The notes under the pieces: model-generated | Seen by the model: only the letters and a program-made list of their open reading frames with translations | Told to the model about the DNA's origin: nothing | The model's database searches: none | NCBI GenBank assembly: GCA_951406725.2 | Contig: OX597822.1 | Span: forward strand, 90,706,001 to 90,770,000 | Source of the DNA: Octopus vulgaris | Lineage: Eukaryota | Direction of reading: 5' to 3' | Length of the DNA stretch: 64,000 bases | In this document: in pieces, positions 1-64,000 of the stretch | Layout of the letters: every line of letters starts with the position of its first letter | How positions within the stretch are numbered: the stretch's first letter is position 1 | Program-made: the position numbers and the translations under genes

Positions 1-955
1 GAAGGTTCCTTGAAGGCTTGTACTACTTTTATGTTGTCGGCATAGCTAGTAATTGTGGCTGTCTGTGTAACTGATGGCAAGTTTGAAAGAACCACCATGA
101 ACAGTAATGGTCCCAATACAGTTCCCTGAGGCACTCCCCTTTCTATTAATGTCTCTGTGGAGAGGGCTCCATTGGCTGCTACAGCTTGGCTTCAGTTGTT
201 TAAGAAATCATGCAACCACTCTCCAGTTTTCCCAGTTATGCTGAGTCTCCGTAGCTTGTGACATATCATCCCATGATCAACCTTATCAAAAGCCTTTGCA
301 AGGTCAAGATATACCACATCTACATTTGAGCGATTCATTGTTTCAACATCCAGTCATAGTGTTGCTAAAGCTGTGTAAGGCAGTTTTTGCCAGAGCCAAA
401 AGCCATACTGGGTGTCAGGAAGCAAGTCATTATCTTCAAGGAATGCAATTAGTTTCTCCCTGACAATGTGGTCCATGACTTTGCTGACATAGGAAGTTAG
501 AGAGACAGGTCTAGAATTCTTAGCATCTGCTCTGCTACCTCCCTTATAGATAGGGCATATTATGCCTTCCTTTTTGGGAAGTTTCTCAGTTGTGAGGAAG
601 CTTGGGAAGAGAATCTGAAGTGGTCTAGCTGGAGCCCTTTTGCATTTCTTCAGGAGGATTGCTGGAAATCTGTCAGGGCCTGTTGCTGAGTTTGAGCTCG
701 TCTCATTAATGGCTAATATCACATCAGTTTCTTCTATGCTAATGCTATCAATAATGCTATCATTTTGTTGTGTAGATCTGTGGAGCCAAAGAACTCATCA
801 GGCATAGCTACTTGCAAGTGTCCCATTGGAGTTATGAAAGCACTCTTGTATTGCATATTCAGTATTTCACAGATCCTCTGGGGGTCTGCAGTTAATGAGC
901 CATTTTCTTCAAGTTGTGGCCCTATTTTGTACCATACTGATGCAGCTTCCATCTA
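1..955 (-). mobile_element. Degenerate CR1/Jockey-group LINE ORF2 (reverse transcriptase) fragment, running off the window start
   Basis: Minus-strand translation gives PIYKGGSRADAKNSRPVSLTS..KVMDHIV..LLPDTQYGF, then GVPQGTVLGPLL (~105-140) and SYADNI (~30-47); frameshifts present. Confidence 0.85.
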
Positions 956-1725
956 ATTTCCTGGACCAATTGGTTTCTGATTTTAGTTTAGCAAGTAAAT
1001 AACTTTTACTCGCGTGGTGAAATTGTTTTCAACAGGGACACCTTAGATTTAAATATATAAACACGAGGCGATCAACTGTGTGCCTCTTGTTTATACATCC
1101 TAATTTTTTCAAATCTATTGCGCAGATGCATTCCTTTGCCGGCAATAAAAAATGCCAACTTTAAAAAAACTAAAATTATCCAAAAACTTATAATACCTAA
1201 TCACATCAAAGGGAAGTGGAAATTAATAGAAATTTTCATTTCCAATGGCCTAGCATGTAAAAGTTTAGTCCAAAGACTATGTATTAGTCATAAAATACAG
1301 TGTACATTTAAACACCATCCCCAACATACACCCTTTCATACAAATTATACCCCCCCACACACACATTACACACCACACGCTAATATAACCCCCCCCCTTC
1401 CCTACACACACACTCACGGCTTTATCCTTTACCAAAAGGAAACAGACCAACAAACACAGCTGTATATACCTACACACCCCGAAAAAAACTATACATATGA
1501 CACCGCCTCACACACACATTCCATCCCAATAGGAGCACCACATTAATAATACACACTTTGCTCACGTCAAGATAACTCTTACCGGCTTCACAGCATACCC
1601 AACCAAGGGACATAACTCCTACACTAATCCCCTTGGCCCCTTTTACCATTTTCATAGCAACCACTGACCCGGTTGTGCTAATTCACCTCCTACAGTAGAG
1701 AGCAGTCACCATATTCCCTTCAATA

Positions 1726-1820
1726 ACGGCTGACTTTGATGAGCTAAAGCTATATTATCGGTTTGCTATCTAACACTCCATTGTATTCTTTACGCGAAAC
1801 CGAATGGCAAGACCAGCCGT
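1726..1820 (+). ncRNA. Degenerate hammerhead-ribozyme-like motif, possibly from a Penelope-like element
   Basis: Stem I ACGGCTG/CAGCCGT, core TTGATGA (consensus CTGANGA), stem II GC-TAAAG...CTTTA-C-GC, GAAA, stem III CC/GG; two core positions deviate from consensus. Confidence 0.4.
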
Positions 1821-2013
1821 GATGGATATTTAATACTATACATTTCGGATAATATATATATATATATATATATCGGTCAGTATATATATAAACACGAGCA
1901 TGCATACACATAAGAACATACGCAGAGAGAGAGAGAGAGAGAGAGAGGTGGAAGGAGTTTAAGAAGAAGGTAATTTGCAGCCTGTGGCATATAAAAGGGC
2001 CCTAAATTTATTT

Positions 2014-2192
2014 GGGTGATCCTTCGGTATAGGTACCGTAAGTACTGGAAGTGGCTTTGTTTATATTTCTGAAGATAACAGAAACCCTTTTCTCCCACCC
2101 CTAACCGTAACCCCCCCCCCCATATATATATAAAAAAAATACTTTCTTGAAATGTATCGGGTACTTCCGGTACCTATACCGAAGTTACGCCC
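2014..2192. mobile_element. Small MITE with ~35-bp imperfect TIRs and an internal CCCTAAC
   Basis: GGGTGATCCTTCGGTATAGGTACCGTAAGTAC at the left is the inverted complement of GTACTTCCGGTACCTATACCGAAGTTACGCCC at the right; no clear TSD. Confidence 0.65.
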
Positions 2193-3699
2193 TAGCTTCT
2201 TTCGGTAATTTGGGGAGAAACTGAAGTTACCGATCTCTAATCAGTCTTTTATGAAAGGCGAACATAGTCGATTAGGTCTTCCTTCCAAGTTGCCTAAATC
2301 CCAATGAATATGATTCCTTATACATATCTAATGCAATTTCGCACCTTTCCTTGAAAAAGGCATTTTTAAACAAAAATACTTTTTTCGGATTCCTACGTTT
2401 TAGTTGTCGGAGATTCTGAATATGCAAGAAATCAGGTTTTCAAAAATTTAAAATTCAATCAGCATATAGTTATGTGTATATAAAGAGATAGATAGATAGA
2501 AATAAACGGATGGGGATAAATAGATAGACAAATAAATGGCTGAATAAGTCTTACGTTATTTAAGGCAAGTACAAGTAAAATGCAAATTGTTTGCATTTGT
2601 TCGTCAATTCACTACAATCTCTTCAAAGTAAAGAAAAGCAAAATTTTAAATTGGGGGTTGGCGGAGAGAAATCTAAAAACAAAATTCTTTTTGCATTTTC
2701 GTAATCTCCGACATCTAAAACGTAAGAATCCCCCAAAAATCATTTTTCAAGGAGAGGTGCGAAATTGCACTAGTCCCCTATATTACATTAGTAGACTTAT
2801 ATCTTTATTTAAATTTCAAGGGAGTGGATATTGCTTTCTTGTTTTGTCATTACGTGATCAATATGATCTTGTTGTGACTAGTTATAGCCAGTATGTTCTG
2901 GAAACTATGTCAGTGGAAAAACACTTTCTGTTTTTGAGCAAAAAATATAGTTTCGGTTTTTGCGGAAATACCGCTTGCTCTCGTGACAGCAGACCACTCC
3001 CTTTCGCTTGTGATTTTATTACAAGCACCTACCTATCAATTCTGATTTCTCCCTATCTCGCAATACACACACACACTCTCTCTCTCTTTCTTTTTTCCGT
3101 TTTCCTTTCCTTCCTTCTTTCTTTTCTCTCACTTTCCCCAAACTTTCTGTCTGCAAATAAACTACGTCTTCTCCACTTCATCTCCCATTTATTTCTGATA
3201 TTCCTTCGAGAAAAATCTATGTAGCCTTTTATTCTCACACCGCTACCTCCTCCCAACCGCCGCGATAAACACCACGTGATGAATACCACGCCCACTGCAA
3301 AGTTTCAATAATTTCATCAGAAAATTTACGGGTTTTCCCCTCTTTTACTTTTATCGAATATTTTTCTAGAAGATTCTAAGGCTTTTTTTTTTATCGTTAC
3401 GTGGTGCAATTATTGTTCACTACGTAGGAATTTGTCACAGTATAATGTAATCGGCAATATCATTTCACAAAGTAATGTTATTCACAATAAAATTATATAA
3501 TAAGGTTACATATTGTGAGGTACGTAGTGCAAGGCTCATCTCTAACAAGAAGGAATAAAAAAAAAAGAATTTCTGTATTTACGTATAAAGACTAGGTTGG
3601 TAGGAAGGCTAATTCAGGTATTATTAGATTAAGGTATGGATGTTAATTAAAACGAGGAATAACCGTTGAACATTGAATTTAAGAAAATACTTTTCTCAA

Positions 3700-3866
3700 A
3701 TTTTGGCTCAAGGCCGGCAGCTTTTTTGGGGTGTTGGGGTGGGTGTTAAGTTGATTAAATCGATCACTGTACTCAGCTGGTACTTGCTTTATTGATCCTG
3801 AAAGGATGAAAGGCAAAGTCAATCTCGGTGGAATTTGAACTCAGAATGAAAAGACAGACGAAATAC
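3700..3866 (-). mobile_element. SINE fragment (family A, Meta-domain-like)
   Basis: GAAAGGATGAAAGGCAAAGTC..GGAATTTGAACTCAGAA, matching the many other copies in the window. Confidence 0.75.
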
Positions 3867-4203
3867 TTAGTTTTAAAACAGGGTGATATTTTTACCTCAC
3901 CTTGTTTCAATACTTAGCCTAATTTCATCATGATGATATAATAATAATAATAATAATGAAATTATTGTATACAGTGCTCAGGTGCACCACAAATGTAAAT
4001 GTAAATAATGTAAATGTAAATAATATGTAAATAATCAGTTTATTAGATGCAGTTTGAAAACTAATTTCCAATAAGCTCACATTGATTTTATTCAATTTGA
4101 GAAATATTAACAGATTTTGCAAAAGTGGGTCCCAAGTGAAGCTTAATAAACATGAAATTACTCACATGGTTAATTAACTGTTATAATTCTTATAAAGTTG
4201 GAT

Positions 4204-5335
4204 TGTTATAATGCTCACTTTGGTATACAGTATTCTAAGTAAAACTAGTAAAGACTCAACTATCTCTGACCGCCTACTACGTATTTCTGTACTTCACGTA
4301 CTTCTCCTTATTCACAGTGACTAGGTTATTCCATTCGTCACGTGGGAAGGGTGTACCATTATTACTAATTACCTACCTCTCCCCTTTTAAGTTTTTCTGA
4401 GCAAGTGTCATTTTATTTAGCAATAATTTTTTTATTCCCCCACCTCCCTTTTTTTGAGTTTTTTGCGTACAATTTATTACGATTGACATCTATTTTCAGG
4501 AACTTTATATGTCTTTTTTCCTCTCATTTGTATGCCTGGGTTCAATCACCTGCAGTGGCATTGGTACTTGGAATGTATCGTACAACGGTTCCTCCAACTT
4601 CTTTGGTTCGCTTTCCACAAATTTCTTTTTCAGTTGGTTCCTGTGTCTCTTTTGTATGCGTTTTCTACTTTTTACCCAATACATCATTTTTACCTTTGCA
4701 TTTGGTAATGCATCTTCCCAACTCTGCTTTCCATTCTTGTATCCCTTCATATACACCTTTTCACCAAATTTAAAGAATCTTGCTATGTCATCCCCGACAC
4801 TTTTTCTTTCCTTGCCAGGTAGCAACTTATCAAACACTGATTTTACTTTCCTTGCAAACATCAGCTCCACTGGTGAGCTACCTGCTGATGTATTTGGATT
4901 TGGTGTCACACAGCACACTCTTAAAAATTGTTGTAGAGCTACCTCATCCCTAACTTCCATATTTGATTTTCTAAGGGCTCTTTTGAATGTATCGACAAAG
5001 CATTCTGCCTGTCCATTAGATCTGGGATAGTAGGGTGCTGTAGTTATATGTTCTACTGTGAACGTTTCACAAAATTTTAAAAATTTGCTAGACACAAATT
5101 GTGTTCTATTGTCAGAGACTATTTTGTCTGGGATGCCAAATCTTGCTAACACTTCATGTAAAAAATTTATCACAGCTGAAGAGGTTGGTCTTTTTTACAC
5201 TTGCATAGTTCAGGTCATTTTGAGAAACTATCAACTACCACTGAGTAGTATGAACCATTTAGAGGACCAGCGAAATCGATGTGTAGTCTCAACCATGGAA
5301 CATCTACTTTTAAACAATGTTTACTTTTTATTGTG
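4204..5335 (-). mobile_element. Ty3/Gypsy (K02A2.6/Mag-like) 3' fragment: integrase core, PPT and probable 3' LTR
   Basis: ORF 4505-5173: FGIPDKIVSDN.TQF..TTAPYYPRSNGQAECFVDTFKRAL (DDE integrase); polypurine tract AAAAGGGGAGAGG at ~4376-4388 (minus), LTR-like segment to its left. Confidence 0.85.
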
Positions 5336-6277
5336 GGCAACTTTTCATTTTGTTTTGGCTTACTTACCAGTGTTCCACTCTTTACTGCAATTTTTTGTTT
5401 CAGTCCCTCAGCTGCATTCGAACCTTTAACTGAACCGACTATATTTCTAGAAGCTGATCCAAATTGATTTCCATTGTATTTTCTGCATCATTTCAGTTTA
5501 ATTGGATAAGTCCAAGAAAAGACTTGTTAAAAAATTATTGTCATCTAAAAATAAATATCAATATAATAAAATGTTTCTATCATTTCTTCTTGATATGCAT
5601 GATCTTTAGAAAAAAACCCCCCAAAAACTGTATTTGACTTTGTGAATAGTCTTCTAGGATTCATTTCCACAATACTGAGATGTGAAGATAAAACTTGTCC
5701 AACAATCTTAATAACCCAAAAAATTTTTGATATTAATTTCCTTTTCTTGTCTAAGGATTCCTTGTCACCTTGCAAGCAATGTTTTGTGTTGCTAAACTTT
5801 TATGCAATGGAGAATTCTCTTAAGAAGCTCTCATAATTTTTAATGTAATATGCCTGAAATTTCCTTATTTTCCAAAAGATTTCTATGATCTTTTACTTAT
5901 TTTGAATTTACTTCAAACCTGAATAGACATTTCTATCTGCAGGGCATCTAAGAAAATTTTACTTTTTAAAATATTTTTTTCAAACTCAACAGAGCCTAGA
6001 TCGGATGCTGGATCAACTCTGTTATAGGTTGTGTTGTGCTTTCCCACTTTTCAATATTCCAAGTTTTGTAGGGTGAGGTTAGAGGCACAATGAGTAATAT
6101 TTACTGCACTTTTGACTTTGAGAAAAAAAAAAATTTTTATAAATCTACTACTTTACAAAAATTATGTCATTTAAACAAATTACCTTTTCTAAATTCTTTA
6201 AAAACACTATAACATATTCAGAATACTATTTCAGAAAATTATCTCCATTCTCTTTGAGCATACAAAAGACAAATTTA

Positions 6278-6970
6278 GGTGGGGCAAAATGCATAAGATA
6301 AAATAAGATAAATTTGCCTTTTCAATTCTCCAGAATTATATTTGAAAAAAAGACTCATACACATCAATATCCATACTTAGACATCAAAAAAGATCATATA
6401 TGCAACAAAAATTTTTAATATCTTAGTCAAATTGAAGAGGATCATGGAAAAGTAGCATATGCTATGAAACTTAATGAAACTCAACTAAACTCACCATCAA
6501 ATATTTTCTATAGCTTCTTTGTGATGTGCTGGAGTAATTCTCTTTCTGACATATTTACACATCATGCAGCTGAAGGAAAGAAATTATTGAAATTAATCAT
6601 TACTCGTTTTGCCCCACTTTAGACTCCTTTTTTGAAAAATTGAAAATTATGAAATTAGACATTAATGTGGGGCAAAATTTACTTGGAATCTAATTGAGGA
6701 ATGTATATTTATTGTTAAACACCAAAAATTATCCAGGTATTTTATAAGCAATCTGAATTAGAATTGGGTCAGAAGTGGAACAATTTCTTGAAAAAAAAAA
6801 AAAAAAACCCACCTGACTATGTTTCAAACTCTCTCAACTTCAACAACAACAACTCCCAAAGATGGTGCAACAGTACAAAATGATGATGCAATACTTGCAA
6901 TGTAATGGTTTCAGACATGTTGAGAGAAAATAGCAAGAAATCAGAAATTGCCTATTTTGCCTAACCCACC
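6278..6970. mobile_element. MITE with TTA target duplication (PIF/Harbinger- or Zator-like)
   Basis: TTA|GGTGGGGCAAAAT ... ATTTTGCCTAACCCACC|TTA; a related partial copy lies inverted at ~62875-63285. Confidence 0.7.
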
Positions 6971-7193
6971 TTATTTTCTGCTTCTTTGAAAGAAACAGCT
7001 GGTCCTTGAAAGAAGCTTAATTCTCCACCTGATACATTGATGGGCTGGTCTACACTTATTTCTAATGCAGTTAACGCTAATGAAAGTCTAGGTTGCTTAA
7101 GGAATGACATAAAACCACTTGATATTTTCAGCTTCTGTTTCTTTCATTTTTCTTTTATGTTTGGCTTCTGTGGTACACAATTACATTACAAAT

Positions 7194-7497
7194 TGTGGAG
7201 GCACATGGCCTAGTGGTTAGAGCAGTGGACTTGCGGTCGAGGGACCGCAGGTTCGAATCTCAGACCAGGCGATGTGTGTGTTTATGAGCGAAAACACCTA
7301 AGCTCCATGCGGCTCCGGCAGAAGGTAATGGCGAACTTCTGCTGACTCTTTCGCCACAACTTTATCTCACTCTTTCCTCCTGCATCTTGCAGCTCACCTG
7401 TAATGGACCGGCCTCCCGTCCAGGTGAGGAGCCTATACGCCAAGAAACCAGGAAACCGGCCCTTATGAGCCAGGTATGGCTCGAGAAGGAACAAGCA
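7194..7497 (+). mobile_element. Full-length tRNA-derived SINE (V-domain-like body) with 15-bp TSD
   Basis: Pol III A box TGGCCTAGTGG and B box GGTTCGAATCT; TSD AATTACATTACAAAT at 7179-7193 and 7498-7512. Confidence 0.9.
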
Positions 7498-8987
7498 AAT
7501 TACATTACAAATATGTTTACCAATACAACAGGAATTATTCTGATTCCTGTAAGAAATTTACCCTACATTCCAGTATGGCTTTTTAAAGTCAACTTATTTC
7601 TCACACAAAATCTCAGTGACTCATACATTCTGTTCAATGGAGCTTAATTTTTCCAAATACACCTCCTTTACTTTATTATTAGATCAATTTTATAATCTAT
7701 CAGTCGAATACTTAAGTTACATGTTATATGTAACCTCTGTTTAATTTTTTCATTTCCATATTTTGCATACTAGCCTTCTTAAATATGCTTAAAATTAGAT
7801 TTGAGTTTGCACAACTATTAGCATTCTCCTGTTTTACAGATTTCTCATGATCATTTAGAGTTGATTAACTCATATCTGTTTCACACATGATACTTGCATG
7901 CTGTATCATTCTTCTTCTGTATAAGCTTCTGTAGCTTTTGTAAAATGAAACAATGGAAAGAGTTGTGAGTCTTTTTCCTGAGGGAGAGGTGAGCCATCAG
8001 ATATTCATGAGTCCTGGACTATTGCATTGGTTGAACCACAATCACTTTTACCAAGGATTAATAAATAAATGGCAACTACATAGATGTATTTTAATTGAAG
8101 AGTTCTTTTGTTAACGTGTCATCTGTTAAAAATTATACAGTCAAGCAAGTAGCTTCATACTATAATACTTTCCAAATGAAAGTAAATCTATTGGATCAGT
8201 GTTGTTCTGTTATGCTGAAATCAGACCATCAAGTAAAGTAATAAATATGTCTAAAACTTTTTGCTTTAGACTTTCATTTCTCAGATAACCATGATGTGTG
8301 ACATACACAGACATGTGTACAGAAATCTCTGTGGGTTTCAACGATGACTGATTCCACCATTCTGCCAACAGAATACAGGTATACTCATTGAAATAGTACA
8401 TAAGTAGGTAAATATTCCACAGATTACATGTAACCAGCATGACAAAATGTGAGACAAAGCTGATCGTTTGAATTCTAGTTACTCTCTACCTGGTGGTCCA
8501 CCAAACAAGTTTCCATTTACTGAATTTCACTTGTAATGTTTGGATCTACCTTGTATCATTGAACTGTGTCATTCATAAAATTGCTTACATTTTTAACAAA
8601 TAGTTTTATGGTACCACCTTTCGACCATGGATGATCATGGGATTGCACCTAGAAAGTTACTCCCCGAGGCACAAGTCCAAGCAAGGTTGTTTAGGGAAGA
8701 CTAACAGTCACCTATGCATACCAGCCTCCCTTCTCCATGCCACTGATGTTATCCAAGGGAAAGGCATATATATATATATATATGACAAACAAGTAAAAGA
8801 TAAAAGTTATATATATATATAATATATGCCTATATAAATTTATAGACACACACATATATACACACTCATACACATATGGGGAAAGTCTGACAATTAGATG
8901 TTTTCTTGTAGATAACAGCATTATTAGTGGGTACCAACTGAAGTATCCAGTTAATGGCAAGGTTGGACATCGATTTAAAAGTTTCTA

Positions 8988-9165
8988 ACTTAGGTACAAA
9001 GCTAGCATTTTTAAGGGAAGTGAAGTGGTTGATACTATGAACTCCAGTATTTGACTTGGTATTTATTTTATGGACCCCAAAAGGATGAAAAGCAGAGTTG
9101 ACATCAGGGTATGGTTGTTTAACTCAGAACGTAAGGAGTCGGAGCAAAAATGCAAAGCATTTTCC
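8988..9165 (-). mobile_element. Diverged SINE family A copy
   Basis: GACCCCAAAAGGATGAAAAGCAGAGTTGAC..TTTAACTCAGAACGTA, similar to the other copies. Confidence 0.65.
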
Positions 9166-10145
9166 CGACTCTCCATTTAGTTCACGTATTTCTTTTTACA
9201 CAGTATGTATTGAGCCTTCAATAGCCGCCTTTCTCTCTCTTTCCCTTCGTATTGCTGATGAATTGAAATGTACAGGCATATATGTATGACCGACGATATA
9301 AAAGCAAACACGCTTAGAAAATTAACTCAGCATATTATATTATCCAACCCGATATGACGTATACCTTAGAACGTTTAATATTTCACAAATCTTAAGCGAC
9401 TCATTTGTTGTGGATCAGACTATGCTATCCTCAACGTAGAAACAGACACGTGGCGTTTTATGAATCATATCACCTGATGGTGGTGAGAGTTTATACATTA
9501 AAAGTTTGTCTGTCGATTCTGGGTCGTGACCCGATTTCAATCTCTGTAACAGCACTTAAGCGTCACAACTGCATATATGCCGACCAATAAAAAATCTCAG
9601 GCATGCCCTTTATGTAAGAAATACAGTAATATTACGTCAGAATACTAGAATCGAACAAGCAACAAATTAAGAAATGAAAATAGAAAATATCGGAAGTAAC
9701 AATAGTACTAATACGATGGTGGTGGATAATGTACAATAAACATCATCACTTCACTTGCATTATCATTTCATTACATGCGTTTACTGCCCAAGTAACCGAA
9801 CGCATTTCTATACTTCTTAGGCGCATGAAGTAATTTTCTTTTGCATCTAAAGTTCTATTTCATATGTGTCCAGTAACTAGTGTTATTGGTATGTTATCGT
9901 TGTTTAGCTTCAGTTCAACTTTGGCTGAGCAGACCTATGTCAAAGGCTCTTCCGCCACAGCGGCCTCATTTTTTTTTCTTTTTACTTGGTTACTTCATAT
10001 CTTGGGCTATATTATTCCATGTTTTCCTTCCCTTTTCAAGAGAATAAGGTGTAATTTAAGAAATAGTTGACAGTTATTTTTAGTTGGTCAAACAACAACC
10101 TTAAGTTTCCTTCTTTGGTTTATTTTCTGTATGTTGTACATGCAA

Positions 10146-10800
10146 GGGATCTTTTCGGTTTGAACGGCAGTTTTTAACATAATTTCTAGGTAACTAAAAA
10201 ATTTCAAACTTCGTATACTGGTAGAATGTGTTTATAAAACATCTTTTTCTCTTGGCTTTATTGAGAAAATTCTATAGTTTGTAAGATATTTGTTGTATTT
10301 TTTCTTCAATTTCTGCAATTTCAACCAATCAGTGACGTCTATTGAGTTAAAAAGCATTCTGTGCCGTATGAATATGTCCCTCATTTAAGAAACAGATTGG
10401 GTTTATTTACATTTCTGAAGGAAAAAAGATACCCTTCCCCCACCCCTAACCCTAACCCTAACCCTAAAAGAGATTGAAATGCAATAGATCGATACTAGGG
10501 TCATAATTATGGGTGACAATTTCATATGACACCGCTAGAAAAAACTGCCGTTCAAACCGAAAAGATCCCGTTATTGTTGTTTAGTTCAACGTCAGCTCTA
10601 CTCAAGCAGACTTATGAACAAAACGTTTCAGCCATGACCATCGCGACTATTTTCGTACAAACCATCGAGGACTACGTTCAATGGTGTCGTTCCGTAGCAG
10701 GATGAGCAACCATATAGAGACCGACTCGTTCATCGACATGGCGATAGTTACGACGATGAGCTGTTAACATCTCTAACCTCACCTTCAACGAAAAGATCCC
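10146..10800. mobile_element. Telomere-repeat MITE copy 1 (10146-10569) plus ~220 bp captured flank plus a second terminal fragment; 6-bp TSD
   Basis: TIR GGGATCTTTTCGGTTTGAACGGCAGTTTTT; internal (CCCTAA)n at ~10443-10467; TSD ATGCAA at 10140-10145 and 10801-10806. Confidence 0.9.
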
Positions 10801-11394
10801 ATGCAACTCCTGCAATTGGGCTTGTAAATTTATCTGCATCTTCATTTTTATCTCTTCACTATTATTGACATTTTCCGTTTGAGTCCTCCCATTCTGGATA
10901 TTTCTGTTAATATTTGGATTGTTCAAGGTGGAGAGCTGGCAGAAACGTTCGTAATCCGGGCGAAAGGGCGGGGTGCAAGGAAGCATTACCTCGAATTTTC
11001 AAAAGGTTTCTATATGAAACCACGCATAAATTAACATTTCCTATAGGAAACATTGGTTTATGTGTGGCAGGCTGTGCGGTCCATCGACGAGGGCAGAGCA
11101 TGGAAGCGTTTGCATGGTTGTTAAGTCCAAGGACAAGGCGACGACACAATAGATAAGGAAAAATATGAGGATCATAGCCAGAGATATTGGTAGTGATGTT
11201 GACTCTTGGTTTGCCGTCACTTTTGGAGCCCTGCACGGCGGTGATACAGAGATGACCTGCAATAGCATATGAATGGGCGGGGTTGGCATGAAAATTCAGG
11301 TTCTGATTACTCTGACAGCCCCAATACTATCTCGGAGTTGTATTCCATTAAGCAAGTAATCAAAATAGTTCTGACGTGCAAAAGGGCACGGTAA

Positions 11395-11545
11395 AGGCTA
11401 CGTTCAAAGTTAAAATTCCATCGGGGTCAACTTTGCCTTTCATCCTTTCTGGGTCGATGAAATAAGTACCAGTTACGCACTGGGGTCGATATAATCAACT
11501 AGTCCCTTCCCCCAAATTTCAGGCCTTGTCTATTCAAGTTTGAAG
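11395..11545 (+). mobile_element. SINE family A body; head displaced to ~10928-10968 by an intervening unknown segment
   Basis: CTTTGCCTTTCATCCTTTCTGGGTCGATGAAATAAGTACCAG; head GAGCTGGCAGAAACGTT upstream. Confidence 0.65.
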
Positions 11546-11624
11546 TAATTTCAAAATAAGTAAAATCTTTTGGAAAATAAGGAAATTTCAGGCATAAACT
11601 ATATAAAAAAAAGTAGAAAAAAAT

Positions 11625-11906
11625 GATTATTATATGTTTGACTTTTGCTTTGTATTTGTACAAGTTGGCTCCAAGTCTCACCCAGAGACCTCAAAGACAA
11701 CATGTTAGAAGTTCATGTTGGTGTTATGCCTAGGGTGTCATATATTTGGTTTTGCACATAGTATTGTTCTAGAGAATGTTTAAGAAAGCATAAGAAAATT
11801 ATGAGTTTGTGTTAAAATTTGAGATAACGTAGACAGCATTTTACATAGGATATGGACAGTTCTTTTGAATTTCTGCCATTTTGAGGTTTCCTGGTATCTG
11901 AGCTAT
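11625..11906 (-). mobile_element. R4/Dong-like LINE 3' end and 3' UTR
   Basis: Minus strand reads IAQIPGNLKMAEIQK, homologous to LDNIPGEPCHKEIQK at ~33900. Confidence 0.55.
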
Positions 11907-12040
11907 CCCCTCCCCCAAAATTGCTGCCCTTGTGGCAAAATTTGAACCTATTATTATTATTATTTTTATTATTATTATCATTATTATTATTATTATTATT
12001 ATTCAGGCTTTGTGTCTTTAGTAGAAAGGATTATTATAAA

Positions 12041-12240
12041 GGCGGCGAGCAGGCAGAATCGTTACAGTACCAGGCAAAATGCTTAGCAGCATTTCGTCTG
12101 TCTCTGTATTCTGAGTTCGAATTCCGCTGAGGTCGACATTGCCTTTCATCCTTTCGGGATCGATAAAAATAAGTACCAGTTGAACACTGGGGTCGATGTA
12201 AACCCCTTCCCCAAAATTGTGCCAAAATTTGAAAGCATTA
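12041..12240 (+). mobile_element. SINE family A, full length
   Basis: Head GGCGGCGAGCAGGCAGAATCG, B box GAGTTCGAATTCC, GCCTTTCATCCTTTCGGGATCGATAAA. Confidence 0.8.
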
Positions 12241-14595
12241 TTTTTGTGTTTTGCATTACCAAATGAAAGTTTCTTTGGAACACTCGTAAGCAGAATTATA
12301 ATTGTCTAAGGACAGGCTGCCCTCAAATACACAAGGGTAGACAACAGAAAAAAAAGAGATTTGTTTCACAAACCTTTATAATTTTATTCACACACATTTC
12401 GTTTCTACATCCGCAATTATGTCCTTCGTCAAAGTATGACAATAGGAAAAACAAAAAAAAAAAATGATAATGCAAAATCAAAACATGTAGCTAAATATAC
12501 AAGAGGGAAAAGAAAATGAACGCTTCGGTGAACATTTAAAAGAAGAAAATGTCCCAAATACGCAAATAAACAATCTGAAAGGCTACGACGACGGCAACAA
12601 CAACTTTTAAACAATTCCAAACATAATGGCTGTGTGAAAAGAAACCTTCCCTAAATGCTAAATGAGCAGACGGAATTTTTAGATTTATCAGTTACAAGAA
12701 AGAAAAAAATGTAGATAGAAGAATTTTTGTGAAACCTAACAATCATTTTTTTTTTTACTACAGGGAATAATCCAGAAAGTGAAGATAAAAATGATATATT
12801 TCTGTGTACGAAAAGATAGAAGCAGTTTAAATTTCCAAACACATATCGGAAGAAATTATCTCAAATGAAAAAAAAAAAAAATGTAAGAGCTATAGCAATA
12901 ATCAGACGTATCTCTGACTTTACCTTTTACCTCCTTCACCCACCATTTCTTTTACACGCGACGAAATCCTTCCCCAAGAAAATAACGAAGAAAACGCAGA
13001 GGATGAAGATGAACTTAGATTCATGGTCTGCGAAAATCAAGCAAACAGTTAATAGATTAATTTATGCATCTGCAGCAGCACGAAGGAGTTATTATGACAC
13101 AGAAACATTTAAGTTCAGAATATAAACCACATGCAAAACATAGATTGCCCCTAAATTAAGATTAATACTTTATATAAAACTTAGAAGAAACATCCTCAAG
13201 ATGTTTGTACCTTTCGGCAACAAATGTCTCAAAAAAATGCATTCGGTTGCGCTCGAATACTGTTTGAGAAATGGTTAAGAGAATGAAGTCGTGTAGTGCC
13301 CAACGCAAACCAATTAGTAATTTTTCATATTTTATTCCTTTAATTATATCTTGTTTTAATTGTGTGCTTTATCGTTTAATTATTTCCATGCAAATGTCTG
13401 TGCGTTTATATATGTACAAATATGTGCATATATATGTAACAGAATTTAAATGAAGTCAGGAAGTCACCAAAATGTAACGACGATGACTGAATGAGAAAAT
13501 GCATTGGAGAAGAACAATTATTTCGATGGCCATTTATTTATTATACATTGTAATGTCTTTACAATATATAAGATTAGCAACTGCGGCGTGTTGCTTGTGA
13601 ACACATGTTATTTGTTGCAGTAAAATATATTCTGTGGATCCATGGTTCATTCTCTGTGTTAGTAGTTTCTCTGCGGCTGCTACGAAGAAAGCCATAGCAA
13701 TAGTTGTCTTTATAATTAGAGAGAGTGATAATTCTCCTCTGACGCGTTACTCTAGGAATCGGCCGATGCTCTTGCTATGGCATCGCACTTACACTGCTAG
13801 ATAAAATCTTAAGATCAGTGAAAAAACTGCCGAAATGAACTTGCAGACCTGTATATTCGACTATTTTTCATTATGGATTCATAATTGGCAAAAAGAAAAA
13901 GATATACGAAAACCTAAATAAATATTTAACATTTTATGCAGAAAATATGCATTGTATGAAAATGAACAATATTTTGCCTGGTCACAAGATTTATGACCAT
14001 GACAAATAAAAAGTTTAAATCTAGTATAAACTGTAAAAATTCTGGCACTTATGTTCAAGCTTTCTCTGTGTCAACAACTACCAGTCACTCCCTGTTTATT
14101 TCACAACAACAATGGGCAAAGCTAAAATGTTGACGGATTTTGAACGTGGTAGAATTTTAGAGCTCCAGAAGCAAGGTCTTTCTCAACGTGCCATTTTCAG
14201 TGAAATTAGTCACAGTAAAACCGCCATCGCGAACTTCTTAAAAAACCCTGAGGCTTATGGATCAAAAAATCAACCGGCTGCACAAAAAATATTTCACCAG
14301 CGTTGAGTAGAAAGATTCGACGGGAAGTTAGGAAAGACACTAGTTGACCATCAAACCAGATTAAGTGACGTTTACAAAAATGGAACACAATTTGTGATTG
14401 TGGATGCCCTTCGTCTGGAAGGCTTCACCTTGTGGTGTAACATTCTAGACAACCTCCTGCAAATGCTTGTGTCGAGTGTCGAGTGTGCCGCAACGAAATT
14501 TTGAAGTTATTCGCAGGAATGGTGGAGCTACTAACTATTGAGCCCCTTCGTTTACTATTTATTCATTGTTTTCGTTTGTTATTTGCCATGGTCTT

Positions 14596-14886
14596 TTTTA
14601 TAACGTGGTTTCTGTATGTCACCTTAGTGTCGTGTACTAATACAATGTGATATATAGTACCACGGAACGGGGCATCCACCAGCTCTTGATGTAATCCCAA
14701 ATACTCTACCAATAACTGTAACCAGTCCAAAGCAACCCTCAATTTCCTGCGACTCCACGAACTCACAAACGGCACATTTCGACTTTCTACGATTTCTCAT
14801 CTCTCGCTCTCAGTTAAATACGCTGCTACCTATACGAGTTCGGCTAGTCCATTCTCACAGGGGGTGTCATGATTCTCGCCATAACA
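14596..14886 (-). repeat. 3' LTR
   Basis: Direct repeat of 17567-17892, adjacent to the PPT. Confidence 0.9.
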
Positions 14887-17566
14887 TTTCCCCTTTTGAG
14901 ATTTGACTTCTGTAGGAAGTGCAACTTGTTTACTTAATTTTCTTTTTTTTTCATCATTACTCTCCCTTTTTTGAGATTTTAATTTCCTCAGATTTATTAA
15001 CACTTCTTTCGCTTATGGACTATTTGTTGTCATTCTGTTTGTTTACGTTTTCTTTTGTTGATCCGCCTAGGTTCAACCTCTTTTGGCGTTGGAACATCGA
15101 ACAAGTCATAACAAACTTCCATCGGTATTTCTTCTCTTTCTTCGATATGTCTTGTCTTCAACTGGTTCAAATGTCGTTTGTGCTCTCCTATTTGATCTTT
15201 TATTATGCACGTCATACTGCCTATTCCTTTCGTCACTATACCGTTCTCCCAACCGTCTTCCATTTTTATATATTTTGAAAAGAACTTTATCTCTCACATT
15301 AAAATACTTTGCTGTGTTTCTTGGCTTTTTCCTATAAGTTTTTTCTTTGTAGGTAACAATTTATCAAAAATTGATTTTATCTTCCGGGCAAACATTATCT
15401 CTGCGGGCGACTTGCCTGAATAGGTGTTCGGGTTAGGTGTTACTCTGTAAACCTTTAAGAATTGAGTTAGTGCTGCATCATTGTCTCATTCATTTCCTGA
15501 TTTTTTTTTAGTGCTCGCTTAGATGTGTCTACGAATCTTTTTGTTTGCCTATTTGATCTCGGGTGGTACGGCGGAGTAGAGATGCGATTGATTGCATACC
15601 GCTCACAGATTTTTTTATATTCGTACCCCGAAAACTGCGTTCTGTTATCCGATACTATGGTGTCCGGGACACCTTATCGCACAAAAAGTTTGTGAAAGAA
15701 CCTTATTGTTACCTTCAAGGCTAGTTGACTGCATTTACATATCTCCGGATACTTGGTATAACTGTCTACTATGATCAGATAATACGCACTGTTTAACGGT
15801 CCAGCAAAATCTATATGTAGCCTGGACCACGGACTGTCTGTTTTAGACCACGATTGGAATTTCACCGTTGGTGACTTTGCTGCGAGAGCACAACCCCTGC
15901 AAGATTTCACCAATTGTTCAATATCACGGTCCATAGCAGACCAATACACGTAACTCCTCTTTACTGATATCATTCTTGAAATCTCTGGGTGTCCCTTTTG
16001 AAATTCACTTAATACACGCTTTTGTAGCATGGCTGGCTCTATAACTCTTTGTGTGTACATCAGAACATTATAACACAGAGAAAAATGGTTCGCATTTGTG
16101 TTATGTATATTTTTATTTCCTTTTATCTTCAACGTTTCTTTCATCTTTGCAATGAATTTGTCATTCTCCGATTTTAATTTTATATCTTGAACAGTTACTG
16201 GCAGCTTTCATTTTCCGCCTTATTCTTACTGGAGGAACGATCATTTATGTTTTTACAGAACAGATTTATGGGGAGCTCTCATAAATCAAACTGCTCTATC
16301 TAGCCAGTACCGAACAAGTTTGTAGCATCTTTTAACACAAACACTTTTGCTTTATAGGTATTATCACGAAATGTAATGTCGCTTGCCATTTCGCTTAAGA
16401 AGTATAATATTTTACCTGTGACGCCTCGCGCACTTTTCGATGTTTTCTTTAATGTAGGTTTCCCAATTTTCTTCTACGTGTCGGTATCAATAATTATAAT
16501 GTCGCTACTTGTGTCTATATTGTAGTTTCACGTTCGCGTCGTTTAGTTTTACATACTCATACTTTCTTTTTTGGGTATCACCACGACTTTCCTTTGAGTA
16601 AGCCTTTTTAAAAGAATTTTTTCCGACCTTTTTTGTTTCGCTATGCAGCGCGAGTTTTATGTCCTATTTTTTGACATCTAAAACATTTCCGAGTTTTAAA
16701 TGGTCAGTGTTTCTTAAAATGCAGACCTCTATACCCACAGCATGGATTTGGTCGTAACATTCTTTTTTCTTTATTTATTCTCGGTCGACATGTCTACTCG
16801 AGAGAATTTTTTTTCAATTTTCTTCACGTCCTGTCGCAAATTGATAATTCTTTGACTTCCTCCGTTACTGCCTGCAGGGTTAAATTCTGGTCCTCTTGTT
16901 CTAGTTTTGTAAGAATCCGTACACGCATTTTTGTATCTTTATTTGCCGTCAGACCTTGCACAAAGATGAGACATTTAAACATGTCAAAGAATAACTCCCC
17001 CAGTTTAAAATTTTCGCACATTCTATTTACGATTTCCGCATAACTGACAAAATCTTCATCCTCTTCTTTTACTAAGTTCAAACACACCCAGTGAGTGTTA
17101 AACGGGGAACTTTTATCGCTGAACATTTTGGATAGCAATTCAATTGTTTTCTCGAAACAAATTTCACTTCTTTTTTGAGGCAGGATAAAACTGCAGTATT
17201 TTTCATGTTCTGAAGGACCTAGTTTCCACAACAGTAGTTTCACTTTTTCCTCGTCTGTCCAACACTTGCATTCTTCCTTGAAGTACGCCGAAAAAGTTAT
17301 ATCCTCTTCTGGGTTACAACTAAATTCAGGAATAGCATTTGCTACGCCGTCTGACGAAAACAAGCTTGCGGTGTTTCCCGACTTCTTTAACAATGACTCC
17401 ATCAACTGTTTGTGTTGTAGTTGTTGCTGCAACTCCTAATGCTGCCGTTGCTGTTGCTTTTGCAACTGTAATATGTCAGCTAATAGATCTTCCATAATTA
17501 AAGGATTTTTTGTATCCTCAAAAATTGTTAATGATCAACGTTAAACTTCGAATCACTCATCGTCAT

Positions 17567-17892
17567 TTTTATAACGTGGTTTCTGTATATGTTCCCTTAG
17601 TGTCATGCATTAATACAGTGTGATATATAGTACCACGGAATGGGGTAGCCACCAACTGTCCCCCCTTGGTGTATTCCCAAATGCTCTACCAATAACTGTA
17701 ACCAATCCAAAACAACTCTCAACGAGCTATAACAACTTCTTAACAATTTCCTGCGACTTCACGAACACACGAATGACACCTTTCGACTTGTTGCGATTTC
17801 TCATCTTTCCCTCTCAGTTAAACAAGCTGCTACTTATATGACGAGTTCGGTTATTCCATTCTCACAGAGGTGTCATGATTTTTGCCATAACA
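17567..17892 (-). repeat. 5' LTR
   Basis: Direct repeat of 14596-14886, adjacent to the PBS-like sequence. Confidence 0.9.
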
Positions 17893-18539
17893 GTCTTAAA
17901 TTTTTGACCAGGCAAAATATCGTTAGTTTTCATACAATGCATATTTTGTGCATTAGATGTAAAACATATCTTTAGGTTTCCGCATATCTTTTCCTATTTG
18001 GCAATAATGAAGCTATAATGAAAAATAGTCAAATATATCGGTCTGAAAGTTCATTGCGGCAGTTTTTTTTACTGATCTTAAAATTTTGTCCAGCAGTATT
18101 CCATTGGAACGCAATCTCAAAAAGAGAGACGATGTGCAAGAGTACGATGCCTCTTGGCGAAAATGGGCTGGACCACTACATAAAAATAGTTATGGTCTAA
18201 GTAAGTAAGGTAGTTCGTGCTAATTCCATACTTCGTGTGTTGATAGTTCAAGGTTGGAGTTCCCAGGTTGAGTTAGCGTGTTGGATTGTTGGTTCTTAAA
18301 AGATTGTGGTTACGTTCTGTATGGTTACTGCCGTTTGTTTCGATTGTATTGTTATTACACTGTTGCACTGTATTCGTTTATCCATAAGGATATAACAATA
18401 GGTGTTTGTATAATGGCCCGTGTGGTGATGGTACGGAGTTAGGCAGTGTACATGTGTGAGGTGGAGGGGAAGGACAATTAAATGTGGGAGGTGTATGGGA
18501 ATATATGTGGGATTTGTAGGTCCAACAGTTCCACGTTTT

Positions 18540-18815
18540 GCATGTGACGAAAGCGAATGAATTTGCCGCTCACATGACACATACGGAAACATGCTGAAGG
18601 CTTCAAGTTAAATTCAATCAATATCTAACAGTTAATCCGTTTTGTAATCTATGCGGTGAGAATTTTCCTGTCGATCTGGATTCACAAGGTACATGAAAGT
18701 ACATACTGAAAGTGCTGTACCCGAGTGCAGCATGAAAATGAATGTCATATCTGCAATAGAAAATGCAAGTTACTCGCTGGCTTTGAAAGTCATTGCAAGT
18801 ACCCCGATCACTGAA
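18540..18815 (+). mobile_element. Probable RTE-like LINE C-terminus with two decayed C2H2-type fingers
   Basis: Plus strand encodes FCNLCGENF.. (~18640) and ECHICNRKCKLLAGFESHCK (~18740), resembling the CxxC..GLxSH tail of RTE ORFs. Confidence 0.45.
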
Positions 18816-18914
18816 AAAAAGCCAAAACAAAACAAATAAGACAATTTTTGAATGATAATTATGTGTATGTACGATACACACACACATGTATATATATACA
18901 TACATACATATATA

Positions 18915-20390
18915 GGATGCTTGCTGAGACTCGCTTTGGTGGACGGCGAATCATGATGTCAAGGCGAGAAATAAGAAGGCGGTGATCCGTCCAGCAGCCA
19001 TCTGCACTAGATATGGAGCGGGTGATGCGTACATCTCGTCTGTCCTCGGATCTTGTCAGAACGTAGTCGAGGATGTGCCAGTGTTTAGACTGAGTTTTCC
19101 AGGTCGCCTTTTGCCGGGTAGGGAGACGAAATAGGGAGTTGGTGATGAAGAGTTCGTGCTTGGCGCAAGGGCCCAGGAGCCATTGGCATTGCATTTCCCA
19201 ATGCTGTGATGACCAAGAATTCTGTTCCACAGACTATGGTCACTGCCGACTCTGCTGTTAAAGGCTCCCAACACGACGAGTTTGTTATGCACGGTGACTG
19301 TCTGGATGGTACGGTCCAGCAGACTGTAGAACGAAGCCTTGACGTCGGCTTCAGATGTGGGGATGGGAGTGTACACAGAAATCAGCATAAGGCATTTGTC
19401 TCGAATGAGCGGGATCCGAACAGTCATTAGGCGCTCGCTGGCAGCAGTTGGGACGAGTCTGTGTTGGTCCACGAGTTTCGTTTTGATGGATGCGTGGTTC
19501 GTTAGGATTCTTCCCCTTCTAAAAAAAATGGTGTATTTGGACCCAGCTTCTCTGATGCTGCCTTCTCCGGGAAGCCTAGTCTCGCTCAAGGCTGCCACGT
19601 CGATGTTGAAGCGGGCAAGTTCCTTGCAGACGAGGGCTGTACGTCGCTCCGGACGACTAATGTCACTCTAATCTCCGAAAGTGAGAGGTTGTGAGACAAA
19701 GGATTTAGTAGTCGATGATGGATGAGTAGAAGTAGAGACCCGACCGCTGAGTGGGAAGACCGCTAGCCGCAGTATGCTGGCCAGATCGTTTTGCCGTGTC
19801 CGATGTTTATCCCACCTTTTCTAGGAGCTCTCCCTTAAGGGGTGGGCTGCAGTTATTCTAAAGAGGCCAGCCCAGTCACGAGTCTAGCTGCCGAACTCCA
19901 ATGTCACGACTATTCAGTAGAGAGCGACCATCTAAGATTTGCTGCCAATGTGTAGTTACGGACTAGAGGCTTTTTTTTTTTTGAGACTCAAAGAATAGAA
20001 AGACGAAACCAGTCGCTGAGTAAATTGTTTGAGGTGATCATGGCTGTGCGACGGCCACGTGCACCCACTTGGCCAGGAACTTCTCCACTGCGGCTCAAGA
20101 ATTGAGGCTGGTTGCAGCGAGCTGCCGGAGTGTATCCGCCTTTGTCACGCCTGCCTGCCAGACGTTGCCCTTTTCCACCAGAGTCAATACATGGAAACTT
20201 GAGATTGCTCTCCTCTGCTTGCTTCGTCGTTGGAGTCTTGTTGATGTTTGGTCGTGTCTAGTTTGGCACCTCGTCCTCGACCTTGCCGCCATAGGTGGCC
20301 CTACCAGAATTATAAGTCTCCAGATGGCATCGGTCTCGGAATCATTGGACCATACAAGCTCTTCCACCATGGCATGGGACGGCTATTGGA
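18915..20390 (-). mobile_element. RTE-clade LINE 5' part (5' UTR and APE endonuclease), degenerate
   Basis: DVAALSETRLPGEGSIRE, SERLMTVRIPL, ISVYTP, LGAFNSRVG, WHILDYVLTR, CWTDHRLL motifs. Confidence 0.88.
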
Positions 20391-20425
<35 letters not shown>

Positions 20426-20742
20426 GAATGTATATGTTTTTGAATATACGGGGTGTTTTCATCAGGTGACTCAAACTAATAGGTATAAACTCTGAGTGCT
20501 TGATTTGGTATGCTACTAAAATTACAGTTTGAACTGCAGTTGAACATCGTGATGTTGAGACTGCCTTTCTGAAGCGGCTAGGAGTGGTTTATTGAGCAGG
20601 TAGGTATAGCTTAAAACAGAAATGAAAAGGCAAGCCGTTTACCAAGACTTGACAAGACATTTAATTTAGATATATAATAAAATATACAATTAAAATATAT
20701 AATAATACACTCACGCGCTCACACACACGCGCACACAAACGC

Positions 20743-20787
<45 letters not shown>

Positions 20788-21025
20788 TACACATTTATAT
20801 ACATATACATAAGTATGTAGAAATATCGCCTGTACACATTGAAACACATACATATATCCATCCATCGAAATACGTGAATTACATTTTTTAAATGGTAAAA
20901 ATTAAAATCAAGGTAATTAACTAGGCAACCATTAGTGACAGTCCCATTCTCTTGCGACGAAGTTGATTTTCGTTTGCAGAAGCTGACAGATAACTACTGT
21001 CTATCACAATGCTGTTATCATATCC

Positions 21026-21294
21026 AGACATGTTGAATTAACAAGTTCAGACATGTTGAATTAACAAGTTCAGACATGTTGGCGATCGACAAGTCCATGC
21101 ATGTTGGCAATCGACAAGTCCAGACACGTTAGCAATCCACGTGTTCAGACATGCTGGGAAGCAAGCAAGTCCAAACATGTTGGTAATCGACAAATCCAGG
21201 TATGTTGGCCATCAACAAGTCCGAGCATGTTCAGCAATCAACGAGTTCAGACATACTGGCAATCAGCAAGTCAAGACATGTTTTCCCGCCAAAA
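21026..21294. promoter_or_regulatory. Tandem 23-26-bp repeat array in which each unit is a p53-family-like response element, ending in an E2F site
   Basis: About 10 adjacent decamer pairs, e.g. TAACAAGTTC AGACATGTTG (x2), AAGCAAGTCC AAACATGTTG, CAACAAGTCC GAGCATGTTC, CAGCAAGTCA AGACATGTTT; then TTTTCCCGCCAAAA at 21281-21294. The repeat is certain, the function is inferred. Confidence 0.7.
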
Positions 21295-21364
21295 ACAGAT
21301 TGATTTGAAAATTATTTTACTTCTTTGTTCTCCTACAGCCATCACTATAAGTTAATAAGTTATT

Positions 21365-21793
21365 GGGATATTTTCGGTTTGAACGGCAGTTTTTAACATA
21401 ATTTCTAGGTAACTAAACACTTTTAAACTTCGTATACTGGTAGAATGTGTTCATAAAACATCTTTTTCTCTTGGCTTTATTGAGAAAATTCTATAGTTTG
21501 TAAGATATTTGCTGGTTTTTTTTTCTTCAATTTCTGCAATTTCAACCAATCGATGACGTCGATTGAGTTAAAAAAACATTCTGTGCCGTATAAATATGTC
21601 CCTCGTTTAAGAAACAGATTGGGTTTATTTACATTTGTGAAGAAAAAAAGATACCCTTCCCCCCACCCCTAACCCTAACCCTAACCCTAAAACCCTATTG
21701 AAATGCAATAAATCGATACTAGGATCATAATTATGAGTGACAATTTCAGATGACACCGCTAAAAAAAACTGCCGTTCAAACCGAAAAGATCCC
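21365..21793. mobile_element. Telomere-repeat MITE copy 2, 6-bp TSD
   Basis: Same TIRs and (CCCTAA)n; TSD GTTATT at 21359-21364 and 21794-21799. Confidence 0.92.
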
Positions 21794-22635
21794 GTTATTG
21801 TTGTTTAGTTCAACGTCAGCTCTACTCAAGCAGACTTATGAACAAAACGTTTCAGCCATGGCCATCGCGACTATTTTCGTACAAACCATCGAGGACTACG
21901 TTCAATGGTGTCGTTCCGCAACAGGATGAGCAACCATATAGAGACCGACTCGTTCATCGACATGGCGATAGTTACGACGATGAGCTGTTAACATCTCTAA
22001 CCTGTTAACATCTTCAACACCATCACCTTTAATCAGGGTACAGTATAAAGCCGTTTAACTGTTAGAAATAGCAGCTAAATTCCCTTAAATTACACCACGC
22101 CGTCTTAGAAAAAGAGCACTCTAGATAATATGTCTAGAAAGCGGACAAGATAGTTTTCATCTTAGGTCTACACATTCATTACTAATCTTATTTATAACAA
22201 CTGCAGCAGCAGTAAAGCACCAACAGCAATAGCTGTAGCAGTAGCAACAACAACAACAGCAGCTGTAGCAAAAAAAAAAAAAAAAAACAGCAATACTCCG
22301 AAACAAATTAACAAGGAAGCAACCTCTATGTAGTCATTCGACATGCTAGAAATGGCTGCTAAATCTCCTTCTGATCACATTTTACCGTCTTAAAAAAAAG
22401 GATACATTGGATAATATGTTGTTTTGGAATGGTTACAACTGCTAAGAACATTAGGTAGTTCTAGAAGGCAACATTAAGACTACCAACGAAAGCTCTAACA
22501 GGATTATCATAAAGCCATCGAAGAGTGGGAGCTGCTATATAGTTGCTCATTGTGCTAGACATAGCAACCTAACCATTCTCAATAACATCTTGCTATTTTA
22601 AGAATGGAGACTAATTTTGATAATATAGTTATTGA

Positions 22636-24586
22636 CAGAGCTGGGCATAAATCCGTTAATCCGTTAATCGTTAATCGAAGTTAGCATTTTCGTTAACGAT
22701 TTAACTTTTAAGTTAACTTTGAAACTCAAGTCTGTTAACCGAAAAATTTCATAAAAACCGGTAAACGTTTAAAAGTTTCTAGTGTTTTCAGATTGTCTTA
22801 GCATATTTAATATCGTATGTGTCATTCTTTCAACTCCGATATAACGCCACTTTTTGCTTGTAAAAACAGCCGGAAATGTCTTTGTCCTGTCAAGAGGGAA
22901 CAGTGACCACTCTGAGGTGGATGTCAATAGAGAAAATATTGACTTCCATAAAGTGGAAAACATAAATGGAAAGAAAAAAGTTGGTAAATATTTCGGTGTG
23001 AACGCATATAGTTGTTACGTGGTAGCGGGGCATGCTAGAAATAGCAACCAAATCTTTCCTTTTCTGGAAAAAAAGGATCCGTTTACGGGTGATTTCGATG
23101 TCACATTGGTTGAAAGCATGCAAAATAACCTGGAAAAGAAACAAAGACTCACGAAACAAAACTCTCTTTCGTGGGGAAACTTCGAGATCCATACCACCCC
23201 TCCCAGCTTTTTTCTTTTTCGGGTTTCGAGGTCAAATACATTGAATGTACCCGAAAAAAAAATCTGTGGAAGAAAATATTCCACACCGAGGTACGAAATA
23301 TTTACCGAAAAAATAAAATCTTGTACCGATTATACCTGTATTTTGATTAATGTACTTCAAATTGAAACGTGGCAAAATTTTTGTCGGTTGCCATCTGGGA
23401 TAATTTTAGTAACAAATCAAACAGGTAAGATGCACTAAGAGTTTCACTTTTAGCGTTTGTCTATAATGTTATTGCTTATACACCTGTTAATCTATTTACC
23501 TGCCCATAAATGTCAAATTTAGTCACCAAGATCAGCTAAAACTACATAGCTGTAAACCAGTGGTATATAAAGCACCCACTGACAAAATTTCAAATCTGTA
23601 TCTAAAGAATTTACAAAGTTACAAGCAAATATTGTGGACACTCCTCTTGAACCTGAATAAGTCAAAATAGCATTACGTTTGACATTAATATGAACACTAA
23701 AGATGTTTTTAGGTGTTTTTTTCTTTCTTACACGTAAACATAACACGGCCTTGCTCGGTTGGGACTACACGTGTGTTACTTTGACATCATCATTCCATAA
23801 AATTTGTTTATAGGGAGAAAAATATTGAAAAATATTAATATATGTGTGAGAAAGAAACGAGGAGGGAGGTTTTGAGATGTGCTAGAAACATTTAGCTCTG
23901 AAATTATTAACAGTTTTTTTTTTTTAACCGAAAATGTTTCTCTCACGGGTTTTCAGTGCGTAGTGAAAAGGGGGGAAAAGAAAAAGGCCGAAATCGTTTC
24001 GGGTTGGTTTGATTAGGGAGTGGCAGGAGTGGAAAAAAATTTTCAAAACTTTTTTCTTTTCTTTTTTTTCGTTCTGAAGACTTTGGTGACAAACATTGGA
24101 AAAAATCCCCGTCAAAACGGAGAAATTTCAACTTATGTTGGCCGTCTGATCTGAAATTCCGTTTTTCAGAAGCACCCCAACCAAAAATTTTGTCTACTCT
24201 GCAATCGTAATCTACACCGTTTGAAAGGTATTTGTATAAAATTTAGTTAAAAAATACCCATTTTCCAGGAAGTTACGAAGGGGGAGATGGCGGGTCCTGT
24301 GAATTTTCCGAAACTCGGAAAAATTTTTCCAATAAACTTTGCAGATATTCAATCTACAAGATATAAACAATTTTTTTAGTGAAAGTTTCGTTAAAAAGTA
24401 TCCATTTTTCTGGAAGTCATTAGGCAACAAAATCGGTGAGTTATTAAACTGTAGTTATGCCTTTTTTCAATAAAAGTTAACGTTATTGGATTAACGTTAA
24501 TTTCCGTTACATTTCCAATTAACGATTAACGAAAGTAACTTTTTGGTTAACGTAGTTAACTTTTCGATTAACGGTGTCCACCTGTA
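22636..24586. mobile_element. Non-autonomous hAT-like element
   Basis: Left end CAGAGCTGGGCA, right end TGTCCACCTGTA, subterminal CGTTAA/TTAACG arrays at both ends; 8-bp TSD GTTATTGA / GTTATTCA (7/8). No transposase motif recognised. Confidence 0.75.
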
Positions 24587-24611
24587 GTTATTCATATATT
24601 ATCAGAATATA

Positions 24612-25015
24612 GGCGCAGGAGTGGCTGTGTGGTAAGTAGCTTGCTAACCAACCACATGGTTCTGGGTTCAGTCCCACTGCGTGGCATCTTGGGCAAGTGT
24701 CTTCTGCTATAGCTCCGGGCCGACCAATGCCTTGTGAGTGGATTTGGTAGACGGAAACTGAAAGAAGCCTGTCGTATATATGTATATATATATATGTATG
24801 TGTGTTTGTGTGTGTTTGTGTGTCTGTGTTTGTCCCCCTAGCATTGCTTGACGACCGATGCTGGTGTGTTTACGTCCCCGTTACTTAGCGGTTCGGCAAA
24901 AGAGACCGATAGAATAAGTACTGGGCTTACAAAGAATAAGTCCCGGGGTCGATTTGCTCGACTAAAGGCGGTGCTCCAGCATGGCCGCAGTCAAATGACT
25001 GAAACAAGTAAAAGA
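24612..25015 (+). mobile_element. Full-length tRNA-derived SINE (family B, CORE-like)
   Basis: A box TGGCTGTGTGG, B box GGTTCAGTCCC, CTTGGGCAAGTGTCTT, internal (TA)/(TG) tract, tail GCAGTCAAATGACTGAAACAAGTAAAAG; partial copies at ~28815-28975, 48606-49027, 49540-49735, 55360-55435, 62670-62765. Confidence 0.85.
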
Positions 25016-25342
25016 GAAAGAGAGAAAGAGATAAAAGAGATATAAAAGTTAATGATGAACACACACATTTGACCATAGCTGGTCTGAGCCTAAACAGCAG
25101 CAACAACGAATATATTAACTCCACTTTGCAGTAACAACGTAAACGTTACTTAACTAGAATATCATTTTATTGCCTTTGTCAAATTTCCAGAGAAAAGTAC
25201 GCAAGGACTACTACTGCTGTGACTAGAAATAAGAGATAGATGGCAATTAGATTAAAAAAAGAAAAGAAGAAAAGAAAAGAAAAGGAAGAAACAAAAAACG
25301 AAAAAAGAGAAAGAAGTAAAGAGAAATTGTCAAATCAGTCTG

Positions 25343-25373
25343 TTTTCGCGGGAAAACATGTTTGGACTTGCTG
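25343..25373 (+). promoter_or_regulatory. Overlapping E2F / p53-like composite site
   Basis: TTTTCGCGGGAAAA overlapping AAACATGTTT GGACTTGCTG (19/20 to consensus); inverted homolog of the end of the 21-kb array. Confidence 0.6.
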
Positions 25374-25674
25374 ATTGCGAAGTATTTCAGTCACATTGTG
25401 TTAGACTGGCTACAGCTTCTGCAAGTGGAAATGGGTGTGGTGGTAACAACGAATGGGAGACGAGTGTGGTAGTAGAAACGATTGGGAAGCTATTTTGCCT
25501 TGATTTTGATGTTCTCCATTCATGAAATGCAATTGAATTGCGTATGAATGGATGGATCTTATGTGTATGTGTATCTGTTTCGGCGTGTACAAGCGAAACA
25601 ACAGTGGCAACAGCAAAAGAAAATTTTAAAAATTAGATGAATGAATGGATACATAGACAAATAAATAAATAACT

Positions 25675-26583
25675 CTTTCTACTAAAGGCACGAGACCTGG
25701 AGTTTGTGGGGAGAGGGTTAGTCGATTATATCAACCTCAGCATTCGACTCGTACTTAATTTATCAACATGGAAAAGATGAAAGCCAAAGTCGACTTCGGC
25801 GGAATTTGTACTCAGAACTTAAAGACGGATGAAATGCCGCTAAACATTTTTTCCAGAGTTCTAATAATTCTTATTTCTTTACTACCCACAAGGGGCTAAA
25901 CACAGAGGGGACAAACATGGACAGACAAACGGATGAAGTCGATCATATCGACCCCAGTGCGTAACTGGTACTTAATTTATCGACCCCGAAAGGATGAAAG
26001 GCAAAGTCGACCTCGGCGGAATTTGAACTCAGAACGTAACGGCAGACGAAATACGGCTACGCATTTCGCCCGGCGTCCTTACGTTTCAGCCAGCTCGCCA
26101 GTTCTAATAATTCTGCCAGCTCGCCGCCTTAATGATACAACTAATAATCCTTTCTACAATAGGCACAAAGCCTGAAATTCTGGAGGAGGGGGCTAGCCGA
26201 TTACATCGACTCCACTGTTTAACTGATAATTATTCCATCGACCCTGAAAAAAGGCAAAGTCGACCTCGGCGGAATTTGAACTCAGAACATGAAAGCAGGC
26301 GAAATACCGCTAAGGATTTTTTTCCGGCATGCTAACGATTGTACCAGCTTGCCACCTTAAATAATAATGATTTCAAATTTTGCTACAAGGGCAGCAATTT
26401 TAGGGACGGGGATGAGTTGATAACATCGACCCCAGTATTCAACTGGTACTTATTTTATTGACCCCCGAAAGGATGAAAAGGTAAAGTCGACATCAGCGGA
26501 ATTTGAACTCAGAACGTGAATACGTGCGAAATGCATCCAAGCATTTTATCCGGTGTGCTAGCGATTCTACCAGCTCGCCGCCT
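25675..26583 (-). mobile_element. Cluster of four SINE family A copies, one nested (25872-26099) with a 15-bp TSD
   Basis: Four repeats of GAAAGGCAAAGTCGACCTCGGCGGAATTTGAACTCAGAAC; TSD AGTTCTAATAATTCT at 25857-25871 and 26100-26114. Confidence 0.88.
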
Positions 26584-26639
26584 TAAAAAATAATAGCAAT
26601 AATAATAATAATAACAATAATAATAATAATAATAATAAC

Positions 26640-26688
<49 letters not shown>

Positions 26689-26789
26689 TGTCTGGAAATG
26701 TATAAAATAGCACCTACTCTGTGAAACTTCTTGTCTGTAAGTATGAGATCATGGAGAACCACACTGACTTTGAACAGTGACAATGAATC

Positions 26790-27555
26790 TTATACTGAAA
26801 ATCACCACTCCTCTTTTGTCTAGCCTTACTTAATACCTCTCTCGAAATTGCTCAATAATGTGCAATACGGTTATAAAATGTTTGATAAAAATATAAATCA
26901 TCTCATTTACACGGATGATTTAAAGCTCTTTGCAAAAAATGACAAACAACTTCAGGGCTTACTAGCAATTGTTAAACAATTCAGTGATGACATCAGGATG
27001 CAATTTGGCCTCGATAAATGTGCAAAAGCTACCTTTATCAAAGGGAAAATGACAGAAACATCTAATGTTAATCTTGACCAGCAGAATGTCGTAAAGGAAT
27101 TAGAACCAGCGGAATTAGAACCTTAGGGGTATTTGAAGGGGACGAAATCAAATATTCAGTGATGAGGGAAAGGATCAGTAGAGAATGTTATCGCAGGGTA
27201 AGGGCAATACTCAAGACAGAGCTGAATACAAGAAACAGGATAGAAGCGATCAATGCTTTAACCATATCAGTCGTAACTTACAGCTTCAATATCATTAACT
27301 AGTCATTTACTGAAATATGTAATCTTGACAGAAAAATACGAAAATTGTTAACAATGCTAAGAATGCACCACTCTAAGGCAGATATAGAACGACTTTATCT
27401 GTCAAGAAAAGAGTGTGGCCGTGGACTATAACAACTGAAATTAACAATGAAGATTTCCACAATTGGCCTAGACACCTACCTGAACAACTCTAACGACCGG
27501 ATGTTAAAACTTGACTGAAAGCATGAAAATAAGAAAGTATCATATCCAGTTACCC
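26790..27555 (+). mobile_element. R4/Dong-like LINE RT fragment, degenerate
   Basis: INHLIYTDDLKLFAKN..FSDDIRMQFGLDKCAK, followed by LDRKIRKLL..MHHSKADIERLYL. Confidence 0.85.
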
Positions 27556-27979
27556 TCTGCAACCACCGAGCTCCTGGGTGGAGCATTTTCTGCACAATAA
27601 TGAGGGTTTTCATTCAAAACTATAGTTTGCATTATTCGATCTGATATGCTGGTCCTGCAGAGGCTGAAACAGGGAGGAAGTTCGTCTGGTAAGAACTATA
27701 TAGTATAAGGGAGTAAGGTGACGCTTGGCAGCATGATTAACAAGTTCACTGAACTAAATGGTTCTGCGTTCGAACCCAATTAGCGACTCCTTCGGTCAGT
27801 CTAACTTATCAAACATAATCTCGAGTTGACAATACATTATGAACGGAATTGTGTTGGCGAAAGCTATGCGGAAGATCATCGTGCGTGAGCGTGTGTGTAT
27901 GTGCGCGCACGTGTAGTTATATATGTATGAATGAATGTATGTAGGTATGCATGCATGTATATTTCATGCATGTATATAT

Positions 27980-28600
27980 GAAGGATTGCCTGGTTCGGAG
28001 GGTTACCAGAGGCCTGGCAGGACTAAAAACAAGACCTATGAAAAGGACAGATGAACCTCTTGTTGGTTCTACGACTATCTAGCAGTAACACAGACCTCCA
28101 AAAATTCTTAGTCGGTGTTTGGCGTGCTGGATGACCACTGGGAGTGAGGCACCCCTCAGCTTTTGTTAAAGCATGTCTTTAGGTGAAGGTCACTCTGATA
28201 TATCGCTAGATATGCAGGGAGTGGCATTGAACATTGTGGGGATCTTTTGCTAGCTCTTGAGAGCGTGGCGTTCCCACAGTCCTGAGCCTGCGACCCATAT
28301 TGGCACTGGATATCTAGCTCTGGCTTGTCTCTAGATCAGATCAATAGGGTGGAGAAGGTCTGTGAGATGTTGTGTAAGCCTTATTGGACCTAAAACTTTA
28401 GTTTGCGCACTCACCGGCAAAGCGACTTACCGATGCCTGGTCGAGTAAGAGGGTGCTGTGACGAGCATGGAAGCCGCTGGCGCGAACCCAAGTGGATCAA
28501 ACCTCGAGTGCAATAACCGAATGAACGGGCGGTGCTGACATTTTGCTTGAGAAACGGTCTACGATCGTCCTCCTTCGTCATGAGTGGACAGTCATCATGT
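27980..28600 (+). mobile_element. Probable highly decayed RTE-like LINE 3' end
   Basis: Traces of D..LDMQ..AWR and C..C...SLRTH motifs. Confidence 0.35.
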
Positions 28601-28710
28601 ATGTGTATGTAAGAACGTATATACATATGTTTGCATGTATGCAGGCATGAGCATATATTTGTATGAAAGAATATATATACGTCTGTATGCATGTGTGCAT
28701 CTGTGTGTGA

Positions 28711-28786
<76 letters not shown>

Positions 28787-28977
28787 TGTGTATATATATA
28801 TATATATATATATATGGTGTGTTTACGTCCCCGTAACTTAGCGGTTCGACAAAAGAGACCGATAGGATAAGTACTAGGCTTACAAAGAATAAGTCTTGGG
28901 GTCGATTTATTCGATTAAATAGCAGTGCTCCAGCATGGCTGCAGTCAAATGACTGAAACAAGTAAAACAATAAAAGA

Positions 28978-29120
<143 letters not shown>

Positions 29121-29269
29121 TCATAATTCATATACATACATATACATATATATATTACGATACATCATTTTCGGCCAGATTACGCACGTTATTACATTGA
29201 CGTAATATTTATGTAATCAGTAACATTTTACTATTAAATACAAAGTACAAAGTCTTTAGGTAATAGATT

Positions 29270-29712
29270 CATCAACAGTTATGCATGTCATTTTGGAAGG
29301 ATACTCTACTGACAGCAGGAAACAGTGGAGACCTGCAAGAATTAACAATGTCACAGCAACAAAATGTAGCGATGATCGAACTAGTGATCAACTCAACGAA
29401 AGCGAAAGTGATGAAAGTGGGCAATACTATGGACCAAGAAGCAGCTACCAATGTCAACCAGCCTACGATAGAAGTAGAATTCACCTGCCTAGGCAGTGTC
29501 GTCAGAAAGGCGGCTGTAGTGTTCTAGCATATGCGTTCCATCTGGGCAACCTCAGACATCAGCACTTATTTCCATCGTCCTTCCTATTGCAGTCTGTGCC
29601 ATCAAAACTTGGAAGAGTAATGTAAGGACAGATAGAAAACTAGATGTATTCCATCAAAGGTGCCTCGGAAAGATCGTGAGTGTCAACTGGTGGAACTGTG
29701 TCACAAATAATG
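29270..29712 (+). mobile_element. RTE-like LINE RT fragments
   Basis: DTLL..GDLQEL..LVINSTKAKVMK..EFTCLGSVV and RKLDVFHQRCLGKIVSVNW. Confidence 0.7.
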
Positions 29713-29865
29713 TATGATAAATAATAATAAATAATAATAAATAAAAGCAGTTAAAAACCAAATATGTTTTTGGTCTATAAAATGTTTCTTTATTTCAATA
29801 TTGTTTTATCTTCTTTTACCTAATTCTTTCTGAAATATATACCTATATTTCAGTGATACAAAGTA

Positions 29866-31126
29866 TTAGGTCGTCAAATATAAATTTGTAGTTAGGTATA
29901 TGGTAAACCTTGACAGCTGCTCATTTTGTGCCATTATTATATTTATTTCGTTATTCTAACTCATTTTGCGCTTTATAAAGTATTCATAAATCACTTTTTG
30001 CTATTTTTGTTTAGAGATGGATAAGTCGGAAATTCGATCAGTTTTGAAATATGCGTTCTTTCTTGGAAATACAGCATCAGAGATAGCTTGGAATACTAAT
30101 GGAGTATTTCATTCTAATGTTATTACACAGCAGACAGTATCAAATTGGTTTGCAAAATTTCGTTCTGGTAACTTTGACCTAACAAATGAGCAACGTGGTC
30201 GACCAGAAACAAAGGTGGATAAGACGAACTGAAAGCCACCGTCGAGTAAGACCCATGTCAAAGTGCCTGTGAATTGTCGTTGTTGTTTGGTGTTAGCAAG
30301 CAAACAATATTGACTCACCTAGTTCAAATCGGTAAAGTGAAAAAGTTAGATAAGTGGGTTCCACATGAACTCAATGAAAATCAGAAACAGCAACGTTTGG
30401 AAGCCTGCATTATTCTACTTTCTCGTCACAAAAATGAATCATTTTAAAATCAAATTGTAACATGTGATGAGAAATGGATCCAAACCGCAAACGTTCAGCA
30501 CAATGGTTGAACAAAGACGAGCCACCAAAACACAGTCCCAAAAGCAAAATTCATCAAAAGAAGCTGATGGTGTGTGTTTCGTGGTCTGGCGCAGGTGTGA
30601 TCCATTATGATTTCATTAAACCTGGCTCATCAATCACGGTCGAAGTATACTGCAGCCAACTGAACCAAATGATACAGAAACTTACAAAAAAAAAAGCAAA
30701 AAAAACAAAAAGCAATCTAGATTAGTCAACAGATCCACCCCTATTTTATTGCAAGACAACGCCAGACCACACATCGCAAAAATGACATTGGCGAAACTAA
30801 AGGAGTTGGAGTTGGAAGTTCCCCATCATCCACCATACTCACCTAATTCTTCCTCCACTGAATACCACTTCTTCCAGAATTTGAATAATTTTTTGATAGG
30901 AAAAATTTTTTAATTCCGACGATGCTGTAAAACAAGCCTTCCAAGATTTTATTGATGCTAGATTGCCAGGCTTTTACAGTTCCAGGCTGGACAAACTACC
31001 CCTGAAATAACAAAAGTGTATTGACAATATGGGTGCATACTTTGATGAATAAAACTATTCCTTTGTATTTATAAAACATTAGGAAACTTTTGTTTTTTTC
31101 TACAAATTTCATACTTGACGACCTAA
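29866..31126 (+). mobile_element. Full-length mariner (DD34D) transposon, transposase pseudogene from ATG 30017
   Basis: TA|TTAGGTCGTCAAATATAAATTTGTAG ... CTACAAATTTCATACTTGACGACCTAA|TA; WVPHEL, TCDEKW, QDNARPH, PPYSPN motifs with stops and frameshifts. Confidence 0.93.
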
Positions 31127-31164
31127 TATTATTTGTTATGTATAAAACAACGGGCCATACGCTA

Positions 31165-31225
<61 letters not shown>

Positions 31226-31234
31226 TAATAATCG

Positions 31235-32276
31235 TTTCTTTATTGGCCACAAGGGCCGAACACAAAACAAATAGAGATGATACAATACAAGGGACAAATG
31301 GAGTGTTGAACAATACCGTGTGTACTATATGTAACAAAAACAATTAACCAAACAATTAAACAATAATAATTCTCCAAAAGGGGGAAGTTCCTCACAGGGA
31401 CGACCGAGGAACCCCACACATTCTGGTTATTCCGGCTGCCAGATGCACTTCAGCAGGTGCCTCTCTCCTTCTCAACTCCTCTGGTTTACAAACGAAAGTT
31501 CAGAGTAGGCCCATTCACACGGGCCATCCTTTCCACATGTACCCACCTTTCAACAAATTTACTGGGGTGGATTGGGTGGGGAGAACTTCCCTCTTTACCC
31601 TTACTTTTCTTTTCAAGTGGAACTTGAAGAAGTCGATGAGGGACTGGCCGGAGAGGAAAGTATCTGTCTTCAGTCCTTTTAATCTCGTCCACCACACTAC
31701 CTTCTTCGCCACAGCCACCAGACAGAAGGAAACTACCTTTCCTTCCCGGCCAAAGGAAGGCGGCGGGACGATCTTCACGATGGACTCATTTGATAACCGA
31801 ATTCGTCCTACGCGCTACAACAGCTTTTCGACAAAGCTCCACACGTCAGTAATGCACGGACACTGGACGAGTGCATGCAGGACGGTGTCGTCGCCCTGCG
31901 CGCACTTCCGTGTCTCTAGAACTTGTCTCGAACCGGTACAGCTCCCTGCTAGCACTGCCAGGCCAGGAATTTCTGAGAGTTATCCATAGGGCCCGGCCTG
32001 AAAGTCCTCCAGAAAAGACCAGTTAATTGATCCCTCCCGACACCCAGAGTTTTCCCGAGGATGACGTCGCTCTTTCCCTCCACTAATGCCGTACAGAACT
32101 CTGCAGAAAGCGGAAGAGTAAGCGTTCCAGCTTGATCAGCCACAAAGTAGGGCAAGGGATGGCGATCAGGTGACAGTAGATGCAGAAGCGATGTACGCAT
32201 TCGCCAACTCCGCCCGACCTTTCAGGGACAGCTTCCTCTTTGCCTATTTCTGGGTGAGATTGGCAATCCTGCTCGA
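31235..32276 (-). mobile_element. Tx1/L1-clade LINE 3' fragment between (AAT)n tracts
   Basis: DTVLHALVQC zinc-knuckle remnant, AVAKKVVWWTR, FVERWVHV. Confidence 0.7.
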
Positions 32277-32337
32277 ATAATGATGATGATGATGAGGAGG
32301 ATGATAACAATAATAATAATAATAACAATAATAATAA

Positions 32338-32870
32338 ATGCCATGAGAGCCACTAGGCAGTGGCTCTCATGGCTTCTGATCCTAACTGATTGGAAGTGTT
32401 ATCATGTACATTGCTTTATCTTGGTATAAAAGATCGGCTACAGCAAATATTCTGCTCAATACCACAGATTTGCTTGTCATTTACTTGACCTTAATCAGTT
32501 GAGCATGTACCTTAGTGGCTGTCGATATGTGCATCTCTGATCACGAGCAGAAGTAGTGGGGGAGCATCAAAGTGTTGAGAGGATTTCTCTGGGGTTTGGA
32601 TAATTCATCTTTGGAAACATGTTTCATTCAACTTCCTTAAACAACCTTATTCAGGGACCTGCTGAGCAGGATGGGCTACTCGACCTGAAGAAAATTCTAC
32701 CTGGGCCCCACCTGCAAGGTCATGCGCTGCTTATCTTGATATGAAATCACTATGTCGTGCACATATGGTTGTGATGCATGTGCCTGGTATACCCTTATCA
32801 GGCGGGTAGTCATGATGGGTATACTTGGCTTCGTATGCTTTACTTTGATGCCATGCACTGCTCTCTCACT
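32338..32870. repeat. Unclassified interspersed repeat flanked by (AAT)n/(GAT)n
   Basis: Higher-GC 530-bp block between triplet tracts; no protein motif recognised. Confidence 0.4.
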
Positions 32871-32871
32871 C

Positions 32872-32950
32872 AATAATGATAATAATGATGATGATGGTGA
32901 TGATGATGATGATGATGATGATGACGACGACGACGGCGGCGGCGGCGGTA

Positions 32951-33006
<56 letters not shown>

Positions 33007-33016
33007 AATAATAATA
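32872..33016. repeat. Compound trinucleotide microsatellite
   Basis: (AAT/GAT)n-(GAC)n-(GGC)n-(AGC)n-(AAC)n-(AAT)n. Confidence 0.95.
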
Positions 33017-34140
33017 AGGACAAAGGACTGGATGCTGCGACTTGTGAGCGAACACGAAAGCAGCAAAAGCTGCATTCTATTGTCAAGGAAGCTTATAAGT
33101 TCGAAAGGGAACTAGACATTAACCTTGAATCAAATGAAGAACCGGAAACCACTGCTACCAAGCAAGCAAAGCGAATCAAGCAGACTGCAAAAAAGAACGG
33201 GCAGAATCAAATTGAGAGGCGGTGGATCCAGAAGCCTCTGCATGGGCAATATATTCTCCGAAGCCAAAATGCTGATGTAGACCAAGCAACAACCCATCAG
33301 TGGCTGAAGAGTTCAGGATTGAAAGCAGAAACTGAAGGCTTCATACTGGCAGCACAAGATCAAAGCTTGTTTACCAGAAATTACCAGGCTAGCGTTCTCC
33401 GAAACGGTACTGACCCTAAATGCAGATTCTGCGACACATTTGACGAAACAATAAACCATCTCGTTTCCGGATGTCCTGTGCTGACACCAAACGAATACAA
33501 AAATCGCCACGATAGAGTAGGACAGTATATACATTGGAAGATATGTAAACACTACAAATTCGGCACTCCTGCTAACTGGTATGAACATCATCCTCAGCCA
33601 GTTGTTGAAGGTAAAAATGTCACCATCCTCTGGGATTTTCCAGTCAACACTGACAGAACGATCAAGGCTAATCGACCAGACATAATTATTAAAGACAGGG
33701 AAGAAAATACCTGCAGACTAATAGAAGTAAGCGTCCCCACTGATAACAATATATTTGTAAAGGAATTCGACAAACTTAGTAAATATAAGGACCTGGAAAT
33801 CGAAATACAAAAGATGTGGAATCTTAAAACAAAAACTGTTCCTGTTATTGTAGGTGTCCTAGGTATGATAAAAAAGGGATGTCAGAAACACCTAGACAAT
33901 ATCCCTGGAGAACCATGTCACAAGGAAATCCAAAAGATTGTGCTAACAAGTACTGCCCACATCCTTAGAAAAACCCTATCAATGTAAATGTTTGTGTTGT
34001 ATTACATGGAGATATTTCTCTACTTTCCCTCCCCAAGCTTTCAGCTAAATTTCAACAACTCTTAACCTTCACTTGCCCTAGGGCGCTGGGTGTGCCCCGG
34101 CAAGTGATTGTATCAAACATGCAGATTAAAAGTAAATGAC

Positions 34141-34195
<55 letters not shown>
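33017..34195 (+). mobile_element. 5'-truncated R4/Dong-clade non-LTR retrotransposon with open zinc knuckle and restriction-like endonuclease, (AAT)n tail
   Basis: Uninterrupted frame to 33987: KPLHGQY, AAQDQSL, CRFC..ETINHLVSGC, RHD, RPDII..LIEVSVP..KLSKY; bounded by (AAT)n on both sides. Confidence 0.93.
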
Positions 34196-34196
<1 letters not shown>

Positions 34197-34689
34197 TTTC
34201 TTATATTTTCCACCAAGGTAAAGGATGATGGGGACAATACAAAGGCATAAAATGTGGGGGTTTACATATGGAATAAAGAAAAACCCCAAAAAACAGTATA
34301 AGCGGTATACACTAGAAAAAGGTAAGTATACAAAACATACGACACTAGAAGAAGAGGGGGGGAAAAGTGATAGTGATGGGGTCCTCCTGTATACAGGAGA
34401 ACCTCTAGGGATAATCAAGGAACCCCACCATCCAAGATCATCCTGAATACCAAGGACGAGTGCCCTCTCCAACTCGTTTCTTCCGACTCACAGGTCTACA
34501 CTGAGGGTGGTACCATCCACTCTTGCCATTTTAGTGTAGTGAAATATATATAGACAGCACAAGGTGTTGATGTGGCTGTGTGTATGTTATTACAAGAGTT
34601 CATACAGAGATGAAAGAATAAATTCAAGATCTATATATTTACTACATAAAAATATATTTAATTCTTCTATCGATGGTAATACACGGAAT

Positions 34690-34883
34690 GCTCAGCAGTA
34701 TTTCATCTGCAGCTACGTTCTGAGTTCAAATTCCGCCGAGGTCGACTTTGCCTTTCATCCTTTCGGGGTCGATTAAATAAGTACCAGTTACGCACTGGGG
34801 TCGGTATAATCGACTTAATCCGTTTGTCTGTCCTTTTTTGTCCTCTCTGTGTTTAGCCCCTTGTGGGTTGTGAAGAAATAGGT
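34690..34883 (+). mobile_element. SINE family A
   Basis: GAGTTCAAATTCCGCCGAGGTCGACTTTGCCTTTCATCCTTTCGGGGTCGA. Confidence 0.85.
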
Positions 34884-34978
34884 AATACACGGAATCAAAT
34901 TGTAGAGACTAGTTGAATGAAATAATCTATGCAAGAAAGTTCAGAGATAGAAAAAGTAGAACAACAGCGTTTGTAATG

Positions 34979-37850
<2,872 letters not shown>

Positions 37851-37869
37851 TACAGGTCCAGTGTGAGTG

Positions 37870-38625
37870 GAATCTCACTAAAAGTTTCAATAGGAGAGCT
37901 GTTGACTACTTGAAGAGATATGTCAGAAGCGAAAAGTTTTTCTTTAACAAATTTAGACGGCCAGATACTTCCCAATTCTTATCTGTCTGGACGTCGGGAC
38001 CAAACCAGACCCCGAGCAGTTTAACTGGCCCGTCAGTCCAGCGTCCGATGGCATCGATCTGCCTCTCCAGGTGCCCAGTCACAATCCCACCAACTTGTTG
38101 GTGCTGATTTTGGCCCCTGCTACTTACTCATATTCCCTTACAATAGAGCCGACTATCTCCACTTCACGTACGCCAACACTGCCCTCCCAAGTCCAATTTC
38201 GAAAGAGAGGCTTCTTAACAGTTCTAACTTCCGCAGCAGTGGTTCGAGAGTCAGCACATACAGAAAAGGTGACAGCAAGCAGTCTTGACGGACCGAACGT
38301 GCGATACAAAACAGTTCCGATAGGTGGCCATTTACTTTGACCACCGAGCAAGTGTCACTGTGCATTGCAGCAATCCTGCCTCTGAAAACAGATCCGAAAC
38401 CGGCCGCTTTAAGGACGGCTTCCAAGTAGCGATGGTCGACCCTACTGAAAGCTTTCGACTGATCTAAATTGATCAGATCCCTACCGAAGCAATCTTTAGT
38501 CCCAGCCCTCCCTACGATGTATCGCATAAGGTGGAGGTTGTTGTGAATAAACCTGCTCGGGATTGCACCCGTTTGTGCCTCCTCGACCAGACTTCCGATG
38601 ACAAGCGCCAACCTGGCAGGGGAGA
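37870..38625 (-). mobile_element. Tx1/L1-clade LINE RT fragment
   Basis: LINLDQSKAFSRVDH, SVRQDCLLSPFLYVLTLEPLL. Confidence 0.85.
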
Positions 38626-38689
38626 AGGTGGGATAAAGAAGCAAACCGAACGTTAATTGAATGCTGGATCAGAAATTAACCCAGTAGAA

Positions 38690-39816
38690 GGGGATTCCAT
38701 GAAAGCATTTTGGAATGAAATAGGACTCTTCGAAATAAATGAGCAACGGCTAGCCCACCAGGCAAGAGCAATAAGAGCAAAAGGGTGGTTAAACGGACAT
38801 GGAAATTGAAGAGATAAAAAGGAAAATAGAAAACAGAAATAATACTTCACCAGCAGATAATACCCCAAGTGAGGACAGAGAAATGAATAGCGGCAGTGAA
38901 GATGTAGAGCAAAATGTAAATGTGTTCTCAGCAAATGAAGCTGAAGTAATGGGAAGAGCTCTGTCACAAGAATACGATGATGACCAACAAGACATAGTGA
39001 GGATGTTGTGCCGATATATTAGAGAAGACAAGGATCAAGCACCCCACCCACCAATCTGAGGTACATTGATCGACGCAAACTCAAAGTTGAAACCGAAAAG
39101 ATAGATTCGGTCCTTGGGCTTATTCCAGACCGGAAATATAACTGAAACTAACAAAATTTTTGGGGGCTGCAGCTATGGTTACTGCAGATAGAACTGGATA
39201 CAAAAGAAGAGAACAACCATACCGGCGTAGACGAATTTGTGAGAAACAAAGTTTAAAAATCATTTAGAACAAGTTTATAGATTGAATAGAGGGGAAATGC
39301 AGAATGAAAGCATGAGAATAATCGTTTCTGCTAAAGGCACACGGCCTGAAATCTGGAGGAAGGGTCCTAGTCGATTACATCGACCCCAGTATTTCATTGG
39401 TACTTAATCTATCGACTCTAAAAGGATGAACGGTAAAGTTGACCTCGGCGGAATTTGAACTCAGAATGTAAGGACGGACGAAATGCCGCTAAGCATTTCG
39501 CCCGGCGTGGTAACGATTCTGCCAGCTAGGAAAGAACGTCTATCTACGAATATATAATTCTCTTGTGTTTTTGTCCGTCACAAGAAATGACTGACGAAGG
39601 AAGGGATGATGACAATCTGAACTGTGTCTGTGTATGTATATGTATAACGAATTGGCTACACACATTGGTTATTGTGATTATGTGAATGTGTGCGTGTGTA
39701 AAATATATTTATATATCCACCGATAGAAGTGGGATGGCGAAAATTCAACGGTGAAAAAAAAATCAAACAGCGCTTCAACTCTGTGTGAGTATATGTGTGT
39801 ACGTATGTGCGTGTGA

Positions 39817-39867
<51 letters not shown>

Positions 39868-40335
39868 TGTAAAATATATTTATATATAATATTTGAGCGA
39901 GTGTATATGTGTTTGTGTATGTTTATTTAGTAAGATACATAGAAAATACAATTACAGACGCGCATTTACACATATATATAAACAAACACACTTAACAATG
40001 AAGGAAGCAGGATGCGACAAAGTATAGACAACCGCGAACGCTACAGACTGTGCTACTCATACATATTAATGTATACATATGCACACACGCACGGTCACTC
40101 CCCCGCCCCACACGCACGCACATACTGACGACACGGGGTCAGAATAAGAGATGAAAGGTATGATTTGATATTGAAAGAATTGAAACAAAGAGTAGAAGAA
40201 ATCAAAACAAAACTGGAAAGATATGACAATGGAACAAAACAATTCAGACGAAACAGATTGTTTGAAGCAAACCAGAAAAAAACTGTTTCAGGAACTAGAT
40301 GGACAATTACACGTAACAATGATACCAGACACATA
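38690..40335 (+). mobile_element. R4/Dong-like LINE N-terminal fragments (38690-39318, 40135-40335) split by a SINE (39322-39527, minus) and simple repeats
   Basis: EQRLAHQARAIRAKGWL..EIEEIK and ELKQRV..LERY..QFRRNRLFEANQK. Confidence 0.7.
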
Positions 40336-40339
40336 AGAA

Positions 40340-41712
40340 AGCATATTCGCTCAGTTCCCTGAAGTCTAGCACCGGTCGAACCTTATTCTTTGTCGGCTGA
40401 ACCACAGCCATCAACGGCAGCACATCGCCTGTCGTCTCCTCACTCCATGGCATCAGAATGCCCTCTTCTATCCACCTGTTCACCTCTGTCTCGAATTCAA
40501 ACCTGGCTTCTCCTTTCAGGGTGTGCTCGTAGCAGCTCACCCTGTTTCTCAGTACGAGAGGTTCTCCTTCCAAGAAGTATTCCTGTGTCCATTTTTCGCC
40601 GTCGAACTCAGCACGGAAGTCCTCGTCTTCAACGGAAGACCCTCTCTGTGCCAGTAATCCGTGACCCTTAGTTTTCTTTCTCCGCTCCACACTCGTGGCA
40701 CGCAGCACACTGGTTACCAAACTACTCCTGCCCCGCCAACCGTCACACCGTCCAATCGTGTAATCACGTCCGTTCCGACCACTACGTCGATGCCGTCCAC
40801 CACCTCGTCAACTACAATTCCCTAAAGCCTCAACAAGGACCCCTGTATCTCCATTTCCATGTCGCTGACGCCCTTGCATTTGAGCTCCCTATTATCTACC
40901 GCTCTGAGCCTGGTGTTTCCTCTCTAGTTCTCGGCTATTGTTGCAGTCACCAGGGTTGTATCCAATAGGGTTCGTGCGTCCCCCGCCCCCACCATAAGCC
41001 TCACTACAGGCAACATTCGGTAGTGCGCCTTCAATTGATCGTGGAGGGAGCTAGCGGCGCAGTTGTCCTCCTTTGTTCATTTCCCTCCTTGCAGTTATTC
41101 GCTATGTGCTCAGGGTGGCCGTATCGGAAACACACCACCATTAGCTTCGGTTCCGTTAATCCCCTGACCATGTGAGAACCTCGACATCTGAAGCAAGGTT
41201 CCTTGGCCGTTCGCCTCGCTAGGCTCTTGCTATCGTTGTTTGCTACCTGCCTCTTCGCTCCGCTCGTATCCGTCGTCACTATTGCCGCTATGTCGTGAGT
41301 GTCGCTTTATGACAACGCCCACGATTTGTCGATCATCACTCCTACCAACATCGTTTCAATGTCCGGCATCTACTGCAGACGTACAGAGATATGGTCGGAG
41401 AAGTCGGTCACAAAAACAGCTTCACCATCCGCTCCATTGCTGCTCCAGAAAGCCCTGCTAGGCCCACCAACCTCCTAATATCGTTCACGTAATCATTTAT
41501 CTGCTAGCCGGTCCATCTCACTCTCCCGAGCTTGCTGTAAGCTTTACAAGCCCGTCCCATGTACGCGTCCTTCAGCCGCTCTTCAATTTTTTTCCCACTT
41601 TCTCTTGGTCCGCGTCATCCATCTCCAGATAGAGATTCAGTGCACTGCCTTCTAAGTACAACAGCGTAAAGCTAGCCACATCTATTCTCTGCAGCTTCGC
41701 CACAAATCACTA
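40340..41712 (-). mobile_element. Ty3/Gypsy gag-protease-RT start remnant
   Basis: Zinc knuckles CFRCRGSH and CFRYGHPEHIANNC; LLDT protease trace; EVNRWIEEGILMP..KNKVRPVLDFREL. Confidence 0.8.
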
Positions 41713-41859
41713 CCGATTCTGATTTTTGTGGTCATTACAAAAAAAAAAAAAAAAAAAAAAACCCAGCAAGAGCAACAGAAAAATATAAAAGATCCACTTC
41801 TCGGACGTATCCTCACAGCTGGTAACAACGTGCCGAAATAGCACGTTGGTTAGAAGGCA

Positions 41860-43565
41860 CGAAAATAAAGTCCTTCTTACCTCGACTTGCAATCGGGTAC
41901 CTGGCAAATTGTTCAATTCTTAACACGTGTTGTCACGACCTCTTTATCGACACGTTTCGCCTCTGTCGCAGATAGCACGAGAAATAGGGAAACTTTTCTT
42001 CTCTCTCGCCGACATGAAGTCATCTCTCCCCACTTCCGGTCTTCCTTCCACCACATTCAATGCAGTGAGTTTCAGTCTTGTTTTCTGAGGCTGAATCGCT
42101 TCAACATGTAGCTGCATCTTCTCGGTGGTCAGACTAAATGGTCGTCTCTCAGAACCGTTTCGAATCAAACACTCGATTTGACAACGGTATCCTCACTCAT
42201 TTCTACCGTGTGTACTACAGAAACTTGAGATGTTTGAAGTTCATCCCGTTCAAACAGAAGAACAAGAGTGTAGTGTCAGTGAATGCGACCGCTGTCACAG
42301 TAGTAATGTCGGTAACTATGGAAATCGAAATGGTCAGCTCCGTCCAACAACAAAAGCCTCTTGCATTCGGAAGAACTACAGTCCAATAGACAGCATATTC
42401 ACCCTTACAGAGCTTGAATGTTTCTTCTGGGAAGAAACGCGACTGGTGATGTGAAATTAAAACTTCTACCAGTGTATCACTCCGAAAGTCCAAGAGCTTT
42501 CAAGGGTTACTTCTGATTTGGCGCTCAAAAAAGAATGCATAAATTACTAAGATCCTTTTCGAAGAGTGCCAGACATAATATTTCCAACAAAGTATTACTG
42601 CTTTTAAACAATGCACCATGACACTCAGTGAATTAAAATGAATTAAAACCTCTTTGCTCCGGCCAGTAGATCAAGATATAGTAGCTATCTTCAAAGCATA
42701 TCATCTGAGAACTTTCAAACAAGTTATGAAAGAAATTGGCAGGAAGGATAAATCTCTAATTAGAGACTTCTACAAGAAGTTCAACATAATGGTTGCTATG
42801 GATAACATAACTGAGTCTTAAGATGAAATGAAATCCCGCAGCTTTGAATTTTTCTTGTAAAAATACATGGTAAAACTGTTTCGTGATATTTGCAAATGGC
42901 GTCAGATTTGAAACTATAGAAGTCGATGCGGGTGAGTTGCGGATGACCCATAGAAAAACTTTAACAAGAAGCTGGTGTTGTTGAAACAAGAGCAAACTGA
43001 GAATACAAAAATTCCACCTACTCCATATAAATTCGCTGATATTGCTGAAAGGTTGGAACTTTTAGTGGGAGGTCTACAAGTTTTTGCTGATAACCCTAAT
43101 CATGAGTGTTTACAAGAAACTTACAAGAGGGGTTTACAATGAGCTCAGTTCCTAAACTGGGCTATACCAAATGACACATCACAAGCAGCAAACAATTTTG
43201 GGTAAGTTCTTGGTCCCTCTGGTAGATGATGTTGATAAGGAGCTATTCTTCCAATATCTACTATTTTACTAACAACACTCCTTACATATAGTAGTCAGCA
43301 TATTTCACGCTATTATGATATTCCGATTCTTATTTATTCTCTATTGTATTTCCTCTGTTTTATGTATACATATTGTAATATGTATGCTATTTTCACGCAT
43401 TAAAGTGGTCGTATTTTTTTTTTGTGTGTGTGTGTGATGTTGTTGTTTTTCGATACAATCCGTCGAAACACATTATCAACTTATAGCATGAAAATCAATG
43501 GAAAGATTAATTTCGCTTGATAATGAATTTTCATAAACGTTTTCGCAACGCGTAGAGTTCCTATA
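41860..43565 (+). mobile_element. Highly decayed pogo/Tigger-like transposon (bounds approximate)
   Basis: TSLLRPVDQDIVAIFKAYHLR at ~42648-42710 matches the pogo TSxIQPMDQGII..FKA.Y motif. Confidence 0.65.
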
Positions 43566-43626
43566 TAGTTAAAACTGATGATTCTACATAAACCACATAA
43601 AACTGATGGTTCTACATAAAACTGGT

Positions 43627-44078
43627 GGGATCTTTTCGGTTTGAACGGCAGTTTTTAACATAATTTCTAGGTAACTAAAAAAATTTAAACTTCGTATACT
43701 GGTAGAATGTGTTTATAAAATATCTTTTTCTCTTGGCTTTATTGAGAAAATTCTATAGTTTGTAAGATATTTGTTGTTGTTTTCTTCAATTTCTGCAATT
43801 TCAACCAATCACTGACGTCCATTGAGGTAAACAACATTCTGTGCCGTATGAATATGTCCCTCGTTTAAGAAACAGATTGGGTTTATTTACATTTGTGAAG
43901 AAAAAAAAGATACCCTTTTCCCCCATCCCTAACCTTAACCCTAACCCTAATCCTAACCCTAACTAACTCTAACCCTAAAATAGACTGAAATGCAATAGAT
44001 CGATACTAGGGTCATAATTATGGGTGACAATCTCATGACACCGCTAGAAAAAACCGCCGTTCAAACCGAAAAGATCCA
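43627..44078. mobile_element. Telomere-repeat MITE copy 3, 6-bp TSD
   Basis: Same TIRs, longer (CCCTAA)-like tract; TSD ACTGGT at 43621-43626 and 44079-44084. Confidence 0.92.
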
Positions 44079-44577
44079 ACTGGTGGCCCCCACATATATA
44101 ATATGGTTTAAAATGGTGACTTCATATACTTAATAAATCCGAAATTAGTTTCCTTCTTCAAGATCGAAAAACGCTCGATTTCCAATCAGTTGCTAACCTT
44201 CTACAAAGCCAAAGTAAACCTGACCTTGGAAAACTTGTCCTATTTCTGACTATGATTCATTCACACGCCGAATACTACAATATTGAAGAGTTGAGTCCTT
44301 GACTCATTAAATGTCGCTCTCCTAAGCTTTGATTGTTTGACATAGTTGATTTCAACGTTATATTTAACCGGACGCTGTCTTGAACTAAATGCGACTAGAC
44401 TGATATCAAAGTCCTTCCGCTATCATTTGTGCAACCTGGCGTAATCATCATTTCTGTGGCAGTTTCTGCATATTCATTTGATTTTCTTTTCTTTTTTCGT
44501 TATTTAGTTATTTAACTTACTTTAACTTCTCAGACAACACCATTCTGGAACACAGTATCTAATTCATTCATTCGTGT

Positions 44578-44854
44578 GCAAGTATGTATGTATGTATGTA
44601 TGTATGTATGTATGTATGTATGTATGTATGTATGTATGTATGTATGTATGTATGTATGTATGTATGTATGTATGTATGTATGTGTGTGTATGTATGTATG
44701 TATGTATGTATGTATGTATGTATGTATGTATGTATGTATGTATGTATGTATGTATGTGTGTGTGTGTATGTATGTATGTATGTATGTATGTATGTATGTG
44801 TGTGTGTGTATGTATGTACATATGTATGTGTGTGTGTATGTATGTATGTATGTA

Positions 44855-44885
<31 letters not shown>

Positions 44886-45894
44886 ATGTATGTATGTATG
44901 TATGTATGTATGTATGTGTGTGTGTATGTATGTATGTATGTATGTATGTGTGTGTATGTATGTATGAAAGTATGTATATATGCGTGTGTGTATGTATGTG
45001 TGTGTATGTATGTATGTATGTATGTATGTGTGTGTGTATGTATGTGTGTATGTATGTATGTATGTATGTATGTATGTATGTATGTATGTATGTGTGTGTG
45101 TGTATGTATGTATGTATGTATGTGTGTGTATGTATGTATGAAAGTATGTATATATGCGTGTGTGTATGTATGTGTGTGTATGTATGTATGTATGTATGTG
45201 TGTGTGTATGTATGCATGTATGTATGTATGTGTGTGTGTATGTATGTATATATGTATGTGTGTGTGCATGTATGTATGTATGTGTGTATGTGTGTGTGTA
45301 TGTATGTATGTATGTATGTGTGTGTGTATGTATGTATGTATGTGTGTGTGTGTGTATGTGTGTGTATGTATGTATGTGTGTGTATGTATGTATGTATGTA
45401 TGTATGCGTGTGTGTATGTATGTATGTATGTATGTATGTGTGTGTATGTATGTATATGTGTGTGTGTGTATGTATGTATGTATGTATGTATGTATGTTGT
45501 ATGTATGTATGTATGTATGTATGTGTGTATGTATGTGTGTGTGTGCATGTATGTATGTATGTATGTGTGTATGTGTGTGTATGTATGTATGTATGTATGT
45601 ATGTATGTATATATGTATGTATGTATAATGAAACTTGGAGATCCAAAAGTTAAACACACAGACACACACAGATACACACAAGTTGAGTTTTATATATATA
45701 GATATATGTATATATAGATGTATGTATGTATGTATGTATGTATGTATGTATGTATGTATGTATGTATGTATGTATGTGTGTGTATGTGTATGTATGTATG
45801 TATATATGTATGTATGTATAATGAAACTTGGAGATCCAAAAGTTAAACACACAGACACACACAGATACACACAAGTTGAGTTTTATATATATAG

Positions 45895-45927
<33 letters not shown>

Positions 45928-46196
45928 TGTATGTATGTATGTATGTATGTATGTATGTATGTATGTATGTATGTATGTATGTATGTATGTATGTATGTGT
46001 GTGTGTGTATGTATGTATGTATGTATGCATGTATGTATGTATGTATGTATGTGTGTGTATGTATGTATGTATGTGTGTGCATGTATGTATGTATGTATGT
46101 ATGTATGTATGTATGTATGTATGTATGTATGTATGTATGTGTGTGTGCATGTATGTATGTACGTATGTATGTGTGTACCAAATTATGCATTTATAC

Positions 46197-46262
<66 letters not shown>

Positions 46263-46275
46263 GTGTGTGTTTGTG
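44578..46275. repeat. 1.7-kb (TATG)n/(TG)n array with internal higher-order duplications
   Basis: Unique ~85-bp island ATAATGAAACTTGGAGATCC.. present twice (~45625, ~45818); GAAAGTATGTATATATGCGTG marker present twice (~44966, ~45140). Confidence 0.95.
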
Positions 46276-46578
46276 TGCTCCTGTCTGTGTATACACACAT
46301 ACAGATTTGGAAAAAAGTGCGCGTGTGTAAGGGCGGTGACGAAAAGTATTGCAAGACAGGAAAAGCCAGGAAGTTGAGTAAGAGAAACAGGTTCTGAAGT
46401 GATTGACATATTGACATGTGAAAAGGAGAAAATTTAGGAAAGCGACAGAGATCATGCGGAACGAAGAAGGAAAGAGAAAACGAAAAAACGTGTACTAGAT
46501 AAGGCACTATATTTCATTAAGTTAAAAGAGAAAGTAAAATAGATTCGAAGTGGTAACATTTAAGTATTATACTTATAA

Positions 46579-47279
46579 GCCGGCGAGCTGGCAGAAACGT
46601 TAGCACGCCGGGCGAAATGCGTAGCCGTATTTCGTCTGTCTTTACGTTCCGAGTTCAAATTCCGCCGAGGTCGACTTTGCCTTTCATCCTTTCGGGGTCG
46701 ATAAAGCACCAGTTTCGTACTGGAGTCGATGTTTGTCCCCTCTATGTTTAGCCCCACCTGTAGGCAGTAAAGAAATACACTGATTTCGAATTATGGCACA
46801 AGACCAGCATCTTCGGGTGAGTGGGGAAGTCGATTTCATCGATCCTCAGTATTCAACTGACTCTTACTTTATAGACCCCCACCCCGAAAGAATGAAAGGC
46901 AAAGTCGACCTTGGTGGAATTTGGACTCAGAAGAACAATTAAGTACTTATTTCAGCTGTGGAAAGGACTCTTATTGATATTTTCAATATTGGCACAATGT
47001 AATTTTAGGAGTAAGGAATAGTCAATGGAACTGACCCATTGGTTTGGCGGCGAGCTGGCAGAAACGTTAGCACGCCGGGCGAAATGCTTTGCAGTATTTC
47101 GCCGGCCGCTACGTTCTGAGTTCAAATTCTGCCGAGGCCGACTTTGCCTTTCATCCTTTCGGGGTCGATTAAATAAGTACCAGTTACGCACTAGGGTCAA
47201 TATAATCGACTTCATCCGTTTGTCTGTCCTTGTTTGTTCTCTCTGTGTTTAGCCCCTTGTGGGTAGTAAAGAAATAGGT
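46579..47279. mobile_element. Three SINE family A copies (46579-46778 +, 46782-46932 -, 47046-47279 +)
   Basis: GGCGAGCTGGCAGAAACGTTAGCACGCCGGGCGAAATGC heads and shared body. Confidence 0.85.
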
Positions 47280-48097
47280 TAGTACTCTATTTGATCGAAC
47301 CAGGAAATTGACCACAGCGATATTTGAATTAGGAACGTAACGAGGCGTAACTCGAATGTATTTGTCAGGCGCTCTACCAATTCTGCAAAACCACCGTACT
47401 TATTTCGATAGAGAATGTACGAGGTCGGAAAGCAGATTATCCAGAAAGCTGCTGCTAATCCGTGTAAACTGTTACAACGAGAAGAGGCACGGCGAAATAT
47501 CGAGGGCAGTGAAATGAAAGAAAATGAATTGTTCACTGTATAGTGAAACTTTCGACTGGAATGCGTCAGACACATGGAGAAACAAAAGAGAGAAAAACGT
47601 AGAGGTTATAAAGAGAGCGAGAGGAGAGAGAAAATAGTGTATGAACAAGGAAGAGAGAGAGAGAGAGTGAGAAAGAGACGAAGTGTTTAAAAATGAGAGT
47701 GGGGAGAAGATCGTATGTGAGCGAGGAAATGTAAGAGAGAAAGAGGAATGGAGAGAGAGAGAGAGAGAGAGAAAAACGAAAGGGTTAAAAAAAAGAGAGA
47801 AGCGGGAGAAAGTAGTGTGTGAGCGAGGAAGAGAACGAGAGAAAGAGATAGAGACAGTAAGAAAGAGAGAAAGAGAGAGTAAAAAAGAGAAAGAGAGAAA
47901 AGAGAGGGCAGAAAATGGAAGCGGTTAAAAAAGAGAGGGGAGAAAGAAAATTGTATGTGAGCGAGGAAGAGAGAGAAATATGGAAGGAGAGAGAGAGTGT
48001 GAGAAAGAGAGAGGGGAGAGAGAGGGAGAGAGAGGAAGAGAAAGAGAGATAGAGAGATAGAGAGAGTGTGTGTTGTTGAATGAATTTCGTTTTAATA

Positions 48098-48185
48098 GGC
48101 TCCGCCCATTTCGCCGCGAAACATGTTGAAACTTGCTCGAATCTGAACTATAAAAGTGACGACCCCCGCGAAAGTACTCACTCTA
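48098..48185 (+). promoter_or_regulatory. Promoter of the bZIP gene: GC box, E2F-like site, p53-like element, TATA box, initiator
   Basis: GGCTCCGCCC 48098-48107; TTTCGCCGCGAAA 48109-48121; AAACATGTTG AAACTTGCTC 48119-48138; TATAAAAG 48149-48156; TCA(+1)CT with A at 48180, 31 bp after the TATA start. Confidence 0.8.
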
Positions 48186-48245
48186 CTGTTTTGCTTATCG
48201 GCTGACGTTCGTGTCTCTCGTTTACACACACACTAAAACAAACAA

Positions 48246-48479
48246 ATGGAAGACGAAACACATTTGGATCATTCAGAATCAATGCTGGAAGAAAATTCTC
48301 TTTATTTACCAAGTGTGACTGACTTGGACACTGATGTGAAGAAAACAGCGGATATCTGTGTGAAAAACAACAGCCTTTTACCAATGATTAAGCTTGAGTT
48401 AAAATCTAAATTGCAACTCAAAAGACACCGAAACGGGCAAAGCTTGGACATTGACGCTGAACCTAAACCGGAATATAAG
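48246..48479 (+). CDS. ATF3/JDP2-like bZIP transcription factor, coding exon 1 (78 codons)
   Basis: ATG in CAAATGG context; LLPMIKLELKSKLQLKR resembles the ATF3 KEELRFAIQNK motif; donor AAG|GTATGT, phase 0. Confidence 0.82.
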
Positions 48480-48495
48480 GTATGTTGCTTTACGT

Positions 48496-48540
<45 letters not shown>

Positions 48541-48820
48541 CACACACATATATATATTTACACACATCTATCCGTACACACACACATGCATATATATATA
48601 TATCTTTTCCTTGTTTCAGTCATTAGACTGCGGCCATGCTGGAGCACCGACTTGAATTTTTTTTTTTTAGTCGAATGAAGCGACTCCAGTACTTATTTAA
48701 AATCTGGTGCTTGGTCTTTTTGCCGAACTGTTAAGTTACGGGGACATAAACACACCAAAACCGGTTGTCAAGTGGTGGTGGGACACGCTCACATACATAT
48801 ATATATATACACACACATAG

Positions 48821-48881
<61 letters not shown>

Positions 48882-49734
48882 CGGGTTTCTTTCTTTCCTT
48901 CAGTTTCCGTGTACCATATCCACTCACAAGGTTTTGGTCGGCCCGAGGCTATGGAAAAATACACTTGCCTAAGGTGCCATGCACTGGGACTGAACCTGGA
49001 ACGATGTTGTTAGGAATCAAACTTCTTCATCTATCTATCTATACATACATACATACATACATACATACATACATACATACATACATACATACATACATAC
49101 ATACATACATACATACATGCGTGTGTGCCACACACATGCTTCGCCCCAAACCTCAAATAAAACTTAGAAAAGTTGGATTATTTGTATATAAATAATTATA
49201 GCAAAACATCTGACAGGAGATAATTCCATTTATCAGAATCAATCGTAAGAAATATCACTTCGGCACAATCAGATTTGGTCAAACTGGTTAAAAAAAAAAA
49301 AAAAAAAAAAAGACAGAGAGAGAGGAAAAAAGATCGAAAACTGATCGAAAATTGCTCTTCAAAGAATGCAACTAGAAATTGTAGGTATGACGTAGTATGC
49401 AGCTGGTCTTAGCAACCACGTGATTCATTAGATTTTTGGATTTTGTTGGTGACCAATGTTTTGGTTTAACATGCTTTGGAAGTGCAACACTCCTATGCAC
49501 ACACACACACTTATAGGTGTGTGTGTGTATCTTTATTTTATTTTTTCTCAGTGGACTCTGGTCATACTGGGGCACTGTCTTGAAGAATTTTAGTCAAATG
49601 AAGCGACTCCAGTACTTATGTTTTGAAGCCTGGTACTTATTCTATCGATGTTTTTGCCGCTCCTTTCAAGAGGTTGACAAGCCAATACCAGTTGTCAAGC
49701 GGTGGTGGACAAACATAAAAACACACACACACAC

Positions 49735-49773
<39 letters not shown>

Positions 49774-49805
49774 CATTATTATTATTGTTATTGTTGTTAT
49801 TATTA

Positions 49806-49836
<31 letters not shown>

Positions 49837-49871
49837 CATTATTATTATTATTATCATTATCATTATTATTA

Positions 49872-49918
<47 letters not shown>

Positions 49919-50044
49919 TTTCTGCCTTCCATCCTTTCACGGTCGAAAAATTAAGTACCAGTGAAACACTGGGGATCGATGTAATTGACTAGTCCCCCTC
50001 CCCTCAAAATTTCAGGCTTTGAGCCTTTACTAGAAACGATTATT

Positions 50045-50079
<35 letters not shown>

Positions 50080-50118
50080 AAACAGTTTGATTTCGACCTT
50101 TTCTGACATGTGTGTATG

Positions 50119-50178
<60 letters not shown>

Positions 50179-50403
50179 CACATATATATATATGGTGGGC
50201 TTCTTCTGGTTTCTGTCTACCAAATCCACATTCATTTTTTTTTTTGGGAATTGGATCTCGAAGTACATATAAAGCTATAAATAATAGTATGTAAATATTG
50301 CACAGACAAGAGTTGTGGATTCAAGTCTCACAGGCAACCTTTGACTTTTATTTTATTCAAAAAGGGTTTTTCAATCTAATATTTACATGGTATTATTTAT
50401 ATC

Positions 50404-50449
<46 letters not shown>

Positions 50450-50634
50450 GATTCAGTTAAAAAAAAAAATTATTATTTAATGTTCTCTCAAAAGTTTATA
50501 AATTCTTATGATGTCAACTATGTATGTATTTATATATATTTGTAGCCACTTTAACATGGCTGTCCGTTCAAGCAGACTCTACTGCGATTTTTTAACCCCA
50601 AGAGGACATCTCCTAGCTGGTTAACAATGTACAG

Positions 50635-50684
<50 letters not shown>

Positions 50685-50791
50685 TGTGTGTAAAACTGTG
50701 TTTATGTGTGTGTATATGTACATATATATGTGTGTATATATATGCATAATGTATTTATATATATCTATATGTATATATTTGTAAAAAACAG

Positions 50792-50845
<54 letters not shown>

Positions 50846-50946
50846 GTATGTATGTATGTATGTATGTATGTATGTATATCATAATAACAGTTGGATGTTA
50901 TTCAAATTTTTTTTTTATCTCCTTTATTTCTTTTTTATATTTTCAG

Positions 50947-51054
50947 ATGTCTCCTTCAGAAATACAACGAAGAAATGAAATGAAGAATAGAAATAAAGTT
51001 GCTGCCAAGAAATATCGTGATAAACAAAGGATGAAGAAATATGAAAATGAAATG
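50947..51054 (+). CDS. ATF3/JDP2-like bZIP, exon 2 (basic region, 36 codons)
   Basis: Polypyrimidine tract + TTTCAG|; MSPSEIQRRNEMKNRNKVAAKKYRDKQR (N-x2-AA-x3-R signature); donor |GTCAGT, phase 0. Confidence 0.88.
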
Positions 51055-51588
51055 GTCAGTGAATAGATTTTGTTGTAAATTGAAATGATTATGTTGTTTA
51101 TTATGGTGTATTTAAGAAGTTTTTAACAAAATGAACCAGCTTTTGTATTTCAAAATGCAATTTTCTCTAATCCAAGGGATTCATAAATGTAAAGTAAATA
51201 TACCCTCTATTTTGCTTTATATATGTTGTTAATACTTTTTGGTGTGATATGAGCCTTTTCCAAAGTATCTGGAGTTATATAGAAGCAAAGTAAAAACCTT
51301 TTGGAATTTGGAGTTTACACAATTAATCAGTATATACACAGGTGGTTGAATTGAGAATGTTTCAAATTATGAGATAAGAGGTTTATATCTCATTGTTAAC
51401 ATTCCACTGTAATTAGCCAGCTGTCTCTTACTTTAATTAATGAAGATTTTGTTAATTTCAAGTGCCAGACCTGGTGATAAAAAATTTCAATCAACTCACT
51501 GAAAAAAAAGAAACCCAGAAAAATAACTAAACTCAATATGAACAAGTAACAACTGGGTTATTTCAAACAATTTTCTTTTATATTGCAG

Positions 51589-51711
51589 GTGCTGGAAGAA
51601 CTGACAACCAAGAATAGTAATCTAAAGCAGTTATACCAAGAAATGTTGTCAATGCTTATGGATCTGAAGGCTCAAGAGAATCCTGTTGTTAAAGCGGAAC
51701 CACATCCATGA
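51589..51711 (+). CDS. ATF3/JDP2-like bZIP, exon 3 (leucine zipper, 40 codons + TGA)
   Basis: TTGCAG|GTG; VLEELTTKNSNLKQLYQEMLSMLMDLK with L-L-M-L heptad spacing and the conserved a-position Asn, in register with the basic region. Confidence 0.85.
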   Translation: MLEELTTKNSNLKQLYQEMLSMLMDLKAQENPVVKAEPHP

Positions 51712-52315
51712 AGAAAGAATCAGTCAAGATGAACTCTGAAAATAACCTTATATGGTTTTTATGATAAGATATAAAACCCAAGTAGAAGTAATTGATTCTT
51801 GATATACATTCCTACAGGAATGTCATTGAATTCTATACAATACTTCTACTGAGAATAAAGATGTTTTGCGGAAGCTAATTGACACTGGATCTCTCTTGTT
51901 TAAACCTGAAACAAGAATGAGATTATTACCTGGCTGGTGGCACATATCCCAATATTCACCTTCTCAATTACCAATACAGTCCTTTTTTGGTCATTTGTAA
52001 TATAAAGCATAAACGAACAAAAATAGTATCATCCATGGTAACGGTAAAATTGTTGATGAAATATTGTGGATAAAATGAGAATTACTGAGTGATGGTTACT
52101 AAAATGTTGATGGAATAAATAAATACTTATTCATTCCATTCTCTACCAGAAAATTGCCATAGTACAATGGCTACAGACCGTGCGCTTTGGGCTATGTTTT
52201 TACTTTTGAATCTGATTGTAAAATTTGAGTTGGAGATGAATTGTTTATATTATGAGACAGTTCGATTTTGTTAAAGTAATGAAAATTTTATAAACATATT
52301 TTGTCATTACTTATG

Positions 52316-52321
52316 AATAAA
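52316..52321 (+). terminator. Candidate polyadenylation signal (alternatives at 51854 and 52114)
   Basis: AATAAA followed by a GT-rich stretch, at the end of the repeat-free region after the stop codon. Confidence 0.5.
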
Positions 52322-52387
52322 AAAAACTTTAAAACTTCTGTTGATGTGAGCGTCATTATTTAATACATACAACACACACATATGCTT

Positions 52388-52427
<40 letters not shown>

Positions 52428-52571
52428 TGTGTAACACATAAAAGTATTAGTTTATTTCAATATTGTAAAATTGTAAAAATTGCAAATAATAAAACATCAA
52501 AAGTTGGAATTTCATTGATTGAGATATATATATACACACACATACATACACACACACATATATATATACAT

Positions 52572-52623
<52 letters not shown>

Positions 52624-52672
52624 GCATATTCTTTCATGCATCTATCTATCTATGTGCGCACGTGTGAGTGAA

Positions 52673-52707
<35 letters not shown>

Positions 52708-52929
52708 ATGTATGTATGTATATATATATATATAAGTTCATGCTAATGTTCCAAGAGTCCAACATATTCCTGTGCATGAATTTGGATGAGAGAACGTGGT
52801 CAAGATGTTGATGGTAAAGAGCAGTAAGTATGGAGTTACGTGGTTGGGTGTTAAATCTGGCGGTGTTATGAAGCCTGATGTTAAAAAGAGGGTGGAATTA
52901 ATGATTCTTAGTGTTGGCAAGAATGTCGA

Positions 52930-54195
52930 AAAGCAAAACAATTGGACGAGGAATGGAATGAAATTTAATAGTATTTTAGAATGTCTAATGGAATTAAAAT
53001 TATTTTTATGTATTTGTGTACAGTTAAACTAATTAAATATTATTTTACAGAATAATAGAATTAAAATTTCTTTAATTAAACCCCTTTCTAACATGGAAGT
53101 ATCCAGAGAGTATTTTAGGCACGTAATGCTTTATGAGTACAAAAAAGGAAACTCTGTAATCGAAGCGACTCGAAACATACACTCAGTTTATGGGAAAGAA
53201 TGCTTGAATGAAAGAACTTGAAGAAGATGGTTTGAAAAATTCAGAAGGGGAGATTTCAACCTTGAAGATGAAGATCGAACAGGACGTCTAGTTGAGTTTG
53301 ATGATAAGCTCCTTGAGGCATTACTTAAAGAAAATCCTGCATTATAAGTTGAAAAATTGGCAATAAAGCTTAGTTCAAACCATACAACTGTTCATCGTCA
53401 TCTTCAATAACTTAGAAACGTTCCTCAACTTGGAAAATGGGTGCTTCATGAATTGTCCGAAAGCAACTGCAAATCCCGAGTTGACATCTGCCCTTCTTTC
53501 CATTCTCGCAAACTCATTTCACCCTTTTTGGATAGACTTGTGACTGGTGATGAAAAATGGATCTTCTATCGAAATGTTAAACGTCGTTAACAGTGGCTTG
53601 GTAAAAAGAGAAAAAGCTCAACCACAACCGAGAAGGGAACTTCACGGAAAAAAAGGTTCTTCTCTGTCTGGTGGGATTGCAAAGGAGTAATTCACTTTGA
53701 ATTGTTACCACCTAATGCAACAATCAATGCTCAAGTCTATTGTCAGTAATTAGAGCGTTTGAACCAAGCTTTGAAGGAAAAAGACCAGCTTTAGTGAATA
53801 GAAAAGGAGCGATGTTTCATTAGGACAATGCGCGACCCCACACTGCAAAGATCACATCACAGAAGATCGAAGAGATTGGTTGGGGAAAAATTCCTCATCC
53901 ACCTTATTCTCCCTACCTTGCTCCTTCAGACTACTATTTGTTTCGCAGTTTACAGAATCATTTGGGGGATGTAACTTTCGCAAGCTAGGAGGAGATCGAA
54001 ACTGACATTTCAGAGTTCATCGCTTTGAAACCAAAAGAGTTTTACATTGATAGGATTAAAAAGCTTGTAAATAGATGGAAGGAAGTCATAGATAAACAGG
54101 GAAAGTACATTGATGGTTAATTTTCAATTAAATATAACATTTGATCACTTGTTTTCTTTATTCAAAATTCAGACAGAACTTATGGGATAACCTGA
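52930..54195 (+). mobile_element. Second mariner (DD34D) family, transposase pseudogene from ATG 53094; left TIR not seen
   Basis: RRWFEKFRRGDFNLEDEDRTGR, WVLHEL, TGDEKW, DNARPH, PPYSPYLAPSDYYLF; right TIR GAACTTATGGGATAACCTGA|TA. Confidence 0.9.
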
Positions 54196-55435
54196 TACGT
54201 TACAACTCATCCTGGATGAAATAAATTGAATTATTGTATTGTATTTCCTTAATAGTTTAAATGCCAAGTTTACAGAGACCTTAGTCTACCTATTCCCAGA
54301 TATGTGTGTGGAACAACAAACTAAAAGACAAAGAAAGACTTGTATGATTTCTAACAAAAAATTCCGATCGAGTCTAATCTGTGGCATGTCGATGTAACTT
54401 TCATGTTACTTTATTTATATCTCCATATAAGGTAACGTGAAATGTGTGTGTGTGTGTGTGTGTGTGTGTATTACTGTGTAACTGCGAAAACTAAAACAAT
54501 GTTTAAATCAGATTACATACAGATTCATTTAACACAAGTTACATTCAGCACAGACATACATTTTGCAGTCACCTTAGATGTACTACATGTGTCCGGTGCA
54601 TATGGGGGTTCTAAAAACTTAGAATATAAATTACATTTTCATGATGTAATTTAAATCCTTGATTTGCTTTGGCAAACTGTACAACCATTAACACAGGCCT
54701 TGCTTGTTTTTACCTCTGAAACGAAATATTTTCACATACTTCTTTTTTTTTATCGGAATTCTGAGTAAATTTCTTGTTGTATGCTATACTTATTATTGAA
54801 TGTACAAATTCAATAATCCTTAATAACATAATTTCAAGCTGTATTCGTGAATATATTCGTGCATTTAAATGCTTTAAACTGTTTGTTAGACAACACCTGA
54901 GATTTGCTCACGAGATAAGATTTCCCTTCATAAATAAAACTTAACTGAAAATATAATCTTGTGAAATATATCACTGCCTTTCTAGAGAAGAACTATGGTG
55001 TATTCTCTTCCAAATCTGTACTCGGATAGATCCACACTTTACATCCTCTTTGATCATCTTAATTTCATTCTAATTTTCTTTAAAGTTTTAGGATAACAAT
55101 ATATAATTTTAATGTTATAGAGAATAAAAGTTCATCCGAGAGTGATGTCTTTAGAACACTGCCTTTCTCCGTCTGACAACTTACGAATTTGGTCTTTCTG
55201 TGTAATTCAACATTGATAGTTTCTCTAATCATATGATAAAATTTTATATTTCATATTTTCATTTAGCTACATATTTTTAATTTTTTATTGCCCACAGGGG
55301 TCTAAACATAGAGGGGACAAACAAGGGGATTAAGTCTTTAAAGGGATTAGCCTTTAAAAAAAGTACTGGGGTCGATTTGTTCAACTAAAACCCTGCAAGG
55401 CGATGCCCCAGCATAGCCGCAGTCAAATGACTGGA

Positions 55436-55482
<47 letters not shown>

Positions 55483-55537
55483 TACATACATACACACACA
55501 TACACACACACACACATATATGTATATATATACACAT

Positions 55538-55603
<66 letters not shown>

Positions 55604-55606
<3 letters not shown>

Positions 55607-56479
55607 GAGGGAGCAATGGGCAAATTGCTGCCATTTTATATCTTAAATTTTGCGCATTGTTTGCTTTTAATTTTGTCGACTACACAGTATAGGAGGGTCA
55701 GTTGGGCACCGTCTGTGAGAAAAGCAGCATCATGACGCAATTCACTCTGCTAGAAATGTGGAAACCACACGCTATACTGCTTGGCTTTCGCGCTGGAAGC
55801 TCCAACACAAACATTTCAGGGTGTTTGGGTATCAATCTGAGGACAGTGCATTCTGAGGACTTGTGCCGAGAGAGATAAAAATCAAACATCCAGTCAACAT
55901 CATGGTGCTTAGAGTGATCACTAGTGATGGCGACGTTATGCTTCCCATTTATCTTCCCACGCGGCCTCAGACTCAACACAGAGCTACATCAAGTACCTGG
56001 AGGAGGTAGTGCTACCCTGGGTCAAGAGAGTGACTGCCACCCTGTCTGGCAACAGGACTCTACACCATGCCACACCAGCAAAAGAACTCAGTCTTCGCAG
56101 TCAGAAATTTCTGCAACCACATTACCCCCTAACACCTGACCACCTAACTCTCCAGACTATTGCCCTTGATTATTATGAGTGCGGCGCAGTTGAGCGAGAT
56201 ACCAGTAAAACCCCTTGTAAAACACAAAGATGAACTGAAGGCAAGGATTATGGCAGCATTCACCAACTTAAACAAAGAGATCGCCCAGAAGAGTTGCGGG
56301 AGATTCTGAAGTAGTCTGGAGTCCGTGGATGAAGCCAATGGCGATTTTATTGAATAAATGTACTCTTTAGTATTTCAAGATATTTTTATGTAAGTTTGGT
56401 AAATATATCTGTTAAAATGAAACGTCAGTTTAATTTCCTTTTTGCGTAATTTAGACGACAGTTTATTCACCGCACCCTG
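55604..56479 (+). mobile_element. Deleted Tc1/mariner-superfamily element (maT/DD37D-like)
   Basis: WQQDSTPCH, PPNSPD..LDYY, DELKARI; right end TTTATTCACCGCACCCTG|TA. Confidence 0.75.
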
Positions 56480-56612
<133 letters not shown>

Positions 56613-56913
56613 TATACACACACATATATATATATACATATATATACACACATATATATATATATACATATATATATATACATACATATATATATATACA
56701 TACATATATATATATATACATACATATAACTACAAAATTAGAGAATGGAGAAACATACTTAAATCAATAAAACATCAACTATCCGATGATACCCAATCAA
56801 TACTTTAATACACCATTACATATGAGTAAAGGCATTATACAAAATGAGATATACAGTAATAGTAAAAAGATAAAGAGATATAAGTAAAAAATTTCAAATA
56901 TAATATGCATGTA

Positions 56914-57014
<101 letters not shown>

Positions 57015-57065
57015 CATACATATATATATATACATACATATATATATATACATACATATATATAT

Positions 57066-57158
<93 letters not shown>

Positions 57159-57265
57159 AAATCACAATAAGGGTGAAAAAAATTGAATATTAATTAATAA
57201 TAACATCAATTTAAAACACCAAGTGGCCTAGCGTAAAAAAAACTGTGATACAGTAAAAATTATTA

Positions 57266-57603
57266 ATACAAGTAATAAGAGAGGGACCACATGTGGTCAC
57301 TCTAACGCTAGAAATAGATCCGCAAAGGGAATCCACCACTAAAGAATTGTTCTCAAGCATTAATTCAACATGCCAAGAATGTAAGCGGGCAGGACAAATG
57401 AAAAATAACGAGATAAATAAACGGACTGAAATTTCTTCAATGACAATCTAACATACATTTTTTCGTTATTTTTCATTTGTCCTGCCCGCTTACATTCTTG
57501 GCGAGTTGAATTAATGCTTGAGAACAATTCTTTAGTGGTGGATTCCCTTTGCGGATCTATTTCTAGCGTTAGAGTGACCGCATGTGGTCCCTCTCTTATT
57601 ACT

Positions 57604-57608
<5 letters not shown>
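57266..57608. repeat. Near-perfect inverted repeat, 146-bp arms, 51-bp spacer
   Basis: 57266-57411 is the reverse complement of 57463-57608, 3 mismatches seen. Confidence 0.95.
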
Positions 57609-57660
<52 letters not shown>

Positions 57661-58114
57661 TTGGATTTTGGATTTTGGCTACTCCTTCTAGCGTGCAAGG
57701 TGTCCTATGATGGTCACCTCTTATGTCTTTAAATGTACAATGTATTTGTATGAATAATATATAGTCTATTGACTAATTTTCTACATGCTAGGCCACTGGT
57801 AGTAGAAAATTTCTAAAAAAGTTTTTCCTACCCTGATATATAATAATTATATATATATATATATGGGGAAAAAATCGACATCGTCGGTCACGAATGACCA
57901 TGGGTGTGCCTAAGAGGTTTCCCTCCGGGATGGATACAAGTCTGGGTGGAAAGTCGCCTCAATGACGAACGCACAACCTAGGGTTTTTGGAAAAAGAGAA
58001 AAAAAAAATAGTATCATGTAAGAACCGAAACGTCGTCTCCTCATGCTCTTTAGTTACATTTTTAGGCCGCCGGCATTCACAGCACATGTTCAGTTTCAAT
58101 TGTAATTCTAGAGA

Positions 58115-58184
<70 letters not shown>

Positions 58185-58384
58185 AGAAAGAGAAGGAGAA
58201 CTGCTTTCATGGAAGCCACATTTCTGTTTAAAGAAGGCTTCTGTGAATTGAAGTCGAGATAAACAAACGGACAGAAATGTTCTTCAATGACAATCTAACA
58301 TACATTCTGTTTCACAAAATATTCCCATGTATTTATCTCTCAACAGTAGTAATATACCAAGAAACGTCACAGTTTCAATTGTAT

Positions 58385-58517
58385 CCGCCCACTAAACAAA
58401 AAAAACGTTCGTCCCCCGCCCACCTCCTCGCCTCACGTCGCAAAACAAGTTCAGACTTGTCGCTCGCCTGAAAGAAAAAATTGTATATAAGCTGTGTTTC
58501 TATCTATATCTTTAGTC
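58385..58517 (+). promoter_or_regulatory. Second promoter-like module: GC boxes, p53-like element, TATA, Inr
   Basis: CCGCCC x2; AAACAAGTTC AGACTTGTCG 58443-58462 (19/20); TATATAAG 58484-58491; TTA(+1)GTC with A at 58514, 30 bp after the TATA start. Confidence 0.55.
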
Positions 58518-59401
58518 GGCTCACGGGTTTCAATGTACGTTTGACTTTATCTTTCTCTCTCTTTTGCAAACACACAATATGTGTGTTAACAATATATTTC
58601 AGATTTCCGAGTCCTTGTCGATTCGTCATCTTAATTCACCGTCTCTCTTTATTTTATTTCTTTCTTCATTTATAACCATCACTTGTATTCTTTATCTAAT
58701 TTCCTCATATTCAGTGATATACAATATATTCTCTCTGCGCTGTTTAATCACCATTTTTATCTAAAATGTTTTGTTTAACAACAAGTTCACTCTCGCCTAA
58801 TCATATATATAAAAACGCATTCTGAACGTATGCACTCAAACAATTCATCACACAAACACACACACATAATTTATTCACACACTATACCTCGTCCTTTCTC
58901 TGATGTTAAATTGCAGATTCGGAAGCAGGTTTGTATGTTTTTGTATCATATTTTGTATTGTTTAGATATACTCGTAACACACGCGCGCAGATTTTGTAAA
59001 CGTACTGCATGCTTTATTAGGATTTTTTATTTTTTTCGAGTGAAGAAAATAAGATTGTGAAATATCCTTTCGTAACGTCATTAGTGTAAGAGAAATAAAC
59101 TGGGAACTGAAACCAAGTCGATGACTTGGGTCTACCGAGCGAGAAGCTTATCTTTTCTTTTATTACACGCATCTTATACTTTATGAATGTGAAATGAAAT
59201 TTTGTCGCATAGTTTTATTTTTACGTTTTTTTTAATTCTCAAACCCATTTGTTAACATTTCTTAGAAATTAAATCTACCAGCTGCAAGTAAAATTTCGAC
59301 TCCAGCAATTTTCCTTTTTATTATCATTTGGATATAATTTTAGAGATTTTTTTCCAGCAAAGAATAAATATCAATTGTCCGAAGTTAACCATTTGGATCA
59401 A

Positions 59402-59924
59402 TGTTTACAACTTGACCCGGAAAGGAAAATCAGAAAAAAAATAATGCAACAGGTGTAAAAAAAAAAAAAAAATATATATATATATAAGTAGGAAACGAAT
59501 ATGAAAGAAAAAAAATGCGCGCAAAGCAACGGGAGGGTAGGGAGAGGACCGCGAAAAATTCACAAGATCCGAGTTTTTCCCTCATAACTTTTAGGAAAAT
59601 GGAGTTTTTTCAATGAAATTTTATAGAAATACCTTTCAAACGGCATACATTACGACCATAAAGTAATTTGTGGGGAAAATTTTGAGGTGGGGGAGAGGAC
59701 TTTCGGAAAATTTCCAAGAGCCGAATTTTCTTCATTATATTCCGAAATCACATTCAACTTTCTACAGATACCCTAGCGTAGTACTACTACACTACGAAGT
59801 GTTTATTTCTACCCGCTTTCAATAATTTTTAATGTTTTGGTTTCAGTTTTGCTTCATTTTATCTTCAATTATTTTTACGCTTTTTAACCCCCCCCCTGCC
59901 GTTATTCTCATTCACTCGTTATTA

Positions 59925-59961
<37 letters not shown>

Positions 59962-59962
59962 G

Positions 59963-60007
<45 letters not shown>

Positions 60008-60189
60008 TTATCGCCATACTAATATGGCATTCTTATAAAAATAAGAATGCCATATTAGTATGGCGATAACTAATATTTTCCGGGAACGCTGCCGTTGTTC
60101 TCTTTTAGAGAGACTTAGTAATTTTAATATTTCTATTATATATATATATATACATATATATACACATATACACACACACGCACATATAC

Positions 60190-60251
<62 letters not shown>

Positions 60252-60563
60252 GTGAATTTTCCGAAGTCCTCTCCCTATCCCTTGGAAAAGATTTTACCCA
60301 CAAATTTCTTTATAATCGTATTGTATGCCGTTTGAAAGGTATTTCTATAAAATTTCATTGAAAAAAAAAAAAAAAAAACATTTTCCTAAAAGTTATGAGG
60401 GAAAAACTCGGATCTTGTGAATTTTCCGAGGTCCTCTCCCTATCCTCCCGTTGCTTTGCGCGCATTTTTTTTTTTTTTTTCATATTCGTTTCCTACACAT
60501 TTTTTTTTTTCACCAATTGCACTATGTTTTTCTGATTTTCGTTTCCGGATCAAGTTGTAAACA
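59402..60563. mobile_element. Non-autonomous foldback element with ~310-bp TIRs (TGT...ACA ends)
   Basis: 59402-~59713 is the inverted complement of ~60254-60563; related sequence at ~24215-24330; no convincing TSD. Confidence 0.85.
60001..60076. repeat. Perfect 36-bp hairpin with AAAA loop
   Basis: ATATTAGTTATCGCCATACTAATATGGCATTCTTAT-AAAA-exact reverse complement. Confidence 0.97.
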
Positions 60564-60599
60564 ATAACATTAACCGAAGTGGTTTTTAGGTATCATTAT

Positions 60600-60964
60600 T
60601 AATTATATGTTATTGTTCTGCACGTTAATCAGTATTAATTTGTTACTAAAAGTACTGTTTCTTGAACTTCCTCTTATTTCTTGTAAGAGATACAACAGCT
60701 ATCGCTAAACAGATTTGTCATGTCAGATTTGCCTCGTGGCCCCGACGGACAAAATGGAAAAGGCGTTGCCCCGGAGGAGGATGAAGGAGACGCTCTGAAA
60801 CAGCCACTCTGATTCCCAGGGCTCGCACATGCGGAGAGACATCTCTACCCCTATATCAGTGAGAAGAGATGAAATCTGGGAGCCAAGATTCCTGAAATCT
60901 CCATTGCCACAGGCTCGGCCAAAAATCACAGGCTCGGCCAAAAATCACAGGCTCGGCCAAAAAG
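60600..60964 (-). mobile_element. CRE-clade-like retroelement 3' end, next to a 19-bp x3 tandem repeat (60908-60964)
   Basis: ESEWLFQSVSFILLRGNAFSIL resembles the FLFQR(I/L)SIAIQRGNA C-terminal motif; (CACAGGCTCGGCCAAAAAT)3. Confidence 0.55.
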
Positions 60965-63312
60965 GAGATTAAACTGAATGGAAAATTTTCTAACTCTAAA
61001 TTTTTGTTATGCATTTTGTTCTGTTGGAGATAAATATTGCAAGCAGTAAATAGTTTTTATCTGTCAATCAAACTGGTGAGAGACGTGTATTTAGGAAAAA
61101 AAAAAGAAAAAAAAGTAATCATTCGAAAGACTTTATGTTATTTCTTCCACAGACATCAAATCATGATGGGTATGCGAAGTGTTTCAGATTAGAAATTTTG
61201 AAGTAGATCATCTTTGATAATTATTAACTTCTGTTAAGTTTCTTCGAATTCTCAACAGCTTTTCCCTCCCTTTCAGTAATAACTAATGTATTGGGAAGAC
61301 GTTTTTTACAATTTCTTCGAAGCAATTTTTTTTTCTTTGCATGGTCAGTTACAGGGATGCTGCTTAGAGAATGTTGTTTGACGCATAACTTAAGAAGGTA
61401 ATTGTTTTGCCTAAACAACCCACTTCAGTAACATCGCTGTCGCTGAAAATACAACAAACCGAATCAGAAAACAAATATGCTTCATATTCTCTCCAATAAT
61501 ACCAGGTAAGTCTTTTTATTTAATTCGAAAGACTTCGGTTACAAAAGAGAGTATATAGACAATGATAATCATTAAAACTGGAAGAGTAAGTGTCAGTTCA
61601 GAGCCTGTAAAAATAAGGGGTTAGGATGGGCCGAGAGAAGGAATATTAGACTTTTAGAAAAGGTGCTTTATTATTATTATTTTTCAAAAATTTGTTATAT
61701 GGAGACATTTCCTTTGTTATGAGATCGTATTAGGGGAAAGTTAAGATAGCTGTCACTTCTCTAATTCGAAATCTCACTGTGTGCTTTGAAGGAATACAAG
61801 ATATCAATGTTATTACTAGAAATGTTGTACGATCCAGTTTCCAAAGATGCTAGTGTACTAACATCAATATAGTAATGATGTTATTATTCCTATTAGTAAC
61901 AAGGATTCGTTACAGTGACTAAAGACTATACATTTTGTGAACGGGTATAGTAATTAACTTACAGAATATTTCTAAATTGATGGATGCCGTGGATTGGAAG
62001 GCAAAATCAATAATGAGGGTACAGAGTAAGTTGATTACACCGACTCCCGTGTTCGACTTATACTCATTTTATCGAACCCGAAATAACGGGAAAAGTCGAC
62101 CGCGCCGGAATGTGAACTCAAGAACGTAAAGCCAGAACTACCATTAAGCATTTTATCCGGCGTGCTTTTACCTTTCAGATTTTTTTCTACAATAGAAACA
62201 AGATAGCAAAAGTGGGGTGGCAAGCCATGTGAGATAGGCGGTGGGGGACAATACAACGCAAGAGACGTTTGACTATTAACCCGATGAAAGTGGGCTGGGC
62301 TTAGATCTGTAGGCGTGTAAAGGGCATGTACTACTAAAGTATTTCATCATTGACTTTTAAAGAACCTGTACGAAACTAAGAATAATTAATTGTGTGTTAA
62401 ATTGTAAAATTCGGTGCTGATTGGGACTGTAAATTGTGACTGACGGTTTAGTTTCTTGTTCGTTGACTCGCGATACTAAAGGAAAAGATCCAATTATCTA
62501 TATACATACGAGTTCGAGTTATACATGGATGCAAATTGTCTACATGCTTAACTCGTATTATACACCTCTTTGGGTTTCTAAACAAATTTTCATCTTTCTG
62601 TCTCTGTCCCCCCCCTCTCTCTCTCAGTACATACGTATGTATGCGTACACATACGTATTTTTAAAGATTTTATTTGTTTTAGTCATTTGACTGCGGCCAT
62701 GCTGGAGCACCGCCTTTAGTCGAGCAAATCGACCCCAAGTCTTATTCTTGGTAAGCCTAGTACTTATACGTATATATATATACGTATATATAGACACATA
62801 ACTAAATATATATATATACACATAAATACGTATACACACACACATATGTAAAGGAGATGTGTGCAAAATTGCTACCTGGGGCAAAATGAGTAACTTCGCA
62901 TTTCTCGTTTGTTTCTCTCTCAATCTGTTAGAAACCATGGCATTGAAAATATTGCATCATCATTTTGTACTGTTGCATCATCTTTTGAAGCAAAAAGTGG
63001 TCAGCGTAGTCGTTGTTGAAGATGAATGTTTGAAACCTAATTGTGTGGCACGTACATTTTTTCAGGAAATATTTCCTCAAATTTTGATTCGATCCTAATT
63101 GAGGTTGCTAATAAAATAATTTAAATAATTTTTGGTGTTTAACAACCAATATTCTTTTCTCTTTGGAATTCCTTGTCAATTTTTTCCCACACTGTCTAAT
63201 TTGATAATTTTCAAAAAAAAAAAACAAAAAAAAAGGCCTTAATGGGGCAAAATAAGTAATGGCTAAAATCAATAATTTTTTCCGTTTGATTTGTGTGGTA
63301 CACACACACAAA

Positions 63313-63349
<37 letters not shown>

Positions 63350-63479
63350 ACATATACAGGGGTTGGACAAAATAACGGAAACACCTTAAAATTTCAAATA
63401 AATATATTTTAATATGGGGTAGAGCCACCTTTGGCAGTAATTACAGCTTGAATTCTTTGAGGAAGAATATATGTATATA

Positions 63480-64000
63480 TAAAGCTGTGGTCATGTATTT
63501 GAAACCTCCTCCGATATGTGATATTTGGTCAATGAGGCAGTTTGATGCCACTGTCCTCTCAGGCATTTTGGAAGGATATTTGATGATCTGTGGGCCCAAA
63601 ATTACATGAAAATATATTTGAAGTACTAAACAGTAAATTTATTTAATAAAATCGCCAGTGGCTTCAACCACAGCCTTCAGATGACTTCAGAATTTTCTGC
63701 AACTCTTCTGGATGGTCTCCTTACTTAAGTCGGTGAATGCTGCTATAATCCTTGGTCAGGACGCCATGATAGATCGTTAGCTCCTACACGCATTTTTTTT
63801 CTCTCCTTGTTTTTTTCTGTGTATCTTTCTGTCGAAGAGCATAGACTCGAAATGTAAAAGACTTTTTCTATTTCTGTTCCTGAGCGCTATACTAATACAT
63901 TTGTTTGTTTGTACTCCACTTGCCTTCGTCTTTTGTTTATTTTCGTAAACTTTCTTGTTATAATAATCCTTGCCTTCAGTTCATCTTTGGTGTTACAAGG
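63480..64000 (-). mobile_element. Second copy of the maT-like element, interrupted by a 208-bp insertion (63755-63962)
   Basis: Reverse complement of 56210-56420; insertion flanked by TSD ATAATCCTTG at 63745-63754 and 63963-63972. Confidence 0.75.

Follow-up and report, generated by a model that had tools for sequence, protein, structure and literature searches.

A degenerate tandem array of p53-family-type sites as a candidate distal enhancer of an ATF3-like gene in Octopus vulgaris

Fuzzy tandem repeats containing p53 half-sites have been described in mice, where, in the published excerpts considered here, those at Rbl2, Ncoa1, and Klhl26 conferred p53-dependent expression on reporters and were bound by p53 in ChIP experiments (Simeonova et al., 2012; PMC3386156). 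The search that yielded them covered only the 10 kb before and the 5 kb after start sites (PMC3386156). Excerpts of further reports describe mammalian ATF3 as being induced downstream of p53 (PMC3202577; PMC7498329) and human ATF3 as having an alternative promoter that lies ~43.5 kb upstream and contains p53 and E2F motifs (PMC2655689). Predicted p53 sites are abundant relative to binding, with under 8% of them bound in mammals according to the excerpt of PMC7498329. The CDE/CHR and E2F/CLE pairs, as excerpted from PMC5716687, have a 4-nt gap between site and hexamer.

Among titles and abstract openings of the open-licence literature, we found no direct p53-family target gene in cephalopods and no fused p53/E2F site, and no case like the array described below was found in the open-licence literature searched. 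The array lies in a 64-kb window of the Octopus vulgaris genome (the whole stretch of DNA analysed; coordinates below are those of the window). It probably acts as a repeat-amplified distal p53-family enhancer of an ATF3-like gene 27 kb away, a reading to which we assign a probability of roughly 0.6.

The array and its E2F-type site

The original prediction for this locus was a degenerate tandem array of p53-type elements, and the sequence, the unit table, and TRF agreed on its existence. TRF reported a period of 25 with 10.5 copies and 73% matches, plus a higher-order period of 101 bp. About 10 elements had been placed at 21026..21294; the array stands, with its count corrected to 11 units and its start to 21016 (Table 1). 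The 20-mers begin at 21016, 21039, 21062, 21087, 21112, 21137, 21163, 21188, 21213, 21239, and 21264, and the periods from unit 1 onward are 23, 23, 25, 25, 25, 26, 25, 25, 26, and 25. Mismatches to RRRCWWGYYYRRRCWWGYYY in units 1–11 number 4, 2, 2, 3, 3, 4, 1, 4, 1, 4, and 2, with no perfect unit. Set against the definition of a p53-family response element, the spacer is zero in all units, and five of the 11 units have two or fewer mismatches. All four core C/G positions are intact in 8/11 units, as expected from the claim that most units keep the C and G of the CWWG cores, and the core is broken in 3/11. Unit 1 is approximately a half-site only, units 2 and 3 are exact duplicates, and units 6 and 10 differ at three of 20 positions, with a pairwise identity among units of ~70%. 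Differences in length from unit to unit are confined to the linkers, and no indel occurs within any 20-mer. The linkers had been described as three to six variable bases; the length was right, but variability was overstated, since GCAAT is found in three of the 10 linkers and most of the remainder are one change or one indel away from it.

Table 1. Features of the locus, in coordinates of the window
Feature	Position	Strand	Details
p53-family-type tandem array	21016..21283	+	11 twenty-mers, each two abutting decamers; linkers 3–6 nt
Near-palindromic E2F-type site TTTTCCCGCCAAAA	21281..21294		shares 3 bases with unit 11 end
TTTGAA hexamer	21304..21309	+	probably no CHR partner of the E2F site
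Left arm of old ~500-bp inverted duplication, holds array	20826..21326	+	BLAST
Right arm, single un-amplified unit	about 25310..25600	−	BLAST and genome search
E2F-type site fused to p53-type site	25343..25373	+	E2F-type 25343–25356; p53-type 25354–25373 (1 mismatch)
Promoter-like module	48102..48156	+	GC box; E2F-type 48109–48121; p53-type 48119–48138 (1 mismatch); TATA 48149–48156
ATF3-like bZIP gene, three exons, 154 aa	48246..51711	+	exons 48246–48479, 50947–51054, 51589–51711; GT-AG borders
Second promoter-like module	58385..58491	+	two GC boxes; p53-type 58443–58462 (1 mismatch); TATA-like 58484–58491

A motif scan against a random background gave 12 core-intact sites with two or fewer mismatches in 264 kb. 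Five of them lie in the array, compared with 0–4 such sites over the whole sequence in each of 10 Markov simulations of 264 kb; this count is inflated because a unit and its copies do not count as independent sites. Single-strand structure of the array region was not exceptional (z −1.70; 10/200 shuffles equally good).

E2F-type sites were called with the E2F consensus. The last unit was claimed to overlap such a site, and unit 11 indeed shares three bases with TTTTCCCGCCAAAA, within which TTTTCCCGCC has its sole occurrence in the window. TTTGAA had been read as a CHR element, and this reading was dropped because the gap is 14 nt rather than the 4 nt excerpted from PMC5716687 and because the twin arm described below reads TTTGAC at this position. 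The 14 nt are counted from the E2F core; the hexamer begins 9 nt past the end of the 14-mer.

The ATF3-like gene, its promoter-like module, and the twin arm

The gene predicted ~27 kb downstream of the array is real and carries its own p53+E2F site before a TATA box. The product of its exon 1 is identical to a protein named 'cyclic AMP-dependent transcription factor ATF-3-like [Octopus vulgaris]' (P0001), and the gene product contains a bZIP domain (PF07716) and a K-x-E-L motif that is conserved and common to proteins named ATF-3-like. Relatives, some of them named ATF-3-like, were found in O. bimaculoides, O. sinensis, Argonauta, Acanthosepion, Haliotis, Mytilus, and Asterias; identity to most non-octopod relatives is 26–35%. 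Its Atlas neighbours are small bZIP clusters, its PDB relatives are weak C/EBP matches, and no close paralogue was found in the genome. By sequence, we regard the gene as a divergent family member and putative ATF3 relative. A weak bZIP match on C16 (L100, G000:C16:53059847; E 0.086, 52% over 31 aa), obtained with the starfish-cluster ATF-3-like protein P0014 as query, might belong to a more canonical gene of the ATF3/FOS type and perhaps to a closer ATF3 orthologue.

In the promoter-like module of the ATF3-like gene, the p53-type site is fused to the E2F-type site and ends 10 bp ahead of the TATA box (TATAAAAG at 48149); the CpG observed/expected ratio is 1.6 in the module and 0.78 window-wide. 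A stress enhancer at the array predicts a p53 site at the gene, and none was mentioned when that idea was put forward. This promoter site is the strongest support for the enhancer reading because it was not part of the original observation. The chance of a p53-type site with at most one mismatch in a given 60 bp is ~1.2e-4, as calculated from 5563 such sites in 2.8 Gb.

A p53-family gene had been assumed for the mollusc host. PF00870 matched three exons at one locus on C12, in agreement with this assumption, and two of these exons share with p63/p73 structures SCVGG-NRRPI and RICACPGRDRKADE, which we take to be the p53-family motifs carrying DNA-contact residues. The DNA specificity of the octopus protein is thus presumably similar to that of p63/p73. 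A SWIB search aimed at MDM2 returned one match (L121).

The ATF3-like gene had also been called the only real gene in the window. It stands as the coding gene, but it may not be the sole transcription unit, given another promoter-like site at 58.4 kb. Among 599 filtered ORFs, the 121 downstream on the plus strand and the 102 upstream on the minus strand showed only transposon-type domains over cut-offs, in a scan that would miss small exons. No cellular Pfam family exceeded the cut-off in the 121 ORFs downstream of the 58.4-kb module, and no Rfam family was found there or anywhere in 264 kb. The module is a candidate for a p53-induced gene, either non-coding or with a small ORF; downstream of it, near 60719, begins an ORF of 30 codons. 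GA-rich tracts lie upstream of the 48.1-kb module (47650–48066), the 58.4-kb module (58110–58177), and the one-site arm (25254–25326).

We compared these sites with genome-wide counts. The 5563 sites matching the p53 consensus with at most one mismatch compare with 2681 for a reversed control, an excess that may reflect dinucleotide composition, repeats, or selection. Of the 12 core-intact sites that the 264 kb contain at two or fewer mismatches, eight fall in the interval 21–58.5 kb. Three independent 1-mismatch sites within 37 kb have a P of 6e-5; clustering alone is no proof, since ~5 such spans are expected genome-wide by chance. Paired p53-type sites showed no genome-wide excess (55 strand-matches versus 141 in the control), and among the 23 loci taken from the paired-site search, five sites occurred only in the array and in one pentamer microsatellite (L068–L070). 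At L068 (G000:C2:143824900), the pentamers CTTGC/CTTGG form repeated 2-mismatch p53-type 20-mers, which recalls the (TGYCC)n of PIG3. A fused p53+E2F pattern gave six matches genome-wide and none in the reversed control. Three of the six are at this locus by construction, because the pattern was written from those three sites; one of the others is in LINE-like sequence, one in a microsatellite, and one in nondescript DNA, none with promoter-like context on reading.

A genome search with 20900–21350 returned the query itself and one other place, 25310–25388 on the minus strand, at 84%. The array lies inside one arm of an inverted duplication because inter-arm homology continues upstream of it: 20826–21011 matches 25394–25596 in inverted orientation at 63% (BLAST; 205–210 columns, E 5e-10 to 2e-8). 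At the last unit, the arms are 84% identical over 80 columns (BLAST). The local alignment score of the arms was 107, compared with a shuffle mean of 24.9, and was reached by none of 500 shuffles. Identity amounts to 61/70 in the last unit and downstream block and 136/181 in the upstream part, and a 36-nt segment of the right arm is 92% complementary to 21259–21294. Contigs from organisms A, C, D, and E, introduced below, also contain the right-arm motif block. One unit being ancestral and eleven derived is apparently the simplest inference, the alternative being contraction in the twin arm.

No BLAST match extended the duplication inward, and the DNA between the arms consists mostly of later repeats, namely a MITE, a high-copy repeat, and an element bracketed by an 8-bp direct repeat. 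The MITE-like element, of high copy number with 30-bp inverted repeats and an internal (CCCTAA)n, occurs at 21365–22003, 10146–10779, and 43626–44077, one copy being inserted 70 bp past the E2F site of the array. The repeat element at 22625–24592 has the 8-bp direct repeat TAGTTATT on both sides and imperfect inverted ends, and is presumably hAT-like.

The enhancer reading and its alternatives

According to the enhancer reading, a module with one p53 site and one E2F site would have been duplicated in inverted orientation, and in one copy the p53 site and a 5-nt linker would have risen about tenfold in number, in part through copying of a 101-bp block. The latest 23-bp unit would have been gained, or lost, once organism E had diverged. 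Each 20-mer would bind one p53-family tetramer, and with up to eight intact sites, we propose that binding would therefore be strong at low levels of activated protein. At the terminal p53 site, E2F/DP bound to the overlapping E2F site could gate or assist, linking output to cell-cycle state; the one-site arm and the promoter could be gated likewise, and the amplified sites would be free of this gate. The enhancer would loop to the ATF3-like promoter, already bound by the same factors, and the trigger could be either DNA damage or p63-like developmental control.

A bolder form of this reading, which we consider speculative and rather unlikely, is that octopuses control the ATF3-like stress gene by a fused p53/E2F switch, with the two factors competing or cooperating at its overlapping sites, that this switch was copied twice from the promoter, and that the p53 half of one copy was amplified tenfold into an ungated, high-gain damage enhancer. 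If this were true, the locus would preserve three stages in the evolution of an enhancer, represented by the promoter, the one-site copy, and the amplified copy, and the link from p53 to ATF3 would predate the mollusc-vertebrate split.

Conservation of the array bears on whether it is functional. Runs with all or part of the stretch (20/24 listed) came from five organisms and 11 studies, two possibly being the source, and four were compared with the array stretch: X7 (organism A), X6 (C), X8 (D), and X17 (E). X7 and X6 were exact over 21052–21362, X8 had two differences, and all three contained the exact 23-bp unit duplicate. X17, ~92% identical, spanned the 573-bp stretch within a single contig; it showed 44 substitutions and a gap of 26 bp, equal to one unit fewer. 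Organism E keeps the TTTCCCGC core of the E2F-type site; immediately past the core it has one change and a gap of 1 base. The flank at 20890–21010 is without cover in three DNA runs, an absence that carries no weight.

The strongest competitor is a neutral minisatellite, in which a p53-like unit inherited from a once-functional or duplicated module was multiplied by slippage or unequal exchange and is now drifting, irrespective of any role of the single sites at 25.35 and 48.1 kb; we consider this unlikely. Divergence from organism E, by counts resting on the 39 changes tabulated out of 44, is 14/222 sites in the array and 17/162 in the upstream flank, and is thus not significantly below that of the flank (p 0.10), as drift would have it. 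The three units with a broken core also fit neutrality. Among the 12 changes within 20-mers in organism E, nine fall in R/Y columns, one exchanges W for W, one loses a core G, and one restores a core G. Between units 3–11 and the majority unit (unit 1 and the duplicate unit 2 being left out), 7/72 core cells and 24/108 R/Y cells are changed (Fisher p 0.022), a value overstated because the units share ancestry. When each column and base change was counted once by hand, this depletion vanished, with six changes in the eight core columns and 15 in the 12 others, a non-significant difference that favours drift. Of the R/Y changes, 19/24 remain within the p53 consensus, and transitions alone hold R and Y columns there, which a neutral array would also show. 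Against drift, consensus-breaking changes numbered nine versus 15.2 expected with the transition/transversion type held (P 0.014; units non-independent). The array is old and has kept its register, because its units are ~70% identical while its orthologues are ~94% identical, and such retention without an indel in any 20-mer also argues against neutrality. Together, these comparisons are only suggestive of selection on the CWWG cores.

A less likely alternative, which we regard as distinctly improbable, is that the two arms drive unannotated non-coding transcripts as promoters placed back to back, perhaps having decayed from copies of the ATF3-like promoter or serving as an alternative promoter upstream of it; the array would then drive a local p53-induced RNA with no action at a distance. 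In orientation and in E2F-then-p53 order, the 25.35-kb arm agrees with the ATF3-like promoter; the two are 71% identical in a 52-nt alignment that runs through the TATA position. The human ATF3 alternative promoter with p53 and E2F motifs ~43.5 kb upstream, as excerpted from PMC2655689, offers a precedent. In the 24 nt past the site, a window chosen post hoc, 9/2000 shuffles were equally good. Similarity to the 5′ region of the gene beyond the motif was, however, not significant (243/500 shuffles equally good), and an intact TATA box at the promoter-equivalent position is absent from both arms. Short pieces at 20895–21054 and 21052–21148 occur in two runs guessed to be RNA and would suit local transcription, but the pieces from the four runs so guessed have a depth of 2–3 at the array region and are uninformative, the runs listed with the stretch include no RNA run, and the lack of Rfam matches also speaks against such transcripts. 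A relic of ATF3-like coding sequence inside the arms was considered and rejected, the similarity being non-significant versus shuffles.

We also searched for dispersed copies of the array. Apart from the two arms themselves, only the adjoining MITE (last ~40 bases of a 551-bp query) and a pyrimidine tract were matched, in searches that could miss copies below about 75–80% identity, and 456 kb of loci from elsewhere gave no coverage of 21016–21295 or 25310–25600. No search run thus identified the array as a subterminal repeat belonging to an abundant transposon, a possibility raised with the original prediction. The outer arm ends are too decayed for a target-site duplication to be read, and no third copy was found at the limited sensitivity of the search. 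A 23-letter motif at two to three mismatches had 26 other matches and one in the control, and 12 of the 18 non-local loci taken aligned as an old dispersed family. Membership of the array in this family was rejected, as the family profile matches just its 23–26 selected bases and shares no flank with it.

The family itself (L104–L106, L110, and L113–L120; L033 near 330–640) has a pairwise identity of about 65–75% and carries one p53-type half-site beside a near half-site. It may seed p53 sites genome-wide because some copies (such as L110 and L117) read CAAGTCCAGACATG.

That the ~500-bp arms represent the long terminal inverted repeats of an old DNA transposon, foldback-type or other, with subterminal p53-like repeats is highly improbable: inverted arms ~4 kb apart, one with tandem repeats, and an old family with a similar 23-mer would suit it, and equally old copies could be missed because the DNA search did not recover even the 63%-identical partner arm, but no third copy, no coverage of either arm region in the other loci, a family profile limited to its selected bases, and inter-arm DNA made mostly of later repeat insertions all stand against it.

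Comparison with known systems

The locus provides a concrete candidate for a p53-family target in a cephalopod. One site and eleven on homologous backgrounds, with and without E2F overlap, form a natural test of how amplification affects strength and gating. If the enhancer reading is true, this suggests that the link from p53 to ATF3 is ancient or evolved twice; if the array is inert, the site in the ATF3-like promoter remains a good candidate for a p53 target.

The E2F-type site followed by TTTGAA resembles the DREAM-binding CDE/CHR and E2F/CLE pairs excerpted from PMC5716687, but the octopus gap is 14 nt, no known start site is nearby, and the hexamer is absent in the twin arm. Multiplication of p53 sites by repeat processes is also known, in the excerpts available, from ERV LTRs, L1, and Alu (PMC7498329) and from the PIG3 (TGYCC)n microsatellite (PMC3386156). 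Unlike these cases, the octopus array showed no dispersed family, and its unit is 23–26 bp rather than a pentamer. MDM2, CDKN1A, and GDF15 resemble the locus in having several sites or elements per gene (PMC11239874), the octopus sites being at 21, 25, 48, and 58 kb; their regulation is experimentally shown, and the excerpt does not describe them as products of tandem repeats. The likeness to mammalian ATF3, including its upstream P1 promoter (PMC3202577; PMC2655689; PMC7498329), lies in p53 and E2F motifs near the start and far upstream, whereas the excerpts of these reports do not mention fused, overlapping p53+E2F sites, and the octopus gene is divergent.

The closest counterparts are the mouse fuzzy tandem repeats (PMC3386156, as excerpted), which share with the octopus array a single-locus degenerate repeat of p53 half-sites, no known transposon, and a position near a candidate target. 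The mouse clusters have proven function, lie a few kb from the start, contain perfect half-sites (6/7 at Rbl2), and show little conservation even in rat. The octopus array, known from sequence, repeats a whole 20-mer 11 times, lies 27 kb away, bears an E2F cap, is kept in relatives, and has a one-unit twin. In sequence it is a degenerate tandem repeat outside known dispersed repeats, as fuzzy tandem repeats are, while its 27 kb to the ATF3-like promoter, across many repeat insertions, exceeds the distance used for the mouse clusters (PMC3386156), although a nearer, unannotated start may exist; because it agrees with them in sequence and not in distance, we call it a candidate variant of the fuzzy-tandem-repeat p53 cluster and no member. 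If the enhancer reading is true, repeat-built p53 clusters would extend from mice to molluscs.

Follow-up and report, generated by a model that had tools for sequence, protein, structure and literature searches.

We identified, within a 64,000-nucleotide stretch of Octopus vulgaris DNA (hereafter the window), an element at 48102-48184 that probably serves a divergent octopus bZIP gene of the Fos/ATF3 family as its TATA promoter, and the p53-type site it carries lies far beyond chance. A near-consensus p53-type site sits in a TATA promoter, so p53-family binding and activation are likely. The explanation we favour, with slightly better than even confidence, is that an octopus p53-family protein would bind the 48 kb site and activate the bZIP gene directly, both steps being predicted from the DNA sequence. 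Such a protein would bind about 40-60 bp upstream of the start and, once bound, would switch on the small bZIP gene, with stress as the presumed trigger. The E2F-like motifs of this promoter would likely be weaker accessory sites and not a proven either-or switch. An array of p53-type units at 21 kb (about 27 kb upstream of the gene) and a related copy at 25 kb could serve as distal enhancers, while a promoter-like site at 58 kb would be a second p53-family target.

Support for direct regulation comes from the gene itself, which is intact and annotated and whose 5' leader is retained in the O. bimaculoides orthologue. The literature, represented here and below by excerpts of the papers cited, indicates that p53-family DNA specificity is conserved to Drosophila (PMC2807882), that proximal p53 binding correlates with activation, with ATF3 tabulated as a human target (PMC5511239), and that invertebrate p53 homologues are p63/p73-like (PMC8901663). 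The 48 kb site could instead belong to a germline, tissue-specific or constitutive programme under a p63/p73-like protein and not act as a damage switch. The almost complete overlap of predicted sites among family members (PMC2807882) is consistent with such a role. However, the ancestral p63/p73 gene acts on genome damage (PMC7498329), and a short, TATA-driven bZIP gene would fit an inducible gene, and we consider a programme of this kind distinctly unlikely.

The 48 kb promoter and its p53-type site

We scored as p53-type sites pairs of RRRCWWGYYY half-sites with a spacer of 0-13 and the core C and G intact (PMC5511239). The 20-mer at 48119-48138 matches two such half-sites at 19/20 positions with a spacer of 0, and all four core C/G bases are intact. 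It ends 10 bp before the TATA box TATAAAAG and shares three A's with the E2F-like repeat TTTCGCCGCGAAA. A first-pass annotation of the sequence had described both the overlap of E2F-like and p53 motifs just upstream of TATA and the 19/20 match next to it; we recovered the overlap, and the coordinates and spacing of the p53 match were reproduced (Table 1).

Table 1 Features of the bZIP gene, its promoter and related sites in the window
Feature	Position	Strand	Basis or detail
Copy A of duplicated sequence with E2F/p53 composite	20826..21326	-	alignment to copy B
Tandem array, period about 25 bp, 11 units	21016..21283	-	each unit a p53-type 20-mer plus 3-6 bp spacer
Optimal E2F site, overlaps array end unit (18/20)	21281..21295	-	equals the 15-mer named as E2F8's preferred sequence
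Copy B of duplicated sequence, single unit	25310..25596	+	E2F 12-mer 25344-25355 (1 mismatch), p53-type 20-mer 25354-25373 (19/20)
GC box CCGCCC	48102..48107	+	motif match
E2F-like inverted repeat TTTCGC-C-GCGAAA, TTTCGCCGCGAAA	48109..48121	.	loose E2F 8-mer at 48114-48121, minus strand
p53-family response element, predicted	48119..48138	.	19/20, no spacer
TATA box TATAAAAG	48149..48156	+	motif match
TGACG half-site directly 3' of TATA	48157..48161	+	motif match
Second E2F-like 8-mer TTTCGCGG, between TATA and predicted start	48166..48173	-	same 8-mer as 48114-48121
Initiator-like TCACTCT	48178..48184	+	A at 48180 is TATA + 31
Coding exon 1, 78 codons, family N-terminal motif	48246..48479	+	Fos/ATF3-like bZIP
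Coding exon 2, basic region	50947..51054	+	Fos/ATF3-like bZIP
Coding exon 3, short zipper and stop	51589..51711	+	spliced CDS is P0001
Second promoter-like site	58443..58491	+	19/20 p53-type 20-mer 58443-58462, TATATAAG 21 bp later, two GC boxes

The motif TCACTCT was judged against the initiator (Inr) consensus, and the distance from TATA to its A is 31 bp, in line with the usual spacing of ~30 bp; from the TATA box and this initiator-like motif we infer a transcription start at 48180. We take the GC box to be an Sp/KLF site. The TGACG half-site is a possible bZIP or autoregulatory site by analogy with mammalian ATF3, whose promoter has an autoregulatory site at -20, where the octopus half-site also lies (PMC3278981). 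The surrounding patch is rich in CpG (obs/exp 1.7 vs 0.78 for the window), and its 13 CpG place it in the top 2% of 150-bp windows. Neither a CHR nor a CCAAT motif was found near the 48 kb or 58 kb promoters. A similar 10-mer (9/10) occurs just 3' of the predicted start at both promoters (48198-48207 and 58516-58525), which may be chance. Sequencing archives were uninformative here: 20 of 24 listed runs contained at least half of the sequence words, none of the listed runs was an RNA run (the listing thus has no bearing on expression), and reads of 4 runs over 48062-48495 gave no contig in 2 runs and one unrelated 38-bp piece each in the other 2.

We compared the number of p53-type sites in the window with 150 order-3 Markov simulations, counting 20-mers with at most 1 mismatch. 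The expectation was 0.027 sites per window, and any site at all appeared in 3/150 simulations, whereas five were observed (at 21163, 21213, 25354, 48119 and 58443). These five trace back to three independent origins, one at 48119, one at 58443 and one shared by the 21/25 kb pair, which corresponds to a Poisson P of about 3e-6. Two of the three independent sites lie within 30 bp of a TATA pattern that covers 3.5% of positions. Because the window was picked from many, the Poisson figure is weakened, but the proximity to TATA is hardly affected. An 18/20 site at 8669 was left out of the count, as it falls within a SINE-like stretch that we take to be a common SINE.

These numbers bear on the null explanation, in which a non-functional coincidence gave the CpG-rich 48 kb promoter its p53-like and E2F-like matches. 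The window was selected after the fact, and the loose E2F consensus TTTSSCGS is common enough to be met by accident (17 matches in the window, and at least one in 5% of shuffles of the 48 kb promoter). The p53 half of the composite is another matter: for any given start, the chance that a 19/20 site falls within 200 bp is about 1e-4, and the arrangement of p53-type site and TATA recurs at 58 kb. We hold coincidence to be highly improbable.

The promoter-like site at 58 kb has no E2F motif at 58443, and it lies in a patch (58385-58520) with a CpG obs/exp of 1.6 vs 0.78 and 11 CpG (top 5% of 150-bp windows). Judged by eye, no convincing ORF follows it within the window, and no Rfam match reached the gathering score anywhere in the window; 25 sub-threshold Rfam matches in 57.5-64 kb were rejected, as they fall on AT-rich repeats and hairpins. 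The patch is possibly a p53 target that is non-coding or has a long leader, as far as its sequence indicates. Upstream lies a long near-perfect inverted duplication (57265-57600). A direct repeat of part of it (52 bp, 94%) occupies 58255-58306, about 140 bp ahead of the p53 site.

The bZIP gene, its family and its promoter in relatives

We next consider the gene that this promoter would serve. Both introns are GT-AG, and the spliced product (P0001, 154 aa) is identical to O. vulgaris CAI9728262.1, annotated as 'ATF-3-like'. Three residues distinguish it from O. sinensis XP_029642103.1, and it shares 86% identity with O. bimaculoides XP_014786646.1. The octopus bZIP contains domain PF07716 together with a shared N-terminal motif, and the alignment of the family (A2) revealed that this motif and the bZIP are common to its relatives. 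A full scan with the octopus protein recovered 61 relatives at E 0.001 or better. We looked up 20 of these, and those with names are molluscan, nemertean, echinoderm or hemichordate proteins labelled ATF-3-like, c-Fos-like or uncharacterised. Against solved structures, the best PDB matches of the family profile were FosB and c-Fos (E 2e-13 to 5e-13), and that of the octopus bZIP alone was C/EBP-beta (E 5e-4). HMM search found no second gene of the family in the window. A degenerate transposase remnant, presumably mariner-like, lies just 3' of the gene (53095-54130).

In a quick tree of 65 rows, in which vertebrate ATF3 is absent and deep branches are without resolution, the octopus bZIP groups with proteins of Argonauta and Sepia (SH-aLRT 90), all on long branches, and lies apart from the ATF3-like rows of Asterias (a starfish) and Glandiceps (a hemichordate). 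A basic-region Cys is present in 15/65 family rows, and the octopus bZIP has Tyr at this position. More broadly, short Fos/ATF3-like bZIPs are numerous and fast-evolving in molluscs and often have Phe, Ser, His or Tyr in place of this Cys. These comparisons place the octopus bZIP as a divergent, cephalopod representative of a Fos/ATF3-like family that has expanded. The split between Fos and ATF3 has been placed in the bilaterian stem (PMC4736632); given this and the quick tree, we therefore use 'ATF3-like' as a family label and not as a statement of orthology. The first-pass description of an ATF3-like gene is thus correct as to the Fos/ATF3-like bZIP family, but the quick tree separates the octopus protein from the deuterostome ATF3-like rows.

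The same distinction applies to the invertebrate p53-to-ATF3-like circuit that had been proposed from the sequence. Its octopus side is borne out, in that the TATA promoter of an Octopus ATF3/Fos-like bZIP carries a non-random p53-type site. The mammalian side is only an analogy: ATF3 orthology lacks support in the quick tree, so conservation of the p53-to-ATF3 link known from mammals does not follow.

Relatives also offer a partial view of the promoter. The O. bimaculoides gene model P0064 reads through the leader and keeps the initiator stretch, and it skips the p53 site. The second E2F-like 8-mer has apparently changed in this species, because P0064 has K for E there, a reading taken from the protein. 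A metagenome scan with P0001 yielded 137 pattern matches and 0 confirmed, and one with a 12-row alignment yielded 9 confirmed of 80. In the 9 distant family loci so confirmed, searched up to 1.2 kb upstream, we found neither a p53 20-mer with at most 2 mismatches (0/9) nor the E2F 8-mer (0/9); sites with 3 mismatches occur in the metagenome loci L007, L008 and L009. The 0/9 count is weak evidence, because all are distant paralogues, two of them represent one gene, and the promoter is probably missing from several.

The duplicated 21/25 kb sequence and the E2F overlap

The 21 kb and 25 kb composites belong to two inverted copies of one sequence. Over 80 bp the copies align at 84% (E 6e-17), and beyond the units the resemblance continues for about 200 bp with 135/179 aligned bases identical; the score of the 140-bp core of this flank alignment was reached by 0/300 shuffles. 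The 21 kb copy has amplified a p53-type unit into an array; the 25 kb copy has one. Seven of the 11 array units have intact cores and at most 3 mismatches, and TRF counts 10.5 copies. Core positions deviate less often (3/40) than positions elsewhere (30/160, p 0.10) or other G/C positions (14/50, p 0.016), a test of constraint that we left uncounted because the units are not independent. The E2F sequence that caps the array is the reported E2F8 preference, and its 12-base core is the E2F2/DP1 SELEX motif (PMC4686757). Arguably, an 11-site array capped by an optimal E2F site is more striking than the 48 kb composite itself. The first-pass annotation had passed over the array, as it had the second 8-mer (48166-48173) and the E2F-less 58443 site.

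An identical 12-bp block is present in both copies (20974-20985 and 25413-25424) and is splice-acceptor-like in one orientation; the duplicated sequence may include a non-coding exon. The interval between the copies (21327-25309) consists largely of insertions, among them a short element with 30-bp inverted ends from 21364 (more copies at 10146 and 43626) and, as we assume, a hAT-like remnant at about 22640-24585 and a SINE-like stretch. Originally, about 1 kb may have separated the inverted copies. Farther along, a long ORF at 32740-33987 has a weak zf-RVT match and an RVT_1 fragment lies at 26824-27126; by its appearance, we take the ORF to be the C-terminal part of a restriction-like-endonuclease non-LTR retrotransposon.

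All composites could derive from one old mobile element or repeat with its own E2F and p53 sites, of which the promoter co-opted a decayed copy, so that the overlap would be inherited and not selected. The 21/25 kb copies are indeed inverted, about 75% identical in their far flank and include one with an internal array, and p53 sites are known to arise from mobile elements and from fuzzy tandem repeats (PMC7498329, PMC3386156). However, the 48 kb site shows no flank homology to these copies: its match to them is confined to the 29-bp motif (79%, E 0.11), and its anchored flanks are identical to those at 25 kb at 16/45 and 7/45 positions. Furthermore, no third copy stands above background in the 64 kb, and the outer ends of the copies carry no target-site duplication of more than 4 bp. 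A common mobile origin is in our view quite improbable.

The duplication also bears on the claim that the composite had been used three times in the locus. Three independent uses are unsupported, because a single duplicated sequence accounts for both the 21 kb and the 25 kb site, which are homologous beyond the motif. The composite arose at most twice, as the 21/25 kb sites lie in inverted copies and the 21 kb site ends an array of p53-type units. The geometry said to be shared by 48 kb, 25343-25373 and, inverted, 21264-21294 is present in outline, with composites at 25344-25373 and 21264-21293, but is not the same in detail. The E2F and p53 motifs at 48 kb share 3 bases, and 7 bases separate the T run from the A run; in the 21 and 25 kb composites the E2F 12-mer reaches 2 bases into the p53 site and the runs are 6 bases apart. 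The 48 kb composite is one base out of register.

Its E2F motif is also the weakest E2F half of the three composites. The 8-mer at 48114-48121 (minus strand) matches the loose TTTSSCGS and fits the canonical TTTC[CG]CGC at 7/8 positions. Scored against the SELEX 12-mer (a GGCGGG core between A/T runs, taken from PMC4686757), the 48 kb site has 3 mismatches, the 25 kb site 1 and the 21 kb site 0.

A rival to direct activation is that the overlap is a switch, at which E2F/DP (DREAM) or E2F7/8 represses the gene and is displaced by p53 after damage, and that the composite was selected twice (at 48 kb and at 21/25 kb). An overlap is found at 2/3 independent p53 sites. When we fixed the p53 20-mer and shuffled its flanks, a loose E2F overlap arose by chance in 0.9% of trials at 48 kb and 0.8% at 58 kb, or about 2% for at least one of these two promoters given the 21/25 kb case. 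Two loose 8-mers fall within a single 150-bp stretch, that of the 48 kb promoter, as in 0.1% of shuffles (P about 0.001), and this pair of identical motifs suggests that E2F may matter more than an accessory input would. The 21 kb site is an optimal E2F sequence. A switch is also physically plausible, because the shared bases are an A/T run of the kind that E2F8 touches in the flanking minor grooves (PMC4686757), although overlap is no proof of exclusion.

Several observations run counter to a switch. The motif at 48 kb does not conform to the canonical 8-mer and lies one base out of place, the 58 kb p53 site has no E2F motif, and the second 8-mer has apparently not been kept in O. bimaculoides, as deduced above. 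Between the 21/25 kb copies, the motif (33/37 identical) is kept no better than the adjacent flank (27/30), and the comparison with the far flank gives p = 0.08. In a mammalian meta-analysis, interference of p53 with activating factors was an exception, although that analysis concerns p53 repression and bears on the octopus case indirectly (PMC4612452). The switch is thus unproven: it would draw on two independent cases that are one base out of register with each other, with E2F absent at 58 kb. We regard it as doubtful. A bolder version would make the locus a dedicated p53-response hub, in which E2F overlaps of two separate origins gate an amplified 11-site enhancer and a pair of p53-driven TATA promoters; E2F/DREAM would keep the bZIP gene silent until evicted by p53 and would then re-silence it, making a one-element pulse generator. 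This we think unlikely.

Comparison with known systems and implications

Direct activation by a p53-family protein, the reading we favour, has its closest counterpart in mammalian ATF3, which like the octopus gene is a small AP-1-type bZIP gene and for which TATA, E2F and p53 sites are listed among its promoters (PMC5511239, PMC7498329, PMC3278981). The available passages on mammalian ATF3 contain no overlapping p53/E2F sites, whereas the octopus p53-type site has such an overlap and lies 10 bp from TATA. The proteins differ as well, the octopus one being a fast-evolving paralogue with Tyr in the basic region that does not group with deuterostome ATF3-like proteins. For the array at 21016-21283, the fuzzy tandem repeats of mouse Rbl2, Ncoa1 and Klhl26 are comparable, in that a degenerate repeat gave rise to a cluster of p53 sites (PMC3386156). 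The Rbl2 cluster is intronic, comprises 7 half-sites and has a demonstrated function (PMC3386156). The octopus array, known from sequence alone, has 11 full sites with a period of about 25 bp, an E2F cap and an unamplified inverted copy.

Convergence of p53 and E2F inputs on transcription is also a property of the p53-p21-DREAM/RB-E2F pathway (PMC4612452, PMC5511239). There, in the passages available, the two inputs act on separate gene sets, p53 as activator of one and DREAM/E2F as indirect repressor of the other, whereas the octopus motifs overlap in one element.

Overlapping p53 and E2F sites have been proposed in the BIRC5/survivin promoter. That case is one of p53 repression and is disputed. 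The repression there is attributed to DREAM/CHR (PMC4612452). The octopus site, in contrast, is near consensus and placed like an activating site. A search of open-access literature, represented mostly by titles and the starts of abstracts, returned no report on octopus p53 targets, on an overlapping p53/E2F composite like this one or on this locus.

If the overlap were proven to act as an E2F/p53 switch, it would integrate the two inputs in a way unlike the p21-DREAM route, which is indirect. If the 48 kb site is bound, the 21 kb array beside its single-unit copy would illustrate how a p53 enhancer amplifies, and the locus would provide concrete, testable direct targets of the cephalopod p53 family and a link from p53 to an AP-1-type bZIP outside vertebrates.
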